Shown: positions 1 to 64,000 of the stretch, piece by piece
How the letters are laid out: every line of letters begins with the position of its first letter
Position numbering within the stretch: the stretch's first letter is position 1
Assembly: GCA_002426495.1 (NCBI GenBank)
Contig: DIQC01000089.1
Coordinates: 28,728-92,727 of the forward strand
From: Thermacetogenium sp. UBA5472
GTDB lineage: Bacteria; Bacillota; DSM-12270; Thermacetogeniales; Thermacetogeniaceae
Length of the DNA stretch: 64,000 bases
Reading direction: 5' to 3'
Translations under genes and position numbers: made by a program
The notes under the pieces: model-generated
What the model was told of the DNA's origin: nothing
The model's input: only the letters and a program-made list of their open reading frames with translations
The model's database searches: none

Positions 1-467
<467 letters not shown>

Positions 468-495
468 TCATATTATTATCATTTATCTATAACTA

Positions 496-2025
496 TCAAA
501 TCAATGACCTTCCTGTCATCTCCGCTGGCTGCGGTATTCCCAGGATCTTAAGCATGGTCGGTGCGATATCCTCCAGGGCACCACCTTCTTTGAGACTGGC
601 TCCTCTATATTTTTCTCCAACCAAGATCAAAGGTACAGAATTTATTGTATGAGCGGTATGGGGCCCATCACTGTCTTCCAGCATCATCTCGGCGTTCCCA
701 TGGTCAGCAGTGACAATGACGGTGCCCTTTCGCTCCAAGACAGCATCCACCACCTGTTGTAAGTACCCATCAACAGCTGAAACTGCCGCCTTTGCTGCTT
801 CCAGCACACCTGTATGCCCTACCATATCCGGGTTGGCATAATTTAAAATAATAACATCATAGATATCTCTGCGCAGCTCAGAAATCACTCGCTCTGTAAC
901 TTCCGGAGCACTCATCTCAGGCTTTAAATCATAGGTTGCGATTTTGGGTGATGGAATCAAAACCCTATCCTCATTGGGATTTGGCTCCTCTACACCACCA
1001 TTGAAAAAAAAGGTCACATGAGCATACTTTTCCGTCTCGGCAATACGCAGCTGTTTCAAGCCATGCTCTGCCAGAACCTGACCCAGTGTGTTACTGAGCT
1101 CCTGTGGAGGAAAAGCGACATGAGCAGGTATTGTAGCATCATACTGGGTCATACAGGTGAAGTGAACACCAGGGTATTCCCTTCTGGTGAACCCCTCAAA
1201 ATCCCTATCGACAAAGGCACGGGTGATCTCTCTGGCCCTATCTGCCCTGAAGTTATAAAAGATCACTGAGTCTCCCAGCCGAACCATTCCTTTGGGCTTA
1301 CCCTGCTCATCGACAACAACTTTGGGCAATACAAATTCATCAGTGATCTGATCTGCATAGGATCTTTTTACAGCCTCTGCAGGCAGCAAAACCTTTTCGC
1401 CCTCTCCATAACAGATAGCTTGAAAAGCCTTTTCTACCCGCTCCCATCTCTTGTCCCTGTCCATGGCGTAGTATCTCCCGCTTATAGTAGCTATCTCCCC
1501 GATGCCTACTTCCTTGCATTTCTGTTCCAACTCTTTTATATATCCCACACCACTGGTAGGGACTACATCCCTTCCATCCAAAAAAACATGGATATATACC
1601 TGGGATAGATCATAGTGACAGGCCATCTCTAACAGGGCATAGAGATGTGTCAGGTGGCTGTGCACTCCCCCGTCGGAGAGCAGACCCATCAGATGCAGAG
1701 ACGTCCCCTTCTCTTTTGCCTCCTGCATGGCATCGAGGAAAACCTGATTTTTCGCGAAATCACCACTATATATCGACTTAATGATCCTGGTGATATCCTG
1801 ATAAACCACCCTGCCGGATCCGATGTTCAGGTGTCCTACTTCGGAGTTGCCCATCTGCCCTTCTGGAAGTCCTACCCTTTCTCCTGATGCATCAAGAACT
1901 GTAGCCGGGTATTTTTGCTGCAGTTGATTGTAGTTGGGTGTATCAGCGAGACAAATGGCATTTCCTCGCTGAACAGGGCAAAGCCCCCACCCATCGAGAA
2001 TAAGCAGCATTAAAGGGCTTTTCAA
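496..2025 (-). CDS. gpmI: 2,3-bisphosphoglycerate-independent phosphoglycerate mutase
   Basis: LILDGWG, QMGNSEVGH, GRYYAMDRD, AETEKYAHVT, DMVGHTG, TADHGNAE motifs; glycolytic operon context. Confidence 0.98.
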   Translation of the reverse strand: MKSPLMLLILDGWGLCPVQRGNAICLADTPNYNQLQQKYPATVLDASGERVGLPEGQMGNSEVGHLNIGSGRVVYQDITRIIKSIYSGDFAKNQVFLDAMQEAKEKGTSLHLMGLLSDGGVHSHLTHLYALLEMACHYDLSQVYIHVFLDGRDVVPTSGVGYIKELEQKCKEVGIGEIATISGRYYAMDRDKRWERVEKAFQAICYGEGEKVLLPAEAVKRSYADQITDEFVLPKVVVDEQGKPKGMVRLGDSVIFYNFRADRAREITRAFVDRDFEGFTRREYPGVHFTCMTQYDATIPAHVAFPPQELSNTLGQVLAEHGLKQLRIAETEKYAHVTFFFNGGVEEPNPNEDRVLIPSPKIATYDLKPEMSAPEVTERVISELRRDIYDVIILNYANPDMVGHTGVLEAAKAAVSAVDGYLQQVVDAVLERKGTVIVTADHGNAEMMLEDSDGPHTAHTINSVPLILVGEKYRGASLKEGGALEDIAPTMLKILGIPQPAEMTGRSLI

Positions 2026-2816
2026 TCATCTTTCCTCCTTAGATCTGCCGTAGACTGGATGATCGCAGTGAATTTATCAATATCCAGGCTTGCACCGCCT
2101 ACCAGTACCCCGTCAATATCCTCTTCTTTCATAAACGAAGTTACACTCTGCGGGGACACACTGCCACCGTAGAGAAAGCGCAGCCCGCCGGCCATCTCTT
2201 CGCCGTACATCTGGGCAATTTCTTGACGCAGAGCACTGATCACTTCCACAGCATCCTCCGGTGTTGCGGTTTTTCCGGTACCGATAGCCCAGATCGGTTC
2301 ATACGCCACTACCAGAGCATCAGGTTGCGCAATTTTTATGCCATCCAGGCCTGCCTTCAACTGTTTCCGACAGTATTCCACAGCCCGGCCTGTTTCCCTG
2401 GTGGCCAGACTCTCCCCCAAGCAAAAGATAGGACGCAGACCACAGGCGAAAGAAGCAGCCAGCTTTCTTCTGATCATATCATCAGTTTCACCAAAGTTGC
2501 TGCGGCGCTCCGAGTGGCCTATGATCACATAGTGACAGCCCATTGCTTGGAGCATAGGTCCGGAGACCTCTCCTGTAAATGCACCTTCTGCCTCCCAATG
2601 CATATTCTGGGCACCCCAGCCGATCTTGCTTCCCGCTAATTTGTTGGCTACTGCAGCTAAGGCCGGAAAGGGCGGACAAACAATTACCTCAACACTGCCA
2701 TTTAATTGCTGTTGATTAACATTTTCCAGCAGTAATTTTGTAAAGTTACCAGCCTCAGCAGGTGTTTTATGCATCTTCCAGTTACCAGCCACCAAAGGAG
2801 TTCTTTTATTTCCCAC
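2022..2816 (-). CDS. tpiA: Triosephosphate isomerase
   Basis: AGNWKMH, GAFTGEVS, IGHSERR, AYEPIWAIGTG, LYGGSV, LVGGASL. Confidence 0.98.
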   Translation of the reverse strand: MGNKRTPLVAGNWKMHKTPAEAGNFTKLLLENVNQQQLNGSVEVIVCPPFPALAAVANKLAGSKIGWGAQNMHWEAEGAFTGEVSGPMLQAMGCHYVIIGHSERRSNFGETDDMIRRKLAASFACGLRPIFCLGESLATRETGRAVEYCRKQLKAGLDGIKIAQPDALVVAYEPIWAIGTGKTATPEDAVEVISALRQEIAQMYGEEMAGGLRFLYGGSVSPQSVTSFMKEEDIDGVLVGGASLDIDKFTAIIQSTADLRRKDD

Positions 2817-2843
2817 TATACAGGTTCTCCTCTCTGATATAAT

Positions 2844-4025
2844 TTATTTCTTCATCAGCACGGCCACCCCAGGAAGCTCCTTGCCCTCTAAAAATTCCAA
2901 AGAGGCGCCGCCCCCAGTGGATGCATGGGTGATCTGATCCGCTAGACCATATTTCTTCAGCACTGCCAGAGAATCGCCGCCCCCTACTACAGATACCACT
3001 CCCGGGTCAGACAAAGCTCTGGCTACCATCTCACTTCCATGGGCAAACTGTTCTTTCTCAAAAACACCCATCGGACCATTCCAGAAAGCTGTTTTGGCCT
3101 TCTTTATTAATTGTGAATAGTTATCAGCAGTGCGTGGTCCAATGTCCAGGGCAGACCAGCCTCTAGGGACATTTGCGGATTCCTCAACCTTGACCTGTTC
3201 ATTATTTCCGGTCAAGGTAATGACCAAATCCTGGGGAAGTTCAACCCGCACACCCCGCTCCTTAGCCATAATCAAAAACTTTTTGGCAAATTCCAGATGA
3301 TCTTCGTCAACCAGTGAATCCCCTAATTCTAACCCTTTAGCTTTTAGAAAAGTATTGGACATACCCCCACCGAGAAGAATGGCATCAACCTTATTTAACA
3401 GGTTATTGAGAACCCCAATTTTATCAGCGACCTTGGCACCCCCCAGCACTGCCGCAAAGGGATGATCAGGTTCAAATAAAATACTCCTCAAAGACTTGAT
3501 CTCTTTTTCCATCAATAACCCAGCATATGCGGGAAGATAATCTGCCACACCCACAGTAGAAGCATGGGCGCGGTGGGCTGTCCCGAAGGCATCGTTGATA
3601 TAAACTTCAGCAAGAGAAGCTAGGCCTTTGGCAAAGCCAGGATCATTTTTTTCTTCCTCTAGGTGAAAGCGCAGATTTTCCAGGAGAAGAACATCTCCTT
3701 CTTTTAAGCCCTCTGCGGCTCTGGAAACTTCAGGGCCAATGCAGTCATCGGCCTTTTTTACTTCTTTACCCAGTAGTTCTCCCAGGCGCCTGGCCACATC
3801 ATCGAGGCGCAGTTTCTCTACAACCTTACCCTTTGGCCTCCCTAAATGGCTCATCAGAATAACTCTGGCATCTCCCTCAAGAAGGTGTTTAATTGTAGGC
3901 AGTGTAGCTTTGATCCTGCTGTCATCTGCCACTTTTCCTTCGTCATCTAAAGGGACATTGAAGTCAACCCGCACCAGCGTTTTTTTGCCCTTTACATCCA
4001 GGGAACCGATGGTCTTCAGCTCCAA
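2844..4025 (-). CDS. pgk: Phosphoglycerate kinase
   Basis: [63 protein letters not shown]. Confidence 0.98.
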
Positions 4026-4045
4026 TTGACTACTCCACCTTTCCT

Positions 4046-5122
<1,077 letters not shown>

Positions 5123-5243
5123 TTATAGTATGTAAATTATCTCTGTATTATATAGGTCATTTTTTTAAGGGATCACGTTTTCCCTGGACCCTGTAACAGA
5201 TATAATCAAGATAACCCATATAATACATAACATATCCCTTAAA

Positions 5244-5271
5244 ATTATATACTATTTGATTGGCAATGCAA
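5244..5271 (-). promoter_or_regulatory. SigA-type promoter for the gap operon
   Basis: Minus strand TTGCAT-N16-TATAAT, about 190 nt upstream of the gap start. Confidence 0.6.
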
Positions 5272-5282
5272 CCCAGATCAAT

Positions 5283-5306
5283 AAAAAAAGGCGCAATATT
5301 GCGCCT
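5283..5306 (-). terminator. Intrinsic terminator of rpoN
   Basis: AGGCGC-AATATT-GCGCCT hairpin followed by a T-run on the minus strand. Confidence 0.8.
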
Positions 5307-5344
5307 GAGTTTATAAATACAATCTATTATAATAATTTATCAGT

Positions 5345-6763
5345 TCAGCGATAACGCTTCCGCTGCCGCATACTGGGAACCCTAATCTCCTTCCTGTATT
5401 TCGCTACTGTCCTCCTGGCAATGTTGATACCCTTTTTCTGTAGCAGATCACAAAGCTGCTGGTCACTATAGGGATTATAGGGATCCTCAGTTGTGATTAT
5501 CTCTTTCATACCATGTTTAACACTCTCTGCGGCTACCATCCCTCCTGCAGCAGCACTTTCCACACCGCTGGTAAAAAAGAATTTAATTTCAAAAAGGCCC
5601 TGGGGTGTTTGAACATATTTGTTGGAGGTAGCACGGCTCACAGTAGACTCATGCAGATCAGCCATATCAGCAATCTGCTTGAGATTAAGAGGCTTCAGAT
5701 ACTTGATTCCCTTGTCCAAAAATTCCCACTGATAATCTATAATACACTGTACAACCTTGTAAAGGGTGAGCCTTCTCTGTTCAATGCTGCGGATCAGCCA
5801 GAGAGCAGCTTTCATTTTGCTCTGGATGAATTCAACTGTTCCTTTATCACAGTCGGTCTTTTGTTTAACCATACGCTGGTAATTGTGGTTGATCATCAAG
5901 CGTGGCACAGCAATATCGTCGACAATAATTACATACTCGCCATTTACTTTTTCAACCACTACGTCAGGGACAATATAGCGGTTTTCCCCGGGGAGATAAA
6001 AATTGCATCCGGGTATTGGATCTAGCAACTTGATCAGATCTGCCTCCTTCTGCACCTCTTGCACTGTAATCCCTGTGGATGCAGCAATTTTAGACAAGTT
6101 GCCATTGGCGATGTCATCCAGGAAAACGCTTATAATCTTCTCTAATACAGGGGTGCGTTGACCATGCTGGTCCAGCTGAATCAGTAGGCACTCCTGCAGA
6201 TCCCGTGCCCCCACCCCCGCAGGATCAAATGATTGAATAACCCTTAAAACTCTTTCGATATCCTGCATCTGGAAACCTGATACCTTGTGCGCTTCTTCCA
6301 GACCAATGTTCAAGTAACCGCGGTCATTTATGTTTCCGATGAGAAATTCTCCGATCTCCATATCTTCAGGATCGGAGAGAGCAAGGCACAGTTGGAGATA
6401 TAGGTGGTCCTGCAAGCTGGGGATTTGAGCAACATAATGCTCTAAGCTATAGTACTCTTTCTCTTCATATCCTGCGGCCTTCTCAAAAGTGCGCTCAATC
6501 TGACCGCATTCAGCAAGATAATCACACCATTCCTCATTAAAATCATCTTCATCTTTACCTTCATCTTTACCTTCATCTTTTGAGGGCTTTTCCTCATGAT
6601 CTTCTTCTGTAATCTCAAGCAGAGGATTTTCCAGCATGGCATTTTCTACATATAGCTCCAAATCTGTCGCTGACAGCTGCAACACCATAATCGCCTGGCG
6701 CAATTCTGGAGTCATAGCCAATTTTTGTGTCTGTTCCAATTTCATTTTATAACCTAAGTTCAT
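5345..6763 (-). CDS. rpoN: RNA polymerase sigma-54 factor
   Basis: N-terminal QxQxLxMTPELRQAIxxLQL activator-interacting region, HESTVSRA helix-turn-helix, RpoN box ARRTVAKYR. Confidence 0.98.
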   Translation of the reverse strand: MNLGYKMKLEQTQKLAMTPELRQAIMVLQLSATDLELYVENAMLENPLLEITEEDHEEKPSKDEGKDEGKDEDDFNEEWCDYLAECGQIERTFEKAAGYEEKEYYSLEHYVAQIPSLQDHLYLQLCLALSDPEDMEIGEFLIGNINDRGYLNIGLEEAHKVSGFQMQDIERVLRVIQSFDPAGVGARDLQECLLIQLDQHGQRTPVLEKIISVFLDDIANGNLSKIAASTGITVQEVQKEADLIKLLDPIPGCNFYLPGENRYIVPDVVVEKVNGEYVIIVDDIAVPRLMINHNYQRMVKQKTDCDKGTVEFIQSKMKAALWLIRSIEQRRLTLYKVVQCIIDYQWEFLDKGIKYLKPLNLKQIADMADLHESTVSRATSNKYVQTPQGLFEIKFFFTSGVESAAAGGMVAAESVKHGMKEIITTEDPYNPYSDQQLCDLLQKKGINIARRTVAKYRKEIRVPSMRQRKRYR

Positions 6764-6791
6764 CAGTCATCACCCCCCTGTTCACAGATAG

Positions 6792-6820
6792 AATTCTCGA
6801 TTTCCAGTAAGAATTCCTGC
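6792..6820 (-). promoter_or_regulatory. SigH-type promoter upstream of rpoN
   Basis: Minus strand GCAGGAATT-CTTACTGGAAAT-CGAGAATT fits the firmicute SigH consensus RNAGGAWWW-N11/12-RNNGAAT. Confidence 0.6.
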
Positions 6821-6885
6821 TTTTATTAATTTTTCATTAATAATAAGGTATGCAAGGGGAAGCAAAGGAGGCAAAATAGAAGACC

Positions 6886-7824
6886 TTAATTCTTATGTTC
6901 ATTGCGCAGTCGACTGGCAATTTTGGATATTTCCCGGAAGCGATGGTTGACACCTGATTTACTGAGGGGTGGAGAGAGGAGTTTTCCAAGTTCCGTCAGG
7001 CTAGCACCCGGGTGTTGTAGGCGAAGCAGCGCCACTTCCCACAGTGGAGGGCGCAGGGTATCCAGACCTGCCAGTGATTCGATCTCTTTGATTTCTGCAA
7101 CCTGTTTCAAGCCAGCCTCCACAGATTTATTCAGATTGGCGGTCTCACAATTGACCAGCCTATTGACCTGGTTGCGCATATCTTTAACTATACGACAGTT
7201 TTCAAACTGAAGAACCCCTTGATGAGCCTCTATAATCCGCAGGCACTCTGATACCTGATCAGCCTCTTTGAGATAAACACCATAACCGCCGCGACGCTCT
7301 CTGCATAGTGGTGATAAACCAAAGTAAGTAAGCGTTTCCACCGCTTCTCCGGAACCTGCATGGGTTTTGAAGAAAAACTCCAGGTGATAAGAATATGAAG
7401 GCGCTGCTATGAAACCACATCCCAGAAAACAACCTCTCAGGAAAGCCTTCTTACAGCAATCCTTTTCCGAAATAGATGGTTCAAGGGAATCCCGAAACCT
7501 CAGATTGCTGTCCATAAACCCAAGCTCCCTGAGCAAATTACGATCCTGCTGTTCTAGACCAACCTGGACGACAAACAAACGCCGATAGCGAGGCCGAAAA
7601 GAGCGGCGCATAGCCACCACCCTACTCCACCCCAGGTTTTTTAACAGCAAAAAAATGCGGCGTGCCACAACTGGAAGCTCTGTTGTCATCACCAGGGCTC
7701 TCCTCTTTCCTAGGCGTACACTTCCTGATGCCCTAGCAAAAGCAGCTAACTCCGCCCGCTGGCAGCGGGTGTGACCGAAATCCAGCCGTCCTACTTCATT
7801 TTTAACATCCATAGAAAAAGACAT
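6886..7824 (-). CDS. whiA: DNA-binding protein WhiA
   Basis: MSFSxxVKNE start, CCKKAFLRGCFL, YHLEF, NRLVNCETANLNK, LSKSGVNHR; follows rapZ-yvcK. Confidence 0.96.
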   Translation of the reverse strand: MSFSMDVKNEVGRLDFGHTRCQRAELAAFARASGSVRLGKRRALVMTTELPVVARRIFLLLKNLGWSRVVAMRRSFRPRYRRLFVVQVGLEQQDRNLLRELGFMDSNLRFRDSLEPSISEKDCCKKAFLRGCFLGCGFIAAPSYSYHLEFFFKTHAGSGEAVETLTYFGLSPLCRERRGGYGVYLKEADQVSECLRIIEAHQGVLQFENCRIVKDMRNQVNRLVNCETANLNKSVEAGLKQVAEIKEIESLAGLDTLRPPLWEVALLRLQHPGASLTELGKLLSPPLSKSGVNHRFREISKIASRLRNEHKN

Positions 7825-7840
7825 CCTGTCATCACCTCAA

Positions 7841-7866
7841 GACACAGGGGACGGTTCTCCTGTGTC
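7841..7866. repeat. REP-like hairpin, conserved-loop family
   Basis: GACACAGG-GGACGGTTCT-CCTGTGTC; near-identical inverted copy at 11057-11083. Confidence 0.8.
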
Positions 7867-7974
7867 AATATCTCCAGATCTCCAGCTTATAAAAAAACGG
7901 TTACCTGCGCCAAGCCAGCCATTTACTTAGAGTACAAGCTTTGCGACCTACTCAAAGTAAAGCTGCTCCATCAT

Positions 7975-8976
7975 TTACATCAGCCGTGAGAAAATAAGGC
8001 GACCCAGTTTCTGGGAGTCATGACGCGCCAATTCATCCTCATTTAAAAAATCCCCTCCCAGAACCCGCACCCCCATCTCCTGAAGAGTACGCCGGTCAAC
8101 AATTACCGGTCTCGCCCCTTCTAGGGCATATTTTTCGCTTTTAACCTTATCAACACTTCTGTTATTGACTAGAATATAATCTACACGTTTCACACCCGTT
8201 TGAGCATAGATAGCATGCAGGTGATCAGAAGCCTTAAAATCGGTGGTTTCCCCTGGCTGGGTCATGATATTGCATATATAACATTTTACAGCATGAGACT
8301 GGTTGACTGCCGTAGATATATCCGGAACCAATAGATTAGGTATGACACTGGTGAAGAGACTACCTGGGCCTAGTAGAATCATGTCCGCCTGTTCGATAGC
8401 CCTGACTGCTTCAGGCACCGCTTTACAGAGTGCCGGTGTTAAAAAGATGTTTTTGATAGGAACATCTACCTTGGCAATCCTGCTCTGTCCAAAAACATGT
8501 GAGCCATCAGTAAGTTCCGCATTCAGTGTTACCTGTTCCATTGTCGAAGGGAGTACCTGTCCGCGCACATTCAAAACTTGGCTCAATTCCTTGATCGCTG
8601 TTTTAAAATCACCTGTCATATCCACAAGAGCAGTGATCAACAGATTGCCCAGGCTGTGCCCTGCTAAGCCATCCCCCTGTCCGAAGCGATATTGGAACAA
8701 TTTTTCCATAAGCATTTCAGTTTCCGCCAAAGCCGCCAAACAGTTGCGAATATCACCAGGAGGCAGAATGCCAAAATCCCCGCGCAGCCTTCCCGAACTA
8801 CCCCCATCATCAGCCGCTGTTACAATAGCCGTAATGTTCGATGTGTATTTTTTCAGGCCACGCAGTAGAACAGGAAGGCCTGTGCCACCACCCACAGCCA
8901 CAATGCGTTGCCCGTGTTTCAAGGATCGCCGACAAAAAAATCTGCCGATAGAGGATACTAAATCTTGATAATTCAT
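7975..8976 (-). CDS. yvcK: YvcK/GlmR-family gluconeogenesis factor (CofD-like)
   Basis: IVAVGGGTGL, ADDGGSSGRLR, PPGDIRNCL, GHSLGNL, LGPGSLFTSVIPNL, NIMTQPGET. Confidence 0.95.
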   Translation of the reverse strand: MNYQDLVSSIGRFFCRRSLKHGQRIVAVGGGTGLPVLLRGLKKYTSNITAIVTAADDGGSSGRLRGDFGILPPGDIRNCLAALAETEMLMEKLFQYRFGQGDGLAGHSLGNLLITALVDMTGDFKTAIKELSQVLNVRGQVLPSTMEQVTLNAELTDGSHVFGQSRIAKVDVPIKNIFLTPALCKAVPEAVRAIEQADMILLGPGSLFTSVIPNLLVPDISTAVNQSHAVKCYICNIMTQPGETTDFKASDHLHAIYAQTGVKRVDYILVNNRSVDKVKSEKYALEGARPVIVDRRTLQEMGVRVLGGDFLNEDELARHDSQKLGRLIFSRLM

Positions 8977-9881
8977 GGCTCCCCCTCTACCTTTGCACGA
9001 TGAAGATCCCTGTGGTGTACCTGTACCTTATAGTCTCCGGATAGTTCAGCCGCCATTCTCTCTGTTAAAGCCACAGATCTGTGTTGTCCTCCGGTACAGC
9101 CGATAGCTACAACCAGGTGTGTTTTCCCTTCCTTGATGTAGTATGGCAGCAAATAATTCAAAAGATCACAGTAGCGGTTCAGAAAATTACCGGTTTCCTC
9201 ATAGGAGAACAGGTACTCATTAACCTGAGAATCAAGGCCTGTTAAGTATTTTAATTCATCGACATAATGAGGGTTGGGAAGAAAGCGCACATCCATGACC
9301 AAGTCGGCATCCAGCGGTATACCATATTTATAGCCAAAAGAAAGGATGGTAATGCTAAAATAATTTCCGTTCTCTCCGTTCTCCCTGTTTTGGTAGATGC
9401 TGATCAGGCTCTTTTTTAGATCATGAACCGTCATGTCTGTGGTATCCATGATGACATTTGCCGATCCTCGCAGTTCCTGAAGACGCTTCCGCTCTGTTCT
9501 GATGGCCTCTAGCACAGATCCATCCTCTTCTAGAGGATGCTGCCGGCGGGACTCTTTGTAGCGTCTGACCAGAACAGCATCAGAGGCCTCCAAAAAGAGA
9601 ATCTCGTACTGGATCCCCTGTTGACGCAATTTGCCCAGTTCTTCACTCAGTCCACCCAAAGAATCAAAGAAAAGGGCGCCACGCACATCCATTACCAGGG
9701 CAACTCGTTTAATCTTGCCATTTGACTGCTGGCAGAGCTCAGTGATCTTAGGAATCAGCGATGGAGGCAGATTATCAACACAGAAAAAGCCCAGATCCTC
9801 CAGACACCTGATGGCCTGAGATTTGCCAGCTCCGGAAAGCCCTGTTACAATGACCAGGCGAATCGGTTGTTTCTCATCCAT
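8973..9881 (-). CDS. rapZ: RNase adapter RapZ / YvcJ P-loop NTPase
   Basis: VTGLSGAGKS, FCVDNLP, SFGYKYG, DVRFLPNP, IGCTGGQHRSV. Confidence 0.97.
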   Translation of the reverse strand: MDEKQPIRLVIVTGLSGAGKSQAIRCLEDLGFFCVDNLPPSLIPKITELCQQSNGKIKRVALVMDVRGALFFDSLGGLSEELGKLRQQGIQYEILFLEASDAVLVRRYKESRRQHPLEEDGSVLEAIRTERKRLQELRGSANVIMDTTDMTVHDLKKSLISIYQNRENGENGNYFSITILSFGYKYGIPLDADLVMDVRFLPNPHYVDELKYLTGLDSQVNEYLFSYEETGNFLNRYCDLLNYLLPYYIKEGKTHLVVAIGCTGGQHRSVALTERMAAELSGDYKVQVHHRDLHRAKVEGEP

Positions 9882-10019
9882 CTTCCTCCCCCTCTCTCCC
9901 TATCATTTGCACCGCAACTTTACTAAATAACTCTCTCCCCTATTATTGCACAACAAACATATATAAGCCTACCTGATCAGTTAAACTCTATTGCATTAGT
10001 CTTGTCCATTGGAATACCT

Positions 10020-10970
10020 CTAGACAGCTAAATGGTCCCAGGCAAGGGCAGCCGCCCCCAGGATTCCGGAATCTGACGATAACCCCGCCGGAACGATCTT
10101 CAAGAATTTACGGTAAGGTGGATAGGTATTTTTATAAGCCTCATCCCGAGCCGGATTAAGAATCAAATGCCCCACCCCATAAGCAACTCCGCCCCCGATG
10201 ATAAACATCTCCGGATTAAGCAGGTTCATAACACTAGCGATAGCAATTCCTAAATTGCGGCCAGCTCTGGATAAAATCGCCTGTGCCTCAGGATCTCCAC
10301 CCAGTGCTGCCTGGCCAACAATCCCTGCATCGACCTTTTCCACACTGCCGGCAAGTGAAAACATGCGGCTCCCCTGCCCGAAATTAACCAACTTCTGGGC
10401 ATCCCTCTTGATGGCAGTACCTGAGGCCAATGCTTCCAAACACCCTCTGTTTTTACAGGAGCATAAAGGGCCATTTCGATCAATGATCATATGGCCGAAC
10501 TCCCCAGCACCCCGAAATGCCCCACGATAAACCTTTCCTCCCAGAATGAGGCCGCCCCCTACCCCGGTACTGACAGTGATATAAAGCAGATCATTACAGC
10601 CCTTCCCCGCACCATAGCGGTGTTCGCCAAGGGCAGCAAGGTTGGCATCATTATCCAACCATACCGGGATTCCCAGATGATCCTCTAATTTCTTTTTTAA
10701 ATCAACATCATGCCACTGTAAATTAGGAGAGAAAACGATTCTATCAGTGCATTGATCAATATAGGCGGGTACCGCTATACCAATCCCTGCCGGTTGTTCA
10801 CCTTCAGGTATCACACTCTTCAGGCTGGTCAGGATCCTGTCCACAACAAGCTCAAAACCACTATCTGGCATTGTAAGGCACGTGTCTTGCTTAATGACCT
10901 CTCCCTTCAGGTTCACCAGCGCTGAACAGATTTTAGTGCCACCCAGATCTACGGCCAGAACACTGCTCAT
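10020..10970 (-). CDS. glcK: ROK-family glucokinase
   Basis: VDLGGTK, DNDANLAALGE, STGVGGG, GEFGH and CxCxNxGCLE motifs; adjacent to pgi. Confidence 0.9.
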   Translation of the reverse strand: MSSVLAVDLGGTKICSALVNLKGEVIKQDTCLTMPDSGFELVVDRILTSLKSVIPEGEQPAGIGIAVPAYIDQCTDRIVFSPNLQWHDVDLKKKLEDHLGIPVWLDNDANLAALGEHRYGAGKGCNDLLYITVSTGVGGGLILGGKVYRGAFRGAGEFGHMIIDRNGPLCSCKNRGCLEALASGTAIKRDAQKLVNFGQGSRMFSLAGSVEKVDAGIVGQAALGGDPEAQAILSRAGRNLGIAIASVMNLLNPEMFIIGGGVAYGVGHLILNPARDEAYKNTYPPYRKFLKIVPAGLSSDSGILGAAALAWDHLAV

Positions 10971-10990
10971 TGAAGCTCTCCCTCCTGTAT

Positions 10991-11014
10991 TAGTGGTTGA
11001 TCGTTAGTCGTTGG
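10991..11014 (+). repeat. Heptamer tandem repeat, family A (TRGTSGT-like)
   Basis: TAGTGGT TGATCGT TAGTCGT TGG. Confidence 0.7.
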
Positions 11015-11054
11015 AAAAAAGATGTTCGATCAAGACATGGATAATATACAAGAC

Positions 11055-11085
11055 TTGACACAGGAGAACCGTCCCCCTGTGTCAA
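11055..11085. repeat. REP-like hairpin overlapping the pgi stop codon
   Basis: TTGACACAGG-AGAACCGTCCC-CCTGTGTCAA, perfect 10-bp stem. Confidence 0.8.
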
Positions 11086-12455
11086 ATAACAAAAACTCGG
11101 CTTTCTCTTCCGTATTTTTCCGTCATTCTCTGGTAATCTTCCCTTTTGGAAAGAAAATCTTCCCTTCCCAGCAAAGCATAGGCCTGATGTTTGCCTTCCT
11201 CCACACCTGGCTGATCATATGGATTTACATTGTACAGATTAGCCACATAGATGGTCAAGGCTTCATAAAAGTAGAACAATGCCCCAAGAGCAGGAGTACA
11301 GTGTTCGCTGAGGGTGATCCGATAACAGGGATGACCGGCATTGACCAGGCTCACCTCTGTTGCCAGCTGTTCGATATGGAGCTGCTCCTGCATTGTATGA
11401 CCCTCAAAATAAGCATACTCCACCTCCTGAGAAAAAGCACCCGGTATTTTCAGGTCATATGGTACCTGATCAATGATTACAAAACCATGGACATTATCGG
11501 CAGGGCCCTCCTTAAATAACTGGAGCAAGGAATGCTGATCTGTCGCCCCGAGACAAGAGAAGGGTGTGGCTCCTATCCTCCCCACCTGCTCCCCGGTAAG
11601 TGTCTCCTTTTTTCCCAGGCTTTCCGCCCACAGCTGCATAAACCATAACCCGAACTCTACCAAGAGATTGCTGTAGTTAAACAGCACATGGGTGGTTCTC
11701 CCCTGTTGGGCATATTGATATAACGAACTGCCTAAAACCAAGAGAGGATTTTCTTCATCAGCTGCAGTGGTAACCACCCGCTGCACTGCAGCGGCGCCTT
11801 CCAGCAGGTCCCGGCAGTCGATACCCGCCAGTTCTGCCGGGAGAAAACCAACAGGGGATAATGCAGAATATCTGCCCCCCAGACGGGGTGGAAAGTGAAG
11901 TAAATAGCATCCAAGTTCAGCGGCGATGCGGTTGATCCCATTCTCCTTTTCATCGCAGATAATCACAATATCCCCATCGTCTCCACCGGCTTCCTTGTAT
12001 TTCTTATAAAAATAAATGAAATTAGCTGCAGTCTCCGGAGTTGACCCCGATTTGCTGATATAAATAAGAGCTGTCTTACTAAAATCCAAAATCCGTTCCA
12101 GCTGGGCAGCCGGAGCCGGATCAATGTTGTCCAGCACAAAAATGCGCGGTCTTTGCTTTTCCAAGTAATGATAATGGCCCTTGGCAAAATCCAAGATGGC
12201 CTTTGTCCCCAAGGCTGAGCCACCGATGCCCAGAATCAGAATGTTCTCATATTTTTCTCGCAGTTTCCTGGCAGTGGACTTTATATCAGCAATAGTTTCC
12301 TCATCCAAAAAAGAAGCGGTGATCGGTGTTCTATTCTCTTGTAGACCATCCTGAAATTTTCGAAAAATAGAGATATCTGCCGGGCTAAGCTGCAGTAAAC
12401 CTTCCTCTCCGGGCTGCACCAGGTGACCTGTATCGATCCTCAATAACCCATCCAT
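11082..12455 (-). CDS. pgi: Glucose-6-phosphate isomerase
   Basis: LGIGGSALG, ISKSGSTPET, GGRYSALS, QLWAESLGK, GATDQHS, PYDQPGVEEGK. Confidence 0.96.
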   Translation of the reverse strand: MDGLLRIDTGHLVQPGEEGLLQLSPADISIFRKFQDGLQENRTPITASFLDEETIADIKSTARKLREKYENILILGIGGSALGTKAILDFAKGHYHYLEKQRPRIFVLDNIDPAPAAQLERILDFSKTALIYISKSGSTPETAANFIYFYKKYKEAGGDDGDIVIICDEKENGINRIAAELGCYLLHFPPRLGGRYSALSPVGFLPAELAGIDCRDLLEGAAAVQRVVTTAADEENPLLVLGSSLYQYAQQGRTTHVLFNYSNLLVEFGLWFMQLWAESLGKKETLTGEQVGRIGATPFSCLGATDQHSLLQLFKEGPADNVHGFVIIDQVPYDLKIPGAFSQEVEYAYFEGHTMQEQLHIEQLATEVSLVNAGHPCYRITLSEHCTPALGALFYFYEALTIYVANLYNVNPYDQPGVEEGKHQAYALLGREDFLSKREDYQRMTEKYGRESRVFVI

Positions 12456-12515
12456 AAACCCCCACACACATCCTTTCCGGTGTCACAGATATTTATTAGT
12501 TTATTCTCCCATTGA

Positions 12516-13388
12516 TCAGCTTATTATATTAGTGGTCAATGTGGCTTCAGGATATCCCTTCCCCAGAATGACCATTTCACGAAGAGCCAAAGCTACCCCA
12601 TCCTCATTATTAGATGCCGTAATATAGTGTACCTGAGAGCGCACATCCGGGTGAGCATTGGCAACAGCAAAACCATAACCGGCATACTCCAGCATCTCCA
12701 GGTCATTGAAACTGTCCCCAAAGGCCATCACCTGTTCCCTGCCGATGTTCAGCCGTTCCGCCAGTTTACTCAGAGCCACTCCTTTTGTCGCTAATGGATG
12801 ATTCACCTCCAGGTAGGTAGGCTTGGACTTAGTAAGATGTGCAGCAAACCCTTTCCCATTGAGGACTCCTCCCAGCTCTTCCAACTCCTGATCGATTACC
12901 TGCTCATCATCGATCAACAGCATTTTATAGGGAAGTCCCTGTTCCAGCAATTCCTCAAGATCATCCACCCTTGTAAAAGGAATACCAGCCAAATGCTCGT
13001 AGTGCTCCCCAGCCTCTGTCACACGCTCAACAAAAACCTTATCTTCAAAATAAAAGTTGGCTTGTATTTTTTTACTGCGCCCATACTGAATCGCAATTCT
13101 AGATATTTCCTGGGAAAGGGGACAGTTGTAAAGCACCTCCTCTGAGAAAACATTCTTGACCAAAGCGCCCTGATATGTAATCAAAGGAACATCAAATTCC
13201 AACTGTTCAGCATAGGGACGCGCCGAAGGCAACATCCTCCCTGTGGCCAGAGTGACTGTAACCCCTGCCTCCCGCACTTCCTGCAAAATATCTTTGGAAA
13301 ACTGCGAAATTGTCAAGTCATCCCGCAGCAGTGTATCATCAAGATCAATGGCTACCAGTTTAATTTCCTGCATCCTAAAGTCATTCAC
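12516..13388 (-). CDS. Cof-type HAD-IIB hydrolase
   Basis: DLDDTLL, ATGR, ATKG, FGDSFNDLEML motifs. Confidence 0.93.
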   Translation of the reverse strand: MNDFRMQEIKLVAIDLDDTLLRDDLTISQFSKDILQEVREAGVTVTLATGRMLPSARPYAEQLEFDVPLITYQGALVKNVFSEEVLYNCPLSQEISRIAIQYGRSKKIQANFYFEDKVFVERVTEAGEHYEHLAGIPFTRVDDLEELLEQGLPYKMLLIDDEQVIDQELEELGGVLNGKGFAAHLTKSKPTYLEVNHPLATKGVALSKLAERLNIGREQVMAFGDSFNDLEMLEYAGYGFAVANAHPDVRSQVHYITASNNEDGVALALREMVILGKGYPEATLTTNIIS

Positions 13389-13575
13389 TCCATTTCAGCA
13401 GTCATGGAAATAGTTGGCACAGATATAATTATTTGTACCTCAGTCTTTACCTACTACTAGTTTAACATATTAGTACCATCCCTTCTGCACCACCGCTGGA
13501 CAAAAATGTCACAGTTGCTCACTGTGACTTTTAGACACATCCATTATAGTTTGGCTACATATTGCTGTGCTATTA

Positions 13576-14193
13576 TCATTTATTAATAAATCTTTTCTTC
13601 ACATAAAACACTGCTAACGCTAAACCACAGACAACAAAAACCATAGCAATGATCTTTGAATAAATATCCATGTAAGAAGCAATTACTACCCAAGCCTCTC
13701 CCGCCAGTCTACCCAAATAGATAAGAACCATATTCCAAATGAATGTACCCAGGATTGTCAACAGCAAGAATCCACCGAACTTCATTTTGGACATTCCTGC
13801 CGGTATGGATATCAAACTGCGTACAATTGGCACAAATCTGCATAAGAAAACCGCTGCATGACCATGTTTCTTAAACCATTTATCTGCTCTCCTGACATCC
13901 TCTGCCTTTAAATGCAGCACCCTGCCAACCTTACCGCTAAACAAAAGCTCAAATCGTTCCGCATTCAACACTCGTCCGAGTGTATATAAACCAGTTGCTC
14001 CTAAAACTGAGCCCAGTGTGGCAAATAAAATAACTCCCCAGACGGTCATCGTGGTGTATGTTGTCATAAAACCTCCGAAAGTTAAAATTATCTCGGATGG
14101 TATCGGCGGAAAAAAATTCTCGATAATAATCAATAAGAAAACACCAAGATAACCATATTGATTTATGATACTTATAATAAGATCATTCATCAT
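13576..14193 (-). CDS. DedA-family membrane protein
   Basis: ENFFPPIPSEIIL, RFVPIVRSLISIPAG; several hydrophobic segments. Confidence 0.93.
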   Translation of the reverse strand: MMNDLIISIINQYGYLGVFLLIIIENFFPPIPSEIILTFGGFMTTYTTMTVWGVILFATLGSVLGATGLYTLGRVLNAERFELLFSGKVGRVLHLKAEDVRRADKWFKKHGHAAVFLCRFVPIVRSLISIPAGMSKMKFGGFLLLTILGTFIWNMVLIYLGRLAGEAWVVIASYMDIYSKIIAMVFVVCGLALAVFYVKKRFINK

Positions 14194-14369
14194 GTAATAT
14201 CGGCCTCCCGTTTTACCAAGGCACCTGCATCAACTAAGGTATCATTTTTTCTATAATTGGCACTCGTTTTCTATGATAGCATATTTTATATGCTCATGTT
14301 ATTCATTTAGCTGCTGAAGGAAACGAGTGGAAACAAAGGAACGTTCATGTCAGGAATTCGTTTAACTGA

Positions 14370-16169
14370 CTAACTAAGAACTTGTTTCAATTCCTCCGCT
14401 ACTTTTCTATTCATCCCAGGCACTGCAGCCAGTTCATCGATGGAAGCCTTGCGTATGCGTTTTAGTGAACCGAAATGCCTGAGCAGCGCTTCCTGCCTCT
14501 TTTTGCCGACTCCTGGCACCTGCCTCAAAACAGATGCCTTCATCCTGCGCTGACGCAATTTTTTTTGGTAGGTGAGGGCAAAGCGATGGGCCTCGTCACG
14601 AGCCCGCTGCAGCAGATGCAACCCCGGATGATTGCGGGGAAGAACAAGAGGCTCACTGCGTCCTGGCAGGTAAATCTCTTCTTCCTCCTCAGCTAGTGAA
14701 GCTAGATTAAGGTGTGGGGCATCAATTTGCCGCAAGGCCTTTAGAGCTGAATTCAGCTGGCCTTTTCCCCCATCGATCAACAGCAGATCAGGGAGGTTGT
14801 TTTTGGCGCTATTGCTGAGGCGGCGCTTCACTGCCTCCTGTATAGCCGCGTAATCATCACCACAAACCTCTGCCTTGATCCGGTAATGCCTGTATCCCTT
14901 TTTATCTGGCTGCCCATCGGTGAAACAGACAAGAGAGCCTACAGTTTCCTGCCCCCCCAGGTGTGAAATATCGATGCACTCCAACCTTGCCGGCGGCTTA
15001 TCCAGGCCCAGGGCCTCTTGTAAATCCAAAACCAGTGCAATCCCTTTTTCTTTATTTTTCAGCGAACTGCGATAGTGCTGCTCAGCGATAACACTTGCAT
15101 TTTCCAAAGCCATGCCCACCAACTCCTTACCCCGCCCACGCTTGGGGAACCGAATCCTAACTCGTTTCCCCTTCTGATCTGTCAGCCAGGAGGCCAGTAG
15201 GTCAGCTTCATCTACCTGAGCACTGGTGAGGATTGCGGAAGGAATCTCCCTTCCCCTATGGTAGTATCTCTTGATAAATGAAGAGAGAACTTCCCCTTCA
15301 GGCAGCCCCTCTGCACCAGTGAGAAAGTAATGCTCCTTGGCCACTACATTCCCCCCGCGTGCCCGCAGGGTGACCACACAGACATCATCCAGGTAACTCC
15401 CTACTGCCAGAAAGTCCTGATCAGGTCCTGTTGCCTGGGCTACCCGCTGCTGTTCATGCAGTTTATTGACTGCATCCAGTTGATTGCGCAGCCGGGCAGC
15501 TTCCTCGAAGTCCAGCCTTTCCGCGGCATCCTTCATCTGCTGGCTCAGGCGTTTTTCTACCTCATTGGTCCTGCCCTCCAGAAACAAAACCAGCTGCTCG
15601 ATCATCTCCTGGTATTCTTCAAGAGACACATTCCCCACGCAGGGGCCCACACACTGTTTGATCTGTCCATTGAGACAAGTCCTGCTGCGAGGCGCCAGTT
15701 TGCGTTCAGAGCAGGTGCGAAAGGAAAAAAGTTTGCGTAAAAAGTCCATGGTTTCTTTGACCGCCCCCACATTGGGGTATGGTCCGAAATAGCGAGAGCC
15801 GTCCCGCACCAGGTTGCGTGTCATCATCACCCTGGGGAACTCCTCTGCAGTGACCCTGATATATGGATAGGATTTATCATCCTTAAGCTGAATATTGTAC
15901 TTTGGACGGTTCTCTTTGATCAGGTTGCATTCCAAGACTAGGGCTTCCGCCTCGGTGTCAGTGATGATGTACTCCAGGCGAGCGGCCTCCTCTGTCATTT
16001 TCCTGATCCGTTCGCTAAGCCCTCCGGGCTGAAAGTAAGACCGCAGACGGTTAGGCAGCGAGACAGCCTTCCCCACATAAATAACCCTTCCCGACCGGTT
16101 CCGGAAGATATAGACCCCCGGCCTGTCGGGAATAAGATCCAGCTCTTTCTTAATATTCTGTATCGCCAC
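14370..16169 (-). CDS. uvrC: Excinuclease ABC subunit C
   Basis: GIY-YIG (PGVY...YVGKA), UVR domain, ECIDISH, LIDGGKGQL, RDEAHRFA, C-terminal HhH. Confidence 0.98.
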   Translation of the reverse strand: MAIQNIKKELDLIPDRPGVYIFRNRSGRVIYVGKAVSLPNRLRSYFQPGGLSERIRKMTEEAARLEYIITDTEAEALVLECNLIKENRPKYNIQLKDDKSYPYIRVTAEEFPRVMMTRNLVRDGSRYFGPYPNVGAVKETMDFLRKLFSFRTCSERKLAPRSRTCLNGQIKQCVGPCVGNVSLEEYQEMIEQLVLFLEGRTNEVEKRLSQQMKDAAERLDFEEAARLRNQLDAVNKLHEQQRVAQATGPDQDFLAVGSYLDDVCVVTLRARGGNVVAKEHYFLTGAEGLPEGEVLSSFIKRYYHRGREIPSAILTSAQVDEADLLASWLTDQKGKRVRIRFPKRGRGKELVGMALENASVIAEQHYRSSLKNKEKGIALVLDLQEALGLDKPPARLECIDISHLGGQETVGSLVCFTDGQPDKKGYRHYRIKAEVCGDDYAAIQEAVKRRLSNSAKNNLPDLLLIDGGKGQLNSALKALRQIDAPHLNLASLAEEEEEIYLPGRSEPLVLPRNHPGLHLLQRARDEAHRFALTYQKKLRQRRMKASVLRQVPGVGKKRQEALLRHFGSLKRIRKASIDELAAVPGMNRKVAEELKQVLS

Positions 16170-16197
16170 TGTCCCATCTCCTTAGCTGCAATGCGTA

Positions 16198-19113
16198 TTA
16201 ACCGCTGACCAATGCGGTTTTATCGGCATGACGCTGAGTGGGGTTGGCAACCTGGAATACCTCTTTTAAGTAACGTCCGGTATAGGAGTTGTAATTCTCG
16301 GCAACCTCTTCCGGTGTTCCGGTGGCGATCACCTGGCCTCCCCCAGCTCCCCCTTCGGGGCCGAGATCGATGATGTAATCCGCTGTTTTAATCACATCCA
16401 GGTTATGCTCAATGACCACAACTGTATTGCCCTTTTCCACAAGCCTTTCTAAGACCAGCAGAAGTCTTCTGATATCCTCTTTATGCAGACCGGTGGTTGG
16501 CTCATCCAAAATATAGAGAGTGCTGCCTTTGCTGCGCCGTGAAAGCTCTGTGGCCAGTTTGACACGCTGAGCCTCCCCCCCTGACAGGGTGGTAGCAGGC
16601 TGTCCCAGCCTAATATAGCCCAATCCCACATCATACAATGTCTGCAATTTACGGTTCACCTTAGGGATGTTCTCAAAAAACTCATTGGCCTCACTGACAG
16701 TCATATCCAGAACCTCAGCAATATTCTTCCCTTTGTACTTGACCTCCAGTGTTTCGCGGTTATAACGGCTCCCCCTGCACTCATCACAGGGAACATAGAC
16801 ATCAGGCAAAAAGTGCATCTCGATTTTAATAATGCCATCCCCACGGCAGGCTTCACAGCGCCCACCCCGCACATTAAAGCTGAAGCGGCCCGGACGGTAA
16901 CCTTTCATTCGTGATGCCGGGGTTAAGGAGAAAAGTTCCCTGATCCCGTCAAAGGCCCCTGTATAGGTAGCAGGGTTCGACCTGGGGGTTCTCCCAATAG
17001 GAGACTGGTCAATTTTGACAACTTTTTCCAGGTGTTCAATGCCGAGTAGCTCACGAAAAGCCCCGGGATGAGCATGGGAGCGATGAAGCTTTTGAGCAAG
17101 CGCTTTATAGATAATCTCATCCAGCAGAGTACTCTTCCCTGACCCGGAAACCCCGGTAATACAAACAAAAAGTCCTAAAGGAATCCTTACATCAATATCT
17201 TTTAAATTGAACTCCCCAGCGCCCCTCACCTCTAGCCAGCGATCATTAGGCTTACGGCGTGCCTCTGGCACAGGAATATCCTTGCGCCCACTCAGATACT
17301 GTCCGGTGATCGATTCTTTTACCTTGACGATCTCTTCTAGTGTACCCTGAGCGATGAGCTCACCGCCGTGAACCCCGGCGCCAGGGCCGATGTCGATAAT
17401 TTGATCTGCATTGAGCATCATCTCTTCATCATGTTCCACAATGATCAGGGTATTCCCCAGATCACGCAGCTGCTTCAGTGTCCCAATCAGCCTGGTGTTG
17501 TCCCTGGGATGTAGCCCGATAGTCGGTTCATCCAAGATATAGAGAACTCCCACCAGGCCGGAGCCGATCTGGGTGGCCAACCTGATCCTCTGTGCCTCAC
17601 CCCCGGCCAGTGTTCCTGCAGGGCGATCTAATGTGAGATAGTCGAGCCCCACATTCACTAAAAAGGTAAGGCGAGAAATGATTTCTTTCACCACCTGATG
17701 AGCGATCTGCTCCTCCCTGTTGGTCAGAGAAAGGTTTTGGATGAAGGATTGCATCTCTAAAATTGTCCGGGCTGTTACCTCAGCGATATTTTTACCACCA
17801 ACTGTTACTGCCAGGGCCTCCGGACGCAGTCTTGCTCCTTTGCAGCTAGGACAGGGACGAGAAGTCATATAGCGCCCAATATAATCCCGCACATCTTCAG
17901 AATCCGTTTCCCTATAACGGCGGGTCAACTGGTTGACTAGTCCCTCAAATTTTCCCTGCCAATTCCTTGTCTGCCCAAACTGATCTTCATAATGAAAACG
18001 AATTTCCTCATCTGTTCCGTAGAGCAGTATGTCCTGCACCTGTGATGGCAGATCCTTGTAAGGTGTATCCCAACTGCACTTATAGTGATCCATGAGGGAT
18101 TTCACTATCTGCGGATAGTAGTTCTGGGGAGAATGGGACCAAGGTAATAAAGCACCCGCCCGCACAGCCCTATCCTTGTCAACCACCAGTTCAGGAACCA
18201 CCTCCATCCCGTAGCCGAGGCCTGAACATTCACTGCAGGCCCCGTGAGGGCTGTTGAAGGAAAAGAGGCGGGGGGTGATCTCTGCCAAACTGATCCCACA
18301 CTCCGGGCAGGCGAAGTTCTGGCTGAACACCACATCAGTACCATCAACAGGAATCTTACCATCTACCGGAATAACTACGGCGATCCCCTCACCGAGTCCT
18401 AGAGCAGTCTCTAGAGAATCGGCCAGGCGGTTTTCCAATCCCGACCGTACAACCAGGCGATCGATGACTACATCTATATCATGCTTTTTATATCTCTCCA
18501 GGGTGATATCTTCATCAAGCTCCCGGATCTCGCCATTAACACGCACCCGCACAAAGCCCTTCTTCTGTAGATCACTAAAGATCCGCTGATGCTCACCCTT
18601 TTTTCCCCGCACAATGGGAGCCAGTATCTGGACCTTAGTACCTTCAGGGTAAGCCATAATCTGGTCAACCATCTGGGTCACCGTCTGCTGCTGCACCGGC
18701 CTGCCGCACTGAGGGCAATGAGGCTTACCGATGCGGGCAAACAAAAGCCGCAGATAGTCATAGATCTCTGTTACCGTCCCCACAGTGGATCTGGGATTGC
18801 GGCTCCCCGCCTTCTGGTCGATAGAAATGGCGGGAGAAAGCCCTTCAATATAGTCCACATCAGGCTTGTCTGCAACCCCTAAAAATTGCCGCGCATAAGA
18901 GGAAAGGGACTCCACATAGCGGCGCTGCCCTTCGGCGTAAACCGTATCGAAAGCTAATGAGGACTTTCCTGACCCAGAAAGCCCGGTAATCACTACCATT
19001 TTTTCACGGGGTATATCCACATCAATGTTTTTCAGGTTGTGGACCCGTGCCCCCCGGATGACAATTTTGTCCCTCTCCGGGAGGTTGATTTCTTTTTCTA
19101 CTCTTGCACACAT
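16198..19113 (-). CDS. uvrA: Excinuclease ABC subunit A
   Basis: GARVHNLKN, two GxSGSGKS Walker A motifs, zinc fingers, LxGGEAQR signatures. Confidence 0.98.
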
Positions 19114-21194
19114 GATTGCTTGCGATGCCTCCCTGTTACATCCATTTCTGCATCTATCTCCAACTGCTCTTCTATCTGTTCCACGGATTTGCTTTTGCGG
19201 CGTGACCTTGTAGACAGTTCTTTACGCAGTTCCATGATCAAATCACGCAACCCTGCCGCTTTCTCAAAGGCCAAGTCCTTGGCAGACTGGCGCATCTCCT
19301 TCTCCAACCGGGAAATAAGCTTTTCCAATTCCTTTCTATTCATATCGTCCAAAGGTTTTCCAACCCTGTAGGTTCCCTTCTCCTCGGCAACCTGGGCTGG
19401 AAGAGTTATTTCAATGACATCCCTGACCGCCTTTTGAATAGTGCGGGGTACGATGCCATGCCGTTCATTGTGATCCTTTTGAATCTGACGCCTTCTATTT
19501 GTCTCTCCGATAGCCCGCTTCATAGAGTCAGTGATTCTATCCGCATACATGATCACTTTTCCCTCTACATTTCTGGCAGCTCTCCCTGTAGTCTGAATCA
19601 AGGAGCGTTCAGAGCGCAGAAACCCTTCTTTATCCGCATCCAAAATAGCTACCAGTGCTACCTCAGGGAGATCAAGCCCCTCCCGTAAGAGGTTAATACC
19701 CACCAGCACATCAAACACCCCCAGGCGCAGATCCCGCAGTATCTCCATCCGCTCTAGGGTTTTTATATCTGAATGCATATAACGCACACGGATCCCTAAT
19801 TCACGCAGGTAATCGGTCAGATCCTCAGCCATCTTTTTCGTCAAGGTAGTCACCAACACCCGCTGCTGTTTGTCCACCCTGATCCTGATCTGTTCCACCA
19901 GATCATCTACCTGTCCTTGGGCAGGACGCACCTCCACCTCCGGATCTATCAGCCCGGTAGGCCGCACGATCTGCTCTGCTACCTGGTGACTGTGGCCCAT
20001 CTCAAATGCCCCCGGAGTCGCCGAAACAAATATTGCCTGGGGCACCCTGGCCAGGAACTCATCAAAGCGCAGCGGCCTGTTATCCAGGGCTGAGGGAAGC
20101 CTGAACCCGTAGTCCACCAGAGTACTCTTCCTGCTGAAATCACCGGCATACATCCCATTGATCTGCGGCACTGTAATATGCGACTCATCGATGACTACCA
20201 GAAAATCTTCCGGAAAGAAATCGAGCAAGCAGTAAGGAGGCTCTCCCGGCTTACGCCCAGTTAAATGACGGGAGTAATTCTCAATCCCCCTACAGATACC
20301 CACCTCACGCATCATCTCCAGATCATAACGAGTGCGCTGCTCCAGACGCTGGGCCTCCAAGAGCTTCTCCTCTCTGTGCAGTTCTTGTAAGCGTTCTTCT
20401 AACTCCTCTTCGATCCCCCGGATCGCTTTTTCCATTTGCTCAGGAGCGGTCACATAGTGAGAGGCAGGAAAAACCACCGCATGGAGGCGCCGGGCTATAA
20501 CCTCACCGGTAAGGGTATCTATCTCTAAAATACGGTCGATTTCATCACCGAAGAACTCCACCCGCAGGGCCTTTTCAGTAAAAGAAGAAGGAAAGATCTC
20601 CAGCACATCCCCCCGCACCCGAAAGCGTCCCCGCTCAAACTCATAGTCATTGCGTTGGTAATGTATATCCACCAAACGCTCAATTACCTCATCCCGGTCG
20701 ATCTTCATCCCCTGGCGCAGAGAAACCATCATTTCACGGTAATAGACCGGAGACCCTAAACCGTAGATACAGGAAACACTGGCTACAATGATCACATCAT
20801 CCCGCTCAAAAGTACTAGCAGTGGCGGAGTGGCGTAGCCTATCTAACTCCTCATTTAATGAAGAGTCCTTTTCAATATAAGTATCAGTCGAAGGCACATA
20901 GGCCTCTGGCTGGAAATAGTCATAGTAGCTGACGAAATATTCCACCGCATGGTCAGGAAAAAACTCCCGAAACTCCCCGCAAAGTTGTGCGGCCAATGTT
21001 TTATTAGGAGCGATAACCAGTGTGGGCTTTTGCACATCCTGGATAACTCCGGCGATGGTAAATGTTTTTCCTGAACCAGTGACCCCCAACAAAGTCTGGA
21101 AAGGCATACCAGATGTGATACCTTTGCTCAAAGAAGATATGGCCTTTGGCTGATCTCCAGTGGGGGAAAATGGTGATTTTAAGGTAAATTTCAT
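19098..21194 (-). CDS. uvrB: Excinuclease ABC subunit B
   Basis: [24 protein letters not shown] beta-hairpin, [18 protein letters not shown]-terminal UVR domain. Confidence 0.98.
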
Positions 21195-21367
21195 CTATAA
21201 CACCCGCTTTTATTAAAAATAGCCACTATTTTCAACAATTATTCGCCTTTTTGGCCTGTCAAGCGACAAATATTCAAGTTATCTATACAACGCATTATAC
21301 CATAAAGCCCGTCACCGTTAATAGAAAGGCGATCACTGGGTAATAATAAAAAAAAAGAACTTCGGAA

Positions 21368-22105
21368 GTGAATACTTTGAATGAAGCTCTTGTAGTAATT
21401 GTTCGGGGTGTTATTGGCTTTTTTACACTGCTGATCTTTGCACGGCTTTTAGGCAAACAACAGATCAGCCAGCTCAGCTTTTTTGATTATATTCTGGGTA
21501 TTACCATTGGCTCTATAGCAGCCAGCCTGACTACAGATCTTACAACCCGGGCCTGGCCGCACTGGGTTGGCCTGGCAGTCTGGACCTTCCTTGTAGCGGT
21601 TTTACAGTTGCTCACCCTGAAATGGAGATATGCTGGTAAATATATTGATGGAGAACCAACTGTGGTGATCATGAACGGCAAAATTATGGAAAATGCCATG
21701 AAAAAACTGCGCTACCGTACCAGCGAACTCCTGGAGCAGTTGCGCCTGCAAAATGTATTTGATATATCACAGGTGGAATTCGCAGTTCTAGAAGTCAACG
21801 GTCAACTATCAGTTCTTAAGAAATCACAATATCAAACAGTCACCACACAGGATCTTAATATTTCTACCAACTATCAAGGTATAGGCACTGAATTGATTTA
21901 TGACGGAGTTGTTGTGGAACAAAACCTTGGACAGGTTAATCTAGACCGCACCTGGTTGGATGATCAGTTGAGAAGCGAGGGGATCAACGACCCTGCTGAG
22001 GTATTCCTGGCCAACCTGGATACCCAGGGTAACCTCTATATCGATAAATACCAGGATCATCTACAAAAGCTGACAGATATCGGGGATTATCCCGGACCAC
22101 ATTGA
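21368..22105 (+). CDS. DUF421 (YetF-like) membrane protein
   Basis: RLLGKQQISQLSFFDY, GITIGS, GEPTVVIMNGKI, AVLEVNGQLSV pattern. Confidence 0.88.
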   Translation: MNTLNEALVVIVRGVIGFFTLLIFARLLGKQQISQLSFFDYILGITIGSIAASLTTDLTTRAWPHWVGLAVWTFLVAVLQLLTLKWRYAGKYIDGEPTVVIMNGKIMENAMKKLRYRTSELLEQLRLQNVFDISQVEFAVLEVNGQLSVLKKSQYQTVTTQDLNISTNYQGIGTELIYDGVVVEQNLGQVNLDRTWLDDQLRSEGINDPAEVFLANLDTQGNLYIDKYQDHLQKLTDIGDYPGPH

Positions 22106-22106
22106 G

Positions 22107-22481
22107 GTGAACGCCTTGAAAAAACTCATTTACTACCTACTTCCTGTTGCGATACTGGCTCTGTTTATTGGAATTATGCTATCCGGTTCCTATCTGAAAC
22201 AGCCTCGTGGAGAGGATGATAGTGTTTCAGGCAAACTAGTGTTGGTGAAGGAAGCTGTACAAAAAGGCGACTGGAAAAGTGCCCAACAGGAGATAGACAA
22301 CCTGGAAGAAGCCTGGGAGAAGGTAGTGCCCAGAATTCAGTTCAGCATGGAAAAAAATGAAATAAACGATCTGGGTGTAAGCCTGACCAGAGCGCGAGCA
22401 GCAATAACAGCAAAAGATATAGCAGGAGCGTTAATGGAACTGGAAGAGGCAGAGCATCACTGGCATAGCTTAGGGAATTAA
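22107..22481 (+). CDS. DUF4363-family protein
   Basis: N-terminal TM segment, W...W..V..RIQFS.E..E pattern; usual partner of DUF421 genes. Confidence 0.75.
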   Translation: MNALKKLIYYLLPVAILALFIGIMLSGSYLKQPRGEDDSVSGKLVLVKEAVQKGDWKSAQQEIDNLEEAWEKVVPRIQFSMEKNEINDLGVSLTRARAAITAKDIAGALMELEEAEHHWHSLGN

Positions 22482-22505
22482 TAGCTTTTTTAGTTTATGT
22501 TGAGA

Positions 22506-23519
22506 TTATTTACTTAAAATATCCCGGAGAAGCTGGGAAATAATCTCATCAAGTTCGTCCTCGGTAAAATAGAGTCCTTCTTTTCCCTCTTCAGAAGTGT
22601 CTGCCGTCCTCCCTGCTTCTGTTAGGAATGACTTAAGCTTTTGGACTTTTCTGCCTGCTTCCTGACAACAAGCCTCTGTTTGTGTATTACCACCCAGATC
22701 CCATACCACATCATCAGGCAGGGGAGAAAGATCTTTGTAACAACAGGTTATATCAACTACCGCCACCTGTATCTCCGGGAAAAACAGCGCAACACGCTGC
22801 ATGGGATCAATCCAGGAGTGAAAGGCTTCTACTCCATATCTACAGCTTAATGCCTCAATCAGAATCTCCTGCATCACTTTGGTTCCACTTTCTGGTGCTC
22901 CCTTGAGCAGATAGCGCTTTCTGCAGTGCTTTAATAGATGATGAAGGAATTCCACCTCCCCCTGTACAGTCACACTCCCGGCAAAAAAGTGTTTAAGAAC
23001 AGATTCCCTCTCCTGAAAGTCCTTGATCCATCCAGTAGCTTTGTTCATAACCCCCGCATCTGACGGGTCACCATAACCAGAACAACATGAGTTGTGGATT
23101 TCCCCGGCCGCATTTAATAATTGCCCAACTTTTTCATTTCCTAAAGCCCCGCAATCTTTCGTCTGAACACTGCCCCCGGGTAGTTCCACAGTTTTTACCT
23201 TCAGGGAGGGAAAGGAGCCCAGTTGGGCGCAGGGATGGTCTCTGCTGAGCACACCGAATCCCTTTACAGGAATGATCATTCCCTCCAAAACCATTGGATC
23301 CTCTGCACGATGAAAATAGTTTATATGTAAACTCCGGTCTTCTAATGCCAAGCCCAGCAGTCGAATAGCCAAACTCTGTCCGGAAATTGTGTTCCCTTGG
23401 AGCAGGTATAACCTCTTCAGTTCCTTAAAGCGCTCAGGCCAAAACGAAATGAAACCCTTGCTGGTCAGAGCACTTGCCAGATAATGTCGGTTCTTTTGTT
23501 TTATACCCATCCATCCCAC
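22506..23519 (-). CDS. PRK06851-like tandem P-loop protein with degenerate Walker A motifs
   Basis: Two repeats (HYLASALTSKGF...LYLLQG and HFFAGSVTVQG...YLLKGAP) with the architecture of this clostridial family; likely start ATG 23510. Confidence 0.6.
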   Translation of the reverse strand: MGWMGIKQKNRHYLASALTSKGFISFWPERFKELKRLYLLQGNTISGQSLAIRLLGLALEDRSLHINYFHRAEDPMVLEGMIIPVKGFGVLSRDHPCAQLGSFPSLKVKTVELPGGSVQTKDCGALGNEKVGQLLNAAGEIHNSCCSGYGDPSDAGVMNKATGWIKDFQERESVLKHFFAGSVTVQGEVEFLHHLLKHCRKRYLLKGAPESGTKVMQEILIEALSCRYGVEAFHSWIDPMQRVALFFPEIQVAVVDITCCYKDLSPLPDDVVWDLGGNTQTEACCQEAGRKVQKLKSFLTEAGRTADTSEEGKEGLYFTEDELDEIISQLLRDILSK

Positions 23520-23600
23520 CTGCTGAATTGAGCCAGGTAGCGCTCACCCCCTGTAGTATTTTTTACATATTATTAAACAAGGGGAAGAGGTGTGACAGAG

Positions 23601-23676
23601 TAGTGGTTAGTGGTTGGTGGTTGGTCGTTAGTGGTTTGTACTGAGATGTGAGAAGTGGGAGGTCGGAAGTGGGAAT
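23601..23676 (+). repeat. Two adjacent heptamer arrays (families A and B)
   Basis: TAGTGGT TAGTGGT TGGTGGT TGGTCGT TAGTGGT (23601-23635), then TGAGATG TGAGAAG TGGGAGG TCGGAAG TGGGAAT (23642-23676). Confidence 0.85.
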
Positions 23677-23700
23677 AAAGCTGACAAGTTTGTCGTTACA

Positions 23701-24951
23701 TTACTTGTGTACATTAAACTTTTTCTTTACACGGTTGATTAATTTCTTAAAGGGGCTTCCCATGACAAAGCCAACATTAGGACGATCTCCGAGTTCGGGA
23801 ACTGGGATCTCTCCCAGGGGTTCTCCCGGTGCTTTATGCACCCTGGCCTGGCTGGTTTCTCCTGTTCCTCCGGCAAACTCCAATAGAAAAGAATCCCCTG
23901 CTAACCTGAGGATCCGAGAGAGCTCGTGGCGGGAATTAACAGATTTGCCATTCACACTCCGGATAACATCACCGGACTTTATGCCAGCCAAATGAGCAGG
24001 GGATCCCTTTAGAACATCCAAGACCATCACCCCTCCGGATGAGGGAGGAACAAAGCGCGGTCTCCCCTGCAGTTCCTGACGACGTCCCAGATAGATGACT
24101 AACTCATGGCCAAACGGGGAAAACAGGGCGGGAATAATGGAGAACTGAGGATAGTGAGATGAAGCAACAGCAAGCCCCAGTAAAACAATGCTGTACCCTG
24201 CCAGGTGAGCGGCAGTGCGTTTTGTGCGTTCCCTGGGCAAGCAGGTAACCGCCAGTTCACCATAACCTAGTGCGGCCACAACAGGCAGAATCTGATACAT
24301 GACATCCTGAATGGATGCTGTTTCCCAGGGACGAATCAGCGGCCACCACTCCGGCATTTTCAGCAATTCTCCGGGTACCTGGTCAGCACCTAAAAGGATC
24401 ATCATCGCAGCCAGGGGTATCGGCCAAAACTTCTGTAGGTTAAAGGCACCCACCACACGCCCATCAGGATTGCGAACATAAACAGGAAGGGGATCCTGGT
24501 GCCCGCTCAATAATATTAAGATACTTTCCACCAGATGCAGCACAGCAACCAGGCCCATAAGGCCAGGGATATGAACCTGAGGATAACCAAAAATGATAGA
24601 GATTAAGGCCAGCACTCCGCCAGCATAGGAGAAACATAAAAATCTTGGACTGAACAGCATCAGCACCAGAGCGATAATCCACAGCCAGGCCACACCTACC
24701 CCGTTGATGGTCACTCCAAAAAGGATCATCAGAAAGCTTCCTAGAAAGCCTCCAATGACCCCATAAACCAAAGCTATAAATGAAGCCCGAAAAGAAGAAT
24801 CCTTGAGCCCATATAAGGACTCCTTGGTTTTCAGCATACGGCGGTACTGCAGCCATACCAGAACCACTACAAGCCAGAATAAAGGTGACATCAGCAGTTG
24901 CAGAATAGTAAAGGCAGAATGGTAAAGAACCAGAGTCCAGGAAAAATCCAT
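23701..24951 (-). CDS. Multi-TM protein with C-terminal PDZ domain (MinJ/YvjD-like)
   Basis: PRFLCFSYAGG, LHLVESIL, LFSPFGHE, PDZ motif SPAHLAGIKSGDVI; directly downstream of the S41 protease as in the conserved ftsEX-ctp-minJ block. Confidence 0.8.
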   Translation of the reverse strand: MDFSWTLVLYHSAFTILQLLMSPLFWLVVVLVWLQYRRMLKTKESLYGLKDSSFRASFIALVYGVIGGFLGSFLMILFGVTINGVGVAWLWIIALVLMLFSPRFLCFSYAGGVLALISIIFGYPQVHIPGLMGLVAVLHLVESILILLSGHQDPLPVYVRNPDGRVVGAFNLQKFWPIPLAAMMILLGADQVPGELLKMPEWWPLIRPWETASIQDVMYQILPVVAALGYGELAVTCLPRERTKRTAAHLAGYSIVLLGLAVASSHYPQFSIIPALFSPFGHELVIYLGRRQELQGRPRFVPPSSGGVMVLDVLKGSPAHLAGIKSGDVIRSVNGKSVNSRHELSRILRLAGDSFLLEFAGGTGETSQARVHKAPGEPLGEIPVPELGDRPNVGFVMGSPFKKLINRVKKKFNVHK

Positions 24952-24962
24952 CTGCTACCCCC

Positions 24963-26135
24963 CTACGCCGCCTTTTCGCTCTTCAACTGCTCCTCAAGTA
25001 CTTCTACAGCCTTTTCCAACTGAACATCTTCCTCTATATCCTTTGGCTGCTCAACAACGACATCCGGCTCGATCCCCTTGGCATGAATATCATGCCCATC
25101 AGGTGTCAAATACTTGTTGGTGGTCAGCTTGACCCCCTCTTGATCACCCAGGTTAAAAACAGTCTGTACCAGACCCTTGCCAAATGTACGTGCACCTACC
25201 AGTACCCCACTTTCAGAGTCTTTGATAGCACCGGCAACAATTTCCGAAGCGCTGGCACTCCCCCCATCTATGAGCACCACAAGGGGCCCCGTTACCTCTC
25301 GACCGCTGCGGGTAGCATATAAGACATCCTCTGTTCCTCCACTCTGGACAATTCGAACAACAGGACCATCCTTTAAAAAATACCCCGCTACTTCTACAGC
25401 CGCCTGCAGATCACCCCCGGGGTTCCCCCGCAGGTCAAGTATCAACCCACGATATTGAGCCTCTTCCAATTTTGTCAGTTCCTCATGTAGTTGGGTATTT
25501 GTATTGACACGGTTGAAATGCATCACACGCAAGTACCCTACATCCGGATAATCCTCAAGCATTCTTCCGCTTACAGAAGGAACAATAATTTGTTCTCTGA
25601 CCAACTGCACAGTAAAGGTTCGATTCTCCTCCGGACGCATGATCTCCAGGGAAACGGTGGTACCCGGCTCTCCTCGAAGAATAGCTGCAGCTTCAACAGT
25701 GGTCATATCTGTCGTTTCTTCATCTTCAATCTTAGTGATCAGATCCCCGCTTCGGATACCCTCCTGAGCAGCCGGTGTTCCAGGCAAAGGAGAAACAACA
25801 ACAATTTGATTGTCCTGGTTCATATCGATTTCTACACCTATTCCGCCAAAAGTCCCTTCTATCTGCAGATTTAACTCCTTAAAGGCTTCCCTGTCCAAAT
25901 AAACTGAATATGGATCATCCAAGGCTTCCACCATCCCCTCAACCGCACCATTTACCAATTTAGCTGTGCTGACATCTTCGATGTATTGACTTTTAATAAG
26001 AAAGAAAGTACTGACAAGTTTACTTACATTATTTTTGTGGGCCCAATAAAAAAACCCACCGAGCACACCGACAATTAATAGGACAATTAATACAACAGCA
26101 GTAATACGCAAACCGCGGGTCTTCAGCCTGTCCAC
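24963..26135 (-). CDS. Carboxyl-terminal processing protease, S41A family (CtpA/CtpB-like)
   Basis: LDDPYS, PDZ GIG, ILDLRGNPGG, SASASEI, TFGKGLVQ, GIEPD; true start may be CTG 26126 (SD AGGAGGTG 6 nt upstream). Confidence 0.95.
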   Translation of the reverse strand: MDRLKTRGLRITAVVLIVLLIVGVLGGFFYWAHKNNVSKLVSTFFLIKSQYIEDVSTAKLVNGAVEGMVEALDDPYSVYLDREAFKELNLQIEGTFGGIGVEIDMNQDNQIVVVSPLPGTPAAQEGIRSGDLITKIEDEETTDMTTVEAAAILRGEPGTTVSLEIMRPEENRTFTVQLVREQIIVPSVSGRMLEDYPDVGYLRVMHFNRVNTNTQLHEELTKLEEAQYRGLILDLRGNPGGDLQAAVEVAGYFLKDGPVVRIVQSGGTEDVLYATRSGREVTGPLVVLIDGGSASASEIVAGAIKDSESGVLVGARTFGKGLVQTVFNLGDQEGVKLTTNKYLTPDGHDIHAKGIEPDVVVEQPKDIEEDVQLEKAVEVLEEQLKSEKAA

Positions 26136-26312
26136 CTCCTGAATATATGCCTAGCCATCTTCCCCGTTTAACCACTTTATGTATAATATTACACTTTTAT
26201 CATTTTTAACAGCCCTGCTCCTTCTTTTTATCCTTACATAAATATACAGCAGAAGAAATTGATTTATGACCACACAATAGATTATACACTATTATTTTAA
26301 ACTTAAACCCCC

Positions 26313-26341
26313 TTGATGTATCTTTAAACTTATGAGATAAT
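26313..26341 (+). promoter_or_regulatory. SigA-type promoter ahead of the Moco/Wco riboswitch
   Basis: TTGATG-N17-GATAAT with an extended -10 TG. Confidence 0.6.
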
Positions 26342-26358
26342 ACAATTAATTAAATAGT

Positions 26359-26458
26359 TTTTCTCCGAGTCCACGAGCCTGTTGTTTTTAACTATGGCTG
26401 GCGGACCGTTAGGGTACATTTGGAAACGAGTGTGCCTCCCATTGCGGAAAGGAGAAGC
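26359..26458 (+). ncRNA. Moco/Wco (tungsten cofactor) riboswitch-like motif (RF01055-like), lacking P3
   Basis: TTCTCCGAG...CCTG...TATGG...GGAC CGTTAGGG TACATTTG-GAAA-CGAGTGTG CCTCCC-ATTGC-GGAAAGGAGAA: P1 TTCTCC/GGAGAA, GTCC/GGAC pairing, GNRA-capped P4, hallmark GCCTCCC...GGAAAGG. Recognised by eye. Confidence 0.8.
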
Positions 26459-26470
26459 GTACGATAATTA

Positions 26471-26504
26471 ACCGATCGCTTATTCTTTTCTGCGATCGGT
26501 TTTA
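26471..26504 (+). terminator. Intrinsic terminator (riboswitch expression platform)
   Basis: ACCGATCGC-N12-GCGATCGGT then TTT. Confidence 0.7.
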
Positions 26505-26552
26505 TGTTTCTAATTATGTTTCTATTGAAGATCGGCATCAGTACCATATATT

Positions 26553-26594
26553 TGCTGTGGGGAAAGCATCACACACCCCACAGCATATTTTTTT
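26553..26594 (+). terminator. Second plus-strand intrinsic terminator
   Basis: TGCTGTGGGG-N13-CCCCACAGCA followed by TATTTTTTT. Confidence 0.75.
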
Positions 26595-26619
26595 GAGGTA
26601 TGTGAGGGGTAAAATAAAA

Positions 26620-26649
26620 GGATGCAACAGGAACCATCCCGTTGCACCC
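26620..26649 (-). terminator. Terminator of the M23 gene; loop belongs to the REP-like family
   Basis: Minus strand GGGTGCAAC-GGGATGGTTCCT-GTTGCATCC then TTTTATTTT. Confidence 0.7.
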
Positions 26650-26664
26650 GCCGCTTCTCATTAT

Positions 26665-27846
26665 CTAGAGGTAACCTAGAGGATTAGTGGGGTTCCCGTT
26701 AATGCGAACTCCAAAATGAAGGTGCGGACCTGTACTACTACCTGCACCAGGTGTACCGGGAATACCGCCAACCTTACCTATGATTTGTCCTTGGCTCACA
26801 ACATCGCCTCTTCTAACTGCCATACTAGACATGTGAGCATATAATGTCGTAATCCCCCCACCGTGGTCAATTATCACTGTATTGCCATAGCCGCTTCGCA
26901 GACTGACATCGATAACTGTACCTCCATCCGCAGCCCGTATAGGAGAACCATAAGAGGCACCAATGTCGATTCCATCATGGAGCTTATTTACATGATAGAC
27001 AGGATGCCATCGCATTCCATAATTAGATGTGATCGGTCCTGCTGCCGGCCAGCTGAAACGACCATTTCCCCGGGATGGCATTGAATTCGATGAACCCGTA
27101 GAACCCGATGAATTACTTGACTGATACTGCTGAATGAACTGTGTTATCTGCTGGGATGTCGCTTCCAATTCATCAATAGCTCGCTGACAAGCGGCTTGGT
27201 CAGACTGCAGCCTCTCCAATGTATCTTGCCTGTCCTGTTTACGTGATGCCAGATAGGTCTGCTTAGCCTCTGTTGTTTTTTGTAGAACACCAACCTCTTC
27301 CCTTTTCTCCTCCAGTTCACGCTTCAGACGGGAAACGATGTCCCTCTCCTCAGTCAGTTCCTTGACCATCTTTGTATCCTGATCTGTTATTTTTTTTAAT
27401 AGATCGAAGCGCATCAGAAAATCACTCATACTGGTGCTGTCCAGCAGTACTTCGAGATAGGAAATATTACCCTGCATATAGATGTTTCTTAACCGCTGAT
27501 GGTAAGCATCTGTCCGCTCCTGTAGTGCTTCCTCTTTCTCCTGCAGCTGCGGTTCGAGCTCGTCTATTGACACTTGTAGTGCAGACAGCTCTCTATCGAT
27601 CCGCTCCAAATCGGTAGATGTTTTAAAGATATCCTGGTCGATCTCGTCTAATTGATCCACAATATCTTTTTGTTGTTCTTGATTCTTATTCAACTGCTCT
27701 CTACGTTCTTCAATCTGGCTGTTAACCTTGGACAGTTCATCTTTCTTCTCCCCTAGATCTGATGCCTGAGCAGGTGCCATCTGACTGAAGATCAGCACGA
27801 TTCCTAACATGGTACTTACAACAATTTGAGTAACTCTTTTTTTCAT
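26665..27846 (-). CDS. Coiled-coil plus M23 peptidase (EnvC/CwlO-like murein hydrolase partner of FtsEX)
   Basis: Signal peptide, long coiled coil, HDGID, GYGN, HGGG..TLYAH, STGPHLHF. Confidence 0.92.
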   Translation of the reverse strand: MKKRVTQIVVSTMLGIVLIFSQMAPAQASDLGEKKDELSKVNSQIEERREQLNKNQEQQKDIVDQLDEIDQDIFKTSTDLERIDRELSALQVSIDELEPQLQEKEEALQERTDAYHQRLRNIYMQGNISYLEVLLDSTSMSDFLMRFDLLKKITDQDTKMVKELTEERDIVSRLKRELEEKREEVGVLQKTTEAKQTYLASRKQDRQDTLERLQSDQAACQRAIDELEATSQQITQFIQQYQSSNSSGSTGSSNSMPSRGNGRFSWPAAGPITSNYGMRWHPVYHVNKLHDGIDIGASYGSPIRAADGGTVIDVSLRSGYGNTVIIDHGGGITTLYAHMSSMAVRRGDVVSQGQIIGKVGGIPGTPGAGSSTGPHLHFGVRINGNPTNPLGYL

Positions 27847-27972
27847 TCTCTCCTCCCTCTTTTTTTACGCAATGCTTTAACCATTAACAAAATATCTAAA
27901 ACAGAGACCAGTTGTCAGAAACTGCAGGAATCACCCTTCACAGCAACTGAAACAACCCCTGAGATCGTCAAA

Positions 27973-27993
27973 ACAATCAACGACCAACCACTA
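27973..27993 (-). repeat. Heptamer repeat, family A, starting at the ftsX stop codon
   Basis: Minus strand TAGTGGT TGGTCGT TGATTGT; the TAG is the ftsX stop. Confidence 0.7.
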
Positions 27994-28875
27994 AACCCGC
28001 AGATATTTCCGCACAGAAATACTGCTACCAATCGCACCTAAAAGAACTCCAAGTCCCAGCAAAATACCATATATTATCAACATATCACTGCTATCTGTTA
28101 CCAGAGGCAGGAATGTGATTGCTTGCTGAAGTTTCATGGTCAGTGTTCCGTATGATAAATAAAGAACACCCACAGCCAGCAGAGCACCTACGAACCCGAG
28201 AATAACTCCCTCCAGAAGAAATGGCCAGCGCACAAACCAATCTGTGGCTCCTACATATTTCATAATATTGATCTCTTTGCGCCTGGCATAGAATGTCAGC
28301 CGAGTTGTGGTAGCGATTAGGAAAATAGCGCTAACTGCCAAAAGCACTATTACAATCAGTCCAATAATGCGCACCCATTCGGTCAGGGCGAAAAGTTTTT
28401 CTACCACACCCTGCTCATAGCGCACATTATCTACTCCGGGAAGTCTTTCGATCTCAGCAGCTGCAGCCCCCACTTCACGGGGATCTCCGGTTTTGATTTT
28501 ATAGGCATTAGGAAGAGGGTTTTCCTCGCTTAAGCTGCCCAGATCGGAGCCTTTACCCATCCACCCCTCCAACAATTCCAGGCCTTCATCCGGAGAGACG
28601 AAAACTACCTCTTTAACACCTGATATCCTATTAAAACTAGGCTCCATAGAATGGGCTTCATTTTCCGATATGTCATCCTCTAAATAGACCATAATTTCGA
28701 CATTTGATTCTACTGTATTCGCAATTTGATCGATATTAATCATCAGGAGCATTCCGATGCCCAAAACGAACAGCGAGATAGCTGTAGTCCCTGCTGCCGC
28801 AAAATTCAGCAGGCTATTACGTTTCAGGGAACGAAAGACCTCCTGAAAAATATAATTAATTTTTCTAAGTGGCAT
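27991..28875 (-). CDS. ftsX: Cell division permease FtsX
   Basis: [33 protein letters not shown], four TM segments; downstream of ftsE; start placed at ATG 28875. Confidence 0.95.
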
Positions 28876-29551
28876 TGGCGTATACACCCCGTTGCTCATC
28901 ACGCACGACTTGCCCGCAGTTCATAGCAATAACCCGCTGGCGCATGACATCGACTATTTCTTTAGCATGTGTTGCAATGATCACTGTAGTCCCTTGTTCG
29001 TTAATATCTCGAAAGCAATCCATTATCCCCCAGGATGTATCAATATCCAAATTGCCGGTAGGTTCATCTGCAATAATTATTGAAGGCTTATTGACCAGTG
29101 CTCGGGCGATGGCTGTCCGCTGCTGTTCGCCACCGGAAAGCTGCGTTGGGTAGTCGTCCAACCGTTTCTCCAGGCCAACCAGTTTAGCAACTTCTGGCAC
29201 CCTAGCCGTGATCTCTGACCTGCCTGCACCCACCACTTTCATCGCAAAAGCCACATTTTCGAAAACTGTGCGATCGCTCAGCAGTCGGAAATCCTGAAAA
29301 ACCATACCTATCTGACGGCGCAAATAAGGCACATCTCGTGATCTCATCCTGATCACACTGCGTCCGTCGATATAGATCTGTCCTTTAGTAGGCAATTCCT
29401 CTCTAAAAATCAGCTTGATCAGCGTTGATTTTCCTGCTCCACTTGGTCCTACGATAAAGACAAATTCTCCTGTTTCGATCTGCAAAGATACCCCCCGGAG
29501 TGCATTAACTCCATTGGGGTAAACTTTCGATACATTGAAAAAGCTGATCAC
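28865..29551 (-). CDS. ftsE: Cell division ATP-binding protein FtsE
   Basis: [34 protein letters not shown]. Confidence 0.96.
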
Positions 29552-29621
29552 AATACCACCTCAAACTGAAATATTCGTAATATTACCCAAAAAGAAAACA
29601 ACTTCCCCCTTATGGAAGTTG

Positions 29622-29649
29622 TTTTCGACATTAATGATAAATTTCCTCT
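29622..29649 (-). promoter_or_regulatory. SigH-like promoter upstream of ftsE, overlapping a Spo0A-box-like TGTCGAA
   Basis: Minus strand AGAGGAAAT-TTATCATTAAT-GTCGAAAAC. Confidence 0.4.
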
Positions 29650-29715
29650 TTAATAATTACATAATATTATTACCTTCTCTGTTTTTAAATGGATTTTTAT
29701 AGTTTTTTATGGTTT

Positions 29716-30660
29716 TTATGTCTGGGAACGCTCTATTACGCGACCCACAGCAGCGACAATATTTTTTGCTGTCAGCCCGCAGACTTCCAGAAGCTGCTCA
29801 GGGGTACCCGACTCCCCAAAACGATCCATGACCCCTACCCTCTCCAAGGGAACCGGATAGTTCTCACAGAGAACTTCGGCAACCGCACTCCCTAACCCAC
29901 CGTAAATGGAGTGCTCCTCTGCAGTGACCACAGCTCTTGTTTTCCGTGCCATTTGTATAATTGTCTCCTCATCTAGAGGCTTAATAGTAGAGACATTGAC
30001 AACAGCAATTTCAATTCCCTCTGCGGCAAGCAATGACGCCGCTTCCAATGCCCTGGAAACCATGATCCCAGCAGAAAAAATCACAGCATCGCTTCCATGG
30101 CGCAAGGGCACCGCCTTGCCAATTTTAAACTGATAATCCTGATCCAGTATTTCGGGAAATGCAGGCCGCCCTAACCTAATGTAGACTGGGCCCTTCATCT
30201 TAACAGCGGCAGTTACTGCTTGGGCCGTTTCCACAGCATCTGCAGGAACTATAACCGTCATATTGGGGAGTGTCCGCATTAAAGAAATATCTTCAATTGT
30301 TTGATGGCTAGCCCCATCCTCTCCCACACTAACCCCGGCATGGGTAGCGATAATCTTTACATTTAAACCCGGATAAGCGATAGCATTGCGCACCTGGTCA
30401 TAAGCCCGTCCGGTGGCAAAAACCGCAAAAGTACTGGCACAGGGAATCTTACCCGCCAGAGCAAACCCAGCAGCTGTACCCATCATATTCTGTTCCGCAA
30501 TACCCATATCAAAAAAACGCTCTGGATAGCATTTTGCAAACTCATTGGTTTTTGTGGATGGTGACAGATCCGCATCCAGCACAACCAGTTCTGGGCAGCT
30601 TGCTCCTAACTCAGCTAAAACCCTTCCATATGCCTCACGTGGAGAGCTCTTCTTCTGCAT
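29716..30660 (-). CDS. Transketolase, C-terminal subunit
   Basis: GIAEQNM, GEDGASHQ, YIRLGR, VTAEEH, GGLGSAVAE. Confidence 0.95.
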   Translation of the reverse strand: MQKKSSPREAYGRVLAELGASCPELVVLDADLSPSTKTNEFAKCYPERFFDMGIAEQNMMGTAAGFALAGKIPCASTFAVFATGRAYDQVRNAIAYPGLNVKIIATHAGVSVGEDGASHQTIEDISLMRTLPNMTVIVPADAVETAQAVTAAVKMKGPVYIRLGRPAFPEILDQDYQFKIGKAVPLRHGSDAVIFSAGIMVSRALEAASLLAAEGIEIAVVNVSTIKPLDEETIIQMARKTRAVVTAEEHSIYGGLGSAVAEVLCENYPVPLERVGVMDRFGESGTPEQLLEVCGLTAKNIVAAVGRVIERSQT

Positions 30661-30696
30661 GATTACTTCTTCCCCCTTTTGACTTTCGGCTCCATA

Positions 30697-31539
30697 TCAA
30701 ACATCTATAATACCAATTTCGTCCAGTGCTTGTGCGGCTTGTTTTGCATCTGGTGCATTGCCATGCCAGCCAGCTACGTCTTCCATAAAAGAAACCCCTT
30801 TTCCTTTGACAGTTTTAGCAATGATCATTGCTGGCTGGCTTTTAACTCCTGCAGCCCAGTTAAAGGCATCAATCAGTTCAGGAATGTCATGGCCATCCAC
30901 CTGACGCACAGCCCAGCCAAAAGCCTGCCACTTTTCAGGGAAAGGTAGAGGAGACATTACCTCATCGATAGCGCCATCGATCTGCAGGCCATTATAGTCA
31001 AGAACCGCAGTGAGATTATCTGACTTATAGTGGGCAGCGGCCATAGCTGCTTCCCAGACCTGGCCCTCCTCACATTCGCCATCCCCCAAAAGGACATAAA
31101 CACGGTAATCCCGTTGGTCCAGCTTAGCTGCCAGTGCAGTTCCCAACCCCATCGATAATCCCTGCCCCAGGGATCCTGTCGAGGCCTCTACCCCGGGCAA
31201 TTGTCCTTTGGCCGGATGTCCCTGCAGTCTCGTCCCCAACTTCCTCAGAGTCAACAACTCCTCCCTGGGAAAGAAACCCCGCTCTGCCAGTGCTGCATAA
31301 AGAAGTGGGGCAGCATGTCCTTTGCTTAAAATAAATCTGTCCCGTTCGGACCATTCAGGATCTTCAGGCTGCAAACGCAGCACATGAAAAAATAATGCCG
31401 TCACTATCTCCACACTGGAAAGGCTGCCACCCGGATGGCCTGATCCCGCTTCGGTCAGCATCTCGATAATATCTCTTCTGATAAGCTGTGCCTTTGCCTC
31501 CAAATCCCTGATCTCCTGTTTGTCAGCTTCTGCCATCAT
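30697..31539 (-). CDS. Transketolase, N-terminal (TPP-binding) subunit
   Basis: SGHPGGSLS, DRFILSKGH, LQGHP, GSLGQG, GDGE...N TPP motif. Confidence 0.95.
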   Translation of the reverse strand: MMAEADKQEIRDLEAKAQLIRRDIIEMLTEAGSGHPGGSLSSVEIVTALFFHVLRLQPEDPEWSERDRFILSKGHAAPLLYAALAERGFFPREELLTLRKLGTRLQGHPAKGQLPGVEASTGSLGQGLSMGLGTALAAKLDQRDYRVYVLLGDGECEEGQVWEAAMAAAHYKSDNLTAVLDYNGLQIDGAIDEVMSPLPFPEKWQAFGWAVRQVDGHDIPELIDAFNWAAGVKSQPAMIIAKTVKGKGVSFMEDVAGWHGNAPDAKQAAQALDEIGIIDV

Positions 31540-31548
31540 ATTACCTCC

Positions 31549-32421
31549 TCAACTGATCTCATTTTCTCTATAATCTTTAAAGCCTTCCCCTAATACCTCA
31601 TGTGCATCTGTAATAAAAACAAAAGCCTTCTGATCAATGCTATAAACCAGATCCTTCAAACGGCTCTCTTCTGTCTTTCCGACCACACAAATGAGCACAG
31701 GGCGCTCACCCCCTGTGAACATTCCTTTACCCTGCAATGCAGTAACCCCGCGCCCCAACACCTTAAAAACAGCCTGACTGATTTCCTCTGAGTGATCAGA
31801 GATTATATAAGCCGCTTTGGCAAAACTGATCCCTTCCTGTACCAGGTCGATCATCTTACTGGTAATTAATAATGTCAAGAGGGCATAGAGAGCTAATTTG
31901 GCATTAAAAAAAATTGCAGCAAGGCTGACCACAACAAAATCCGCACCCAGGAGGCCCTGGCCTACTGTCACAGGAAAATGTTTATGCAGCAGCCGTGCCA
32001 CTAGATCTGTTCCTCCGGAGGTGCCCCCGGCTCGGAGAACGATTCCTATTCCAATTCCGGAAAGAATGCCCCCATAAATTGAAGCCAGCAGGACATCACC
32101 AGTCATTACCGGAACACGATTTGCCAATAATTCTATAAACGCAGATGTGGTAAGTGCACCATAGATGCTGCGCACGAAAACATGCTTTCCTAACTCACGA
32201 AAGGAAAGAATGAATAAGGGTATGTTTATACCCAGCATTGTTATCCCTACAGGAACCCTCAACAGATGATATATAAGCGTAGCTAGGCCGCTCACTCCAC
32301 CTGCAGCAATCTTATTGGGAACCAAAAAAACATCAAGAGCAAGTGCTATAACAATAGAACCTATAGTGATCAATAAATAATTTTGCAGCAATTTTTGCTT
32401 GCGCAAAGGTTCCCACTCCAT
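31549..32421 (-). CDS. YitT-family membrane protein (DUF161 plus DUF2179)
   Basis: AAGGVSGLA, GGTSGGTD, RGVT...G.GMFTG, DQKAF. Confidence 0.9.
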   Translation of the reverse strand: MEWEPLRKQKLLQNYLLITIGSIVIALALDVFLVPNKIAAGGVSGLATLIYHLLRVPVGITMLGINIPLFILSFRELGKHVFVRSIYGALTTSAFIELLANRVPVMTGDVLLASIYGGILSGIGIGIVLRAGGTSGGTDLVARLLHKHFPVTVGQGLLGADFVVVSLAAIFFNAKLALYALLTLLITSKMIDLVQEGISFAKAAYIISDHSEEISQAVFKVLGRGVTALQGKGMFTGGERPVLICVVGKTEESRLKDLVYSIDQKAFVFITDAHEVLGEGFKDYRENEIS

Positions 32422-32593
32422 CCAACGATTACGCTATCCCCTAAAATTATTGTTACCAGAACATTTTTTTCAACCCGTGAGCAGGCTTGTCAAATTTTCT
32501 CCTTTTTGCTGCAGTATTCCTGCATGTTTAAAAATAAAGCCCCAGGGCTATGAAACTCTGGGACATTTTCTTTTCTTTAAAATATGGGTTACC

Positions 32594-33680
32594 TTATAAA
32601 CGAAGATAGGACTCGATAAAGACGTCAATCTCCCCATTCATAACAGCCTGGATATTTCCAACTTCCACAGAGGTGCGGTGATCCTTGACCAAGGTGTAGG
32701 GCTCAAAAACATATGAGCGAATCTGATTACCCCAAGCTATCTCCCTCTGTTCTCCTCGCAGTTTGGCGAGTTTTTCCTCCTGTTCGCGCCTTTTCAACTC
32801 CAGTAGCTGTGAGCGGAGCATATTCATTGCTCGCGTTCGGTTAGACAGCTGGGATCGCTCAATCTGACACTGCACTACGACTCCTGTGGGAAGATGAGTG
32901 ATCCGCACAGCTGAGTCTGTTTTATTCACATATTGCCCTCCGGGGCCACTTGCCCTGTAGGTATCTATATGCAGGTCATCTGAGTTGATCTCAACTTCCA
33001 TATCCTCCTCTACCTCAGGGATCACATCCACTGAAGCAAATGAAGTATGACGCCTTCCCGATGAATCAAATGGAGAATTGCGTACCAGCCGGTGCACACC
33101 TCTTTCAGCTTTCAGATAGCCATATGCATTCCTACCTGTGACAAGAAAAGTGATGCTTTTAATTCCCGCCTCATCACCAGCAAGATAATCAAGCACCTCT
33201 ACATTGAGACCTTGCCGGACCGCCCAGCGTCCATACATGCGGAAGAGCATTCCCACCCAATCCTGAGCCTCTGTGCCTCCTGCCCCGGCATGCAGAGAAA
33301 CCAGAGCATTCCTCTTATCAAGGGGGTCATTAAATAGGTTTTCCTGCTCCCACTTTTCTACAGCAGAAGAAAGTTTAGATAACCCATCCGTAAGTTCACC
33401 GGCCAGTTCCGGATCCCCAGACTCCTCGCTCAATTCCCAGACAACATTAAGCTCCTCATAATCTCCACTGAGCTTCTGAAAGCGTGTCAGGTCATCTTTG
33501 AGCGCATTTGCCTCCTGAAGCAGCTTTTTCGCTAAATCAGGTTCCCCCCAGAAATCAGGGTTTACCATCAGTTTTTCAATTTCTTCTAATTTATTCGCTT
33601 TGGCCTCCAGGTCAAAGTGAACCCCTCAATTCCTGTAATTTTTGTTCTAATTCTTTCAGTTCTCTCTTGTATTCATTCAA
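32594..33680 (-). CDS. prfB: Peptide chain release factor 2, two frames joined by a +1 frameshift
   Basis: TTG start at 33680 gives 22 codons MNEYKRELKELEQKLQELRGSL to CTT-TGA-C; the +1 frame continues DLEAKANK... into the 324-aa ORF with SPF anticodon motif and GPGGQ. Confidence 0.96.
33611..33626 (-). other. Programmed +1 ribosomal frameshift cassette of prfB
   Basis: Minus strand AGGGGT-TCA-CTTTGAC: internal SD plus the slippery CTT TGA C site. Confidence 0.95.
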
Positions 33681-33714
33681 AACAAAATCACCCCTATTCC
33701 AATAAAAATCGACA

Positions 33715-34881
33715 TTATCTCGACATTTCAGCCTGTGTACGTGCTTGATGGTAATTAATATCAATTGTGCTGCCTATACCATAACCTGCTCTTACTCGAA
33801 ACCCCGTCTTTAATTTGATTGCTACAGCTACCCTATCAATCATTTTTTCAAGAATAGCAGGCTGTTTGACCTTAGTTATAACAGCATATTCATCCCCGCC
33901 GATCAGGGCAACTAGATCATAATTTCTATCATTGGCGAGTTCGCCTCTAACCAGGCCGCGGATCAACTGTAAAATGGATACCTTTATGTTTTGAACCTCA
34001 TACTCAGTATGCATTTTTACATAACTGCCGAAATTCCTCAGATCAAAGAGAATCGCCGATTCCTTGCCGGTCAGTGATACTCCTAAAACACCCAATCGGG
34101 GGTCATCTCTATCTGTAATCCCGATTACCAGGTCACGTACTACCTCGTATTCTAGCCGCTGAGATCCCACACCCAGACAGGTATAGCCTTTAATTTTCCT
34201 TTCGATGGCACACAACTGGTCAAAAATAGCAACCAACTGGGCCAGGTTGCCGCCTAGCACCGCATACTGTGCCGATTTGTAGTTTAAAATGTCTGATCTG
34301 ATAACACTGTTGATACTTAGATCATCACAGACCAGGTTCAAAGTAGGCGACTGGATCTTGACATGATGATGCATGGCTATAGCCTCAAGAACTTCCTGAG
34401 AACAATGATGCTTTTTCGCAATCTGGTAACTGACTTCGATATGAGTATGGAAAGGCACCGTCCACTCCGCCCAATTCATTCCCTGATAGCGGCGTAAATG
34501 AGTAGGCACCTCCCCCTTACGGACCACAGAGAAGCTAAAAAACCTGTCATCCACTTCTTTTCCTTTGCCCACATCATGAAGGATGGCTGCGTCGACTAAT
34601 TCCTCTCTCGTTATCTGCAAAACATCCAAAACGCTATTCGAAATAGACGCTGCCTTTTCTAACATGCGAAAAGTGTGGTGTAACTGGTTTTCCCCCGCTG
34701 AAACTACATCAGAGAGAGGCAATAGTTCCTTAATCTGATATATTCTTTCCACATAGGGAACTATCTTTGAGTTAAACACTTGTAGCAGTGTTTGATAAAA
34801 AAGCTCTCTGCTGGCAGGATACTCTTTATCCTGACAAAAATCATGCTGCTCTTCTTTGTCGTCCGTGGCCCCGTGTTCCAT
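33715..34881 (-). CDS. HD-domain protein fused to a divergent GGDEF-like/palm domain
   Basis: QLHHT(68-69), AAILHDVGK(102-103), FHTH, AIAMHHH(171-173), VAIFD(221); C-terminal AILFDLRNF(280)...LVALIGGDEYAV(328-331)...RAGYGIG. Confidence 0.8.
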   Translation of the reverse strand: MEHGATDDKEEQHDFCQDKEYPASRELFYQTLLQVFNSKIVPYVERIYQIKELLPLSDVVSAGENQLHHTFRMLEKAASISNSVLDVLQITREELVDAAILHDVGKGKEVDDRFFSFSVVRKGEVPTHLRRYQGMNWAEWTVPFHTHIEVSYQIAKKHHCSQEVLEAIAMHHHVKIQSPTLNLVCDDLSINSVIRSDILNYKSAQYAVLGGNLAQLVAIFDQLCAIERKIKGYTCLGVGSQRLEYEVVRDLVIGITDRDDPRLGVLGVSLTGKESAILFDLRNFGSYVKMHTEYEVQNIKVSILQLIRGLVRGELANDRNYDLVALIGGDEYAVITKVKQPAILEKMIDRVAVAIKLKTGFRVRAGYGIGSTIDINYHQARTQAEMSR

Positions 34882-34913
34882 GGGTCCACCCCCTAAATAT
34901 TATTAGGTAACAC

Positions 34914-37583
34914 CTACCTACCACAGCAGCGTTTATATTTTTTGCCGCTTCCGCAGGGACAGGGATCGTTTCTCCCCACTTTGGGGCCTACCCTTCTCGG
35001 TGTCCGCTCTGTTTCCTCACCGCGGTTTTCAACCACATGACTCACTCGCTGCTCCTGCTCTTGCGGAACCAGGCGCACCTTGTAGAGGTAGCGTACGACA
35101 TCTTCCTGAATAGTATCGATCATCTCTTGGAACATATTATAGGCTTCGAATTTATATTCGACTAATGGGTCCTTTTGGCCGTAAGCTCTCAACCCGATCC
35201 CTGTGCGCAGTTGATCCATCGCATCAAGGTGGTCCATCCACTTGCTGTCAACAACCCGTAGCAGTATAAAACGCTCTAGATCCCGCATGGCCTCAGAACC
35301 TAATTCATCTTCCCTGGCCTGCCAGTGATCCAGCGCTTCATCTATCAACCGTTCTTGAATATCTTCCCGGGAACCGAGTTCCTGCAGTTCACTGAAAAAA
35401 ACCGCACCCTCTCTGAGAAAGCTCTGTTCCCCATACTTGATCAAACTCTCTAAATCCCATTCCTCAGGGTATTTGCCCTCTGCTGTATAACGCTCAACAG
35501 CAGCTGCAATAACACCTGTGACCATGTCTTGCAGTGACTCCTGTAAATCTTCGCCCATCAGAACCCGGCGCCGCTGACTGTAGATAACCTCTCTCTGCTG
35601 GTTCATCACATCATCATATTCCAAAACATTTTTACGCATTTCAAAGTTGCGGTTTTCTACCTTCTTTTGTGCATTTTCAATAGAGCGGGTTACCAGCGAA
35701 TGCTCTACAGGGATGCTGTCATCCATCCCAATTTTATCCATTATCCCAGAGATATTATCTGCACCAAATAGACGCATAAGGTCATCTTCCAGTGAAACAT
35801 AGAAACGTGAAGAACCGGGATCACCCTGGCGTCCGGCACGGCCCCGCAGCTGGTTGTCGATCCGCCTGCTCTCATGGCGTTCAGTGCCTATGATATGCAG
35901 GCCGCCTAAATCAACTACCTGCTTATGCTCAGCATCTGTCTCGTTTTTGAATTTGTCTACTAAACGGCGGTATTCCTCACGAACAGATGCAACCTCCTCA
36001 GATGAGGGGGTGCCATATTCAGCCGCTTCCGCCACAACCTCCGGAGCAGACCCCTTGCGCAGCGATTCCTCTTTGGCCTGGTATTCAGGATTACCCCCCA
36101 GAATTATATCAGTTCCACGTCCGGCCATATTGGTTGCTATCGTCACCATGCCAATCCTGCCCGCCTGAGAAACAATCGTCGCTTCCTGTTCATGGAACTT
36201 TGCATTCAACACCTGATGGGGAATTCCCTGTTTCTTTAATAATTTACTCAGAACCTCCGATTTCTCGATGGAAATCGTACCTACCAGCACCGGTTGGCAG
36301 GTCTCATGACATTGTACTATCTCTTCTACACAGGCAGCAAATTTTCCTTGCTCTGTTCGATAAATTGCATCAGGAAAGTCATGTCGAATCATGGGTTTAT
36401 GAGTCGGAATCACTACTACATCCAAACCATATATTTTGCGAAACTCCTCTTCCTCAGTAGCGGCGGTACCGGTCATCCCAGCCAGTTTATTATACATGCG
36501 GAAGTAGTTCTGGAAAGTGATCGTAGCCAGTGTCTGAGACTCTCGCTCGATAGTTACCCCTTCTTTGGCTTCAATGGCCTGGTGCAGTCCTTCACTGAAA
36601 CGCCTGCCTTGCATCAGACGCCCAGTAAACTCGTCTACAATAATAACTTGCCCGTCCTTGACCACATAGTCCCGGTCACGCTTCATCAAGGCATGAGCGC
36701 GCAGCCCCTGATAAACCTGATGCGCCAAATCTAAATTTGCCTCATCGGAAAGATTATCAACGCCCAAAAGTTTTTCCGCTCTATGGTTTCCCTCTTCGGT
36801 CAAAGCAACTGTGTGCAGCTTTTCATCCACCTGATAATCTGTTTCCTTTTGCAGCTTAGGAATCACCTGCGCCACCCTATAATAAAGGTCGGTCGGTTTA
36901 TCCGCCTGTCCGGATATGATCAACGGAGTACGTGCCTCATCGATCAAAATACTGTCCACCTCATCGACAACAGCAAAGTTGAGCTCACGCTGCACCATCT
37001 CAGAGCCCCGCATAGCCATATTGTCCCGTAAATAGTCGAAACCGAACTCATTGTTGGTGCCATAAATAACATCAGCATTATAAGCAGCTCTGCGCTCTTG
37101 TGCATCCAAGCCGTGGACAATCAAACCCACATCGAGTCCGAGAAAGCGATAAACACCGCCCATCCATTCGCTGTCCCGTTTGGCCAGGTAGTCATTGACG
37201 GTGATGATATGCACCCCTTGGCCAGACAGAGCATTGAGGTAGGTAGGCATTGTAGCCACCAGTGTCTTTCCTTCACCAGTTTTCATCTCGGCAATTCTTC
37301 CCTGGTGCAAAACCATACCACCCATCAGCTGCACATCAAAGGGACGCATTCCCAACACTCTCAGCGATGCCTCCCGAGCAACCGCAAAGGCTTCAGGCAG
37401 CAGATCATCGAGGGTTTCACCATCAGCAAGGCGCTCCTTGAACTCTACAGTTTTTGCCCGCAAACCCTCATCAGACAAGGCCTTGGCCTCCGGCTCCAGG
37501 CCATTAATTACATCAACAGTCTTTTGTAAGCGTCTAACGTCCCGTGCATTATCGTCAAATAAGTTTTTTAACGCATTCAACAT
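34914..37583 (-). CDS. secA: Preprotein translocase ATPase SecA
   Basis: [49 protein letters not shown]-terminal [19 protein letters not shown]. Confidence 0.99.
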
Positions 37584-37660
37584 ATCCTATAACACCCTCT
37601 TTCTCCCAACCGCTTTCATTTTAACACCTCTGACAACTCCTGACAATACACTTAACAATC

Positions 37661-37694
37661 AAACAGGGACCCTTGCCACTAGGGTCCCTGTTTT
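37661..37694. terminator. Perfect hairpin downstream of hpf (terminator-like)
   Basis: AAACAGGGACCCT-N7-AGGGTCCCTGTTT. Confidence 0.7.
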
Positions 37695-37735
37695 ACTCTA
37701 TCATTGGAGCAAGTTGCACTTACTACATTAAAAAC

Positions 37736-38272
37736 CTATACCTCTGGTTCAATGAGGCCGTAATTCCCGTCCTTTCTCTTATAAAGGACATTGACTTGTT
37801 CTGTTTCGGCGTTACTGAAAACATAAAAGTCATGACCCAGCAAATTCATCTGTAGAATTGCCTCATCAACCGGCATCGGCTTCATCAAGAAACGCTTTGT
37901 TTTCACAACGGTAGCTTCTTCTTCTTTTTTGTTGCTTTCACCCATCTCTGCGATGAGAGTCTTAAGACCCTGGTTGCGAAACTTTCGGTAGAGCTTAGTG
38001 CGGTGTTTACGAATCTGTCTTTCCAGCTTTTCCGACACAGCATCCACTGACTCATAAAAGCTCTCTCTGCTCATGTCCTCCCCGCGCAGAATCATACCGC
38101 CATCAAGATAAATCGTCACTTCTACCGAATAGTTATCACCAACTGTTGATACCGTAACCTGTGCTTCTTGGATGGAATCAAAATACCGGGTTAACCTTGT
38201 CAATCTCTTTTCTAGATAACCCTTGAGCGCATCAGTAACCACAGCATTTTTACCCCGGATGGTGATTTTCAC
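37736..38272 (-). CDS. hpf: Ribosome hibernation promoting factor, long form
   Basis: VTDALK, YESVD...KLERQIRKH, C-terminal KPMPVDEAILQMNLLGHDFYVF, YKRKDGNYGLI. Confidence 0.96.
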   Translation of the reverse strand: MKITIRGKNAVVTDALKGYLEKRLTRLTRYFDSIQEAQVTVSTVGDNYSVEVTIYLDGGMILRGEDMSRESFYESVDAVSEKLERQIRKHRTKLYRKFRNQGLKTLIAEMGESNKKEEEATVVKTKRFLMKPMPVDEAILQMNLLGHDFYVFSNAETEQVNVLYKRKDGNYGLIEPEV

Positions 38273-38313
38273 CTTACCTCCACCCCCTATATAGAATGTT
38301 CTATGCCTTTATA

Positions 38314-38342
38314 TTATTCCCTTATTAGGAGAATAATCCTGC
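38314..38342 (-). promoter_or_regulatory. SigH-type promoter of hpf
   Basis: Minus strand GCAGGATTA-TTCTCCTAATAA-GGGAATAA; the B. subtilis orthologue is SigH-driven. Confidence 0.6.
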
Positions 38343-38438
38343 ATCTCCAAATTGTAAAAAAGAAAAGAGCCCCAATCCCATTAATTAAGGGCTCTGTAAT
38401 TACAAACGAAAGATCCATGTAGGAGATCTATAAGGTAT

Positions 38439-38636
38439 CTATAATTTCACAACATTAGATGCCTGTGGACCACGAGCTCCTTCGACAATATCAAACTCTA
38501 CCTGCTGACCCTCTGCTAAGGTTTTGAAACCATCCCCTTGAATTGCCGAATAATGAACAAAAACATCGTCACCCTCATCACATTCGATGAAACCATAGCC
38601 CTTTTCCTGATTAAACCATTTGACTCTGCCTTGCAT
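38439..38636 (-). CDS. Cold-shock protein (CspA family)
   Basis: [15 protein letters not shown] (RNP1), VFVHYSAI (RNP2). Confidence 0.98.
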
Positions 38637-38885
38637 TCTGGAACATTCCTCCTAAAATAATATCCCCGTGCCTGTCCGAATCTTAGGGTTCACGAAGTGA
38701 TCAAATAATATCACAATAACATTTCGACTGTCAATATCGATAAAAATTAGGAGTGTTGGAACTGCCTATAAAATATAGTGTTATAATTTACCATATACGA
38801 CAATAGCTCAAAATGTGCAAGTAAAAGCCGTGAATCTAGGCTGCCGAAAAAATCTACCATTATTTACAGCTATTACCTCATTACC

Positions 38886-38959
38886 TGTGGATAATGTGGA
38901 TAAGTCTGTTCATAACCTGCATTTGAAGGATAATCAGGTGTGGATGAAGCTGTGGATTT
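38886..38959 (+). promoter_or_regulatory. Cluster of co-oriented DnaA boxes
   Basis: Perfect TGTGGATAA at 38886-38894 and 38895-38903; degenerate TGTTCATAA 38907-38915, TGTGGATGA 38939-38947, TGTGGATTT 38951-38959. Confidence 0.8.
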
Positions 38960-39125
38960 GTAGATGCATGTCATATCCTGCTAGATATGTCTGGACTTTT
39001 GTCGTAATTTATTTCATTAAAAAATACCAAATGCGGCAAGAATGATTAAATAAGAGTTCAATACAAAGTAAAGTATTGTCACTCTTAGTTAATAGTTCAC
39101 TTATGACTTAGTTGGCGTTAGTCAT

Positions 39126-40730
39126 TTAAAAATATTCCAGTACTACTTCAGCGATATTATTGGAATGATCTGCAATGCGCTCAAGATTGCTGATGATATC
39201 AAGGAAAATTACACCTGATATTGGATAACAAACACCCTTATTTAAGCGTTCCAAATGACTCTGCCGCAAATCCTTTTCCATCTGATCGATAAGCTTCTCA
39301 GTCTGTACCACCATACTGGCTTTTTCCTTGCTTTCCTCCTGCAGTGCATCCAAAGCATTCTTAAAGACCCCGGACACTAAAAGATACATTTCATCCAATT
39401 CCTTGACAGCGAAATCACTAATAGGAAGATTTTCTTCAATCCTGAGCTGAGCTAATTCCGCAATATTCTCTGCATGATCCCCAACCCTTTCAATATCTTT
39501 TACAGCATTCAAAAGACCTGTATGCCTCCCAGAGAGGGTTGGTGAAAGTCCCTTCTGCGATAAATTGGCCAGATATACAGTGATTTCTCTTTCTAATTCA
39601 TCTACAATTTTTTCATCCTTTTGGGTTGCTTCCAGGAGTTTTTCATCTTTCTTATAAAATCCATCCACAGCTGATACCAGGCTTCTATTTGCTATAGTGG
39701 CCATCCTGATAATTTCTTTTTTAGACAGAGATAAAGCAACAGCAGGGTTACTAAACGTCCGTTCATCCAGATATATAGGCCCTTTCTCCTCTATTTTGAC
39801 TGTTCCGGGTAGAATCTTTTCAACCATTTTGGCATAAATGCCCACAAAGGGCAGGAACAAACAGGTATTAAGAACATTAAACGAGGTATGGGCATTAGCG
39901 ATTAACCTGGCCGGCTGGTCAGGGGAAATAAGATAAACAAATTCTTTAAAAAATGGAAGCAGTAGTATAAAAATTAGCGTGCCAACAACATTAAACATCA
40001 CATGAGCAAGGGCAGTCCTCCTGGCGTTCAGGTTTGTCCCTATGCTGGCCAATAGAGAGGTAATGCAGGTTCCAATGTTGTCACCAAAAAGCACAGGAAT
40101 AGCCGCATCAAAGGTGATAATACCCTGAGTGGCTAAAGCGATCAGTATACCGATAGTAGCTGAACTGCTTTGAATGAGACATGTAGTAAGAATACCCACT
40201 AGTACACCAAGCAATGGGTTATAAGTAAAGCTGGCAATGAATTCTATAAAGACAGGACTGTCTTTCAAAGGCCCTACAGAACTGGTCATTACATCAAGTC
40301 CGAGAAAAAGGATGCCGAGTCCTAAAATGAACTGGCCTATGTAGTGGTAAACCCGTTTTTTACTGAAAAAATTGAGACAAAATCCTATTGTGATTATCAA
40401 AAATATATAATCTGTCAATTGGAAAGCAATTAATTGAGCAGTGATCGTTGTGCCTATATTTGCTCCCATAATCACACCAATCGCCTGTTTGAGTGTCATT
40501 AAACCGGCGTTGACAAAGCTGACCACCAACACTGTTGTAGCGCTGCTACTTTGAATGGCGGCAGTGGTAAAGGCCCCCAATAAAACTGCGATAACTGGAT
40601 ACCTGGTTACCCGCTCCAGCACTTTACGGATCTTGTCACCGGCAACCTTTTGCAGGCCATCTCCCATACTTTTCATACCATAAAGGAATAAAGCCAGCCC
40701 GCCGAATAGACCAATTATAATATTAAACAA
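39126..40730 (-). CDS. Na/Pi cotransporter family protein with PhoU-like C-terminus
   Basis: Two QSSSAT repeats, GANIGTT and GDNIGT, LERIADH. Confidence 0.94.
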   Translation of the reverse strand: MFNIIIGLFGGLALFLYGMKSMGDGLQKVAGDKIRKVLERVTRYPVIAVLLGAFTTAAIQSSSATTVLVVSFVNAGLMTLKQAIGVIMGANIGTTITAQLIAFQLTDYIFLIITIGFCLNFFSKKRVYHYIGQFILGLGILFLGLDVMTSSVGPLKDSPVFIEFIASFTYNPLLGVLVGILTTCLIQSSSATIGILIALATQGIITFDAAIPVLFGDNIGTCITSLLASIGTNLNARRTALAHVMFNVVGTLIFILLLPFFKEFVYLISPDQPARLIANAHTSFNVLNTCLFLPFVGIYAKMVEKILPGTVKIEEKGPIYLDERTFSNPAVALSLSKKEIIRMATIANRSLVSAVDGFYKKDEKLLEATQKDEKIVDELEREITVYLANLSQKGLSPTLSGRHTGLLNAVKDIERVGDHAENIAELAQLRIEENLPISDFAVKELDEMYLLVSGVFKNALDALQEESKEKASMVVQTEKLIDQMEKDLRQSHLERLNKGVCYPISGVIFLDIISNLERIADHSNNIAEVVLEYF

Positions 40731-40911
40731 TTACAGCCACCTCTTCGCCTTCGCCAAAATTAACCCCTAATTCATTTTCGACAAACTTTTTTCTTTCCCT
40801 TCAAGAAAAAATACATATCGCTGTTTTATTTTGGTTGTATTCCGTATATTATCGAACAAAGCTGAAAAACTAAGAAGTGAAAATATACTGCACTTACTAA
40901 GGAGGATTATT

Positions 40912-41163
40912 ATGGACATAAAAACTTTCGATCAATGGCTTGATACCCTATCTACAGCTCTATCGGCCGGTCAACAAGCAGGACTCTCTCAAGCGCAGAT
41001 CGAGAATTCAGCAAAAATGCTGGGGGATTATCTGTACTCAAATGTAGTTCCAGATGCCCCAGAAAATGAAGTTATCAAAGCCCTGTGGGAAAACGGCAGT
41101 GAGCAGGAGAGACAAAGCCTGGCAAATATGATGGTAAAAATGGTAGAATCTCATCAACAATAA
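40912..41163 (+). CDS. DUF3243 (YmfJ-like) small protein
   Basis: GGAGG SD then MDIKTFDQW...LGDYL...PENEVIKALWE...ERQSLANMMVKMV. Confidence 0.8.
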   Translation: MDIKTFDQWLDTLSTALSAGQQAGLSQAQIENSAKMLGDYLYSNVVPDAPENEVIKALWENGSEQERQSLANMMVKMVESHQQ

Positions 41164-41276
41164 TTCCCAGCCCCTTTATAAAACCTTTCTTATACAATAG
41201 GCCCCCTATACTATTTTGGGGGCCGTAATCGATTCCTTTATATATATGGTAGGTATTTTCGATGAAAAAGGGGATA

Positions 41277-43475
41277 TTAATTCTCACCTCTGGCTTTGTC
41301 CTGTAGCTCCATCTCTATCTCGGCATCTTGATACCAAGGATATCTACCCCTGATATAAAGTGCACCAATCTTTTCAGAATCGTCACAGATAAGATAGTGC
41401 ACTTCACGCAGCAGTTCTGACCCTGTATAGGGCTTTGCTAAAAAGCGATATTCCTGCTGCTGCGCTTTGCTTATACCTGTCCTGGTTTCGGGATATCCGC
41501 TCACCAAGAGCACTTTCAGTTCTGGCTTTCTTTCCTGGAGCTTCCAGACAAGATCAACACCCCTTTCATCAGGCAATATAAGATCACTTACCACTAGGTC
41601 AAAATCGCCCTTATTGCGCTCAAAAAGATCTAATGCTTCGCTTGCTTTCCTGCACATAGATACGGCATACCCGTTTTCCAACAGCACTTTCCCTGTCAAA
41701 GTCATCACATCTTGGTCATCCTCAACCAGAAGGATCTTTTCCCCTTTCCCACAGAAACGTTCCGTATCTGCACTTTGTATCCTAGACAGGGGCATGTAGG
41801 AGATGTCGTTTGCCGCTGGAAGATATATATTAAAAGTACTGCCCTCTCCCGGCTCACTCTGCACATCAATCCAACCTCTGTGCGCCTCAATGATACTATA
41901 GGCCACCGCCAATCCGAGCCCTGTACCCTTTCCCGGCTCCTTAGTTGTAAACAAGGGCTTAAATATCTGCGAAATGATACTGTCAGCGATGCCTGTGCCG
42001 GTATCGCTGATAGCTACACAGACAACTTGATGGGAGGGATCCTCCTCCTCGATTACGACATTTTTTGTCTTGATAGTAATAGTGCCCCCCAGAGGCATGG
42101 CATCCCTGGCATTCAGTATCAGGTTAATGATCACCTGTTCTATATTAGCTGCATCTGCATTGATCATCCAAAGATCTTCAGCAAGTTCAAAATGAACTGT
42201 CACATCCTCTCCGATCATCTGACTGAACACTTTACGTAGTTCCCTCAGGTTCTGATTGATGTCTACAGGCTCTCTTGACTGCTCTTTCTGCGTGGTTAAC
42301 AGCATCAACTGGCGGTTTATCTGAGATGCTTTCTCAACAGCCTTACCTATCTTAGAGCGCATAAAATTCAATGAATCATCCCTGATATAGAGATCTAATG
42401 ATGCTTGAATAACGGTTAGTTGGTTGTTTATTTCATGTGCTAACCCACTAGCAAGCTGCCCAATAGCCTCCATCTTCTGTGCACAATAAAGCTGTTGGTG
42501 AACAGTCTCTTGAGCCCTCTTGTGATCAGTAATATCACAAAAAGTCCCTAAGATAACCAGCTTGTCCTTAATTATAGCAGCCCCGTAGCTGAAACTAATC
42601 CATTTTTGCTGCCCCCCCCTGGACAGGATTTCTATTTCCCTTCTTGTCAAATCTATTTGATCTCCTACTGCATCTCTCTGTAAAGAATCCCGGTAATCGG
42701 GGTGAACAAGTTCCCATAGATTCATCTTTAATAAGTCGTCCTCGCTGTATCCAGTGATTTTTTCCGCTTCTGTATTCGCATAGCATATTCTGTCACCCTG
42801 AATAATACAAATCCCACAAGAGGCATTCTCCGTAAGCACACGAAACTTCTCTTCACTATCCCGCAAGGCCTGTTCCGTTTTTTTGTGTTGGACAGTTTCG
42901 ACCATCTCCCACCGGCCGTCTCTTTTTAATAGAGCAAACTGATGGCTGTTGACCACATCAATAACATCGGACGCCCTGCAGCGGGGGAGAGCAAAGGAAC
43001 ACAAGATAATCATCTGCTGTTGTTCGCTCATCTCGTTGAGAACAGCTTCATATTCCATAAAACTCACCCAATCCTTCTGTTCTAACCATGCCGTATCGCC
43101 TGATACCCGCAAGCCATCATATCCCTGAGAGATGGCATACTCCATTTTCATAATCCAGTCATTGAACAAACTTTGCAAATGCAACTTCCCATCGCGGCAG
43201 TACCATTCGGTGTACGGAACAATCTCTATCTGGCCATTAGCAAGATAATGATCAAAATTGGGAATAACACTAGCCGCTGCTCCCCTTACCTCCTGTTCAT
43301 CAAGAGGGTCTGATGCAACCCACACACAAAACTCATTGCTCTCCAGGCCTGCTGTGAAATATGGCATAAGCATGGCTAACAAATCCTGCCTTGTCTGGTA
43401 AAAATTGCAGAAGTGAGTGCCCCACGGAACATCGCCGATAATGTCTATACCAGACCTTCTGAGATTCCTTCTCAT
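41277..43475 (-). CDS. Hybrid sensor histidine kinase: MEDS-PAS-HisKA-HATPase-REC
   Basis: N-terminal SGIDIIGDVPWGTHFCNFY...GYDGLRVSGD (MEDS), PAS, AHEINN H-box, NLILNARDA, DTGTG, GTGLGL, receiver VEDD...SD...K. Confidence 0.9.
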   Translation of the reverse strand: MRRNLRRSGIDIIGDVPWGTHFCNFYQTRQDLLAMLMPYFTAGLESNEFCVWVASDPLDEQEVRGAAASVIPNFDHYLANGQIEIVPYTEWYCRDGKLHLQSLFNDWIMKMEYAISQGYDGLRVSGDTAWLEQKDWVSFMEYEAVLNEMSEQQQMIILCSFALPRCRASDVIDVVNSHQFALLKRDGRWEMVETVQHKKTEQALRDSEEKFRVLTENASCGICIIQGDRICYANTEAEKITGYSEDDLLKMNLWELVHPDYRDSLQRDAVGDQIDLTRREIEILSRGGQQKWISFSYGAAIIKDKLVILGTFCDITDHKRAQETVHQQLYCAQKMEAIGQLASGLAHEINNQLTVIQASLDLYIRDDSLNFMRSKIGKAVEKASQINRQLMLLTTQKEQSREPVDINQNLRELRKVFSQMIGEDVTVHFELAEDLWMINADAANIEQVIINLILNARDAMPLGGTITIKTKNVVIEEEDPSHQVVCVAISDTGTGIADSIISQIFKPLFTTKEPGKGTGLGLAVAYSIIEAHRGWIDVQSEPGEGSTFNIYLPAANDISYMPLSRIQSADTERFCGKGEKILLVEDDQDVMTLTGKVLLENGYAVSMCRKASEALDLFERNKGDFDLVVSDLILPDERGVDLVWKLQERKPELKVLLVSGYPETRTGISKAQQQEYRFLAKPYTGSELLREVHYLICDDSEKIGALYIRGRYPWYQDAEIEMELQDKARGEN

Positions 43476-43817
43476 CCAATGCTCCCCCTTATTCTGTTGA
43501 TAAAACCATACGATCCTCCCAATTGATTATTATAACTCCGATTAAAAACCCTACCCCTATATACAGTAAATACATATATTCTCTTTGGCTTCCAAAATTA
43601 CCTCTGATGAAAATAATTGAAATCAGTCGAATTTTGATCAAATATTGCGTTTATTCGGTATTTTCTTTGCCATATTAAGTATATTATCTCTTTCCTCTGG
43701 ATTACCATATAATGATAGGCAACAGGAATAATCATTAGTTTTTGTTATAACAGAGCAGGGATGAACAGTGGAGGAGACTAAGCTCTGACAGCAGACGCCA
43801 TCAAATATTATGGGATC

Positions 43818-43850
43818 AAAAATGACTTCCATACTATACTGGAAGTCATT
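43818..43850 (-). terminator. Terminator of the DUF134-nifX pair
   Basis: AATGACTTCCA-N8-TGGAAGTCATT with a T-run on the minus strand. Confidence 0.7.
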
Positions 43851-43884
43851 AAAGCAAGCGTCTGACAATTATAAGCTTTTTAGA

Positions 43885-44253
43885 TTAACAACCATGTCCA
43901 TGGTGGTCATGATCTCCACAGCCGCAGATCCCTATATTTGCAGTTTCCAAAGTGCCATTCAGGTAATCAGATGCAACTTTCGCTGCCTCTCCCGAAGCTC
44001 CTGTCAGTACTTCAAACCCCATAGCCTGTAGAGCTTTGATCATCGGTTGTCCGATACCTCCGGTGATTACAACATCGACACCTTGAGACTTCAAAAGTCC
44101 GGCAAGACCCTCATGGTTATGGCAGAGGTCTTCGTTAGAGACAATTTTGCTGCCTGCAACCTTGTTCCCTTCTGCCTCGAAAATGATAAACTCCTTGCTC
44201 TGGCCGAAATGTGGGTTAACCATACCCTCTTTATAGGGAATAGCAATTTTCAT
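43885..44253 (-). CDS. NifB/NifX-family (MTH1175-like) protein with Cys/His-rich tail
   Basis: MKIAIP, HFGQS..F, VDVVITGGIG, tail CGCGDHDHHGHGC. Confidence 0.88.
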   Translation of the reverse strand: MKIAIPYKEGMVNPHFGQSKEFIIFEAEGNKVAGSKIVSNEDLCHNHEGLAGLLKSQGVDVVITGGIGQPMIKALQAMGFEVLTGASGEAAKVASDYLNGTLETANIGICGCGDHDHHGHGC

Positions 44254-44291
44254 TTCTTTTACCTCCTTATGTAAATGATTGCTAAGCCACG

Positions 44292-44828
44292 CTATTGATC
44301 TTCATTCTGTTGTGAATCGTCAGGTTTTTCCTTATCTTCAGTTGAAACGCTGCTATCTTGCTGCCGGCAGCTTCCCTTTACAGCAGGCTGCCTCCCGAAA
44401 CTATGTCTTCTATGGGAATGAATACCTTGCACAGGTTTTTTACCACATCCGGGGCAGCACAGTTCTCTCTCCTCTTGCTCTCCATAACGGGACGCGGTAA
44501 ATCTACTGCCACAAGTACACTTAAACAATCTTTCTGAAGACATGACATACTCTCCACCCTCAATGCGGAGGGCATTTCCTTTGACAAACGCTTCAGCAAT
44601 TTTAGACCTGGCAGAATATAGAATGCGTTGAAAGGTAGTTCGGGCGATACCCATCCGTTCCGCACACTGCACCTGTTCCAATCTATCCAGATCCTTCAGG
44701 CGAAGGGCTTCAAATTCTTCCACAGAAAGAGCAATTTCATCCAGTTCCCGAAGAGGAATACCGGCAGGCTTGTAATATGTTGCCGGGGGTAAAAACTCTA
44801 CCCGGCATTTTCTCCTTTTTCTCGGCAT
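44292..44828 (-). CDS. DUF134 (UPF0251) HTH protein with C-terminal Zn ribbon
   Basis: MPRKRRKCRV, EFEALRLKD, CAERMGIARTTF, FKCTCG...CCPGCG. Confidence 0.88.
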   Translation of the reverse strand: MPRKRRKCRVEFLPPATYYKPAGIPLRELDEIALSVEEFEALRLKDLDRLEQVQCAERMGIARTTFQRILYSARSKIAEAFVKGNALRIEGGEYVMSSERLFKCTCGSRFTASRYGEQEERELCCPGCGKKPVQGIHSHRRHSFGRQPAVKGSCRQQDSSVSTEDKEKPDDSQQNEDQ

Positions 44829-44907
44829 GTTGCTCCCCCCCTGTAGCAGTCAATGCTCTATATTCATAGAAAGAAGTCGGATTGGCAGATCCCGAATTCC
44901 CCTTTGA

Positions 44908-44917
44908 GGCATATGCC
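44908..44917. promoter_or_regulatory. Perfect palindrome, candidate DUF134 operator
   Basis: GGCATATGCC about 80 nt upstream of the DUF134 start. Confidence 0.4.
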
Positions 44918-44957
44918 CTTTGAATATTTTAACACATTCTAATAAAAAAAACAAGTA

Positions 44958-44984
44958 ATGCACTGGGGACGGTTCCCCTTGCAT
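44958..44984. repeat. REP-like hairpin, conserved-loop family
   Basis: ATGCA-CTGGGGACGGTTCCCCT-TGCAT. Confidence 0.65.
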
Positions 44985-44994
44985 ACAGTTTTCC

Positions 44995-45051
44995 TCAAAA
45001 CAAGCCGGTCCAAATCGTTATTAGTAGCAGAAATTTATTGCGTTCCTTCAT
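44995..45051 (-). pseudogene. 18-codon micro-ORF or truncated gene remnant (MKERNKFLLLITIWTGLF)
   Basis: Strong SD GGAGGGGG then ATG at 45051, TGA at 44995, immediately followed by the REP-like hairpin. Confidence 0.45.
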
Positions 45052-45207
45052 CTTGTCCCCCTCCCTTAGTAAATATTATTTATGTTAGCCTAATACTAAA
45101 TTAGTAAACCATATTCCCATAATGTTATATAATAGAAATCTTATCCTTGTAAATCGTAAATTTTTGTCTTACAATACTAGTTAAATTATTCCTTGGGGGT
45201 AACAATA

Positions 45208-45924
45208 TTGCGTCTTGGTGCGGCTCAGATGTTCATCACAAATGATCTGGATACTAATATTGAAACTGTATTAAAGATCACAAAGGATGCAGCCCGCAAG
45301 GGCGTTGATCTGCTTGTGTTTCCTGAAATGTGCCTAAATGGCTACAACTCTAAACTTTTGGCTCGAAAAGATTTCAGCGATGACCTGAATAGGGCATTGG
45401 ATAAAATATCACAGCAGTCGACCGAGCTTAATCTCGGCCTCATTTTGGGAAGAGCTATTTTCGCTAATAAGAAACTATACAATGCTGCTACAGTAATTCT
45501 TCCCGATGGAACAACCCATACCTATTATAAAAACAACCTCACCTCTGCAGAGGACAAATATTTCTCCCCAGGAAGTGAACCCCTCACCTTTACATATCAA
45601 GGATGCAGATTCGGTGTCATCATCTGCCGTGACCAAAACCACCCTAACCTGGTGCGGGAAACCTGCAAAAATGTCGATGCTCTCTTTATACTCTCTGCCC
45701 ACTACTACAAACCGCTAGAGGCCCGCTGGAAAGTGGACAAAAACAGAGCTCTTCCCATAGCCAGAGCAGTAGAAAACCACTGCTATGTCTGCCTGGCCAA
45801 TGCCGTAGGTAGCCATATCGGTATAATCAGCCTGGGAAACAGCCTGATTGCTGATCCAGAAGGTGCCTTGGTGGTTTTGGCTGATGAAAGCTCTGAAACG
45901 ATCATCACCTGTGATACAAAATAG
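45208..45924 (+). CDS. Carbon-nitrogen hydrolase (nitrilase superfamily)
   Basis: Catalytic triad motifs VFPE, YYK and IICRD; TTG start behind a GGGGGT SD. Confidence 0.9.
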   Translation: MRLGAAQMFITNDLDTNIETVLKITKDAARKGVDLLVFPEMCLNGYNSKLLARKDFSDDLNRALDKISQQSTELNLGLILGRAIFANKKLYNAATVILPDGTTHTYYKNNLTSAEDKYFSPGSEPLTFTYQGCRFGVIICRDQNHPNLVRETCKNVDALFILSAHYYKPLEARWKVDKNRALPIARAVENHCYVCLANAVGSHIGIISLGNSLIADPEGALVVLADESSETIITCDTK

Positions 45925-45953
45925 ATGTCTGAGGCCGGATGTCAGATGTCGGA
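45924..45953 (+). repeat. Heptamer repeat, family B, at convergent gene ends
   Basis: GATGTCT GAGGCCG GATGTCA GATGTCG GA. Confidence 0.65.
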
Positions 45954-46262
45954 TAACAGTTCAGCTATAGCACCGGAAATCTTCTCAAAAGACAGTCCGC
46001 CGTGGAACCTGGGCTGCCCGTTTAATAGGGTTAGAGGCAGGCGATACTGATTCGTCACCTTCACAACCTCCGGAAAATCCATAATTTCCTCACTAAGCGC
46101 ATCCACATAGCGAAACCTGACCTGGTTACCGAACTTTTCTATTAATGCCTTTTCCAGCATCTCTGCCGCATCTCGCTGCGAACAGGTATGTCCACAGCCA
46201 CAGCCGCAATCGCACTCCCCGGTTTGTTCTTCATCTTTACCAAAGACAGTCACATCCACCAC
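45942..46262 (-). CDS. Thioredoxin-like small protein (YuzD/DUF1462-like) with CxCGCGCG motif
   Basis: VTVFG...CDCGCGCGHTC...FRYVD...LPLTLLNGQPRFHG. Confidence 0.65.
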   Translation of the reverse strand: MVDVTVFGKDEEQTGECDCGCGCGHTCSQRDAAEMLEKALIEKFGNQVRFRYVDALSEEIMDFPEVVKVTNQYRLPLTLLNGQPRFHGGLSFEKISGAIAELLSDI

Positions 46263-46482
46263 TTTTTATCCCCCCATTTTTATTATGGTCTGCATTCCCT
46301 ATTGCAGACCATAATATTGCTTTAAAAACATAGTGAGCTATATAATAATATTTCTCAATTAATTGCCTATATCCTTTATCGGTGCATATCAAACTACACA
46401 ATTTTTTTATCTCTGGTAGGGATTCCTCAACAAATAGTCGAACATATAAGATCAAACAAGGATGAATAAGGAGATGTGACCT

Positions 46483-46731
46483 ATGGAAGCTATTGATGTC
46501 ATAGTTATCGCTATCATATCTGCACTATTAACAGGATTTATCTATTATAGAAAAAACAATAGAATAACCAAAATAAAAAGGCGATATATGGAATTGGCAC
46601 ATCAAAGCCCTGAAAATGCTGAAAAATCATTAGAACTGCAGCTAAGCAATTATCGAAAGAAACACCCGAAAAAAGCAGAGGAATGGTACCTGGAAAAAAT
46701 CATCGAAGACTTGGAAAATGATAGGCGCTGA
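46483..46731 (+). CDS. Small membrane-anchored hypothetical protein
   Basis: AGGAG SD, N-terminal TM helix, C-terminal WYLEKIIEDLENDRR. Confidence 0.75.
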   Translation: MEAIDVIVIAIISALLTGFIYYRKNNRITKIKRRYMELAHQSPENAEKSLELQLSNYRKKHPKKAEEWYLEKIIEDLENDRR

Positions 46732-46746
46732 ACAATTGCAGCATTT

Positions 46747-46783
46747 AAAAAAAAGAGGCGGTAGCTTTGGCCAGCGCCTCTTT
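46747..46783. terminator. Terminator between convergent genes
   Basis: AAAGAGGCG-N14-CGCCTCTTT with flanking A and T runs. Confidence 0.7.
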
Positions 46784-46831
46784 CACTTACTTTCACTTAC
46801 CCTACTTGAACAATACTTTACCTTTTAGCAA

Positions 46832-47128
46832 CTACCAACGTGATTTGCTATCCTGAAAACATTCTTTGCAATAAACAGGCCTGTCTGAAGACGGACGGAA
46901 GGGTACTTCTGCTTCCCGGCCGCATTTAGCACAGGTTGTCTTGAACATCTCACGTGGGCGTCGATCCGAACCACGACCGCTCCGCTGCTGCTTCTTGGCA
47001 GCTCTGCATGAAGGACAGCGCGCAGGCTCATTTTCAAAGCCTTTAGATGCGTAAAACTCTTGTTCGTTAGCAGAGAAAACAAACTCTTCTCCGCAGTCCC
47101 TGCAGGTCAGGGTTTTGTCCTGGTACAT
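46832..47128 (-). CDS. Zinc-ribbon protein with CxxC-x17-CxxC domain
   Basis: MYQDKTLTCRDCG..F.FS..EQEFY...P.RCPSCR; CAKCG...PFRP...PVYCKECF. Confidence 0.93.
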   Translation of the reverse strand: MYQDKTLTCRDCGEEFVFSANEQEFYASKGFENEPARCPSCRAAKKQQRSGRGSDRRPREMFKTTCAKCGREAEVPFRPSSDRPVYCKECFQDSKSRW

Positions 47129-47388
47129 ACTAAAACCTCCTTCTCAAGGATTCTTAATTGGGTGGCATTGAGAGGCAGAGGTTTTAGGATGACCCTATTT
47201 TCCTGGTTCTCAAGCCAAATCAATTAGATTGTCCTTTATGTATAGCACACTTAACTTAATTTTACAACCATTTTTTTAGTAAAATTTTTTCGTATATACT
47301 GTCGTAAATCAGCGATAATGTCATGGTATGGCTACCTAACCTTTGCTGTGCTGCTGACCCTCCTGTCAAAGATAACAAAAAAAGAAAA

Positions 47389-47421
47389 GGTGACAATATA
47401 GGAACGTCCCCATTTGTCACC
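47389..47421 (-). terminator. Hairpin after tRNA-Thr with a REP-family loop
   Basis: Minus strand GGTGACAA-ATGGGGACGTTCCTATA-TTGTCACC then TTTTCTTTTTTT. Confidence 0.65.
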
Positions 47422-47425
47422 CTGT

Positions 47426-47501
47426 TGGAGCTGATGGTCGGATTTGAACCGACGACCTGCTCATTACGAGTGAGCTGCTCTGCCAACTGAGCTACATCAG
47501 C
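47426..47501 (-). tRNA. tRNA-Thr (anticodon CGT)
   Basis: GCTGATGTAGCTCAGTTGGCAGAGCAGCTCACTCGTAATGAGCAGGTCGTCGGTTCAAATCCGACCATCAGCTCCA: 76-nt cloverleaf, TTC loop, encoded CCA. Confidence 0.98.
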
Positions 47502-47568
47502 ATTGTAATTTTCTACAGATATTATAACAGCAGAATACGCCATCTGACAAGAGGAAGCAGAGGGAGGC

Positions 47569-47979
47569 TCAAACATCATTGCCCTCTCGAGACATCCCTT
47601 GCTCTACACACATGCAATCCGCCAGATCATCGCGAATGCTTGTTTCTGTCAATTTAACCCTGGAACGATATGCACAGCGGCAAATCATATGGGCTGAAAC
47701 TGGTGCAGTAAGGAATACAAAGAAAATCCCCAATAATAATTTAGTACTAAAATGTTGTTCTTCTATTATGAAAAAAAGAAAAGTTCCTAATAAAATAAAC
47801 AGAACCCCCAGGGTAGCACTTTTTGATGATGCGTGGGCACGGGTGTATAAATCTGGCAAGCGTATTAATCCAATGGCACTAATAAAGCTGAAAATTGCAC
47901 CGATCAGAATAATAACAACGGTGAGCCCCTTAATCAGATTTCCGATCAATTGCATAACCCCTTTCGATAAATCTGGCAA
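47569..47979 (-). CDS. mnhG: Mrp/Mnh Na+/H+ antiporter subunit G
   Basis: GLIRLPDLYTRAHASSKSATLG, FLTAPVSAH. Confidence 0.95.
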   Translation of the reverse strand: MPDLSKGVMQLIGNLIKGLTVVIILIGAIFSFISAIGLIRLPDLYTRAHASSKSATLGVLFILLGTFLFFIIEEQHFSTKLLLGIFFVFLTAPVSAHMICRCAYRSRVKLTETSIRDDLADCMCVEQGMSREGNDV

Positions 47980-48208
47980 AAGCTACCGTACTGATGAAAG
48001 AAAGAATTCCAATCAATAAAATCACTTCGAAGAAAGCAGTGCTTCTGATAAAAATCGTGAAAATAGCAGTTGTTGAGATTATAAGAAAACCCAGCATATC
48101 TAAGGCTTGAACTCTATCTGGCACTGAAGGGCCCCGGACAAGGCGAAATACTGTGGCTAAAATAGAAAGCACGATTAACAATAAAGACAATTTTAAAATA
48201 GCTTCCAT
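47930..48208 (-). CDS. mnhF: Mrp/Mnh antiporter subunit F
   Basis: RLVRGPSVPDRVQALD, FISTVAFARF. Confidence 0.95.
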   Translation of the reverse strand: MEAILKLSLLLIVLSILATVFRLVRGPSVPDRVQALDMLGFLIISTTAIFTIFIRSTAFFEVILLIGILSFISTVAFARFIERGYAIDRKSD

Positions 48209-48687
48209 TATTTTCGAGTCACCCTCCTTATCTTTTCTTCAAATCTCAACTTGGATTTATTAACAGAATCAAATGATTCAGGAAGATCCATCCCATGTAT
48301 ATAAAGACATTTATGATCAGGGGAGATTTCCAGCACCACCGAGCCGGGGGTTAAAGTAATCAGCATGGCTAGTAGTGTAACCTCTACATCATGCTCTAAA
48401 TCCGTTTCCAGCATAAATATGCCAGGAGTTAAATTAAGCCGAGGCTGCAGAATTTGTTTCGCAACTACGATACCGGACATTAATAATTCCTGTAGAAATA
48501 CCAGCAACAAGTCAATTATTTTGAGAATGGGAATCGGGTAAAATTCACTGTCCATATAGCGCCGCACCAGAAACAGGATGAATAATCCGACTAAGTAACC
48601 GGCAGAAAATGTTAACCAGCTCCAACTATCCTGCAGTAACATCCATAATATAGCAATAAATAAATTAACTAAAACTTGCCCAGGCAT
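48208..48687 (-). CDS. mnhE: Mrp/Mnh antiporter subunit E
   Basis: QVLVNLFIAILW, LITLTPGSV, LYIHG. Confidence 0.95.
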   Translation of the reverse strand: MPGQVLVNLFIAILWMLLQDSWSWLTFSAGYLVGLFILFLVRRYMDSEFYPIPILKIIDLLLVFLQELLMSGIVVAKQILQPRLNLTPGIFMLETDLEHDVEVTLLAMLITLTPGSVVLEISPDHKCLYIHGMDLPESFDSVNKSKLRFEEKIRRVTRK

Positions 48688-48707
48688 TAATCACACCCCC
48701 ATTCTGT

Positions 48708-50198
48708 CTAAGGTATGGGATTGCTTCCCAAAACAGCCCCGATATATATACCTGGATCTAACAAGCCCTTAGCTGCCAATTCCACATATTGATAAATCCC
48801 TTCGGCACCAAGCCCGAGCAGGAACGTTAAAGCGGCTAGGATACCGATGGGAAAGAGCAGGCCCCTGGTGCTGCCCTTCTCCATTTCCGGGGTTAACTCA
48901 GTATTTCCCCAGAAGCAATTCATAAAAATCTTCATCAGCGAATACAAGGCCATCAGGCTGGTCAGGAGCCCTATCCCACCTAACCAGAAATAATCAGCTT
49001 GGAATGTACCCCCGGTGATCAAGACTTTACCGACAAAACCGCTTAAAGGGGGAATCCCTGCCAAAGATAAGGTGCCAATGAAGAACATCCAACCCAATTG
49101 CGGATGCAGTTGAATAAGTCCGCTGATCTCTCTGATTTTGCTGGTACCGGTAACATAGATAACAGTACCACCTGCCAGGAAAATTAAGGCTTTCACAAGC
49201 ATATCATGGACTATATAGTATACAGAACCAGTCAGGCCTATCTGGTTAAAGGAAGCAAAACCTGCCAGGATCAATCCTATGCTTATAATAACATTATAAG
49301 TTAAAATTCGTTTAATATCCCAATAAGCAACAGCTCCTATGGCTCCTAGCAGCATAGAAATGCCGGCCAATATTCCAATCAGCGAATGAGTGATTTGCGG
49401 GTCATGGTAAAAGATAAGTGAGAAGATGCGAATGATGGCATAAGCTCCTACTTTAGTTAACAGAGCAGCGAAAATTGCCCCAATTACTGCAGGTGGTGCG
49501 CTATATGAGCCAGGCAGCCAATAAAAGAGCAGCAGCCCCGCTTTTATGCTAAAAACGATTAAAAAGAGTATAGATACCGGGATCAGAAGCCCCACCTGCC
49601 CTGCCTCTGCCACCCGGGCAGAAAGATGCGCCATATTTAAGGAGCCTAGCATCCCATATAAATAGGCAATGGATACGAGAAACAAAAAGGAGGAAATTAA
49701 ATTAACCAAGATGTACTTAAATGATTCCCGCAGTTGCAGCTTCGTTCCACCTAAGGAGATCAGCACATATGAAGCAACCAGCATAACTTCAAAACAAACA
49801 AATAAGTTAAAAATATCGCCAGTTAAAAATGAACCATTAACCCCAGTCAGCAGGAACAAGACCAGGGGATAAAAGTATTTTAGTTCCCTCTCCCGGCCGA
49901 TAGAAGCGAAAGCATATAACAGGCAACAGGAAACGACAATACCGGTGGTCAATACCAGTATTGCGGAAAGCATATCTGCTACCAAACTAATGCCGAATGG
50001 AGCCTCCCAATTGCCTAATTGTAAAATCTGCGGGCCATCGATTGCCACCTGGTTCATCAATAGGATTGCCACCACACTGATGGACAGAGTTGCCAGCAAA
50101 CTCAGCAAACGATGAAGGCGTATTTGACGGTTGAAGATAGCCAATACCAAGCCTGTAATAAGCGGAATAATAATAGGCAGTACTACTAAATTATTCAT
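48708..50198 (-). CDS. mnhD: Mrp/Mnh antiporter subunit D
   Basis: FLTGDIFNLFVCFEVML, WLPGSY, LLTKVG, LAGIPPLSGF. Confidence 0.96.
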   Translation of the reverse strand: MNNLVVLPIIIPLITGLVLAIFNRQIRLHRLLSLLATLSISVVAILLMNQVAIDGPQILQLGNWEAPFGISLVADMLSAILVLTTGIVVSCCLLYAFASIGRERELKYFYPLVLFLLTGVNGSFLTGDIFNLFVCFEVMLVASYVLISLGGTKLQLRESFKYILVNLISSFLFLVSIAYLYGMLGSLNMAHLSARVAEAGQVGLLIPVSILFLIVFSIKAGLLLFYWLPGSYSAPPAVIGAIFAALLTKVGAYAIIRIFSLIFYHDPQITHSLIGILAGISMLLGAIGAVAYWDIKRILTYNVIISIGLILAGFASFNQIGLTGSVYYIVHDMLVKALIFLAGGTVIYVTGTSKIREISGLIQLHPQLGWMFFIGTLSLAGIPPLSGFVGKVLITGGTFQADYFWLGGIGLLTSLMALYSLMKIFMNCFWGNTELTPEMEKGSTRGLLFPIGILAALTFLLGLGAEGIYQYVELAAKGLLDPGIYIGAVLGSNPIP

Positions 50199-50529
50199 CT
50201 TCCTTACCTCTCAATTCCTCCATATCATCTGTGCCTAGTTCCTGATAAGCACGATAACTCAGCACCAGAATAAGAGCGGTGGTAGCAAAATTAATTACAA
50301 TGGCGGTCAGCAGTAGTGCTTGGGGCAATGGATCGGTAAAACTGAGCGCTTCTTGCCCCAATATGGGAGGAGCCCCTGTTTTCAGCCCTCCCATGGTTAG
50401 TATCAGCAAATTAACGGCATATCCGATAATAGAGGTGCCTAAAATAATTCTTAAGATCCTCTTAGATAAAATCAAATATGTTCCTATGGCAAACAGCAAC
50501 CCGACTAAAATGGACATTAAGGTTTCCAT
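50191..50529 (-). CDS. mnhC: Mrp/Mnh antiporter subunit C
   Basis: DPLPQALLLTAIVI. Confidence 0.96.
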   Translation of the reverse strand: METLMSILVGLLFAIGTYLILSKRILRIILGTSIIGYAVNLLILTMGGLKTGAPPILGQEALSFTDPLPQALLLTAIVINFATTALILVLSYRAYQELGTDDMEELRGKEDE

Positions 50530-50957
50530 TATTGGCGATCATTCCCTATGCTCATAATAATTGTAACCGCAGTTCCGATAACTGCCAAGGCCACCCCTAT
50601 ATCAAAAATGACGGAAGTGGCAAGTTGTGTGGCTCCGAACAATGGCAAATTGATCCGCGCCACGTTGTGAGTCAGAAAGGACTTCCCTAAAACCATGGCT
50701 GCCACCCCTGTCAGAACCGCTATCAGCACTCCCACCGCCCCCAGCACCTTAAAATCAAGCATACTATTGTTGTACACTGAAGCTATATCGTAGCTGAGGA
50801 ATAAAAGCGTTAATCCTGCGGCGAAAGCCAACCCCCCGATAAAACCTCCGCCAGGATTATGATGACCGGAGAAAAATAAATTGATGGCAAAAGTGAAAAT
50901 AATTACTGATGCAACTTTGGCCACGGTACGTAAGATTACATCATTTGATTTCTTCAT
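50529..50957 (-). CDS. mnhB: Mrp/Mnh antiporter subunit B
   Basis: GHHNPGGGFIGGL, FDIGV. Confidence 0.96.
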   Translation of the reverse strand: MKKSNDVILRTVAKVASVIIFTFAINLFFSGHHNPGGGFIGGLAFAAGLTLLFLSYDIASVYNNSMLDFKVLGAVGVLIAVLTGVAAMVLGKSFLTHNVARINLPLFGATQLATSVIFDIGVALAVIGTAVTIIMSIGNDRQ

Positions 50958-53358
50958 TTTCTTTTCCTCCCGATAAGCGCAGCTTGATCAATGCATAAAC
51001 GCCCAGCCCTGCCATAAACAGCACCAGAATTTCCAGCATCGTATCAAATCCACGGAAATCAACCAGAATCGCATTGACGATATTTTTTGCCCCGATCAAT
51101 TCATAAGAATTTTCGAAATAACTTGAAATGGAGGGGAAAAGCCGGGTGCTCTGGACGGATAGGGCCATGATGGTGACGGTTGCCCCTACTCCCAGGGCAA
51201 CTAAGGCATTCGTCAACTCAAATTTCACACCTGCAAATTCTTTTTTCAGTTTGGGCAAATGGTAGAAGCAGAGCAAAAACAGTACTGTGGAGATAGTTTC
51301 CACAACCAATTGGGTAAGAGCTAAATCGGGAGCGCGAAACAAAACAAAAAACAACGATACTAAGAAACCGACTGTGCAGTTTGCCACTAAAGAAACCAAT
51401 CTTGAATTTGAAAAAAGAACGGTTAAGGCTGCCAGCAGTATGGCAACTGTCAAGACAACTTCGTAAACAGTAACTGGCGCGTCCCTGGAGAAATCAAAGG
51501 CAACACCATCAAATAGCCATAAGGAGGCACCTATGATTATGATCGTAAATGAGAAAACATAGATCAGATAATGGCGCACCGAACCGGTCATATAAGCATT
51601 GGTCAGCCACCTGGAGCCATTTTCCAGCCTTTTGAGCAGCTGGTCATAAATATTATTCAGGGTATATGCTCGGGGGTAATAGTTATAAATCTTAGACCAC
51701 TTAGGCAAATAAACATATAAGATGATTCCCAAAGCAATGACAGCGATGGTTATCCCCAAGGCCGGGGTAAATCCATGCCAAAATGCAATGTTTACATTTA
51801 ATTCACCCGCCTGGGCTAAGGCCGGCTGAATCGCCACCCAAGCCGGATGCAATAAGTACTGGGAAAGGGTATTCGGGAAAAAGAACATCAGGATCACCAA
51901 GCCGGCCAGAACGAGAGGAGCAATTAACATGCCGACAGATGCTTCACGAACTGGCCGGTCAAAATTTTCAGATTTATAGCGGCCGCAGAATGTCTTAATA
52001 ACCAGAATCAAACAATAAATAAAGGTAAACACACTGGCCAGCCAGGCTACGATTGGAAACAGGACACCTATTGATTCCATGCTAAAGATAGACATTTGCG
52101 CCGCATTTACTGCCGCCTCAAAAAACATCTCTTTACTTAAAAAACCATTAAGAGGGGGGAGTCCGGCCATAGAGAAGCTGCCGACGGCCATCAGGGTAAA
52201 AGAAACAGGCATCAGCTGCATTAGCCCCCCCAGCCTTCGAACATCACGGGTACCTGTTTCATGGTCGATGATACCCACTACCATAAACAGGCAACATTTA
52301 AAGACCGCATGATTTACCGTATGGAATATTGCCGCAAAGCTTGCTAAAGCATAAAGCGCCCCTTCATTTCCAGTCCCATAGTAGATGGCTACGGAGCCCA
52401 TACCGAGCAGGCTCATAATCAAACCCAACTGGCTGATAGTTGAATAAGCCAATAGGGCTTTGAGATCCGTTTGTCTGACAGCGTTATAAGAGCCGTACAG
52501 CAAGGTAATTAAACCGGTTACAGATATGATCCAGAACCATTCCCAGGTACCGCCGAAAATAGGAGTCAGGCGAGCCACTAAATAAATCCCGGCTTTAACC
52601 ATGGTTGCGGAATGCAGATAGGCACTGATCGGAGTCGGTGCTTCCATGGCATCTGGAAGCCAAATGCTAAATGGAAACTGGGCTGATTTGGTAAAGGCCC
52701 CGAGCAGGATTAAAGCCATGGCCGGTATAAATAAATAATGCGCTGTAATCAAATCAGCACTAGCCACCATGGCGCGAATACTGTGAGTGTCAGTCACCAT
52801 AGCCAGCATGATGAAACCGGCCAGCATGGACAATCCGCCCAGAATCGTAATAACCAGCGATTTGAGTGCGCCATAGCGGGATTTTTCACGTTCAAACCAA
52901 AAGGCAATTAATAAAAAGGAGGCAATCGTAGTTAGTTCCCAAAACGCATACAAAACAAAAATATTATCGGAGAACACTAAACCAAGCATGGAGCCCATAA
53001 ATAACAACAAATACACATAAAAGTTATTTAAGGCCTCATGCTCTTTGGATAAGTAAAAAATAGAATAAAGGGTTACCAATGCTCCGATTCCGGTAATTAT
53101 CAAGCCAAAGGTTACAGATAAGCCATCAACATAAAACACCAAATTAATATCTAAGGAAGGAATCCAAGCTAAAGTAAAAATTAAAGTATTCCCTTGAGAA
53201 ATAGCGGGAATATAAGAAAGAAGGTATAAAAATATCAATATGGGCACACCCAGAGCAAACCAACCGGTATGTATGCGATGAACGAATTGCTTGTATAATA
53301 ATGGCACAACTAAGGCTACTATAAATGGAGTGAAAATTAGAATATGTAACCAGGACAA
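50941..53358 (-). CDS. mnhA: Mrp/Mnh antiporter subunit A
   Basis: WELTT, TKSAQFPF..WLPDAMEAPTPISAYLHSATMVKAG, DLKALLAYST, FRAPDLALTQ, DFRGFDT. Confidence 0.97.
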   Translation of the reverse strand: MSWLHILIFTPFIVALVVPLLYKQFVHRIHTGWFALGVPILIFLYLLSYIPAISQGNTLIFTLAWIPSLDINLVFYVDGLSVTFGLIITGIGALVTLYSIFYLSKEHEALNNFYVYLLLFMGSMLGLVFSDNIFVLYAFWELTTIASFLLIAFWFEREKSRYGALKSLVITILGGLSMLAGFIMLAMVTDTHSIRAMVASADLITAHYLFIPAMALILLGAFTKSAQFPFSIWLPDAMEAPTPISAYLHSATMVKAGIYLVARLTPIFGGTWEWFWIISVTGLITLLYGSYNAVRQTDLKALLAYSTISQLGLIMSLLGMGSVAIYYGTGNEGALYALASFAAIFHTVNHAVFKCCLFMVVGIIDHETGTRDVRRLGGLMQLMPVSFTLMAVGSFSMAGLPPLNGFLSKEMFFEAAVNAAQMSIFSMESIGVLFPIVAWLASVFTFIYCLILVIKTFCGRYKSENFDRPVREASVGMLIAPLVLAGLVILMFFFPNTLSQYLLHPAWVAIQPALAQAGELNVNIAFWHGFTPALGITIAVIALGIILYVYLPKWSKIYNYYPRAYTLNNIYDQLLKRLENGSRWLTNAYMTGSVRHYLIYVFSFTIIIIGASLWLFDGVAFDFSRDAPVTVYEVVLTVAILLAALTVLFSNSRLVSLVANCTVGFLVSLFFVLFRAPDLALTQLVVETISTVLFLLCFYHLPKLKKEFAGVKFELTNALVALGVGATVTIMALSVQSTRLFPSISSYFENSYELIGAKNIVNAILVDFRGFDTMLEILVLFMAGLGVYALIKLRLSGGKENEEIK

Positions 53359-53542
53359 GTTATTACCTCCGAATCTTTAAACTGCTTTAATTCAATTGAT
53401 GCTTGTGGTAGCTTAAGCTATAATCATTAGACAAAGTATATTTATGATTGCAGTGCACAAGCAGTGATGAAAAATGCACCTGCCATTTGTATGCTTTCCT
53501 GAGCAATAGTTAAGCATCCTAAACTTGAGGTGAAAATTAAGA

Positions 53543-54196
53543 ATGAAACAAAAAACTCTAATGGAAGAAAGTATACTTGTCTGTGTATACTATGGTCCCA
53601 ATGGCGAACGCCTGATTCAACGTGGCTGCAATATAGCGAGGATGTTTGACTGCCCACTATATATCCTTACCATTGATTCCAAACCACTTGACGAGCTGGA
53701 TGCAGAAAAGTCAGATTACATTTCAAGATGGAAGGAACTGGCGGAAAAACATGATCTGGCCACATTCATTTATAAGGATCAGCAAGATCTTCCCGTCTCC
53801 AAAGTAATCGCCTCAGTTGCCCGAGAAAAAGGCGTTACCCAGATTATTCTGGGGCAAACAGCTCAAAGCCGCTGGGAACAGATTACCAAGGGATCTATTA
53901 TTAATGACTTGTTATGTGAAATCCCATTCGTTGATCTTCATATCATTTCAGTACCCCGCTATCTCAAAAATGAAAAAGGTCAGTTCGATAAAGGGGTACG
54001 AGCATACTTGGTTAAAGAAGGCGAATACTACCGTGTGATTTTCAGGCATACAAAAGACGTTGAATTTGAAGGTATCTTCTTCAAAGAAAATGGAACTGAC
54101 TTTAACAATGGCATATTCAAATTCATGAAAGATAAACAAACCCTGCGCATTCGGGTAGCAGACGATATGATAAAAGATTTAAGCTACTTCAAATAA
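53543..54196 (+). CDS. Stand-alone KdpD-like universal-stress (USP) domain protein
   Basis: ESILVCV...RLIQRG...A, AREKGVTQIILGQ..SRWEQ..GSII..LL resembles the USP domain of KdpD; no kinase or TM domain. Confidence 0.7.
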   Translation: MKQKTLMEESILVCVYYGPNGERLIQRGCNIARMFDCPLYILTIDSKPLDELDAEKSDYISRWKELAEKHDLATFIYKDQQDLPVSKVIASVAREKGVTQIILGQTAQSRWEQITKGSIINDLLCEIPFVDLHIISVPRYLKNEKGQFDKGVRAYLVKEGEYYRVIFRHTKDVEFEGIFFKENGTDFNNGIFKFMKDKQTLRIRVADDMIKDLSYFK

Positions 54197-54269
54197 AATA
54201 ACATATTATGAGTAATAATACAAAGGAAAGAGAAGACTCCATCCAAGACCACTTGAAAAATACTTTAAA

Positions 54270-55175
54270 CTATGTCTCTCCTCCGACACCTTTTCCGACA
54301 TCTGACTTCTTGCTTCCAACATCTATTTTTGCGCCGGTGAGTTCGCTTACCAATATGCCAGCCAGAATCAGGGCACACCCAATGATCTTCTGGGTGCTAA
54401 AAATTTCTCCTCCGTAAAAATAGCTGAACAAACCGGCAAAAACTGGTTCGGCTGTTAACAGCAGAGCGACACGTTCAGCACTAGTGAAACGCTGTGCCCA
54501 ACTTTGACCGAGGAAAGCCAGGGCTGTGGCAAAAACTGAAGTGACAACCAATGCCAAAATAACGGCGGGGGTCCAGTTGATACTGTTCCCTCCAAAACCA
54601 CCCCATGCTCCCCAGCTAAGCAAAGAGACAACCCCCATTTGGACCAGCGTAAGATCCTGGGCTTTCATAGTTTTACTCGCCTCTCTCAGGGCAAGAATCT
54701 GCAGAGCAAAGAAAACAGCGCTGCAGAGAACCAGCAGATCACCCTTGCCGGGCAGAAATGTGCCTTCAAGTGAGATAAAGCCTAATCCGGCAGCAGCTAA
54801 CCCCGCCCCTGTCAAAACTGTCCAGTTCGGTAGTTTCCTGTCTAAGAAAGCGGCTATAAACGGAACCAAAATCACATTTAGTCCTGTGATAAAGGCGGCT
54901 TTACTAGATGTCGTCCAAAGCAGACCCAGTGTTTGTAAGGCATAACCACAGAAAAGATAGATACCTGCCCTCAAGGCAGCCGGATGCCACTTAAAGCTCC
55001 CTTTCCGCAAAGGAAATAAAAGCAAAAAAGCAGCTGTAAAACGTATTGCCAGAAAAGGAAATGTATCGATATCAGCCAAAGCGCCTTGAACCAGCTGAAA
55101 TGTTGTACCCCAGGCAAATGCAATACCCAGCAGAACCAGGTCAGCCAAGTATTGCCTATCTATTTTCATTTTCAC
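54270..55175 (-). CDS. EamA/DMT-family transporter
   Basis: AWGTTF, AIRF, LQTLGL..TTSSKAAFITGL, AEPVFA; about ten TM segments. Confidence 0.92.
   Translation of the reverse strand: MKMKIDRQYLADLVLLGIAFAWGTTFQLVQGALADIDTFPFLAIRFTAAFLLLFPLRKGSFKWHPAALRAGIYLFCGYALQTLGLLWTTSSKAAFITGLNVILVPFIAAFLDRKLPNWTVLTGAGLAAAGLGFISLEGTFLPGKGDLLVLCSAVFFALQILALREASKTMKAQDLTLVQMGVVSLLSWGAWGGFGGNSINWTPAVILALVVTSVFATALAFLGQSWAQRFTSAERVALLLTAEPVFAGLFSYFYGGEIFSTQKIIGCALILAGILVSELTGAKIDVGSKKSDVGKGVGGET
54282..54323 (-). repeat. Heptamer repeat, family B, forming the EamA C-terminal tail
   Basis: Minus strand GATGTTG GAAGCAA GAAGTCA GATGTCG GAAAAGG TGTCGGA encodes DVGSKKSDVGKGVG. Confidence 0.6.
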
Positions 55176-55303
55176 GCTATCACCTAAATTATATAAAGGA
55201 TTTTTATTAAAGAGAGCGAATATTTATACTGTTCAGCATCTTTTTTTATGTTGAACATATCTATTGTATCAAAATGTATCAAAATATCTTAGGGGGTATG
55301 ATC

Positions 55304-56128
55304 GTGAAGAAAATTTTTAAGTATCTGTCAATTATGCTGTTAATTGGCCTGATCAGTGCCTGCGCATTGGGTTGCAGTAATGAAGAAGGAACACCGGAAG
55401 CGAGTGATCAGGATAATGAAGAAAAGCCTACATACATCGTAGCCTTTGAAGCCACCTTCCCACCCTTTGAATCCAAGGATGAAGAGACCGGAGAATTCGT
55501 GGGTTTTGACATTGACCTGATCAAGGCTATTGGTGAAGAAGAGGGCTTTGATGTGGAACTTATGGAAATGGGCTTTGATGGTATCGTAGCCTCTGTAAAA
55601 ACTGGCAATGTAGACCTGGGCGTTTCCGGACTGACCATCGATGAGGAACGGTTAGAGAGTGTTGATTTTTCGACACCTTACTATCATTCAGCTTTGGGCA
55701 TTGTCGTCAGAGCAGATGATGACACAATCAAAGATGTTGATAATTTAAAGGGCAAGAAAATCGCCGTCCAAATCGGAACTACAGGCGCAAAATTTGCAAG
55801 AACAATTGAGGATGCTCAAGTCACAGATTATGACCAGGTTACCGATGCATTTCTAGAATTAAAAAATGGGGGTGCTGATGCTGTGGTTAACGACCATCCA
55901 GTAAACCTCAATTACATCAAAGGACATGAAAAGGACTACAAGACAGTCGGAGATACCTTAGAAAGCGAATATTATGGGATTGCCATTAAAAAAGGCAATA
56001 CTGAGGTTCTTAATAAAATAAACAGCGGGTTAGAAAAGCTAAAAGAAAAAGGTAAATATGCAGAGCTCTACAAAGAATGGTTTGATGTAGAACCACCTGA
56101 GTATCTACCTGGTGAGGAAAACGCTTAA
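55304..56128 (+). CDS. Polar amino-acid ABC transporter substrate-binding lipoprotein (basic amino acid/glutamine family)
   Basis: Lipobox LGC, FPPFE, GFDIDL, GLTIDEER, QIGTTG; GTG start 7 nt after a GGGGG SD. Confidence 0.92.
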   Translation: MKKIFKYLSIMLLIGLISACALGCSNEEGTPEASDQDNEEKPTYIVAFEATFPPFESKDEETGEFVGFDIDLIKAIGEEEGFDVELMEMGFDGIVASVKTGNVDLGVSGLTIDEERLESVDFSTPYYHSALGIVVRADDDTIKDVDNLKGKKIAVQIGTTGAKFARTIEDAQVTDYDQVTDAFLELKNGGADAVVNDHPVNLNYIKGHEKDYKTVGDTLESEYYGIAIKKGNTEVLNKINSGLEKLKEKGKYAELYKEWFDVEPPEYLPGEENA

Positions 56129-56147
56129 ATTAAATGTCTGAAAAGTG

Positions 56148-56186
56148 GATCTGCGCCGCCTGGGCAGGCTGCGCAGATCTTTTTTT
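56148..56186 (+). terminator. Hairpin plus T-tract between the SBP and permease genes
   Basis: GATCTGCGC-N14-GCGCAGATC-TTTTTTT. Confidence 0.7.
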
Positions 56187-56238
56187 GCTAATAAGTTATC
56201 GTACCAGATAAAAGCCAGCTAAGTGAGGTGCTTGACAG

Positions 56239-56952
56239 TTGGATCTAATCATTAAATCAATGCCTTTCCTTTTAACAGGTGCTGCGCAAACACTCAAGAT
56301 CACTCTAATCGCTGTGACGCTGGGCTGTATTCTCGGCCTTTTTGGAGGAATGGGACGTCTTTCTAAAAACCGTTTTATACGCGGCCTGGCCACCTGTTAT
56401 GTCGACTTTGTGCGGGGAACTCCCCTGCTCGTTCAATTATTTATTATTTATTACGGTATGCCCCAGGTGATACAAGGTGTAAAGGGCATTCTAGAGGTAT
56501 CATTTGCTCTCGGGCCATTTTCATCAACATCTCATATTCCCCCCTTTGTTGCTGCTGTCACCGCCTGCAGCCTCAACAGTGGGGCTTATGTTTCCGAGAT
56601 CTTTAGGTCAGGGATCCAGTCCATCGAAAAGGGGCAGCGGGAGGCGGCTCTCTCTTTAGGGATGACTTCCAAACAGGCGATGCGCCATATAATTCTCCCC
56701 CAAGCCGTGCGGAGGATTATACCCCCACTGGGAAATGAATTCATTGCTATGCTCAAAGATACTTCTCTCTTGATCTGCATCGGGTACGCGGAACTCACCC
56801 GTCAGGGGCAGTTGATCATTTCATCTACCTTTAGGCCCTTTGAAATTTGGTTCGCCGTGGCCTTACTCTACCTGATTATGACATTGACCATCTCACGGCT
56901 GGTGGACGTTACAGAAAGGAGGCTCGGCGTCAATGGCACTCATCAAAGTTAG
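56239..56952 (+). CDS. Polar amino-acid ABC permease
   Basis: [23 protein letters not shown] motif EAALSLG, KDTSL. Confidence 0.95.
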
Positions 56953-57664
56953 AAACCTAGAAAAGAGTTTTGGTAAGCTGGATGTACTGCGTGGAATCGA
57001 TTTGGATGTGGACGAAGGAGAGAAACTGGTGATCATTGGACCGAGCGGCTCCGGAAAGAGCACACTACTACGCTGTTTGAATCTGCTGGAAGAACCTACA
57101 GGCGGAAGTATTGAATTCGCCGGCGTCATGCTCACTGACCGTGAAACAAACCTTCCCCAGATAAGAGAGGAGATCGGGATGGTGTTCCAGAGTTTCAATC
57201 TTTTTCCCCATAAAAATGTAACAGAAAATATCTCAATGGCACCCCTGATCGTCAAGAATTATGATCGGTCCAAAGCGCAGGATATAGCTCTCGGTCTTTT
57301 GAAAAAGGTGGGTTTGAGTGATAAGGCTGATAACTACCCTGCAGAACTATCTGGGGGGCAGCAGCAGCGGGTGGCTATTGCCAGGGCACTGGCTATGCAG
57401 CCCAGAGTGATGCTGTTTGACGAACCGACATCTGCCCTGGATCCGGAGATGGTCGGTGAAGTTCTGGAGGTAATGAAGGAATTAGCCGAAGAAGGGATGA
57501 CAATGGCTGTGGTCACCCATGAGATGAAATTTGCCCAGGAGATCGGAGACCGGCTGATCTTTATGGATGAGGGGTTGATTGTAGAGGAAGGAACTCCCCA
57601 GCAAATTTTCACAGAACCCAGCAATGCCAGAACCAGGTCATTTCTGACTCGTGTGATGCAGTAA
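56933..57664 (+). CDS. Polar amino-acid ABC ATPase (GlnQ-like)
   Basis: [37 protein letters not shown]. Confidence 0.96.
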
Positions 57665-57734
57665 TAACCCGCAGATATTGCTTCTACATTTAACCGATTG
57701 ACTTTCTTACTTTCATACTGCTAAAATTTTCTTC

Positions 57735-57814
57735 AGGTGGCAAGAAGATTTCTCATTGCCACCTTTATCATCTGCCATCAGGTAGAAAACCGGCAGCGTC
57801 AGTACTGCCGGTTT
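57735..57814. terminator. Two tandem hairpins between convergent genes
   Basis: AGGTGGCAA/TTGCCACCT (57735-57764) and AAACCGGCAG/CTGCCGGTTT (57787-57814). Confidence 0.7.
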
Positions 57815-57832
57815 ATTTTAACTGTTTGGATG

Positions 57833-58171
57833 TCATTTCTCTTCCTTGTCATCTTTTGCATATGGCATAGGATCGCCTGGTGGATCGTAATAAGGTCTTT
57901 TCCTTCCATGTCCATAGCCAGAATCATAGTCTGGACCACATCCGGGATCATACCCTGAATCACAGCCGGGATCATCAGCCGGATAAGAATCACCCATATC
58001 GATCAACATACGCAGAGTTTTCATCTCTTCTCTTTCTTTCTTGATCATCATATGGATGATTTTCTTGCAGTTTTGTCCGGATACTGTTTTGGCAATGTTT
58101 TGCCATAGCTCTATTTCAGATCGGTCCATCTCGATGATACTCCGTAAATCATCCTGCCAAGTTCCAGTCAT
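57833..58171 (-). CDS. Hypothetical protein: two-helix ferritin-like N-terminus plus repetitive D/G/P/Y/C tail
   Basis: GGGGGAG SD; helical E-rich N-half; tail DPGCDSGYDPGCGPDYDSGYG. Confidence 0.7.
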   Translation of the reverse strand: MTGTWQDDLRSIIEMDRSEIELWQNIAKTVSGQNCKKIIHMMIKKEREEMKTLRMLIDMGDSYPADDPGCDSGYDPGCGPDYDSGYGHGRKRPYYDPPGDPMPYAKDDKEEK

Positions 58172-58185
58172 TTCGTCTCCCCCCT

Positions 58186-58449
58186 TTACTCTTTTTTCAG
58201 ATCTTCTTGATAAGGATAGTAATCACCACATGGCCGCTTTCTATCTGGCTCCTCCGGACAGGGCGGCGTATAATCACCACAACAACTATAAAGGGTATTC
58301 CAAAACTTCGCTCCTTGAGCCTCTTCTTTAATCATTCCTAGCAAGGCCTGGCGGACCGGAGGTGGAGCAGTTCGGGCAGCCCTTGCTAATAGCTGTATTT
58401 CTTCAAGATCGTGCTCCAGCGCTTTCTCAAAAAGATTATTATAGGTCAT
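58186..58449 (-). CDS. Hypothetical protein: two-helix ferritin-like N-terminus plus C/P/Y-rich tail
   Basis: AGGAGG SD before ATG 58449; KALEHDLEE...MIKEEAQ...; tail CCGDYTPPCP...PCGDYYPY. Confidence 0.7.
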   Translation of the reverse strand: MTYNNLFEKALEHDLEEIQLLARAARTAPPPVRQALLGMIKEEAQGAKFWNTLYSCCGDYTPPCPEEPDRKRPCGDYYPYQEDLKKE

Positions 58450-58573
58450 GTTTGGTCCTCCTTTCCACAATATTTCTATGTCAGCTTATGCCTCTCAGTG
58501 GCATATTGTTCCAAATTGTGCGCAGATTACGATCACTCTCCGTATAGCAAAAATGCCTTCCTTAAAGTATTTC

Positions 58574-58603
58574 TTGACACCAAATAGGTTGTTATAGTAA
58601 AAT
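58574..58603 (+). promoter_or_regulatory. SigA promoter ahead of the c-di-AMP riboswitch
   Basis: TTGACA-N18-TAAAAT. Confidence 0.65.
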
Positions 58604-58627
58604 ATAGTATATATTAATGCGAACCCA

Positions 58628-58814
58628 GTAACGCTGAATTCTCCGGGGGGAGAAACGGGGAAACCAATCAACGGGGTGAATCTTCGCACTCAAATTATTT
58701 TCAGATAACAATATTGAGTTGTTATCTGATATATGTGGATAGATTTGAGTGTAAAGTAGGGTTACCTTACAACCCGAATCCGACAGCTAACCTCGCAAGC
58801 GTGGGCAAGGAAGG
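58628..58814 (+). ncRNA. Cyclic di-AMP riboswitch (ydaO/yuaA class)
   Basis: Conserved blocks ACGCTGAA, CGGGGAAACC, GGGGTGAATC, GTAGGGTTAC, CCCGAATCCGACAGCTAACCTCGCAAGCGT. Confidence 0.92.
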
Positions 58815-58839
58815 CAATTGCAAAATAATTAATTATGTC

Positions 58840-58883
58840 GCTGCCCATTTATTTACTTTCCATCTGCTTTCTGGGCAGCTTTT
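58840..58883 (+). terminator. Putative riboswitch-controlled terminator
   Basis: GCTGCCCA/TGGGCAGC stem then TTTT; the 5' arm can instead pair with GTGGGCA (58801-58807) at the aptamer 3' edge. Confidence 0.5.
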
Positions 58884-59060
58884 ACTTTCCAGCGCTCCTT
58901 CCGCGCCAGTTTAAAATCGCTCCAATTTACTATATTATAAGGTTTTTATCAAATATGAAACAGACGGATCTCCTGTGAGATCCTCACCAATAAGCGCATC
59001 CTGCCAGCTTGCCGCTGCGGGAGCAACCAAACTAAATAAACGAAAGGACGGTGGAGTCAC

Positions 59061-60347
59061 ATGGCTATCAAACGGGATGATTTAACGATTCAGCATCCTG
59101 AGCATCTGCACGAGCAAAGTGACGGCAGCACACGTAAGCAGTGTGCCTTAGAAAGAGCCGCAGAACTGAGAGAGAAGATCAAAGAATATCTTGCAGAAAA
59201 AGATCAAATCCAGACAGGATTTGATCTTGTGAATGAATATGCGGCAGCTCGTTCTAAAATATTGGATGTTTTGGGAGCAAGTGATGAAGATTGGAGCAAC
59301 TGGAAGTGGCAATTGCGCAATAGGATTGATAATGAAGAGATGCTTTCACATTTTGTTGAGTTAACAGATAAAGAAAGAGAAGAAATAAGTGAAGTCAGCC
59401 AGAGCCTGCGCTGGGCTCTGTCACCCTACTATATGGCTTTAGTGATGTGCGATAAACCTCATGGTAGTGTCTGGATGCAATCTATCCCCAGCAAACTGGA
59501 GGTCACTGATACCCATGGCAGTGAAGACCCGATGGCTGAATCATGGACTTCTCCGGCTCCGGGTGTAACAAGGCGCTATCCGGATCGCATGATCATCAAT
59601 GTCACCAACAGATGCGCCATGTTCTGCCGTCACTGCCAGCGCAGACGGAATATCGGTGCCAAAGATGCAGACAAAAGTCGTGCAGTGCTGGAGGCAGCAG
59701 TGCAGTATGTAAGGGATAATGAAGAAATTCGTGATGTCTTGATTACAGGTGGAGATGCTTTACTCTTAAGCGACAAAACCTTGGATTGGCTTCTAGGAGA
59801 ACTGGACAGTATTCCACATGTAGAGATCAAACGCATCGGCACCCGTACTCCGGTGACGCTTCCCCAGAGGATTACGCCGGAACTGTGTGCTATTTTGGAA
59901 AAGCATCCACCAATCTACATCAACACCCAGTTCAACAGCCCGCTGGAGATAACTCCCGAGGCAAAAGAGGCCTGCGACAGGCTAGTCAAGGCTGGAGTCG
60001 TATTGGGAAACCAAGCAGTGCTGCTGCGCGGAATAAACAACCATCCCAATGTGATGAAGAAGTTGAATCAAGGGCTATTGAGATTGCGTGTCAGGCCATA
60101 CTATATCTTTCAGGCCAAGAATGTAAAGGGCACAACTCATTTAATCGCTTCTATAGACGATGGTTTAGAGATTATGGAATACCTGAGGGGTTACACATCC
60201 GGCTTGGCAGTACCGACTTACATTATTAATGCACCATATGGCAACGGCAAAACACCTATTGCACCCAACTACCTGTTGGATAAAAAGGATAATCATATTT
60301 TGATAAGAACCTGGGAAAACAAGGTTATCCCTTACGAAACACCGTAG
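59061..60347 (+). CDS. eam: Glutamate 2,3-aminomutase (radical SAM, PLP; KamA family)
   Basis: CAMFCRHCQRRRNIG, N-terminal ALERAAELR..I..YL extension, RRYPDRMIINVTN, NTQFN and YYIFQAK resemble the clostridial Eam subfamily more than lysine 2,3-aminomutase. Confidence 0.85.
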   Translation: MAIKRDDLTIQHPEHLHEQSDGSTRKQCALERAAELREKIKEYLAEKDQIQTGFDLVNEYAAARSKILDVLGASDEDWSNWKWQLRNRIDNEEMLSHFVELTDKEREEISEVSQSLRWALSPYYMALVMCDKPHGSVWMQSIPSKLEVTDTHGSEDPMAESWTSPAPGVTRRYPDRMIINVTNRCAMFCRHCQRRRNIGAKDADKSRAVLEAAVQYVRDNEEIRDVLITGGDALLLSDKTLDWLLGELDSIPHVEIKRIGTRTPVTLPQRITPELCAILEKHPPIYINTQFNSPLEITPEAKEACDRLVKAGVVLGNQAVLLRGINNHPNVMKKLNQGLLRLRVRPYYIFQAKNVKGTTHLIASIDDGLEIMEYLRGYTSGLAVPTYIINAPYGNGKTPIAPNYLLDKKDNHILIRTWENKVIPYETP

Positions 60348-60500
60348 TGGTGGTTGGTCGTTAGTCGTTGGCCTTTAGTAAATCCGTAGAGTAGACGCAA
60401 GGACATGTCCCTTGCGTCTTTTCGCGTCCCACCAATGCCCACCCTAAGACGCGAGGACGGTTCTCGCGTCTCACTGGCACCTGTTGTTAGTTGTTATAAC
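60345..60500. repeat. Composite repeat: heptamers, REP-like hairpin doublet, heptamers
   Basis: TAGTGG TGGT TGGTCGT TAGTCGT TGG from the eam stop; hairpins AGACGCAAGG/CCTTGCGTCT (60393-60419) and AGACGCGAG-GACGGTT-CTCGCGTCT (60447-60471); TGTTGTTAGTTGT at the gatD stop. Confidence 0.75.
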
Positions 60501-61263
60501 CACCAACCAGTCGGTTTTTTATAACATTATGTGCGTAAATCTCTAGTTCATCATTGAGTGGTGTCAGCTTACCCCCACCCTGGCGGAGTATTGCTCTTGA
60601 TAACAAAATGTCTGCTAAATGTGGGTTTTTAGCAAGTAGAGGGCCATGTAAGTAAGAGCCAAAAGCATTTTTATAACGGGCACCCTCGCTCAGATCATCT
60701 CTATTATTCCCCTGCCCCTTTAAAACCCGCCCTAATGGCCTTGCTTCCTTTCCCAGAAAGGTACGCCCGGCATGGTTTTCGAAACCGACAAGTGTGGCCA
60801 GAGGTGTCTCCCGGACGACACTTGTTTTCTTCATTTCCTCCTGAAGATCAACAGCTGTCTCCAACAAGATATCCCCCACCAGTCTATCCATCCCTGTCTC
60901 TATGTAAAGATCAAAAACCCCTGCTCCGGGAAGAACGGCACCATCCTGCGTCTTGATAAAGCGCCCAAGCACCTGGAACCCCAGACCGATTGCCAAAAGT
61001 ACGGTTCCCTGTTCCACAGCCTCAACAATGAAACGCCCTTTTTCTTGAAGTTCCTTACTCATCAAAGAAAGATTGCTCTCTGCTCCCCCACCCAAAAAAA
61101 CAAAATCATACCCAGTCAAACAGATCGTTTCGCCAAAAGATACCATGTCGACTTCTACCTGAATGCCTCGCCATTGGGCTCGCCGGCAGAAGATCAGCAG
61201 ATTCCCCTGGTCACCATAGAGGTTGAATAGATCAGGATAGAGATGGCAAACTTTGATCCGCAT
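60487..61263 (-). CDS. gatD: CobQ-like glutamine amidotransferase GatD
   Basis: HLYPDLFNLYGDQGN, GFENHAGRT, SYLHGPLLAKNP; downstream of murT. The usual nucleophile position reads AIGLGFQ, with no Cys. Confidence 0.88.
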   Translation of the reverse strand: MRIKVCHLYPDLFNLYGDQGNLLIFCRRAQWRGIQVEVDMVSFGETICLTGYDFVFLGGGAESNLSLMSKELQEKGRFIVEAVEQGTVLLAIGLGFQVLGRFIKTQDGAVLPGAGVFDLYIETGMDRLVGDILLETAVDLQEEMKKTSVVRETPLATLVGFENHAGRTFLGKEARPLGRVLKGQGNNRDDLSEGARYKNAFGSYLHGPLLAKNPHLADILLSRAILRQGGGKLTPLNDELEIYAHNVIKNRLVGGYNN

Positions 61264-61264
61264 C

Positions 61265-62674
61265 TTATTCTACCGCCTTTCCCATTTTACGCAGGAGTTT
61301 TGAGTAGTTAAAAACAGATGTATATGAGGCCAGAATATGATATTCCCCTGCATCCTGCTCGCCAAGTCCTTCTATACTTGGCTTACACTCTGGTTCTATA
61401 ATAATTTTATTTGGAGGAACACCTGCATACTTCAGGCGAACTCCCACATCCCCAGCCCGCCGCCCTGAGCAAACAATCATTTTAATCGAGGGATTATCCA
61501 GCATTTCGAAACCAGCATCCCACAGCCAGGAAACATCCCTTCCATCACCTGCCAGATCATTGATGGCAATTACCAGAGCTTTCTCCCCTTTGCCTCGCAG
61601 CAGTGTTTTTAAAACCTCATTTAAACCAGTAGGATTTTTAATGAGATTAAGTGTACAGGGACGACCCTTGTAAATAAACTTTTCCATCCTCCCTGCAGCA
61701 GGAGCATACTCCATCAGAGATGATGCAATTGTCTGCTGAGACACACCCAGAGTAGTGGCTGCTGCAGCGGCGGCTAAAATATTATAGACATTATAAAAAC
61801 CCCGCATCTGTGCTCTGAGCCGTACAGTATCGGCAGTTGAACAATTTTCATTACGGCCTTTCCTCTGGCAGACATGCAATATAAACTCAAGATAATCATC
61901 ATCTTGGATCTCAGAGGCCAAAAAGTCGGGCACAGGCCTGCGGAAAGTACAATTGGGACAGTAATAAGCACCGAGTTGTCCGTAGTTATAATAATTATAA
62001 GCCAGGAAAGCCCCACAGTCCGGACAGAGACTTCCTTCCCTGATCTCACAATCCCCTGTTTGGTCTTTTTGCTCACTAGCGACTCCATAATAGCTGGCCA
62101 CAGAATGGTCACAGCCTGCAGTCACCACCAGGGGATCATCCGCATTGAGCAGCAGCAACGTTTGGGGAAGTTCGTCCAAGATACGGCGCAGCAGGTTAAT
62201 GTTGTGATCGAGATCTGAGTAGCGGTCCAGCTGGTCACGAAAATAATTGGTGACAACCAAAAGATCAGGTTTCACGGATGGAAATACTTTCCCAACACTC
62301 CCCTCATCCACCTCTAGAACTGCGATTTGGCTGCGTCTCTCCCCCAACATCGTCCAGTCTTTAATCAGTGCAGTAACAACCCCGGAAATCATGTTTGCCC
62401 CCTCATGGTTGTTGACTGTAGATGATCCTGAGGAACGCAGCAAGTGGGCTAGCAGATTGGCTGTAGTGGTTTTGCCATTGGTGCCGGTTACGGCAACAAT
62501 CCGCTCATAGTCAGCTGCCAGTACAGATAAAAGCTGTGGGTATACCTTTAAGGCAACTACCCCAGGCAGAGATGTGCCCGAATGACGGAAAAGGCGGCAT
62601 AAAAGCGCAGCTGACTTCCCTGTCAGCAGCGCAATCCAAAAACGTACGGTTGTTTGCCCCTGACTTCTTAACAT
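61265..62674 (-). CDS. murT: Mur ligase-family MurT (lipid II isoglutaminyl synthase subunit)
   Basis: VTGTNGKTTT, GANMISG, EVDE, NYFRDQLDRY, Cys4 insertion CPDC...CPNC, LIKNPTG, DGRDVSWLWD; start placed at ATG 62674 after GGAGG. Confidence 0.92.
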   Translation of the reverse strand: MLRSQGQTTVRFWIALLTGKSAALLCRLFRHSGTSLPGVVALKVYPQLLSVLAADYERIVAVTGTNGKTTTANLLAHLLRSSGSSTVNNHEGANMISGVVTALIKDWTMLGERRSQIAVLEVDEGSVGKVFPSVKPDLLVVTNYFRDQLDRYSDLDHNINLLRRILDELPQTLLLLNADDPLVVTAGCDHSVASYYGVASEQKDQTGDCEIREGSLCPDCGAFLAYNYYNYGQLGAYYCPNCTFRRPVPDFLASEIQDDDYLEFILHVCQRKGRNENCSTADTVRLRAQMRGFYNVYNILAAAAAATTLGVSQQTIASSLMEYAPAAGRMEKFIYKGRPCTLNLIKNPTGLNEVLKTLLRGKGEKALVIAINDLAGDGRDVSWLWDAGFEMLDNPSIKMIVCSGRRAGDVGVRLKYAGVPPNKIIIEPECKPSIEGLGEQDAGEYHILASYTSVFNYSKLLRKMGKAVE

Positions 62675-63173
62675 AACTTCTGTCCCTCCATCTATTACTG
62701 GGCTATTACTGCAAAAAAACAAGAACTAGCGTCCTCAGACTAACAAAATCATTATAGCAGCTTTCCCAATAAAAAGGGCAATCCCTACCTATCCCCAGTC
62801 ACACCCTGCCTCATACAGAGCTCCAGACAGCTGGGGAGAGACGCAAGAAAGTCCCTGTTTTTCAACAATGATGCAACATAAGTATCATACGCCACATGAC
62901 CAACAGGTTCAAGAAAAACGACACCTGGGCCGAACTCAGGATCTTTTTCCACCATTATATGGATTCTTTAATATATGTTGTCAATAAAGAAGAATGATAG
63001 AGTAGGAAGATATCTGAAGATAAAATGTTAGTATTCGAGATAATTTTGGCGGGCAACTGGTTCCTACGGCTCCATAACGATATGTTATTGGACATATGAC
63101 TTCTTCTTATTATATGCTTTAAGTTATATACACACTGCCCTTTGATCGAATAAGAGAAAGGTAGGAGATAAAA

Positions 63174-63938
63174 ATATACTTCACAGGAATTGATATTGGT
63201 TCAAGCACTGCAAAAGCAGTTGTTTTAGATGAAAACAATAGTATAGTACACAAACTTATTCTGCCTACCGGATGGAGCAGCGTGGATACTGCCAATAGTA
63301 TCAAGGAAAAACTTACCCAGGCAGGCCCTGGTTATACCGACAGCAAATACGTTGCCACCGGCTATGGCCGAGTTTCTGTTCCCTATGCAGACAAAATGAT
63401 CAGTGAAATAACATGTCATGGCAAAGGCGCAGCCTATTTATTTGAGGCAAAGGATTGCACTGTGATCGATATTGGCGGGCAGGACACAAAAATAATTACC
63501 ATGGCAAATGGGCAAGTTGTTGATTTTATTATGAATGATAAATGCTCTGCCGGAACCGGCCGGTTCTTGGAAATCATGGCAAATACCCTAGGTGTCAGTT
63601 TACCAGAGATGTTCGATTTGGCCAGTACAGGCTCAGGCATTAGTATCAGTTCTATGTGTACGGTTTTTGCTGAATCTGAAGTCATCAGTTTAATAGGAAG
63701 TGGCCAACCCAAACAAAATATCGCTTATGGAGTAGTCGAATCCATCATCAATAAAGTAGTTTCTCTTTGTGGCAGGCACGCCACATCCGATACAAACTTC
63801 TATTTGACAGGAGGGTTGTGTGAGAGCGATTACATTATTGAATCTTTGTCAAAAAAGCTGGGGTCAACAGTTTTCTCCAGCCCCTTAGGCCGTTATGCAG
63901 GTGCAGTGGGAGCTGCTCTGCTAGCAAAATCATTATAG
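63174..63938 (+). CDS. 2-hydroxyacyl-CoA dehydratase activase (HgdC/YjiL family), apparent ATA start
   Basis: Frame extends 5' of the GTG at 63282 to ATA-TAC-TTC-ACA-GGA-ATT-GAT-ATT-GGT-TCA (xYFTGIDIGSS); ATGYGR, EITCH, DIGGQDTK, MNDKCSAGTGRFLE, SMCTVFAESE. Confidence 0.9.
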   Translation: MYFTGIDIGSSTAKAVVLDENNSIVHKLILPTGWSSVDTANSIKEKLTQAGPGYTDSKYVATGYGRVSVPYADKMISEITCHGKGAAYLFEAKDCTVIDIGGQDTKIITMANGQVVDFIMNDKCSAGTGRFLEIMANTLGVSLPEMFDLASTGSGISISSMCTVFAESEVISLIGSGQPKQNIAYGVVESIINKVVSLCGRHATSDTNFYLTGGLCESDYIIESLSKKLGSTVFSSPLGRYAGAVGAALLAKSL

Positions 63939-63953
63939 AAACAGGAGAATAAG

Positions 63954-64000
63954 ATGATAGATTTACAATTACCAGAGAAATTCGAGGAATTTGCTGATGC
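63954..64000 (+). CDS. Probable 2-hydroxyacyl-CoA dehydratase subunit (YjiM/HgdB-like), 5' end only
   Basis: AGGAG SD then MIDLQLPEKFEEFAD...; follows the activase; only 15 codons visible. Confidence 0.55.
   Translation, partial: MIDLQLPEKFEEFAD

Follow-up and report, generated by a model that had tools for sequence, protein, structure and literature searches.

What does a riboswitch for a molybdenum/tungsten (Mo/W) cofactor control when no gene follows it? Described members of the Moco motif lie in the 5' UTRs of genes that encode Mo/W transporters, Mo/W enzymes or proteins of pterin biosynthesis (PMC2408646). In the DNA analysed here, a stretch of 64,000 nucleotides from Thermacetogenium sp. 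UBA5472 (hereafter the window), the original prediction placed a promoter, a Moco-type aptamer and two terminators on the plus strand, with no gene to regulate, and read them either as the relic of a deleted gene or as a stand-alone RNA acting in trans or by antisense interference. The features of the locus are the following.

24963–26135, minus strand: ctp (S41 peptidase), flank of the riboswitch unit
26313–26341, plus strand: sigma-A type promoter (promoter scan)
26351–26470, plus strand: P3-less Moco/Tuco riboswitch aptamer (RF01055, cmscan against Rfam 15)
26441–26496, plus strand: predicted anti-terminator (RNA folds)
26472–26503, plus strand: terminator T1, the riboswitch expression platform (fold of -16.9 kcal/mol)
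26504–26596, plus strand: 30-codon ORF (ORF list), judged not to be a gene
26527–26551, plus strand: conserved 25-mer GAAGAUCGGCAUCAGUACCAUAUAU (alignment of 10 variants), proposed effector of the long RNA form
26553–26594, plus strand: hairpin 2 / terminator T2 (folds), marking the 3' end of the long form
26610–26649, minus strand: M23 intrinsic terminator (terminator scan, 13-bp stem followed by TTTTATTTTA; scan position 26649–26620)
26665–27846, minus strand: M23/PcsB-like peptidase gene, the convergent flank, followed by ftsX and ftsE

Genomic context and orthologous loci

The window has a G+C content of 45.6% and a housekeeping gene content (glycolysis, rpoN, whiA, uvrABC, secA, prfB and others), and scanning of ~40 of its ORFs with Pfam or NCBIfam retrieved no Mo/W gene. 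Its Ctp protein is 88% identical to that of a 'Syntrophaceticus sp.' MAG, 79% to that of S. schinkii and 67% to that of Thermacetogenium phaeum. A mis-join of the assembly, raised as a possible source of the gene-less arrangement, is unlikely, since an independent metagenome contig of 13.5 kb spans positions 25600–27200 with no difference to the window; the gene order at the locus is also identical in relatives.

Orthologous ctp loci were gathered from species genomes, metagenomes and assemblies, giving 10 distinct variants (window, L161, L154/L155, L001, L157/L158, L156, L004/L159, L160, L012/L128 and L088) from Syntrophaceticus-like Thermacetogeniaceae, with 62–92% Ctp identity to the window. 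In all of them the riboswitch unit is bounded by the M23 terminator on one side and the ctp promoter on the other, and lies on the strand opposite to both genes. The M23 terminator is the edge of the unit and stands outside the unit proper. In none of the 10 variants, the window included, was a gene or a conserved ORF found between T1/T2 and the convergent M23 gene, and the absence of a gene to regulate, as first claimed, was borne out.

Promoter and aptamer

The promoter consists of TTGATG (26313–26318), a 17 nt spacer and TG-n-GATAAT (GATAAT at 26336–26341, with the TG extension), from which transcription is predicted to start at ~26347–26349. Both the scan and the conservation in relatives, where the promoter block CCCCTTGA.G.AT and the -10 region are kept in L001, L004 and L012, support the SigA promoter originally placed here. 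Metatranscriptome contigs of relatives stop 5–15 nt inside the predicted 5' end of the RNA, with zero coverage farther upstream, and the interval from the predicted start site to the 5' end of ctp is uncovered in every run examined; the latter contradicts a candidate minus-strand promoter toward ctp, which was discarded.

The aptamer matched RF01055 over its full length (1–135) with 70.5 bits (gathering score 36; E 5.6e-15 by cmscan, and 4.6e-17 when the local stretch alone was used), and the orthologous aptamers score 58.9–68.8 bits. The cmscan alignment has a deletion at every P3 column of the model, P2 joining P4 directly, and P3 is absent in 10 of 10 variants; the covariance model thus confirmed the Moco-motif aptamer without P3 that had been recognised from the sequence. 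Stem P1 (26361–26366 with 26451–26456) is 97% paired among the variants and shows no sequence variation, P2 is 86% paired with 4 compensatory pairs, and P4, closed by an invariant GAAA loop (26424–26427), is 99% paired with 3 compensatory pairs. The P2 bulge (CCUGU...CUAUGG, against CCUAag...AuGG in the model consensus) is receptor-like only.

The unit therefore resembles RF01055 members (PMC2408646) in P1, P2 and P4 with its GAAA loop, in the conserved CUCCGAG, CCUCCC and GGAAAGGAG blocks, in the lack of P3 and in the use of an intrinsic terminator as expression platform, as in some described members (PMC2408646). On the contrary, it differs from them in being gene-less and in having a second conserved non-coding element 3' of its terminator. 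The ligand of the window aptamer is probably a pterin cofactor and, because P3 is absent, probably its tungsten form. This agrees with the link between P3-less Moco-motif members, 58 of 176 representatives, and the tungsten cofactor (Regulski et al. 2008, PMC2408646), which the original prediction had taken as known. For the Escherichia coli member the evidence for the cofactor is genetic, with repression by Moco (PMC2408646).

Terminator T1 and its predicted anti-terminator

T1 folds into an 8-bp stem, CCGATCGC (26472–26479) with GCGATCGG (26492–26499), carrying a 12-nt loop and followed by UUUU within a U-tract. Among the 10 variants 100% of its cells are paired and 4 of its 8 pairs are compensatory. 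Taking aptamer and T1 structure together, pairing is kept in 92% of cells, with 11 compensatory pairs; it fell to 27–50% when, as a control, the 3' partners were slid by 1–3 columns. RNA folding returned both T1 and T2 as described in the original prediction. Both were missed by a simple terminator scan with a loop limit of 8, probably due to their loops of 12 nt (T1) and 13 nt (T2).

In the RNA folds an anti-terminator competes with this structure. In it the aptamer 3' strand (~26441–26459, including the P1 3' strand GGAGAA) is base-paired to ~26477–26496, a segment made up of the T1 loop and the first part of the T1 3' arm. The anti-terminator fold of 26440–26510 reaches -23.4 kcal/mol (z = -3.5); when the whole leader is folded, the anti-terminator is likewise the state of lowest energy. 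By hand alignment an equivalent 10-bp anti-terminator, UGCGGAAAGG with CCUUUCUGCG, was found in L001, while the L004-type lineages have a weaker pairing to the T1 loop and a perfect anti-aptamer strand, CUUCCUUUCCCAU, directly 3' of T1. Since the anti-terminator uses the P1 3' strand, stabilisation of P1 by the ligand would free T1 and lead to termination. The folds thus point to a switch that would be OFF with ligand, in accordance with Moco repression in E. coli (PMC2408646).

A conserved domain downstream of T1

The two-terminator layout held, but the original prediction had overlooked a conserved element between the terminators. The spacer that follows T1 is variable in both length and sequence, and leads to the 25-mer, whose near-invariant core UCGGCAUCAGUAC[C/U]AUA spans 26532–26548. 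In the alignment of the 10 variants, 20 of the 25 columns are invariant and the other 5 are at 90%, against ~50% invariant columns in the aptamer. The element is unpaired in the consensus fold and in most of the single folds. An Rfam search with the 3' domain, admitting E values up to 10, gave only noise and no family. A scan of metagenome contigs with an 18-mer yielded 71 matches, three of which are orthologous units (L088, L089 and L128); the remaining 68, many reading VLMPIF on the opposite strand, were read as chance matches inside genes and discarded. With only orthologous units and presumed chance matches returned, the post-T1 element is single-copy.

Hairpin 2 follows directly, with the stem GCTGTGGGG (RNA GCUGUGGGG, 26554–26562) paired to CCCCACAGC (26576–26584) around a 13-nt loop, then ATA and seven U (26588–26594). 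It is present in 10 of 10 variants; its stem sequence is invariant apart from the closing pair, which covaries (U-A to C-G), its loop is variable and its U-run conserved. This U-run lies 3–9 nt from the stem, which is less than ideal for an intrinsic terminator. A search 3' of T2 for further elements common to the lineages returned the M23 coding sequence and the M23 terminator alone. The conserved unit thus ends at T2, because the spacers beyond it are unrelated between lineages.

Two further candidate features of this region were discarded. A promoter within the 25-mer (TTGAAG-16-TATATT, plus strand, by scan) has a -35 element that is not conserved, and its start would fall inside hairpin 2. 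A helix closing the 3' domain (GAAGAU with AUCUUU) was predicted in L001 only and is absent from the consensus fold.

Conservation and losses of the unit

At 4-fold degenerate sites of ctp the three main lineages share an identity of only 0.39–0.53: the window compared with the L004/L012 group gives 0.39–0.40, and compared with L001 it gives 0.53; by this measure neutral sites are near saturation among the lineages with the unit. With so low an identity, unconstrained sequence should be unalignable, as indeed are the spacers 3' of T2. To judge from these comparisons the unit is clearly under purifying selection.

The unit is missing in L002 and L003, and at least two losses must be admitted because both nest within unit-bearing lineages. 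In T. phaeum this locus likewise lacks the unit and has a TnpB-like pseudogene in the M23–ctp interval, which is a hot spot for insertions and deletions. Given the losses and the absence at this T. phaeum locus, the unit is dispensable. In L002 the sequence CTCCGAGCC looks like part of a hairpin; it gave no Rfam detection, and its candidacy as a Moco remnant was dropped.

Transcription in biogas reactors

RNA data were taken from assembled (Logan) contigs of public runs, which are unstranded and of flat depth. In more than 10 metatranscriptomes, contigs run unbroken from the aptamer over T1 to the T2 U-run, strand not being carried by such data. Contigs crossing T1 into the 25-mer and hairpin 2 come from runs X4, X24–X27, X29, X30, X39, X43 and X45. 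One X4 contig matches the window exactly at 26407–26597 and stops at the T2 U-run, and a second X4 contig derives from a sister strain. On L012, contigs of X24, X25, X27, X29 and X30 extend from inside the aptamer (up to 5734) over T1 to hairpin 2 and T2, and several contigs there stop at the last U of T2; on L001, a contig of X39 covers 4250–4740 and X43 has a depth of 442 over 4525–4666. Contig ends coincide with the T2 U-run at 26597 in the window, 5486 in L012 and 4525 in L001.

Expression is high relative to the neighbouring genes. In X26, T1, the 25-mer and hairpin 2 of L012 are covered at a depth of 205–273, ctp at 14.7 and M23 at 44, so that the riboswitch unit stands at 5–17x the flanking genes; in X24, X25 and X27 the flanking genes were not detected. 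In reactors the unit is transcribed into abundant RNA that passes T1, with plus as its predicted sense, and the absence of a transcript, which would have spoken against the original prediction, was not observed.

Run X44 gave a 66-nt contig that begins at the U or C of UCGGC, ends exactly at the last U of T2 and is fused to adapter sequence. This hints at a processed 3' sRNA; an artefact is possible, however, since AGATCGG within the 25-mer is how the Illumina adapter begins.

A proposed cofactor-gated small RNA

We consider that an identified aptamer, an intact and covarying terminator, an anti-terminator, a conserved 3' domain, the lack of a conserved ORF and abundant RNA across T1 are best explained by an independent, gene-less transcription unit making a riboswitch-gated small RNA, in which the cofactor would decide whether the conserved 3' domain, acting in trans, is made. 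We give this reading a probability of roughly 0.55; its OFF direction, ligand and action in trans we infer. Among the explanations originally put forward, the stand-alone RNA acting in trans fits best with the conserved post-T1 domain and with the RNA found across T1.

Transcription would start near position 26348. With the pterin cofactor bound, P1 would form and T1 would fold, releasing a short RNA of ~155 nt. With no ligand, the P1 3' strand would pair with the T1 loop and 3' arm as anti-terminator, and read-through would proceed to T2 (~26594–26597), giving an RNA of ~250 nt. The additional 3' domain of this long form, namely the near-invariant unpaired 25-mer and the GC-rich hairpin, would be the regulated output, and would act in trans at cofactor scarcity, either by base pairing with mRNA or by binding or sequestering a protein.

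Searches for a base-pairing partner, which the original prediction had proposed in the form of complementarity to Mo/W enzyme mRNAs, revealed no site beyond chance in three metagenomes, in the 64-kb window and in the neighbouring operons of 9 loci. No complementary site of at least 19 nt was found in the three metagenomes holding the organism, and comparison of their contigs with 26505–26600 at 80% likeness gave orthologous variants only, on which a long antisense target in the organism's own genome was discarded. For seed-type targets in the window the best duplex (-27.2 kcal/mol) was not significant when compared with shuffled seeds (mean -24.3, sd 2.0, best -28.4). In the neighbouring operons, a site within a PDZ-protein gene was shared by no more than the three closest lineages; as the coding sequence is itself conserved among these, the recurrence was judged to be due to chance. 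An invariant stretch of 17–25 nt is longer than the usual sRNA seed and fits poorly with base pairing; this may indicate a protein or structured partner.

A more complete version of this model can be offered tentatively, at somewhat less than even odds. A Tuco/Moco-sensing riboswitch would have a trans-acting regulatory RNA as its sole output, syntrophic acetate oxidisers making an RNA of ~250 nt at W/Mo cofactor shortage, possibly processed to a 3' sRNA of ~66 nt from the invariant UCGGC. Its invariant core would either reprogramme expression, in a cofactor-sparing response like that of RyhB/FsrA for iron, or sequester a regulator like EutX.

Alternative explanations

The RNA might instead serve as a cofactor-binding molecule per se, an abundant aptamer that buffers, stores or titrates the labile pterin cofactor, the terminators only defining and stabilising the RNA ends. 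We regard this as unlikely. The RNA is indeed abundant relative to the neighbouring genes, a regulated gene is absent, and 31-mers of X43 over the aptamer 3' half of L001 (4637–4667) reach depths of 2000–3800, although such very high depths may stem from paralogous Moco riboswitches of other organisms. A maintained anti-terminator and a compensatory T1 would be superfluous for a buffer, however, the most conserved part of the unit falls outside the aptamer, and X26 and X44 cover the 3' domain while the aptamer is partly or wholly uncovered.

The antisense interference on the ftsEX–M23–ctp block suggested originally was not supported by the arrangement of the locus. The gene ctp is divergent and cannot be read as antisense; toward M23, T2, the spacers and the M23 terminator intervene. 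In its remaining form, read-through RNA would enter the convergent M23–ftsX–ftsE genes and lower their expression by collision or duplex formation, coupling cofactor status to cell-wall hydrolysis. The next downstream gene is indeed convergent, and in a survey Moco riboswitches are enriched among predicted antisense-acting riboswitches (24/858, P = 4e-5; PMC9943018). RNA past T2 was also observed, L012 having in X26 a depth of 44 over 5198–5492, against ~250 within the unit, and one X39 contig links the module to the M23 3' end. Nevertheless, coverage in X26 is zero at the M23 terminator, T2 is kept in 10 of 10 variants, and most variants have an unconserved spacer beyond it (~35 nt in L160, 100–450 nt in most others). 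Moreover, a hairpin that follows in most variants, flanked by A-runs and T-runs (AAACCGGCACC..GGTACCGGTTT), should stop transcription in both directions, L159 holds a group II intron gene between the unit and M23, M23 has no known Mo/W link and the invariant 25-mer would be left unexplained. Altogether this makes the antisense explanation very unlikely.

Control of a tiny hydrophobic peptide, encoded by the 30-codon ORF or by a shorter one starting beside the 25-mer, is a highly improbable alternative. The ORF exists at ATG 26504 and, as stated in the original prediction, lacks a Shine-Dalgarno sequence; none was found in any of the 10 variants, and its start lies directly 3' of the T1 U-tract. 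When the three frames across the 25-mer were translated in the 10 variants, the 25-mer proved free of stops in all three forward frames, and a same-frame ORF (..[KQ][IF]GISTIY.LWG..) was open in the window, L161, L154 and L157. An ATG or TTG directly precedes the 25-mer in 5 of 10 variants. L160 opens the same frame as well, but reads ..YLAVG.. after the 25-mer. On the contrary, L001, L159, L012 and L088 have no start codon and L156 has an in-frame stop, and owing to indels of 1–3 nt 3' of the 25-mer, hairpin 2 is read in a frame that differs among lineages, the C-terminal halves being unrelated. The few substitutions within the 25-mer do not prefer synonymous changes. A coding function was discarded, there being no conserved start, frame or Shine-Dalgarno sequence.

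The decaying relic of a deleted tup/mod/moe gene leader, without present function, is hardly credible: the lack of a downstream gene, the absence from L002, L003 and this T. phaeum locus and the insertion/deletion hot spot would suit it, but it is contradicted by a strongly expressed unit conserved in 10 variants (62–92% Ctp identity to the window) amid saturated neutral sites, with its promoter conserved, the pairing of aptamer and T1 kept through compensatory changes and 20 of 25 positions of the 25-mer invariant, and none of the 10 orthologous M23–ctp intervals retains the Mo/W gene that was to be looked for.

Comparison with known systems and implications

Riboswitches with a non-coding RNA rather than a gene under their control are few, and the well-known cases use B12 or SAM. 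To our knowledge none has been described for the Mo/W cofactor class, and in the literature searched we found no earlier description either of a riboswitch-gated sRNA in this class or of the post-terminator element.

EutX of Enterococcus faecalis and Rli55 of Listeria monocytogenes are sRNAs under the control of a B12 riboswitch, whose long form, made only in the ligand-free state, carries a 3' effector. Their ligand is adenosylcobalamin, and the effector sequesters EutV by means of two ANTAR-binding hairpins. A cofactor-gated small RNA at our locus would resemble them closely, the unit having its own promoter, an aptamer, a predicted ligand-dependent terminator, no ORF and a 3' element in the long form. 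It differs in belonging to the pterin-cofactor class and in its candidate effector, an unpaired 25-mer with a GC hairpin instead of ANTAR-binding hairpins.

The SAM riboswitches SreA and SreB of Listeria are riboswitch transcripts that also act in trans. The same is reported for the SAM-I riboswitch/sRNA of Desulfovibrio vulgaris (bioRxiv 10.1101/803072). The likeness lies in a riboswitch transcript used as regulatory RNA on other loci, as proposed here. Those are, on the contrary, ordinary gene leaders whose terminated form has a second job, whereas the unit described here has no cis gene and, its conserved candidate effector lying beyond the terminator, the read-through form would act.

The hosts of the unit are syntrophic acetate oxidisers of biogas reactors. 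A cofactor-responsive sRNA, if true, would touch their core energy metabolism, because related species depend on molybdopterin formate dehydrogenases and on aldehyde:ferredoxin oxidoreductase (AOR) (PMC6895022). The hypothesis is directly testable, the unit being small, conserved and highly expressed and S. schinkii culturable. Moreover, many digester metatranscriptomes are rich in the long form, and its ratio to the short form could mark W/Mo limitation in situ.

Antisense-acting riboswitches have been described in Listeria (AspocR) and in Clostridium acetobutylicum (the S-box antisense of ubiG) (PMC9943018). The window riboswitch likewise faces a convergent gene, and the survey's positional criterion would probably list the locus (PMC9943018). 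It differs in that a conserved T2, variable spacers and the target's own terminator intervene, and in that the M23 peptidase is unrelated to the ligand. Riboswitches called 'orphan' or 'antisense' in surveys may conceal conserved effector RNAs before the next gene. The tables of the same survey hold a Moco riboswitch of T. phaeum beside a hypothetical gene, which lies at ~341 kb (341,220–341,343) and is a different locus (PMC9943018).

Transcripts covering the riboswitch unit and predicted pairing downstream of the first terminator

In the metatranscriptome run X43, a 1421-nt contig (depth 442) from a related strain was found to match the riboswitch unit of L001, one of the orthologous ctp loci (L001:4525-4666), and to extend 1.28 kb past the second hairpin, T2; read in RNA sense, it starts with GAGATGTGGGATGTGGGATGTGGGAGG. 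Across the 3' half of the aptamer (L001 4637-4667), the X43 31-mers reached depths of 2000-3800. A much shorter contig of 66 nt, with adapter sequence attached, was retrieved from run X44 at L001:4525-4590 (minus strand), equivalent to about 26532-26595 of the window, and starts at the opening bases of UCGGC, the invariant core, reaching the final U of T2 and possibly representing a processed 3' sRNA. The nearly invariant 25-mer includes AGATCGG, the heptamer with which the Illumina adapter starts, and this can give rise to trimming artefacts at the riboswitch-unit locus in any RNA-seq experiment.

An element CUUCCUUUCC(C)AU is present in the spacer following the first terminator, T1, at L012:5555-5575 and at the same position in L004, L088, L156 and L160, exclusively in those lineages. 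Its complementarity to GGAAAGGAG, a strand of the aptamer, is perfect, so that the read-through RNA of these loci would lock the aptamer open.

Variability of the M23-ctp interval and the box upstream of ctp

The interval between the M23 peptidase gene and ctp is an insertion hot spot in the relatives. A group II intron reverse transcriptase lies inside it in L159 (L159:1100-2371), and the L004 contig stops just beyond the same riboswitch module. In T. phaeum the interval is occupied by a TnpB-like pseudogene (L153:2242-3377), and spacers of 100-450 nt, mutually unrelated, follow T2 in L154, L156, L012, L088 and L157. By conservation, one further element was recognized:

26174-26205, read on the minus strand, box ACT[AT]TATG ... 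ATTATTA upstream of ctp

This box is kept in all the relatives, including those devoid of the riboswitch unit. Its reading on the ctp strand (CATA..AGT) resembles a sporulation-sigma -10 element. A ctp contig of run X4 terminates at window position 26150, adjoining adapter sequence, which is consistent with a 5' end close by.

Other features of the window

For several conserved ORFs the family assignment is scant or lacking altogether, among them:

22506-23519, minus strand, 337-aa protein, neighbour of the PDZ gene and conserved throughout the relatives, whose only matches are weak ones to 'hypothetical protein' models
33715-34881, minus strand, HD-domain protein

The same group contains two plus-strand ORFs, including 21368-22481, for which the Pfam/NCBIfam scan returned no family. 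In the prfB ORF (32594-33568, minus strand), the RF2 profile match begins only at profile position 32, which would fit a +1 programmed frameshift at the gene start, as is usual for prfB.

Elsewhere, a riboswitch was found upstream of a radical-SAM gene:

58622-58816, plus strand, c-di-AMP (ydaO/yuaA) riboswitch, 77.8 bits
59061-60347, plus strand, KamA-like radical-SAM protein whose C-terminal domain is that of lysine-2,3-aminomutase

This pairing may tie c-di-AMP to the synthesis of a beta-lysine-type osmolyte.

Follow-up and report, generated by a model that had tools for sequence, protein, structure and literature searches.

An HD domain fused to a divergent GGDEF-clan palm in the secA-prfB junction of Thermacetogenium and its relatives: a candidate nucleotide-signalling enzyme

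What is the role of the 388-aa protein encoded between secA and prfB in Thermacetogenium sp. UBA5472? The gene, called X here, lies in a stretch of 64,000 nt that was analysed as a whole (the window), and the original prediction took its product for a compact enzyme that makes and degrades a second messenger. We conclude that X is a so far uncharacterised enzyme of two domains, confined to a few lineages of anaerobic Firmicutes, and that its substrate or product is probably some nucleotide signal distinct from c-di-GMP. The features of the locus are as follows.

33715-34881, minus strand: X, coding sequence of a 388-aa HD plus GGDEF-like protein, with its ATG at 34879-34881 and its TAA at 33715-33717 (ORF list)
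34914-37583, minus strand: secA, the upstream partner of X (ORF list, related loci)
32594-33680, minus strand: prfB (RF2), the downstream partner of X, with a TTG start at 33678-33680
37646-37618: promoter-like site ahead of secA
34886-34894, minus strand: Shine-Dalgarno-like AGGGGGTGG, 4 nt 5' of the ATG of X and within the secA-X spacer (read from the sequence)
33694-33714, minus strand: vestigial C-terminal tail, in-frame CRFLLE and TAG beyond the TAA of X (translation; DNA alignment with the related loci L001, L002, L004 and L006)

X is a real, transcribed gene, and it is co-transcribed with secA and prfB. The ORF list bears out the close packing described originally, with 32 nt between the end of secA and X and 34 nt between X and the start of prfB, which carries the classical programmed +1 frameshift site CTT TGA C at 33611-33617. 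The 34-nt gap was once smaller still: 21 nt of it are vestigial coding sequence that homologues read through (for example, ...KHCRYLLE*), and the TAA of the window copy is a lineage-specific stop seven codons ahead of the ancestral one. We count the secA-X-prfB unit as supported because metatranscriptome contigs span both the secA-X and the X-prfB junction, as the predicted co-expression would have it, because no terminator-like site was seen in either spacer flanking X, and because the ancestral stop lies only 13 nt 5' of the prfB start.

The position is also conserved, as a survey of related loci showed. X is almost always immediately upstream of prfB, which follows it directly in at least 20 of these loci; its linkage to both prfB and hpf is conserved, and its place in this housekeeping operon is fixed across lineages whose SecA proteins are 66-92% identical. 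The hpf-secA-prfB-yitT cluster is probably ancestral in Firmicutes. In some lineages motAB has also been inserted in it, and the insertion site may simply be tolerant of insertions.

The X family comprises 45 homologous clusters with identities of 43-99%, all of them full length, from about 29 species of Thermacetogeniaceae, Thermincola and Phosphitispora. A scan of 1.84 billion representatives recovered only two full-length clusters at 50% identity, and a literature search for HD-GGDEF gave no match. Two Syntrophaceticus schinkii loci (L010 and L023) were considered as paralogues or a disrupted gene, a reading that we rejected because they are two contig ends with an overlap of 550 nt (98.4% identical), the mark of an assembly break. 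Residue conservation was counted over 41 aligned homologues, the most distant of them at 42% identity.

The AF2 model of X has a mean pLDDT of 85.8 and resolves into the parts listed here.

34705-34818, minus strand: helices of the N-terminus (residues 22-59), which pack against the HD domain (AF2 models, alignment)
34192-34704, minus strand: HD (HDIG-type) domain, residues about 60-230 (Pfam, NCBIfam, conservation, AF2)
33718-34155, minus strand: divergent GGDEF-clan palm, residues 243-388 (Foldseek, hhalign)
34042-34044, minus strand: codon of D280, which corresponds to the first of the metal-binding Asp residues in GGDEF domains (hhalign column mapping)
33889-33900, minus strand: codons GGC GGG GAT GAA of G328-G329-D330-E331, the A-site motif GGDE[YF] (sequence)

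The layout of an HD domain followed by a palm was upheld by the profile and fold matches given below, and the residues named in the original prediction are all in place, FD280LRNF, GSYVKMHTEYEVQ, IGGD330EY and RAGYGIG among them. Residues 1-21 are variable and modelled with low pLDDT. The N-terminus is modelled as helices of a soluble type, and the X sequence shows no long run of hydrophobic residues. The linker between HD domain and palm is short, with low confidence at residues 232-239, and X lacks the kind of coiled-coil stalk by which GGDEF domains are paired for cyclisation. PDB sequence searches with X, whether single-sequence or profile-based, returned weak matches only; the best of them, the designed helical repeats 6e9y and 5cwm, were set aside as composition artefacts of the N-terminal helices.

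To judge from its residues, the N-terminal domain has every ligand expected of a two-metal HD phosphodiesterase. Pfam HD (PF01966; E 2.9e-9, 37.7 bits against a cut-off of 22) and NCBIfam HDIG (TIGR00277; E 1e-7, 31.7 bits against 27.6) both match X, and the HD/HDIG profile matches 39 of the 41 family members. The ligands are H69, H102-D103, H145/H147, H171-H172-H173 and D221. H69, D103, H145, H147 and H171-173 are kept in all 41 sequences, H102 in 40 and D221 in 39, so that the predicted set stood except for H68, which is kept in just 34; the invariant ligand at that point is H69. The family has invariant HD motifs of its own (GENQLHH, HDxGKGxExDD, HHHVK and DQLCAIERK), and the H..HD..H..HH..D pattern is that of di- or trinuclear phosphodiesterases in a review of the HD superfamily (PMC8177086). 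An HD-GYP reading was rejected, since no family member matches the HD_5 profile and X reads HHHVKIRP, with neither GYP nor HHExxDGxGYP. Because the palm dominated Foldseek searches with the whole model, the HD domain was modelled alone (pLDDT 90.4). The c-di-AMP phosphodiesterase PgpH (4s1c/4s1b) was then the top fold match, a weak one (E about 1e-2, TM 0.37-0.42), and no fold match to this model fell below E 1e-3; the domain is therefore structurally divergent, and the PgpH ranking is a lead only. PgpH has no detectable sequence match to the X HD domain.

The C-terminal domain, about 145 aa long, is predicted from its model to have a GGDEF fold. Foldseek of X against the PDB placed the GGDEF cyclases WspR, ImcA, GcbC and PleD at the top (E about 1e-4) and also matched GTP cyclohydrolase III (GCH-III; 2qv6, E 1.8e-4) and a class III cyclase (E 2.4e-3), and hhalign of the palm against six true GGDEF domains gave a probability of 99.2% (E 1.7e-18). 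As had been predicted, both acidic metal sites are kept and the guanine-specificity segment is missing. Position 280 is Asp in 39 of the 41 homologues and Asn in two; in the A-site motif, D330 is found in all 41, G329 in 40, and G328 and E331 in 39 each. The columns of the guanine-contact Asn and Asp of cyclases (N335 and D344 in PleD) map by hhalign to V288 and Q297, both invariant (41/41). G285 is likewise invariant where cyclases have a Lys after the first Asp, the C-terminus is shorter than theirs and is without the GRN end, and the palm holds several invariant basic residues. Where D280, G328 or E331 is lost, the others go with it: the losses coincide in two or three sequences (P0030, P0037 and L011), as expected if these residues form one functional site.

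An RxxD inhibitory site five residues before GGDEF is common in cyclases, but not universal. We considered R319-x-x-D322, six residues before the GG, as such a c-di-GMP site and rejected it: D322 is conserved, but the Arg is found in just 24/41, so that the site is not conserved in the family. Because D280, D330 and E331 are kept and this Arg is not, selection acts on the palm active site and not on the product-binding site. Near the C-terminus, [DE]xN[FY]HxAR may map to the cyclase ADxALYxAK, with R381 in the place of the phosphate-binding Lys; hhalign in global mode paired the conserved NFHxAR helix with a C-terminal stretch of GGDEF domains that is not catalytic.

Profile searches place the palm at the edge of the known families, and none of the GGDEF, GGDEF_2 and GCH_III models reaches its curated threshold on the X family. 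For GGDEF (PF00990/TIGR00254) the best family member has an E of 0.01, and the window copy scores 12.3 bits against 37.4. GCH_III (PF05165) reaches 19.9 bits against 21.3, over GGDEY...RxGYGxG, in 14/41 members; the resemblance to GCH-III in the original prediction is thus real, if sub-threshold, whereas the accompanying one to mCpol and Cas10 was not found. The original prediction had also compared the RAGYGIG end of the palm with CdaR-like palms. The palm lies closest to ordinary GGDEF cyclases and, over its whole length, to the PucR/CdaR GGDEF_2 domain (PF17853; positions 11-111 of 116, 25/41 members), with a best score in the family of 20.1 bits against a threshold of 24.5. A PucR regulator aligns to the palm at 90.8%, with a common FDxxxFxxxhKxxxExEhQxxK segment.

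We tentatively favour the reading, possible rather than probable, that X is bifunctional and both makes and breaks a nucleotide other than c-di-GMP. X would then be a soluble enzyme whose two domains serve nucleotide signalling, and its gene would belong, with secA and prfB, to a housekeeping unit that is transcribed constitutively. Its palm would be catalytically active on an NTP-Mg/Mn substrate, reading the NTP otherwise than diguanylate cyclases read GTP, and the (di)nucleotide that it forms, linear or cyclic, would be hydrolysed by the fused HD domain; X would thereby set the level of the messenger. Since invariant Val and Gln stand in the place of the guanine-contact Asn and Asp, the NTP is unlikely to be recognised in the cyclase fashion, and an adenine-containing or mixed product would be the likeliest. 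In favour of this reading count the conserved HD ligands, with PgpH as the top fold match, the palm metal site kept beside an invariantly altered base pocket, and a c-di-AMP riboswitch in the window. Fusions of opposed make and break activities are common, and where a characterised palm combines an intact metal site with an altered base pocket it is, to our knowledge, an enzyme (Cas10, mCpol, Hypr-GGDEF and GCH-III, and weakly GdpP). Against bifunctionality stand the sub-threshold profiles, the shortened C-terminus, and the missing Lys and GRN end of the palm; the short linker, the lack of a stalk for cyclisation, and the existence of a lineage without the metal acids; and, for the HD domain, a weak fold match to PgpH together with a nearest sequence relative, YhaM, that is an RNA exonuclease.

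By analogy with GdpP and PdeA/CC3396, an accessory palm that senses or hydrolyses NTP would fit about as well. Here the HD domain would be the sole physiologically relevant catalyst, acting for example on c-di-AMP/pApA or another (di)nucleotide, and the palm A-site would bind NTP, perhaps with slow hydrolysis, and tune it. We think this only slightly less likely than the bifunctional reading, and there are documented precedents: the GGDEF domain of GdpP/YybT is a weak ATPase without cyclase activity, in which mutations lower phosphodiesterase activity (PMC3164647), and CC3396 is controlled by GTP through a degenerate GGDEF domain (PMC2952852). A palm-degenerate lineage (N280, E328, A331) keeps V288, Q297, K300, R308, R364, N376 and R381 together with the full HD site, and, since it has lost the metal acids and retained the other conserved palm residues, the palm has some role independent of catalysis. 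The same explanation draws on the sensor-type GGDEF_2 model as the closest whole-domain match, on the PucR alignment, on PgpH as the best HD fold match, and on a c-di-AMP riboswitch in the window (58622-58816), from which we take it that the organism uses c-di-AMP. However, the GGDEF motif is gone from GGDEF_2 domains of the sensor type, whereas the X family keeps it in 39-41 of 41 members. Moreover, P0043 (H102Y, D221N) and P0042 (D221N) are altered at HD ligands and yet keep GGDEY, and a purely regulatory palm would be pointless in proteins whose HD ligands have changed.

There is a narrower form of the bifunctional reading, to which we give little credence: the palm would belong to the otherwise sensor-only PucR-type GGDEF_2 lineage and yet be able to catalyse, making a non-guanine dinucleotide that a PgpH-like HD domain cuts. 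If so, the dinucleotide would be adenine-containing or mixed, and cyclic or linear.

It is improbable, in our view, that X acts instead on RNA, with an HD domain that works as a nuclease, or as a phosphoesterase that processes ends, in the manner of RNase Y, YhaM or CCA enzymes, and a palm that is a template-independent nucleotidyltransferase. The neighbours hpf, secA and prfB would tie such a function to translation, and the prfB/hpf linkage is conserved, but the cluster is probably ancestral and motAB is inserted there too in some lineages. X has the HDIG signature; the nearest solved HD domain by sequence is that of YhaM (E 0.012), a Cas3-type HD domain is also among the best PDB sequence matches, and the top fold matches to the HD model include structures of CCA enzymes and of YhaM. 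All of these matches are weak, however, X contains no RNA-binding domain (KH, S1 or OB), and we know of no GGDEF-clan palm that extends RNA 3' ends, synthesis of cyclic oligoadenylate (cOA) apart.

It is scarcely credible that X serves in defence as a minimal relative of the CRISPR polymerases, akin to Cas10 or mCpol and making cyclic oligonucleotides for immunity, and we reject the identity: the HD-then-palm order, which the original prediction had invoked, resembles the N-terminus of Cas10, the GGD-acid motif is shared, and there are faint matches to TIGR02578 on the HD part (E 0.17) and to PADLOC Cas3 HD (E 0.014-0.11), but the analogy fails on a TIGR02578 score of 10.5 bits against a cut-off of 170 (the profile libraries cover Cas10 but not mCpol), on a single palm with no Zn finger or D4 domain, on the lack of any Cas10 or mCpol structure in the top 50 fold matches or the PDB sequence searches, and on a fixed housekeeping position unlike mobile defence islands, where, as first noted for the window, no cas or effector gene, and no CARF or other defence gene, lies nearby or in 29 related loci.

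The bifunctional reading matters because GGDEF-clan palms with an intact metal site and a rebuilt base pocket have repeatedly been found to make new nucleotide signals. Hypr-GGDEF makes cGAMP, Cas10 makes cOA, and mCpol makes decoy cyclic nucleotides. The X family is isolated in sequence and sits in a housekeeping operon instead of a defence island; if the narrower, GGDEF_2 form of the reading is true, X would be a self-contained new second-messenger module, built into the secA-prfB operon of bacteria that oxidise acetate syntrophically and of their relatives. X also links a catalytic GGDEF domain by sequence to the PucR-type sensor domain, and so bears on the origin of the latter. Were the palm a regulatory NTP sensor only, the result would be modest, one more phosphodiesterase with a degenerate GGDEF domain. 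The function of X is directly testable, since its hosts include bacteria that are in culture or can be cultivated (Syntrophaceticus schinkii Sp3, Thermincola and Phosphitispora sp. TUW77).

Among known systems, the GGDEF diguanylate cyclases (PF00990; PleD, WspR, GcbC, TpbB) share the fold of the X palm, and the first metal Asp, GG[DE]E[FY] and the preceding DLVA-x-x segment align. They differ in carrying the guanine-contact Asn/Asp and the Lys after the first Asp, where X has Val288, Gln297 and Gly285, in the profile scores, RxxD site and C-terminus already described, and in their N-terminal partner, a sensor with a stalk in the cyclases and an HD domain in X. The PucR/CdaR GGDEF_2 domains, such as that of MabR, share the beta1-alphaA signature and are the best whole-domain match. 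They lack the A-site motif, however, whereas X keeps GGDE: the PucR-type domain of MabR has HGTWL there (PMC11617747), and LGNYF and KSDSF stand at this position in our PucR-type matches. GGDEF_2 also sits between a PucR N-domain and an HTH, whereas the X palm is fused to an enzyme, and neither a PucR N-domain nor HTH_30 was found in X by Pfam. GCH-III is a 250-aa archaeal enzyme, and of the 246 positions of its profile just about 157-235 match X. The mCpol of Panoptes is a stand-alone minimal palm beside a membrane effector, a context unlike that of X.

PgpH, of the 7TMR-HD type, shares with X the two-metal pattern and the HDxGK signature, but X is without the membrane domain and has a 40-residue insert after the HD motif. 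In GdpP/YybT (PAS-degenerate GGDEF-DHH/DHHA1) and PdeA/CC3396 (GGDEF*-EAL), as in X, a phosphodiesterase is fused to an atypical NTP-binding GGDEF domain; the hydrolase of X is of the HD type, however, and those proteins have the opposite domain order and are membrane-bound or sensor-linked. Similar in composition are the bifunctional GGDEF-HD-GYP proteins, three of which (P0054, P0062 and P0063) were recovered as remote matches, and in which, too, one chain combines domains of the GGDEF clan and the HD superfamily. Their GGDEF domain is canonical and their HD domain is of the HD-GYP subtype (HD_5, HHExxDGxGYP), whereas X joins a palm with a rebuilt base pocket to what appears to be a two-metal HD phosphodiesterase, in the order opposite to that of all described GGDEF/HD-GYP proteins.

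Gene X occupies the secA-prfB junction, and each of the X residues named in the original prediction lies where it had been placed. The gene and its borders are as follows.

34881 to 33715, minus strand: X coding sequence, a real ORF of 388 aa
34914..37583, minus strand: secA, its stop 32 nt upstream of X
4 nt before the X ATG, minus strand: strong Shine-Dalgarno-like sequence AGGGGGTGG
33694-33717, minus strand, including the window TAA: vestigial X tail, in-frame CRFLLE then TAG, recognized by homologue match
TTG at 33680, minus strand: prfB start, 34 nt downstream of X
33611-33617, minus strand: classical prfB programmed +1 frameshift site CTT TGA C, with AGGGGT before it

Four related loci carry the CTTTGAC heptamer unchanged. 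The TAA stop of the window X lies seven codons (CRFLLE plus TAG) ahead of the ancestral TAG, which is only 13 nt from the prfB start. The remnant matches the C-terminal end conserved among homologues (consensus KxxxFLxE; KHCRYLLE* in locus L001), so the window lineage has undergone a recent nonsense mutation; the tail is therefore either dispensable here or restored by read-through. P0002, a homologue with 81% identity, ends at the same position (QAEQSR). Neither the secA-X nor the X-prfB spacer has a terminator-like hairpin, and the promoter-like site nearest to X is upstream of secA. Both X junctions are spanned by assembled contigs in two metatranscriptomic runs (33034-34187 and 34269-36444 in run X4; 33055-34052 and 34607-35378 in run X9), which fits a secA-X-prfB transcript, the contigs being unstranded and DNA carry-over possible.

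Thermacetogeniaceae-like loci have the order hpf-secA-X-prfB-yitT. The order in Bacillus subtilis, which we take to be hpf-secA-prfB-yvjA(YitT family)-...-ftsE, therefore suggests that X is a lineage-specific insertion in an ancestral housekeeping cluster, and it is kept at this site in lineages whose SecA is as low as 66% identical to that of the window. Thermincola and Phosphitispora (complete genome) have secA-motA-motB-X-prfB-yitT; the motAB pair is at L019 4346-5873 and recurs in L015, L016, L020 and probably L021. It marks another lineage-specific insertion at the X site, and may hint at a connection with motility. In two divergent members (L017 2568-3578; L024 7165-8142), genes for a multihaem c-type cytochrome and an NrfD-like membrane protein replace prfB after X; L018 has secA-X without prfB, and in Thermoanaerobacterales bacterium 50_218 (L011 4901-7088) an IS607-like element, judged from translations to comprise a serine recombinase and a TnpB-like ORF, separates X from prfB. 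Elsewhere in the window are:

26351-26470, plus strand: molybdenum/tungsten cofactor riboswitch, 70.5 bits
28865-29551: FtsE-like ABC ATPase by its translation, beside the transketolase-like ORFs
29716-31539, minus strand: two adjoining ORFs (314 aa and 280 aa) whose translations look like a split transketolase
47429-47501, minus strand: single tRNA gene, Rfam 73.2 bits

The X family is small, with 45 clusters at 90% identity, all of 361-459 aa and one architecture, and only two full-length representatives plus fragments at 50% clustering. The 29 loci found in GTDB (one genome per species) are labelled Syntrophaceticus, Thermacetogenium, Thermacetogeniaceae, Thermincola and Phosphitispora, with assorted MAGs labelled 'Syntrophomonadaceae', 'Peptococcaceae' and 'Clostridia'. 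The closest relative of the window is a Syntrophaceticus MAG (SecA 92% identical), and fermenter, biogas and landfill metagenomes contain the window sequence. The Syntrophaceticus schinkii Sp3 draft has X split over two contig ends (L010 1-921 and L023 5990-6794) sharing a 550-nt overlap (98.4% identity, with indels), and secA and prfB also carry breaks that resemble frameshifts; all of this reflects errors of assembly or sequencing.

The full-length AF2 model of X has a pLDDT of 85.8, with a low-confidence linker at residues 232-239. Fold matches of the palm in the PDB are GGDEF cyclases (WspR, ImcA, GcbC, PleD and others, E ~1e-4), GTP cyclohydrolase III (2qv6, E 1.8e-4) and the class III adenylyl cyclase Ma1120 (E 2.4e-3); against PDB sequences, the palm profile matched diguanylate cyclases only (E 0.005-0.1). 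Aligned by hhalign with six true GGDEF domains (99.2% probability, E 1.7e-18, 140 columns), D280 corresponds to the first metal Asp and GGD330E to the GGDEF motif, while G285 stands for the Lys after the first metal Asp, V288 for the Asn of 'ND' and Q297 for the Asp of 'GD'. Among 41 homologues, D280, G328 and E331 are each kept in 39, G329 in 40 and D330 in all; V288, Q297, K300, R308, R364, N376 and R381 are invariant, and the I-site Arg is found in only 24. The original prediction of a retained palm metal site and a replaced guanine-specificity segment thus holds, and D280 and GGDE are conserved. Scanned member by member with Pfam, no homologue brings a curated GGDEF-clan model to threshold: GGDEF_2 is matched in 25/41 over nearly the whole model (best E 6e-4, 20.1 bits for a member scanned singly; cut-off 24.5), GGDEF in 16/41 over the motif region only (best E 0.01; cut-off 23.8 bits) and GCH_III in 14/41 (best 19.9 bits; cut-off 21.3).

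Among natural variants, N280, E328 and A331 occur together in the homologues P0030 and P0037 and in L011, GGDEY becoming EGDAY or EADAY (N...EGDAY in L011), and all three keep D330, every other conserved palm residue and all HD ligands. The joint loss indicates that D280, G328 and E331 act as one site, and that the palm has a role outlasting metal binding. Two further homologues keep GGDEY with HD changes, H102Y plus D221N in P0043 and D221N in P0042.

The N-terminal domain exceeds the cut-offs of Pfam HD (E 2.9e-9) and NCBIfam HDIG (1e-7), and curated family membership of X is 'HD domain' alone. H69, D103, H145, H147 and H171-H173 are invariant in the 41 homologues, down to 42% identity, with H102 kept in 40 and D221 in 39. 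This ligand set is the H..HD..H..HH..D pattern given in a review of the HD superfamily for di-/trinuclear phosphodiesterases such as PgpH, HD-GYP and Cas3 (PMC8177086). An HD-GYP identity was ruled out, X having neither an HD_5 match nor a GYP motif. Modelled alone, residues 22-236 gave a confident structure (pLDDT 90.4, pTM 0.87) with no PDB fold match below E 1e-3, and the domain is structurally isolated. The four best-ranked folds are all Listeria c-di-AMP phosphodiesterase PgpH (E ~1e-2, TM 0.37-0.42), followed by a CCA enzyme, YqeK, YhaM and V-cGAP3. The solved HD domain closest in sequence is YhaM (E 0.012).

X thus combines an HD site of the two-metal type with a GGDEF-fold domain that preserves both acids of its metal site but whose pocket is not a guanine one, and it is placed in an operon; from these features we infer the roles of the two sites. 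We tentatively rank first a reading in which the palm would be catalytically active on NTP and the HD domain would hydrolyse its product, because selection falls on the A-site and not the I-site, sensor-only relatives have lost the GGDEF site, and enzymes of this class typically fuse a making to a breaking domain. Also possible, and a close second, is a palm that would tune the HD phosphodiesterase just by binding, or slowly hydrolysing, an NTP; such an arrangement has documented precedents in GdpP/YybT (PMC3164647) and PdeA/CC3396 (PMC2952852), and is favoured by the lineage with a degenerate palm, the kinship with GGDEF_2 and the want of a dimerising stalk in X. Of candidate HD substrates, the most concrete would be c-di-AMP or pApA, on thin evidence, because PgpH is the top HD fold match and the organism carries a c-di-AMP riboswitch, and so uses c-di-AMP signalling:

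58622-58816, plus strand: c-di-AMP (ydaO/yuaA) riboswitch, scoring 77.8 bits (gathering score 38), unlinked to X at a distance of 24 kb

An RNA-processing role for X is unlikely. A Cas10/mCpol-type defence role is very improbable: Cas10 is absent from the top 50 PDB fold matches, PADLOC gave weak Cas3-HD noise only, and cas, CARF, effector and other defence genes are missing from every X neighbourhood looked at, as the original prediction had noted for cas and effector genes in the window.

The observation behind that prediction is thus confirmed, and its interpretation of X as a candidate synthase/hydrolase for an unknown nucleotide signal is supported in part only. A literature search for the HD-GGDEF architecture found no description, and we consider X of moderate interest and directly testable in cultured hosts. 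Its predicted function is that of a protein working like, and descended from, the GGDEF/HD nucleotide-signalling toolkit. Scanned exhaustively, 1.84 billion representatives gave no matches outside the family except canonical GGDEF proteins and regulators of the PucR family (E 1e-7 to 1e-3). One of the latter, P0055, aligns across the whole palm at 90.8%, sharing the segment SVVLFDIDDFKSYIKNKNELEIQHLK (SVILFDLRAFGSFVKxHTEYEVQxxK in X). The PucR-type domains of the matches have lost the GGDEF site (LGNYF, KSDSF), as has MabR with HGTWL (PMC11617747), whereas X keeps GGDE; the first half of the palm therefore seems PucR-like, and its active-site hairpin resembles that of a working cyclase.
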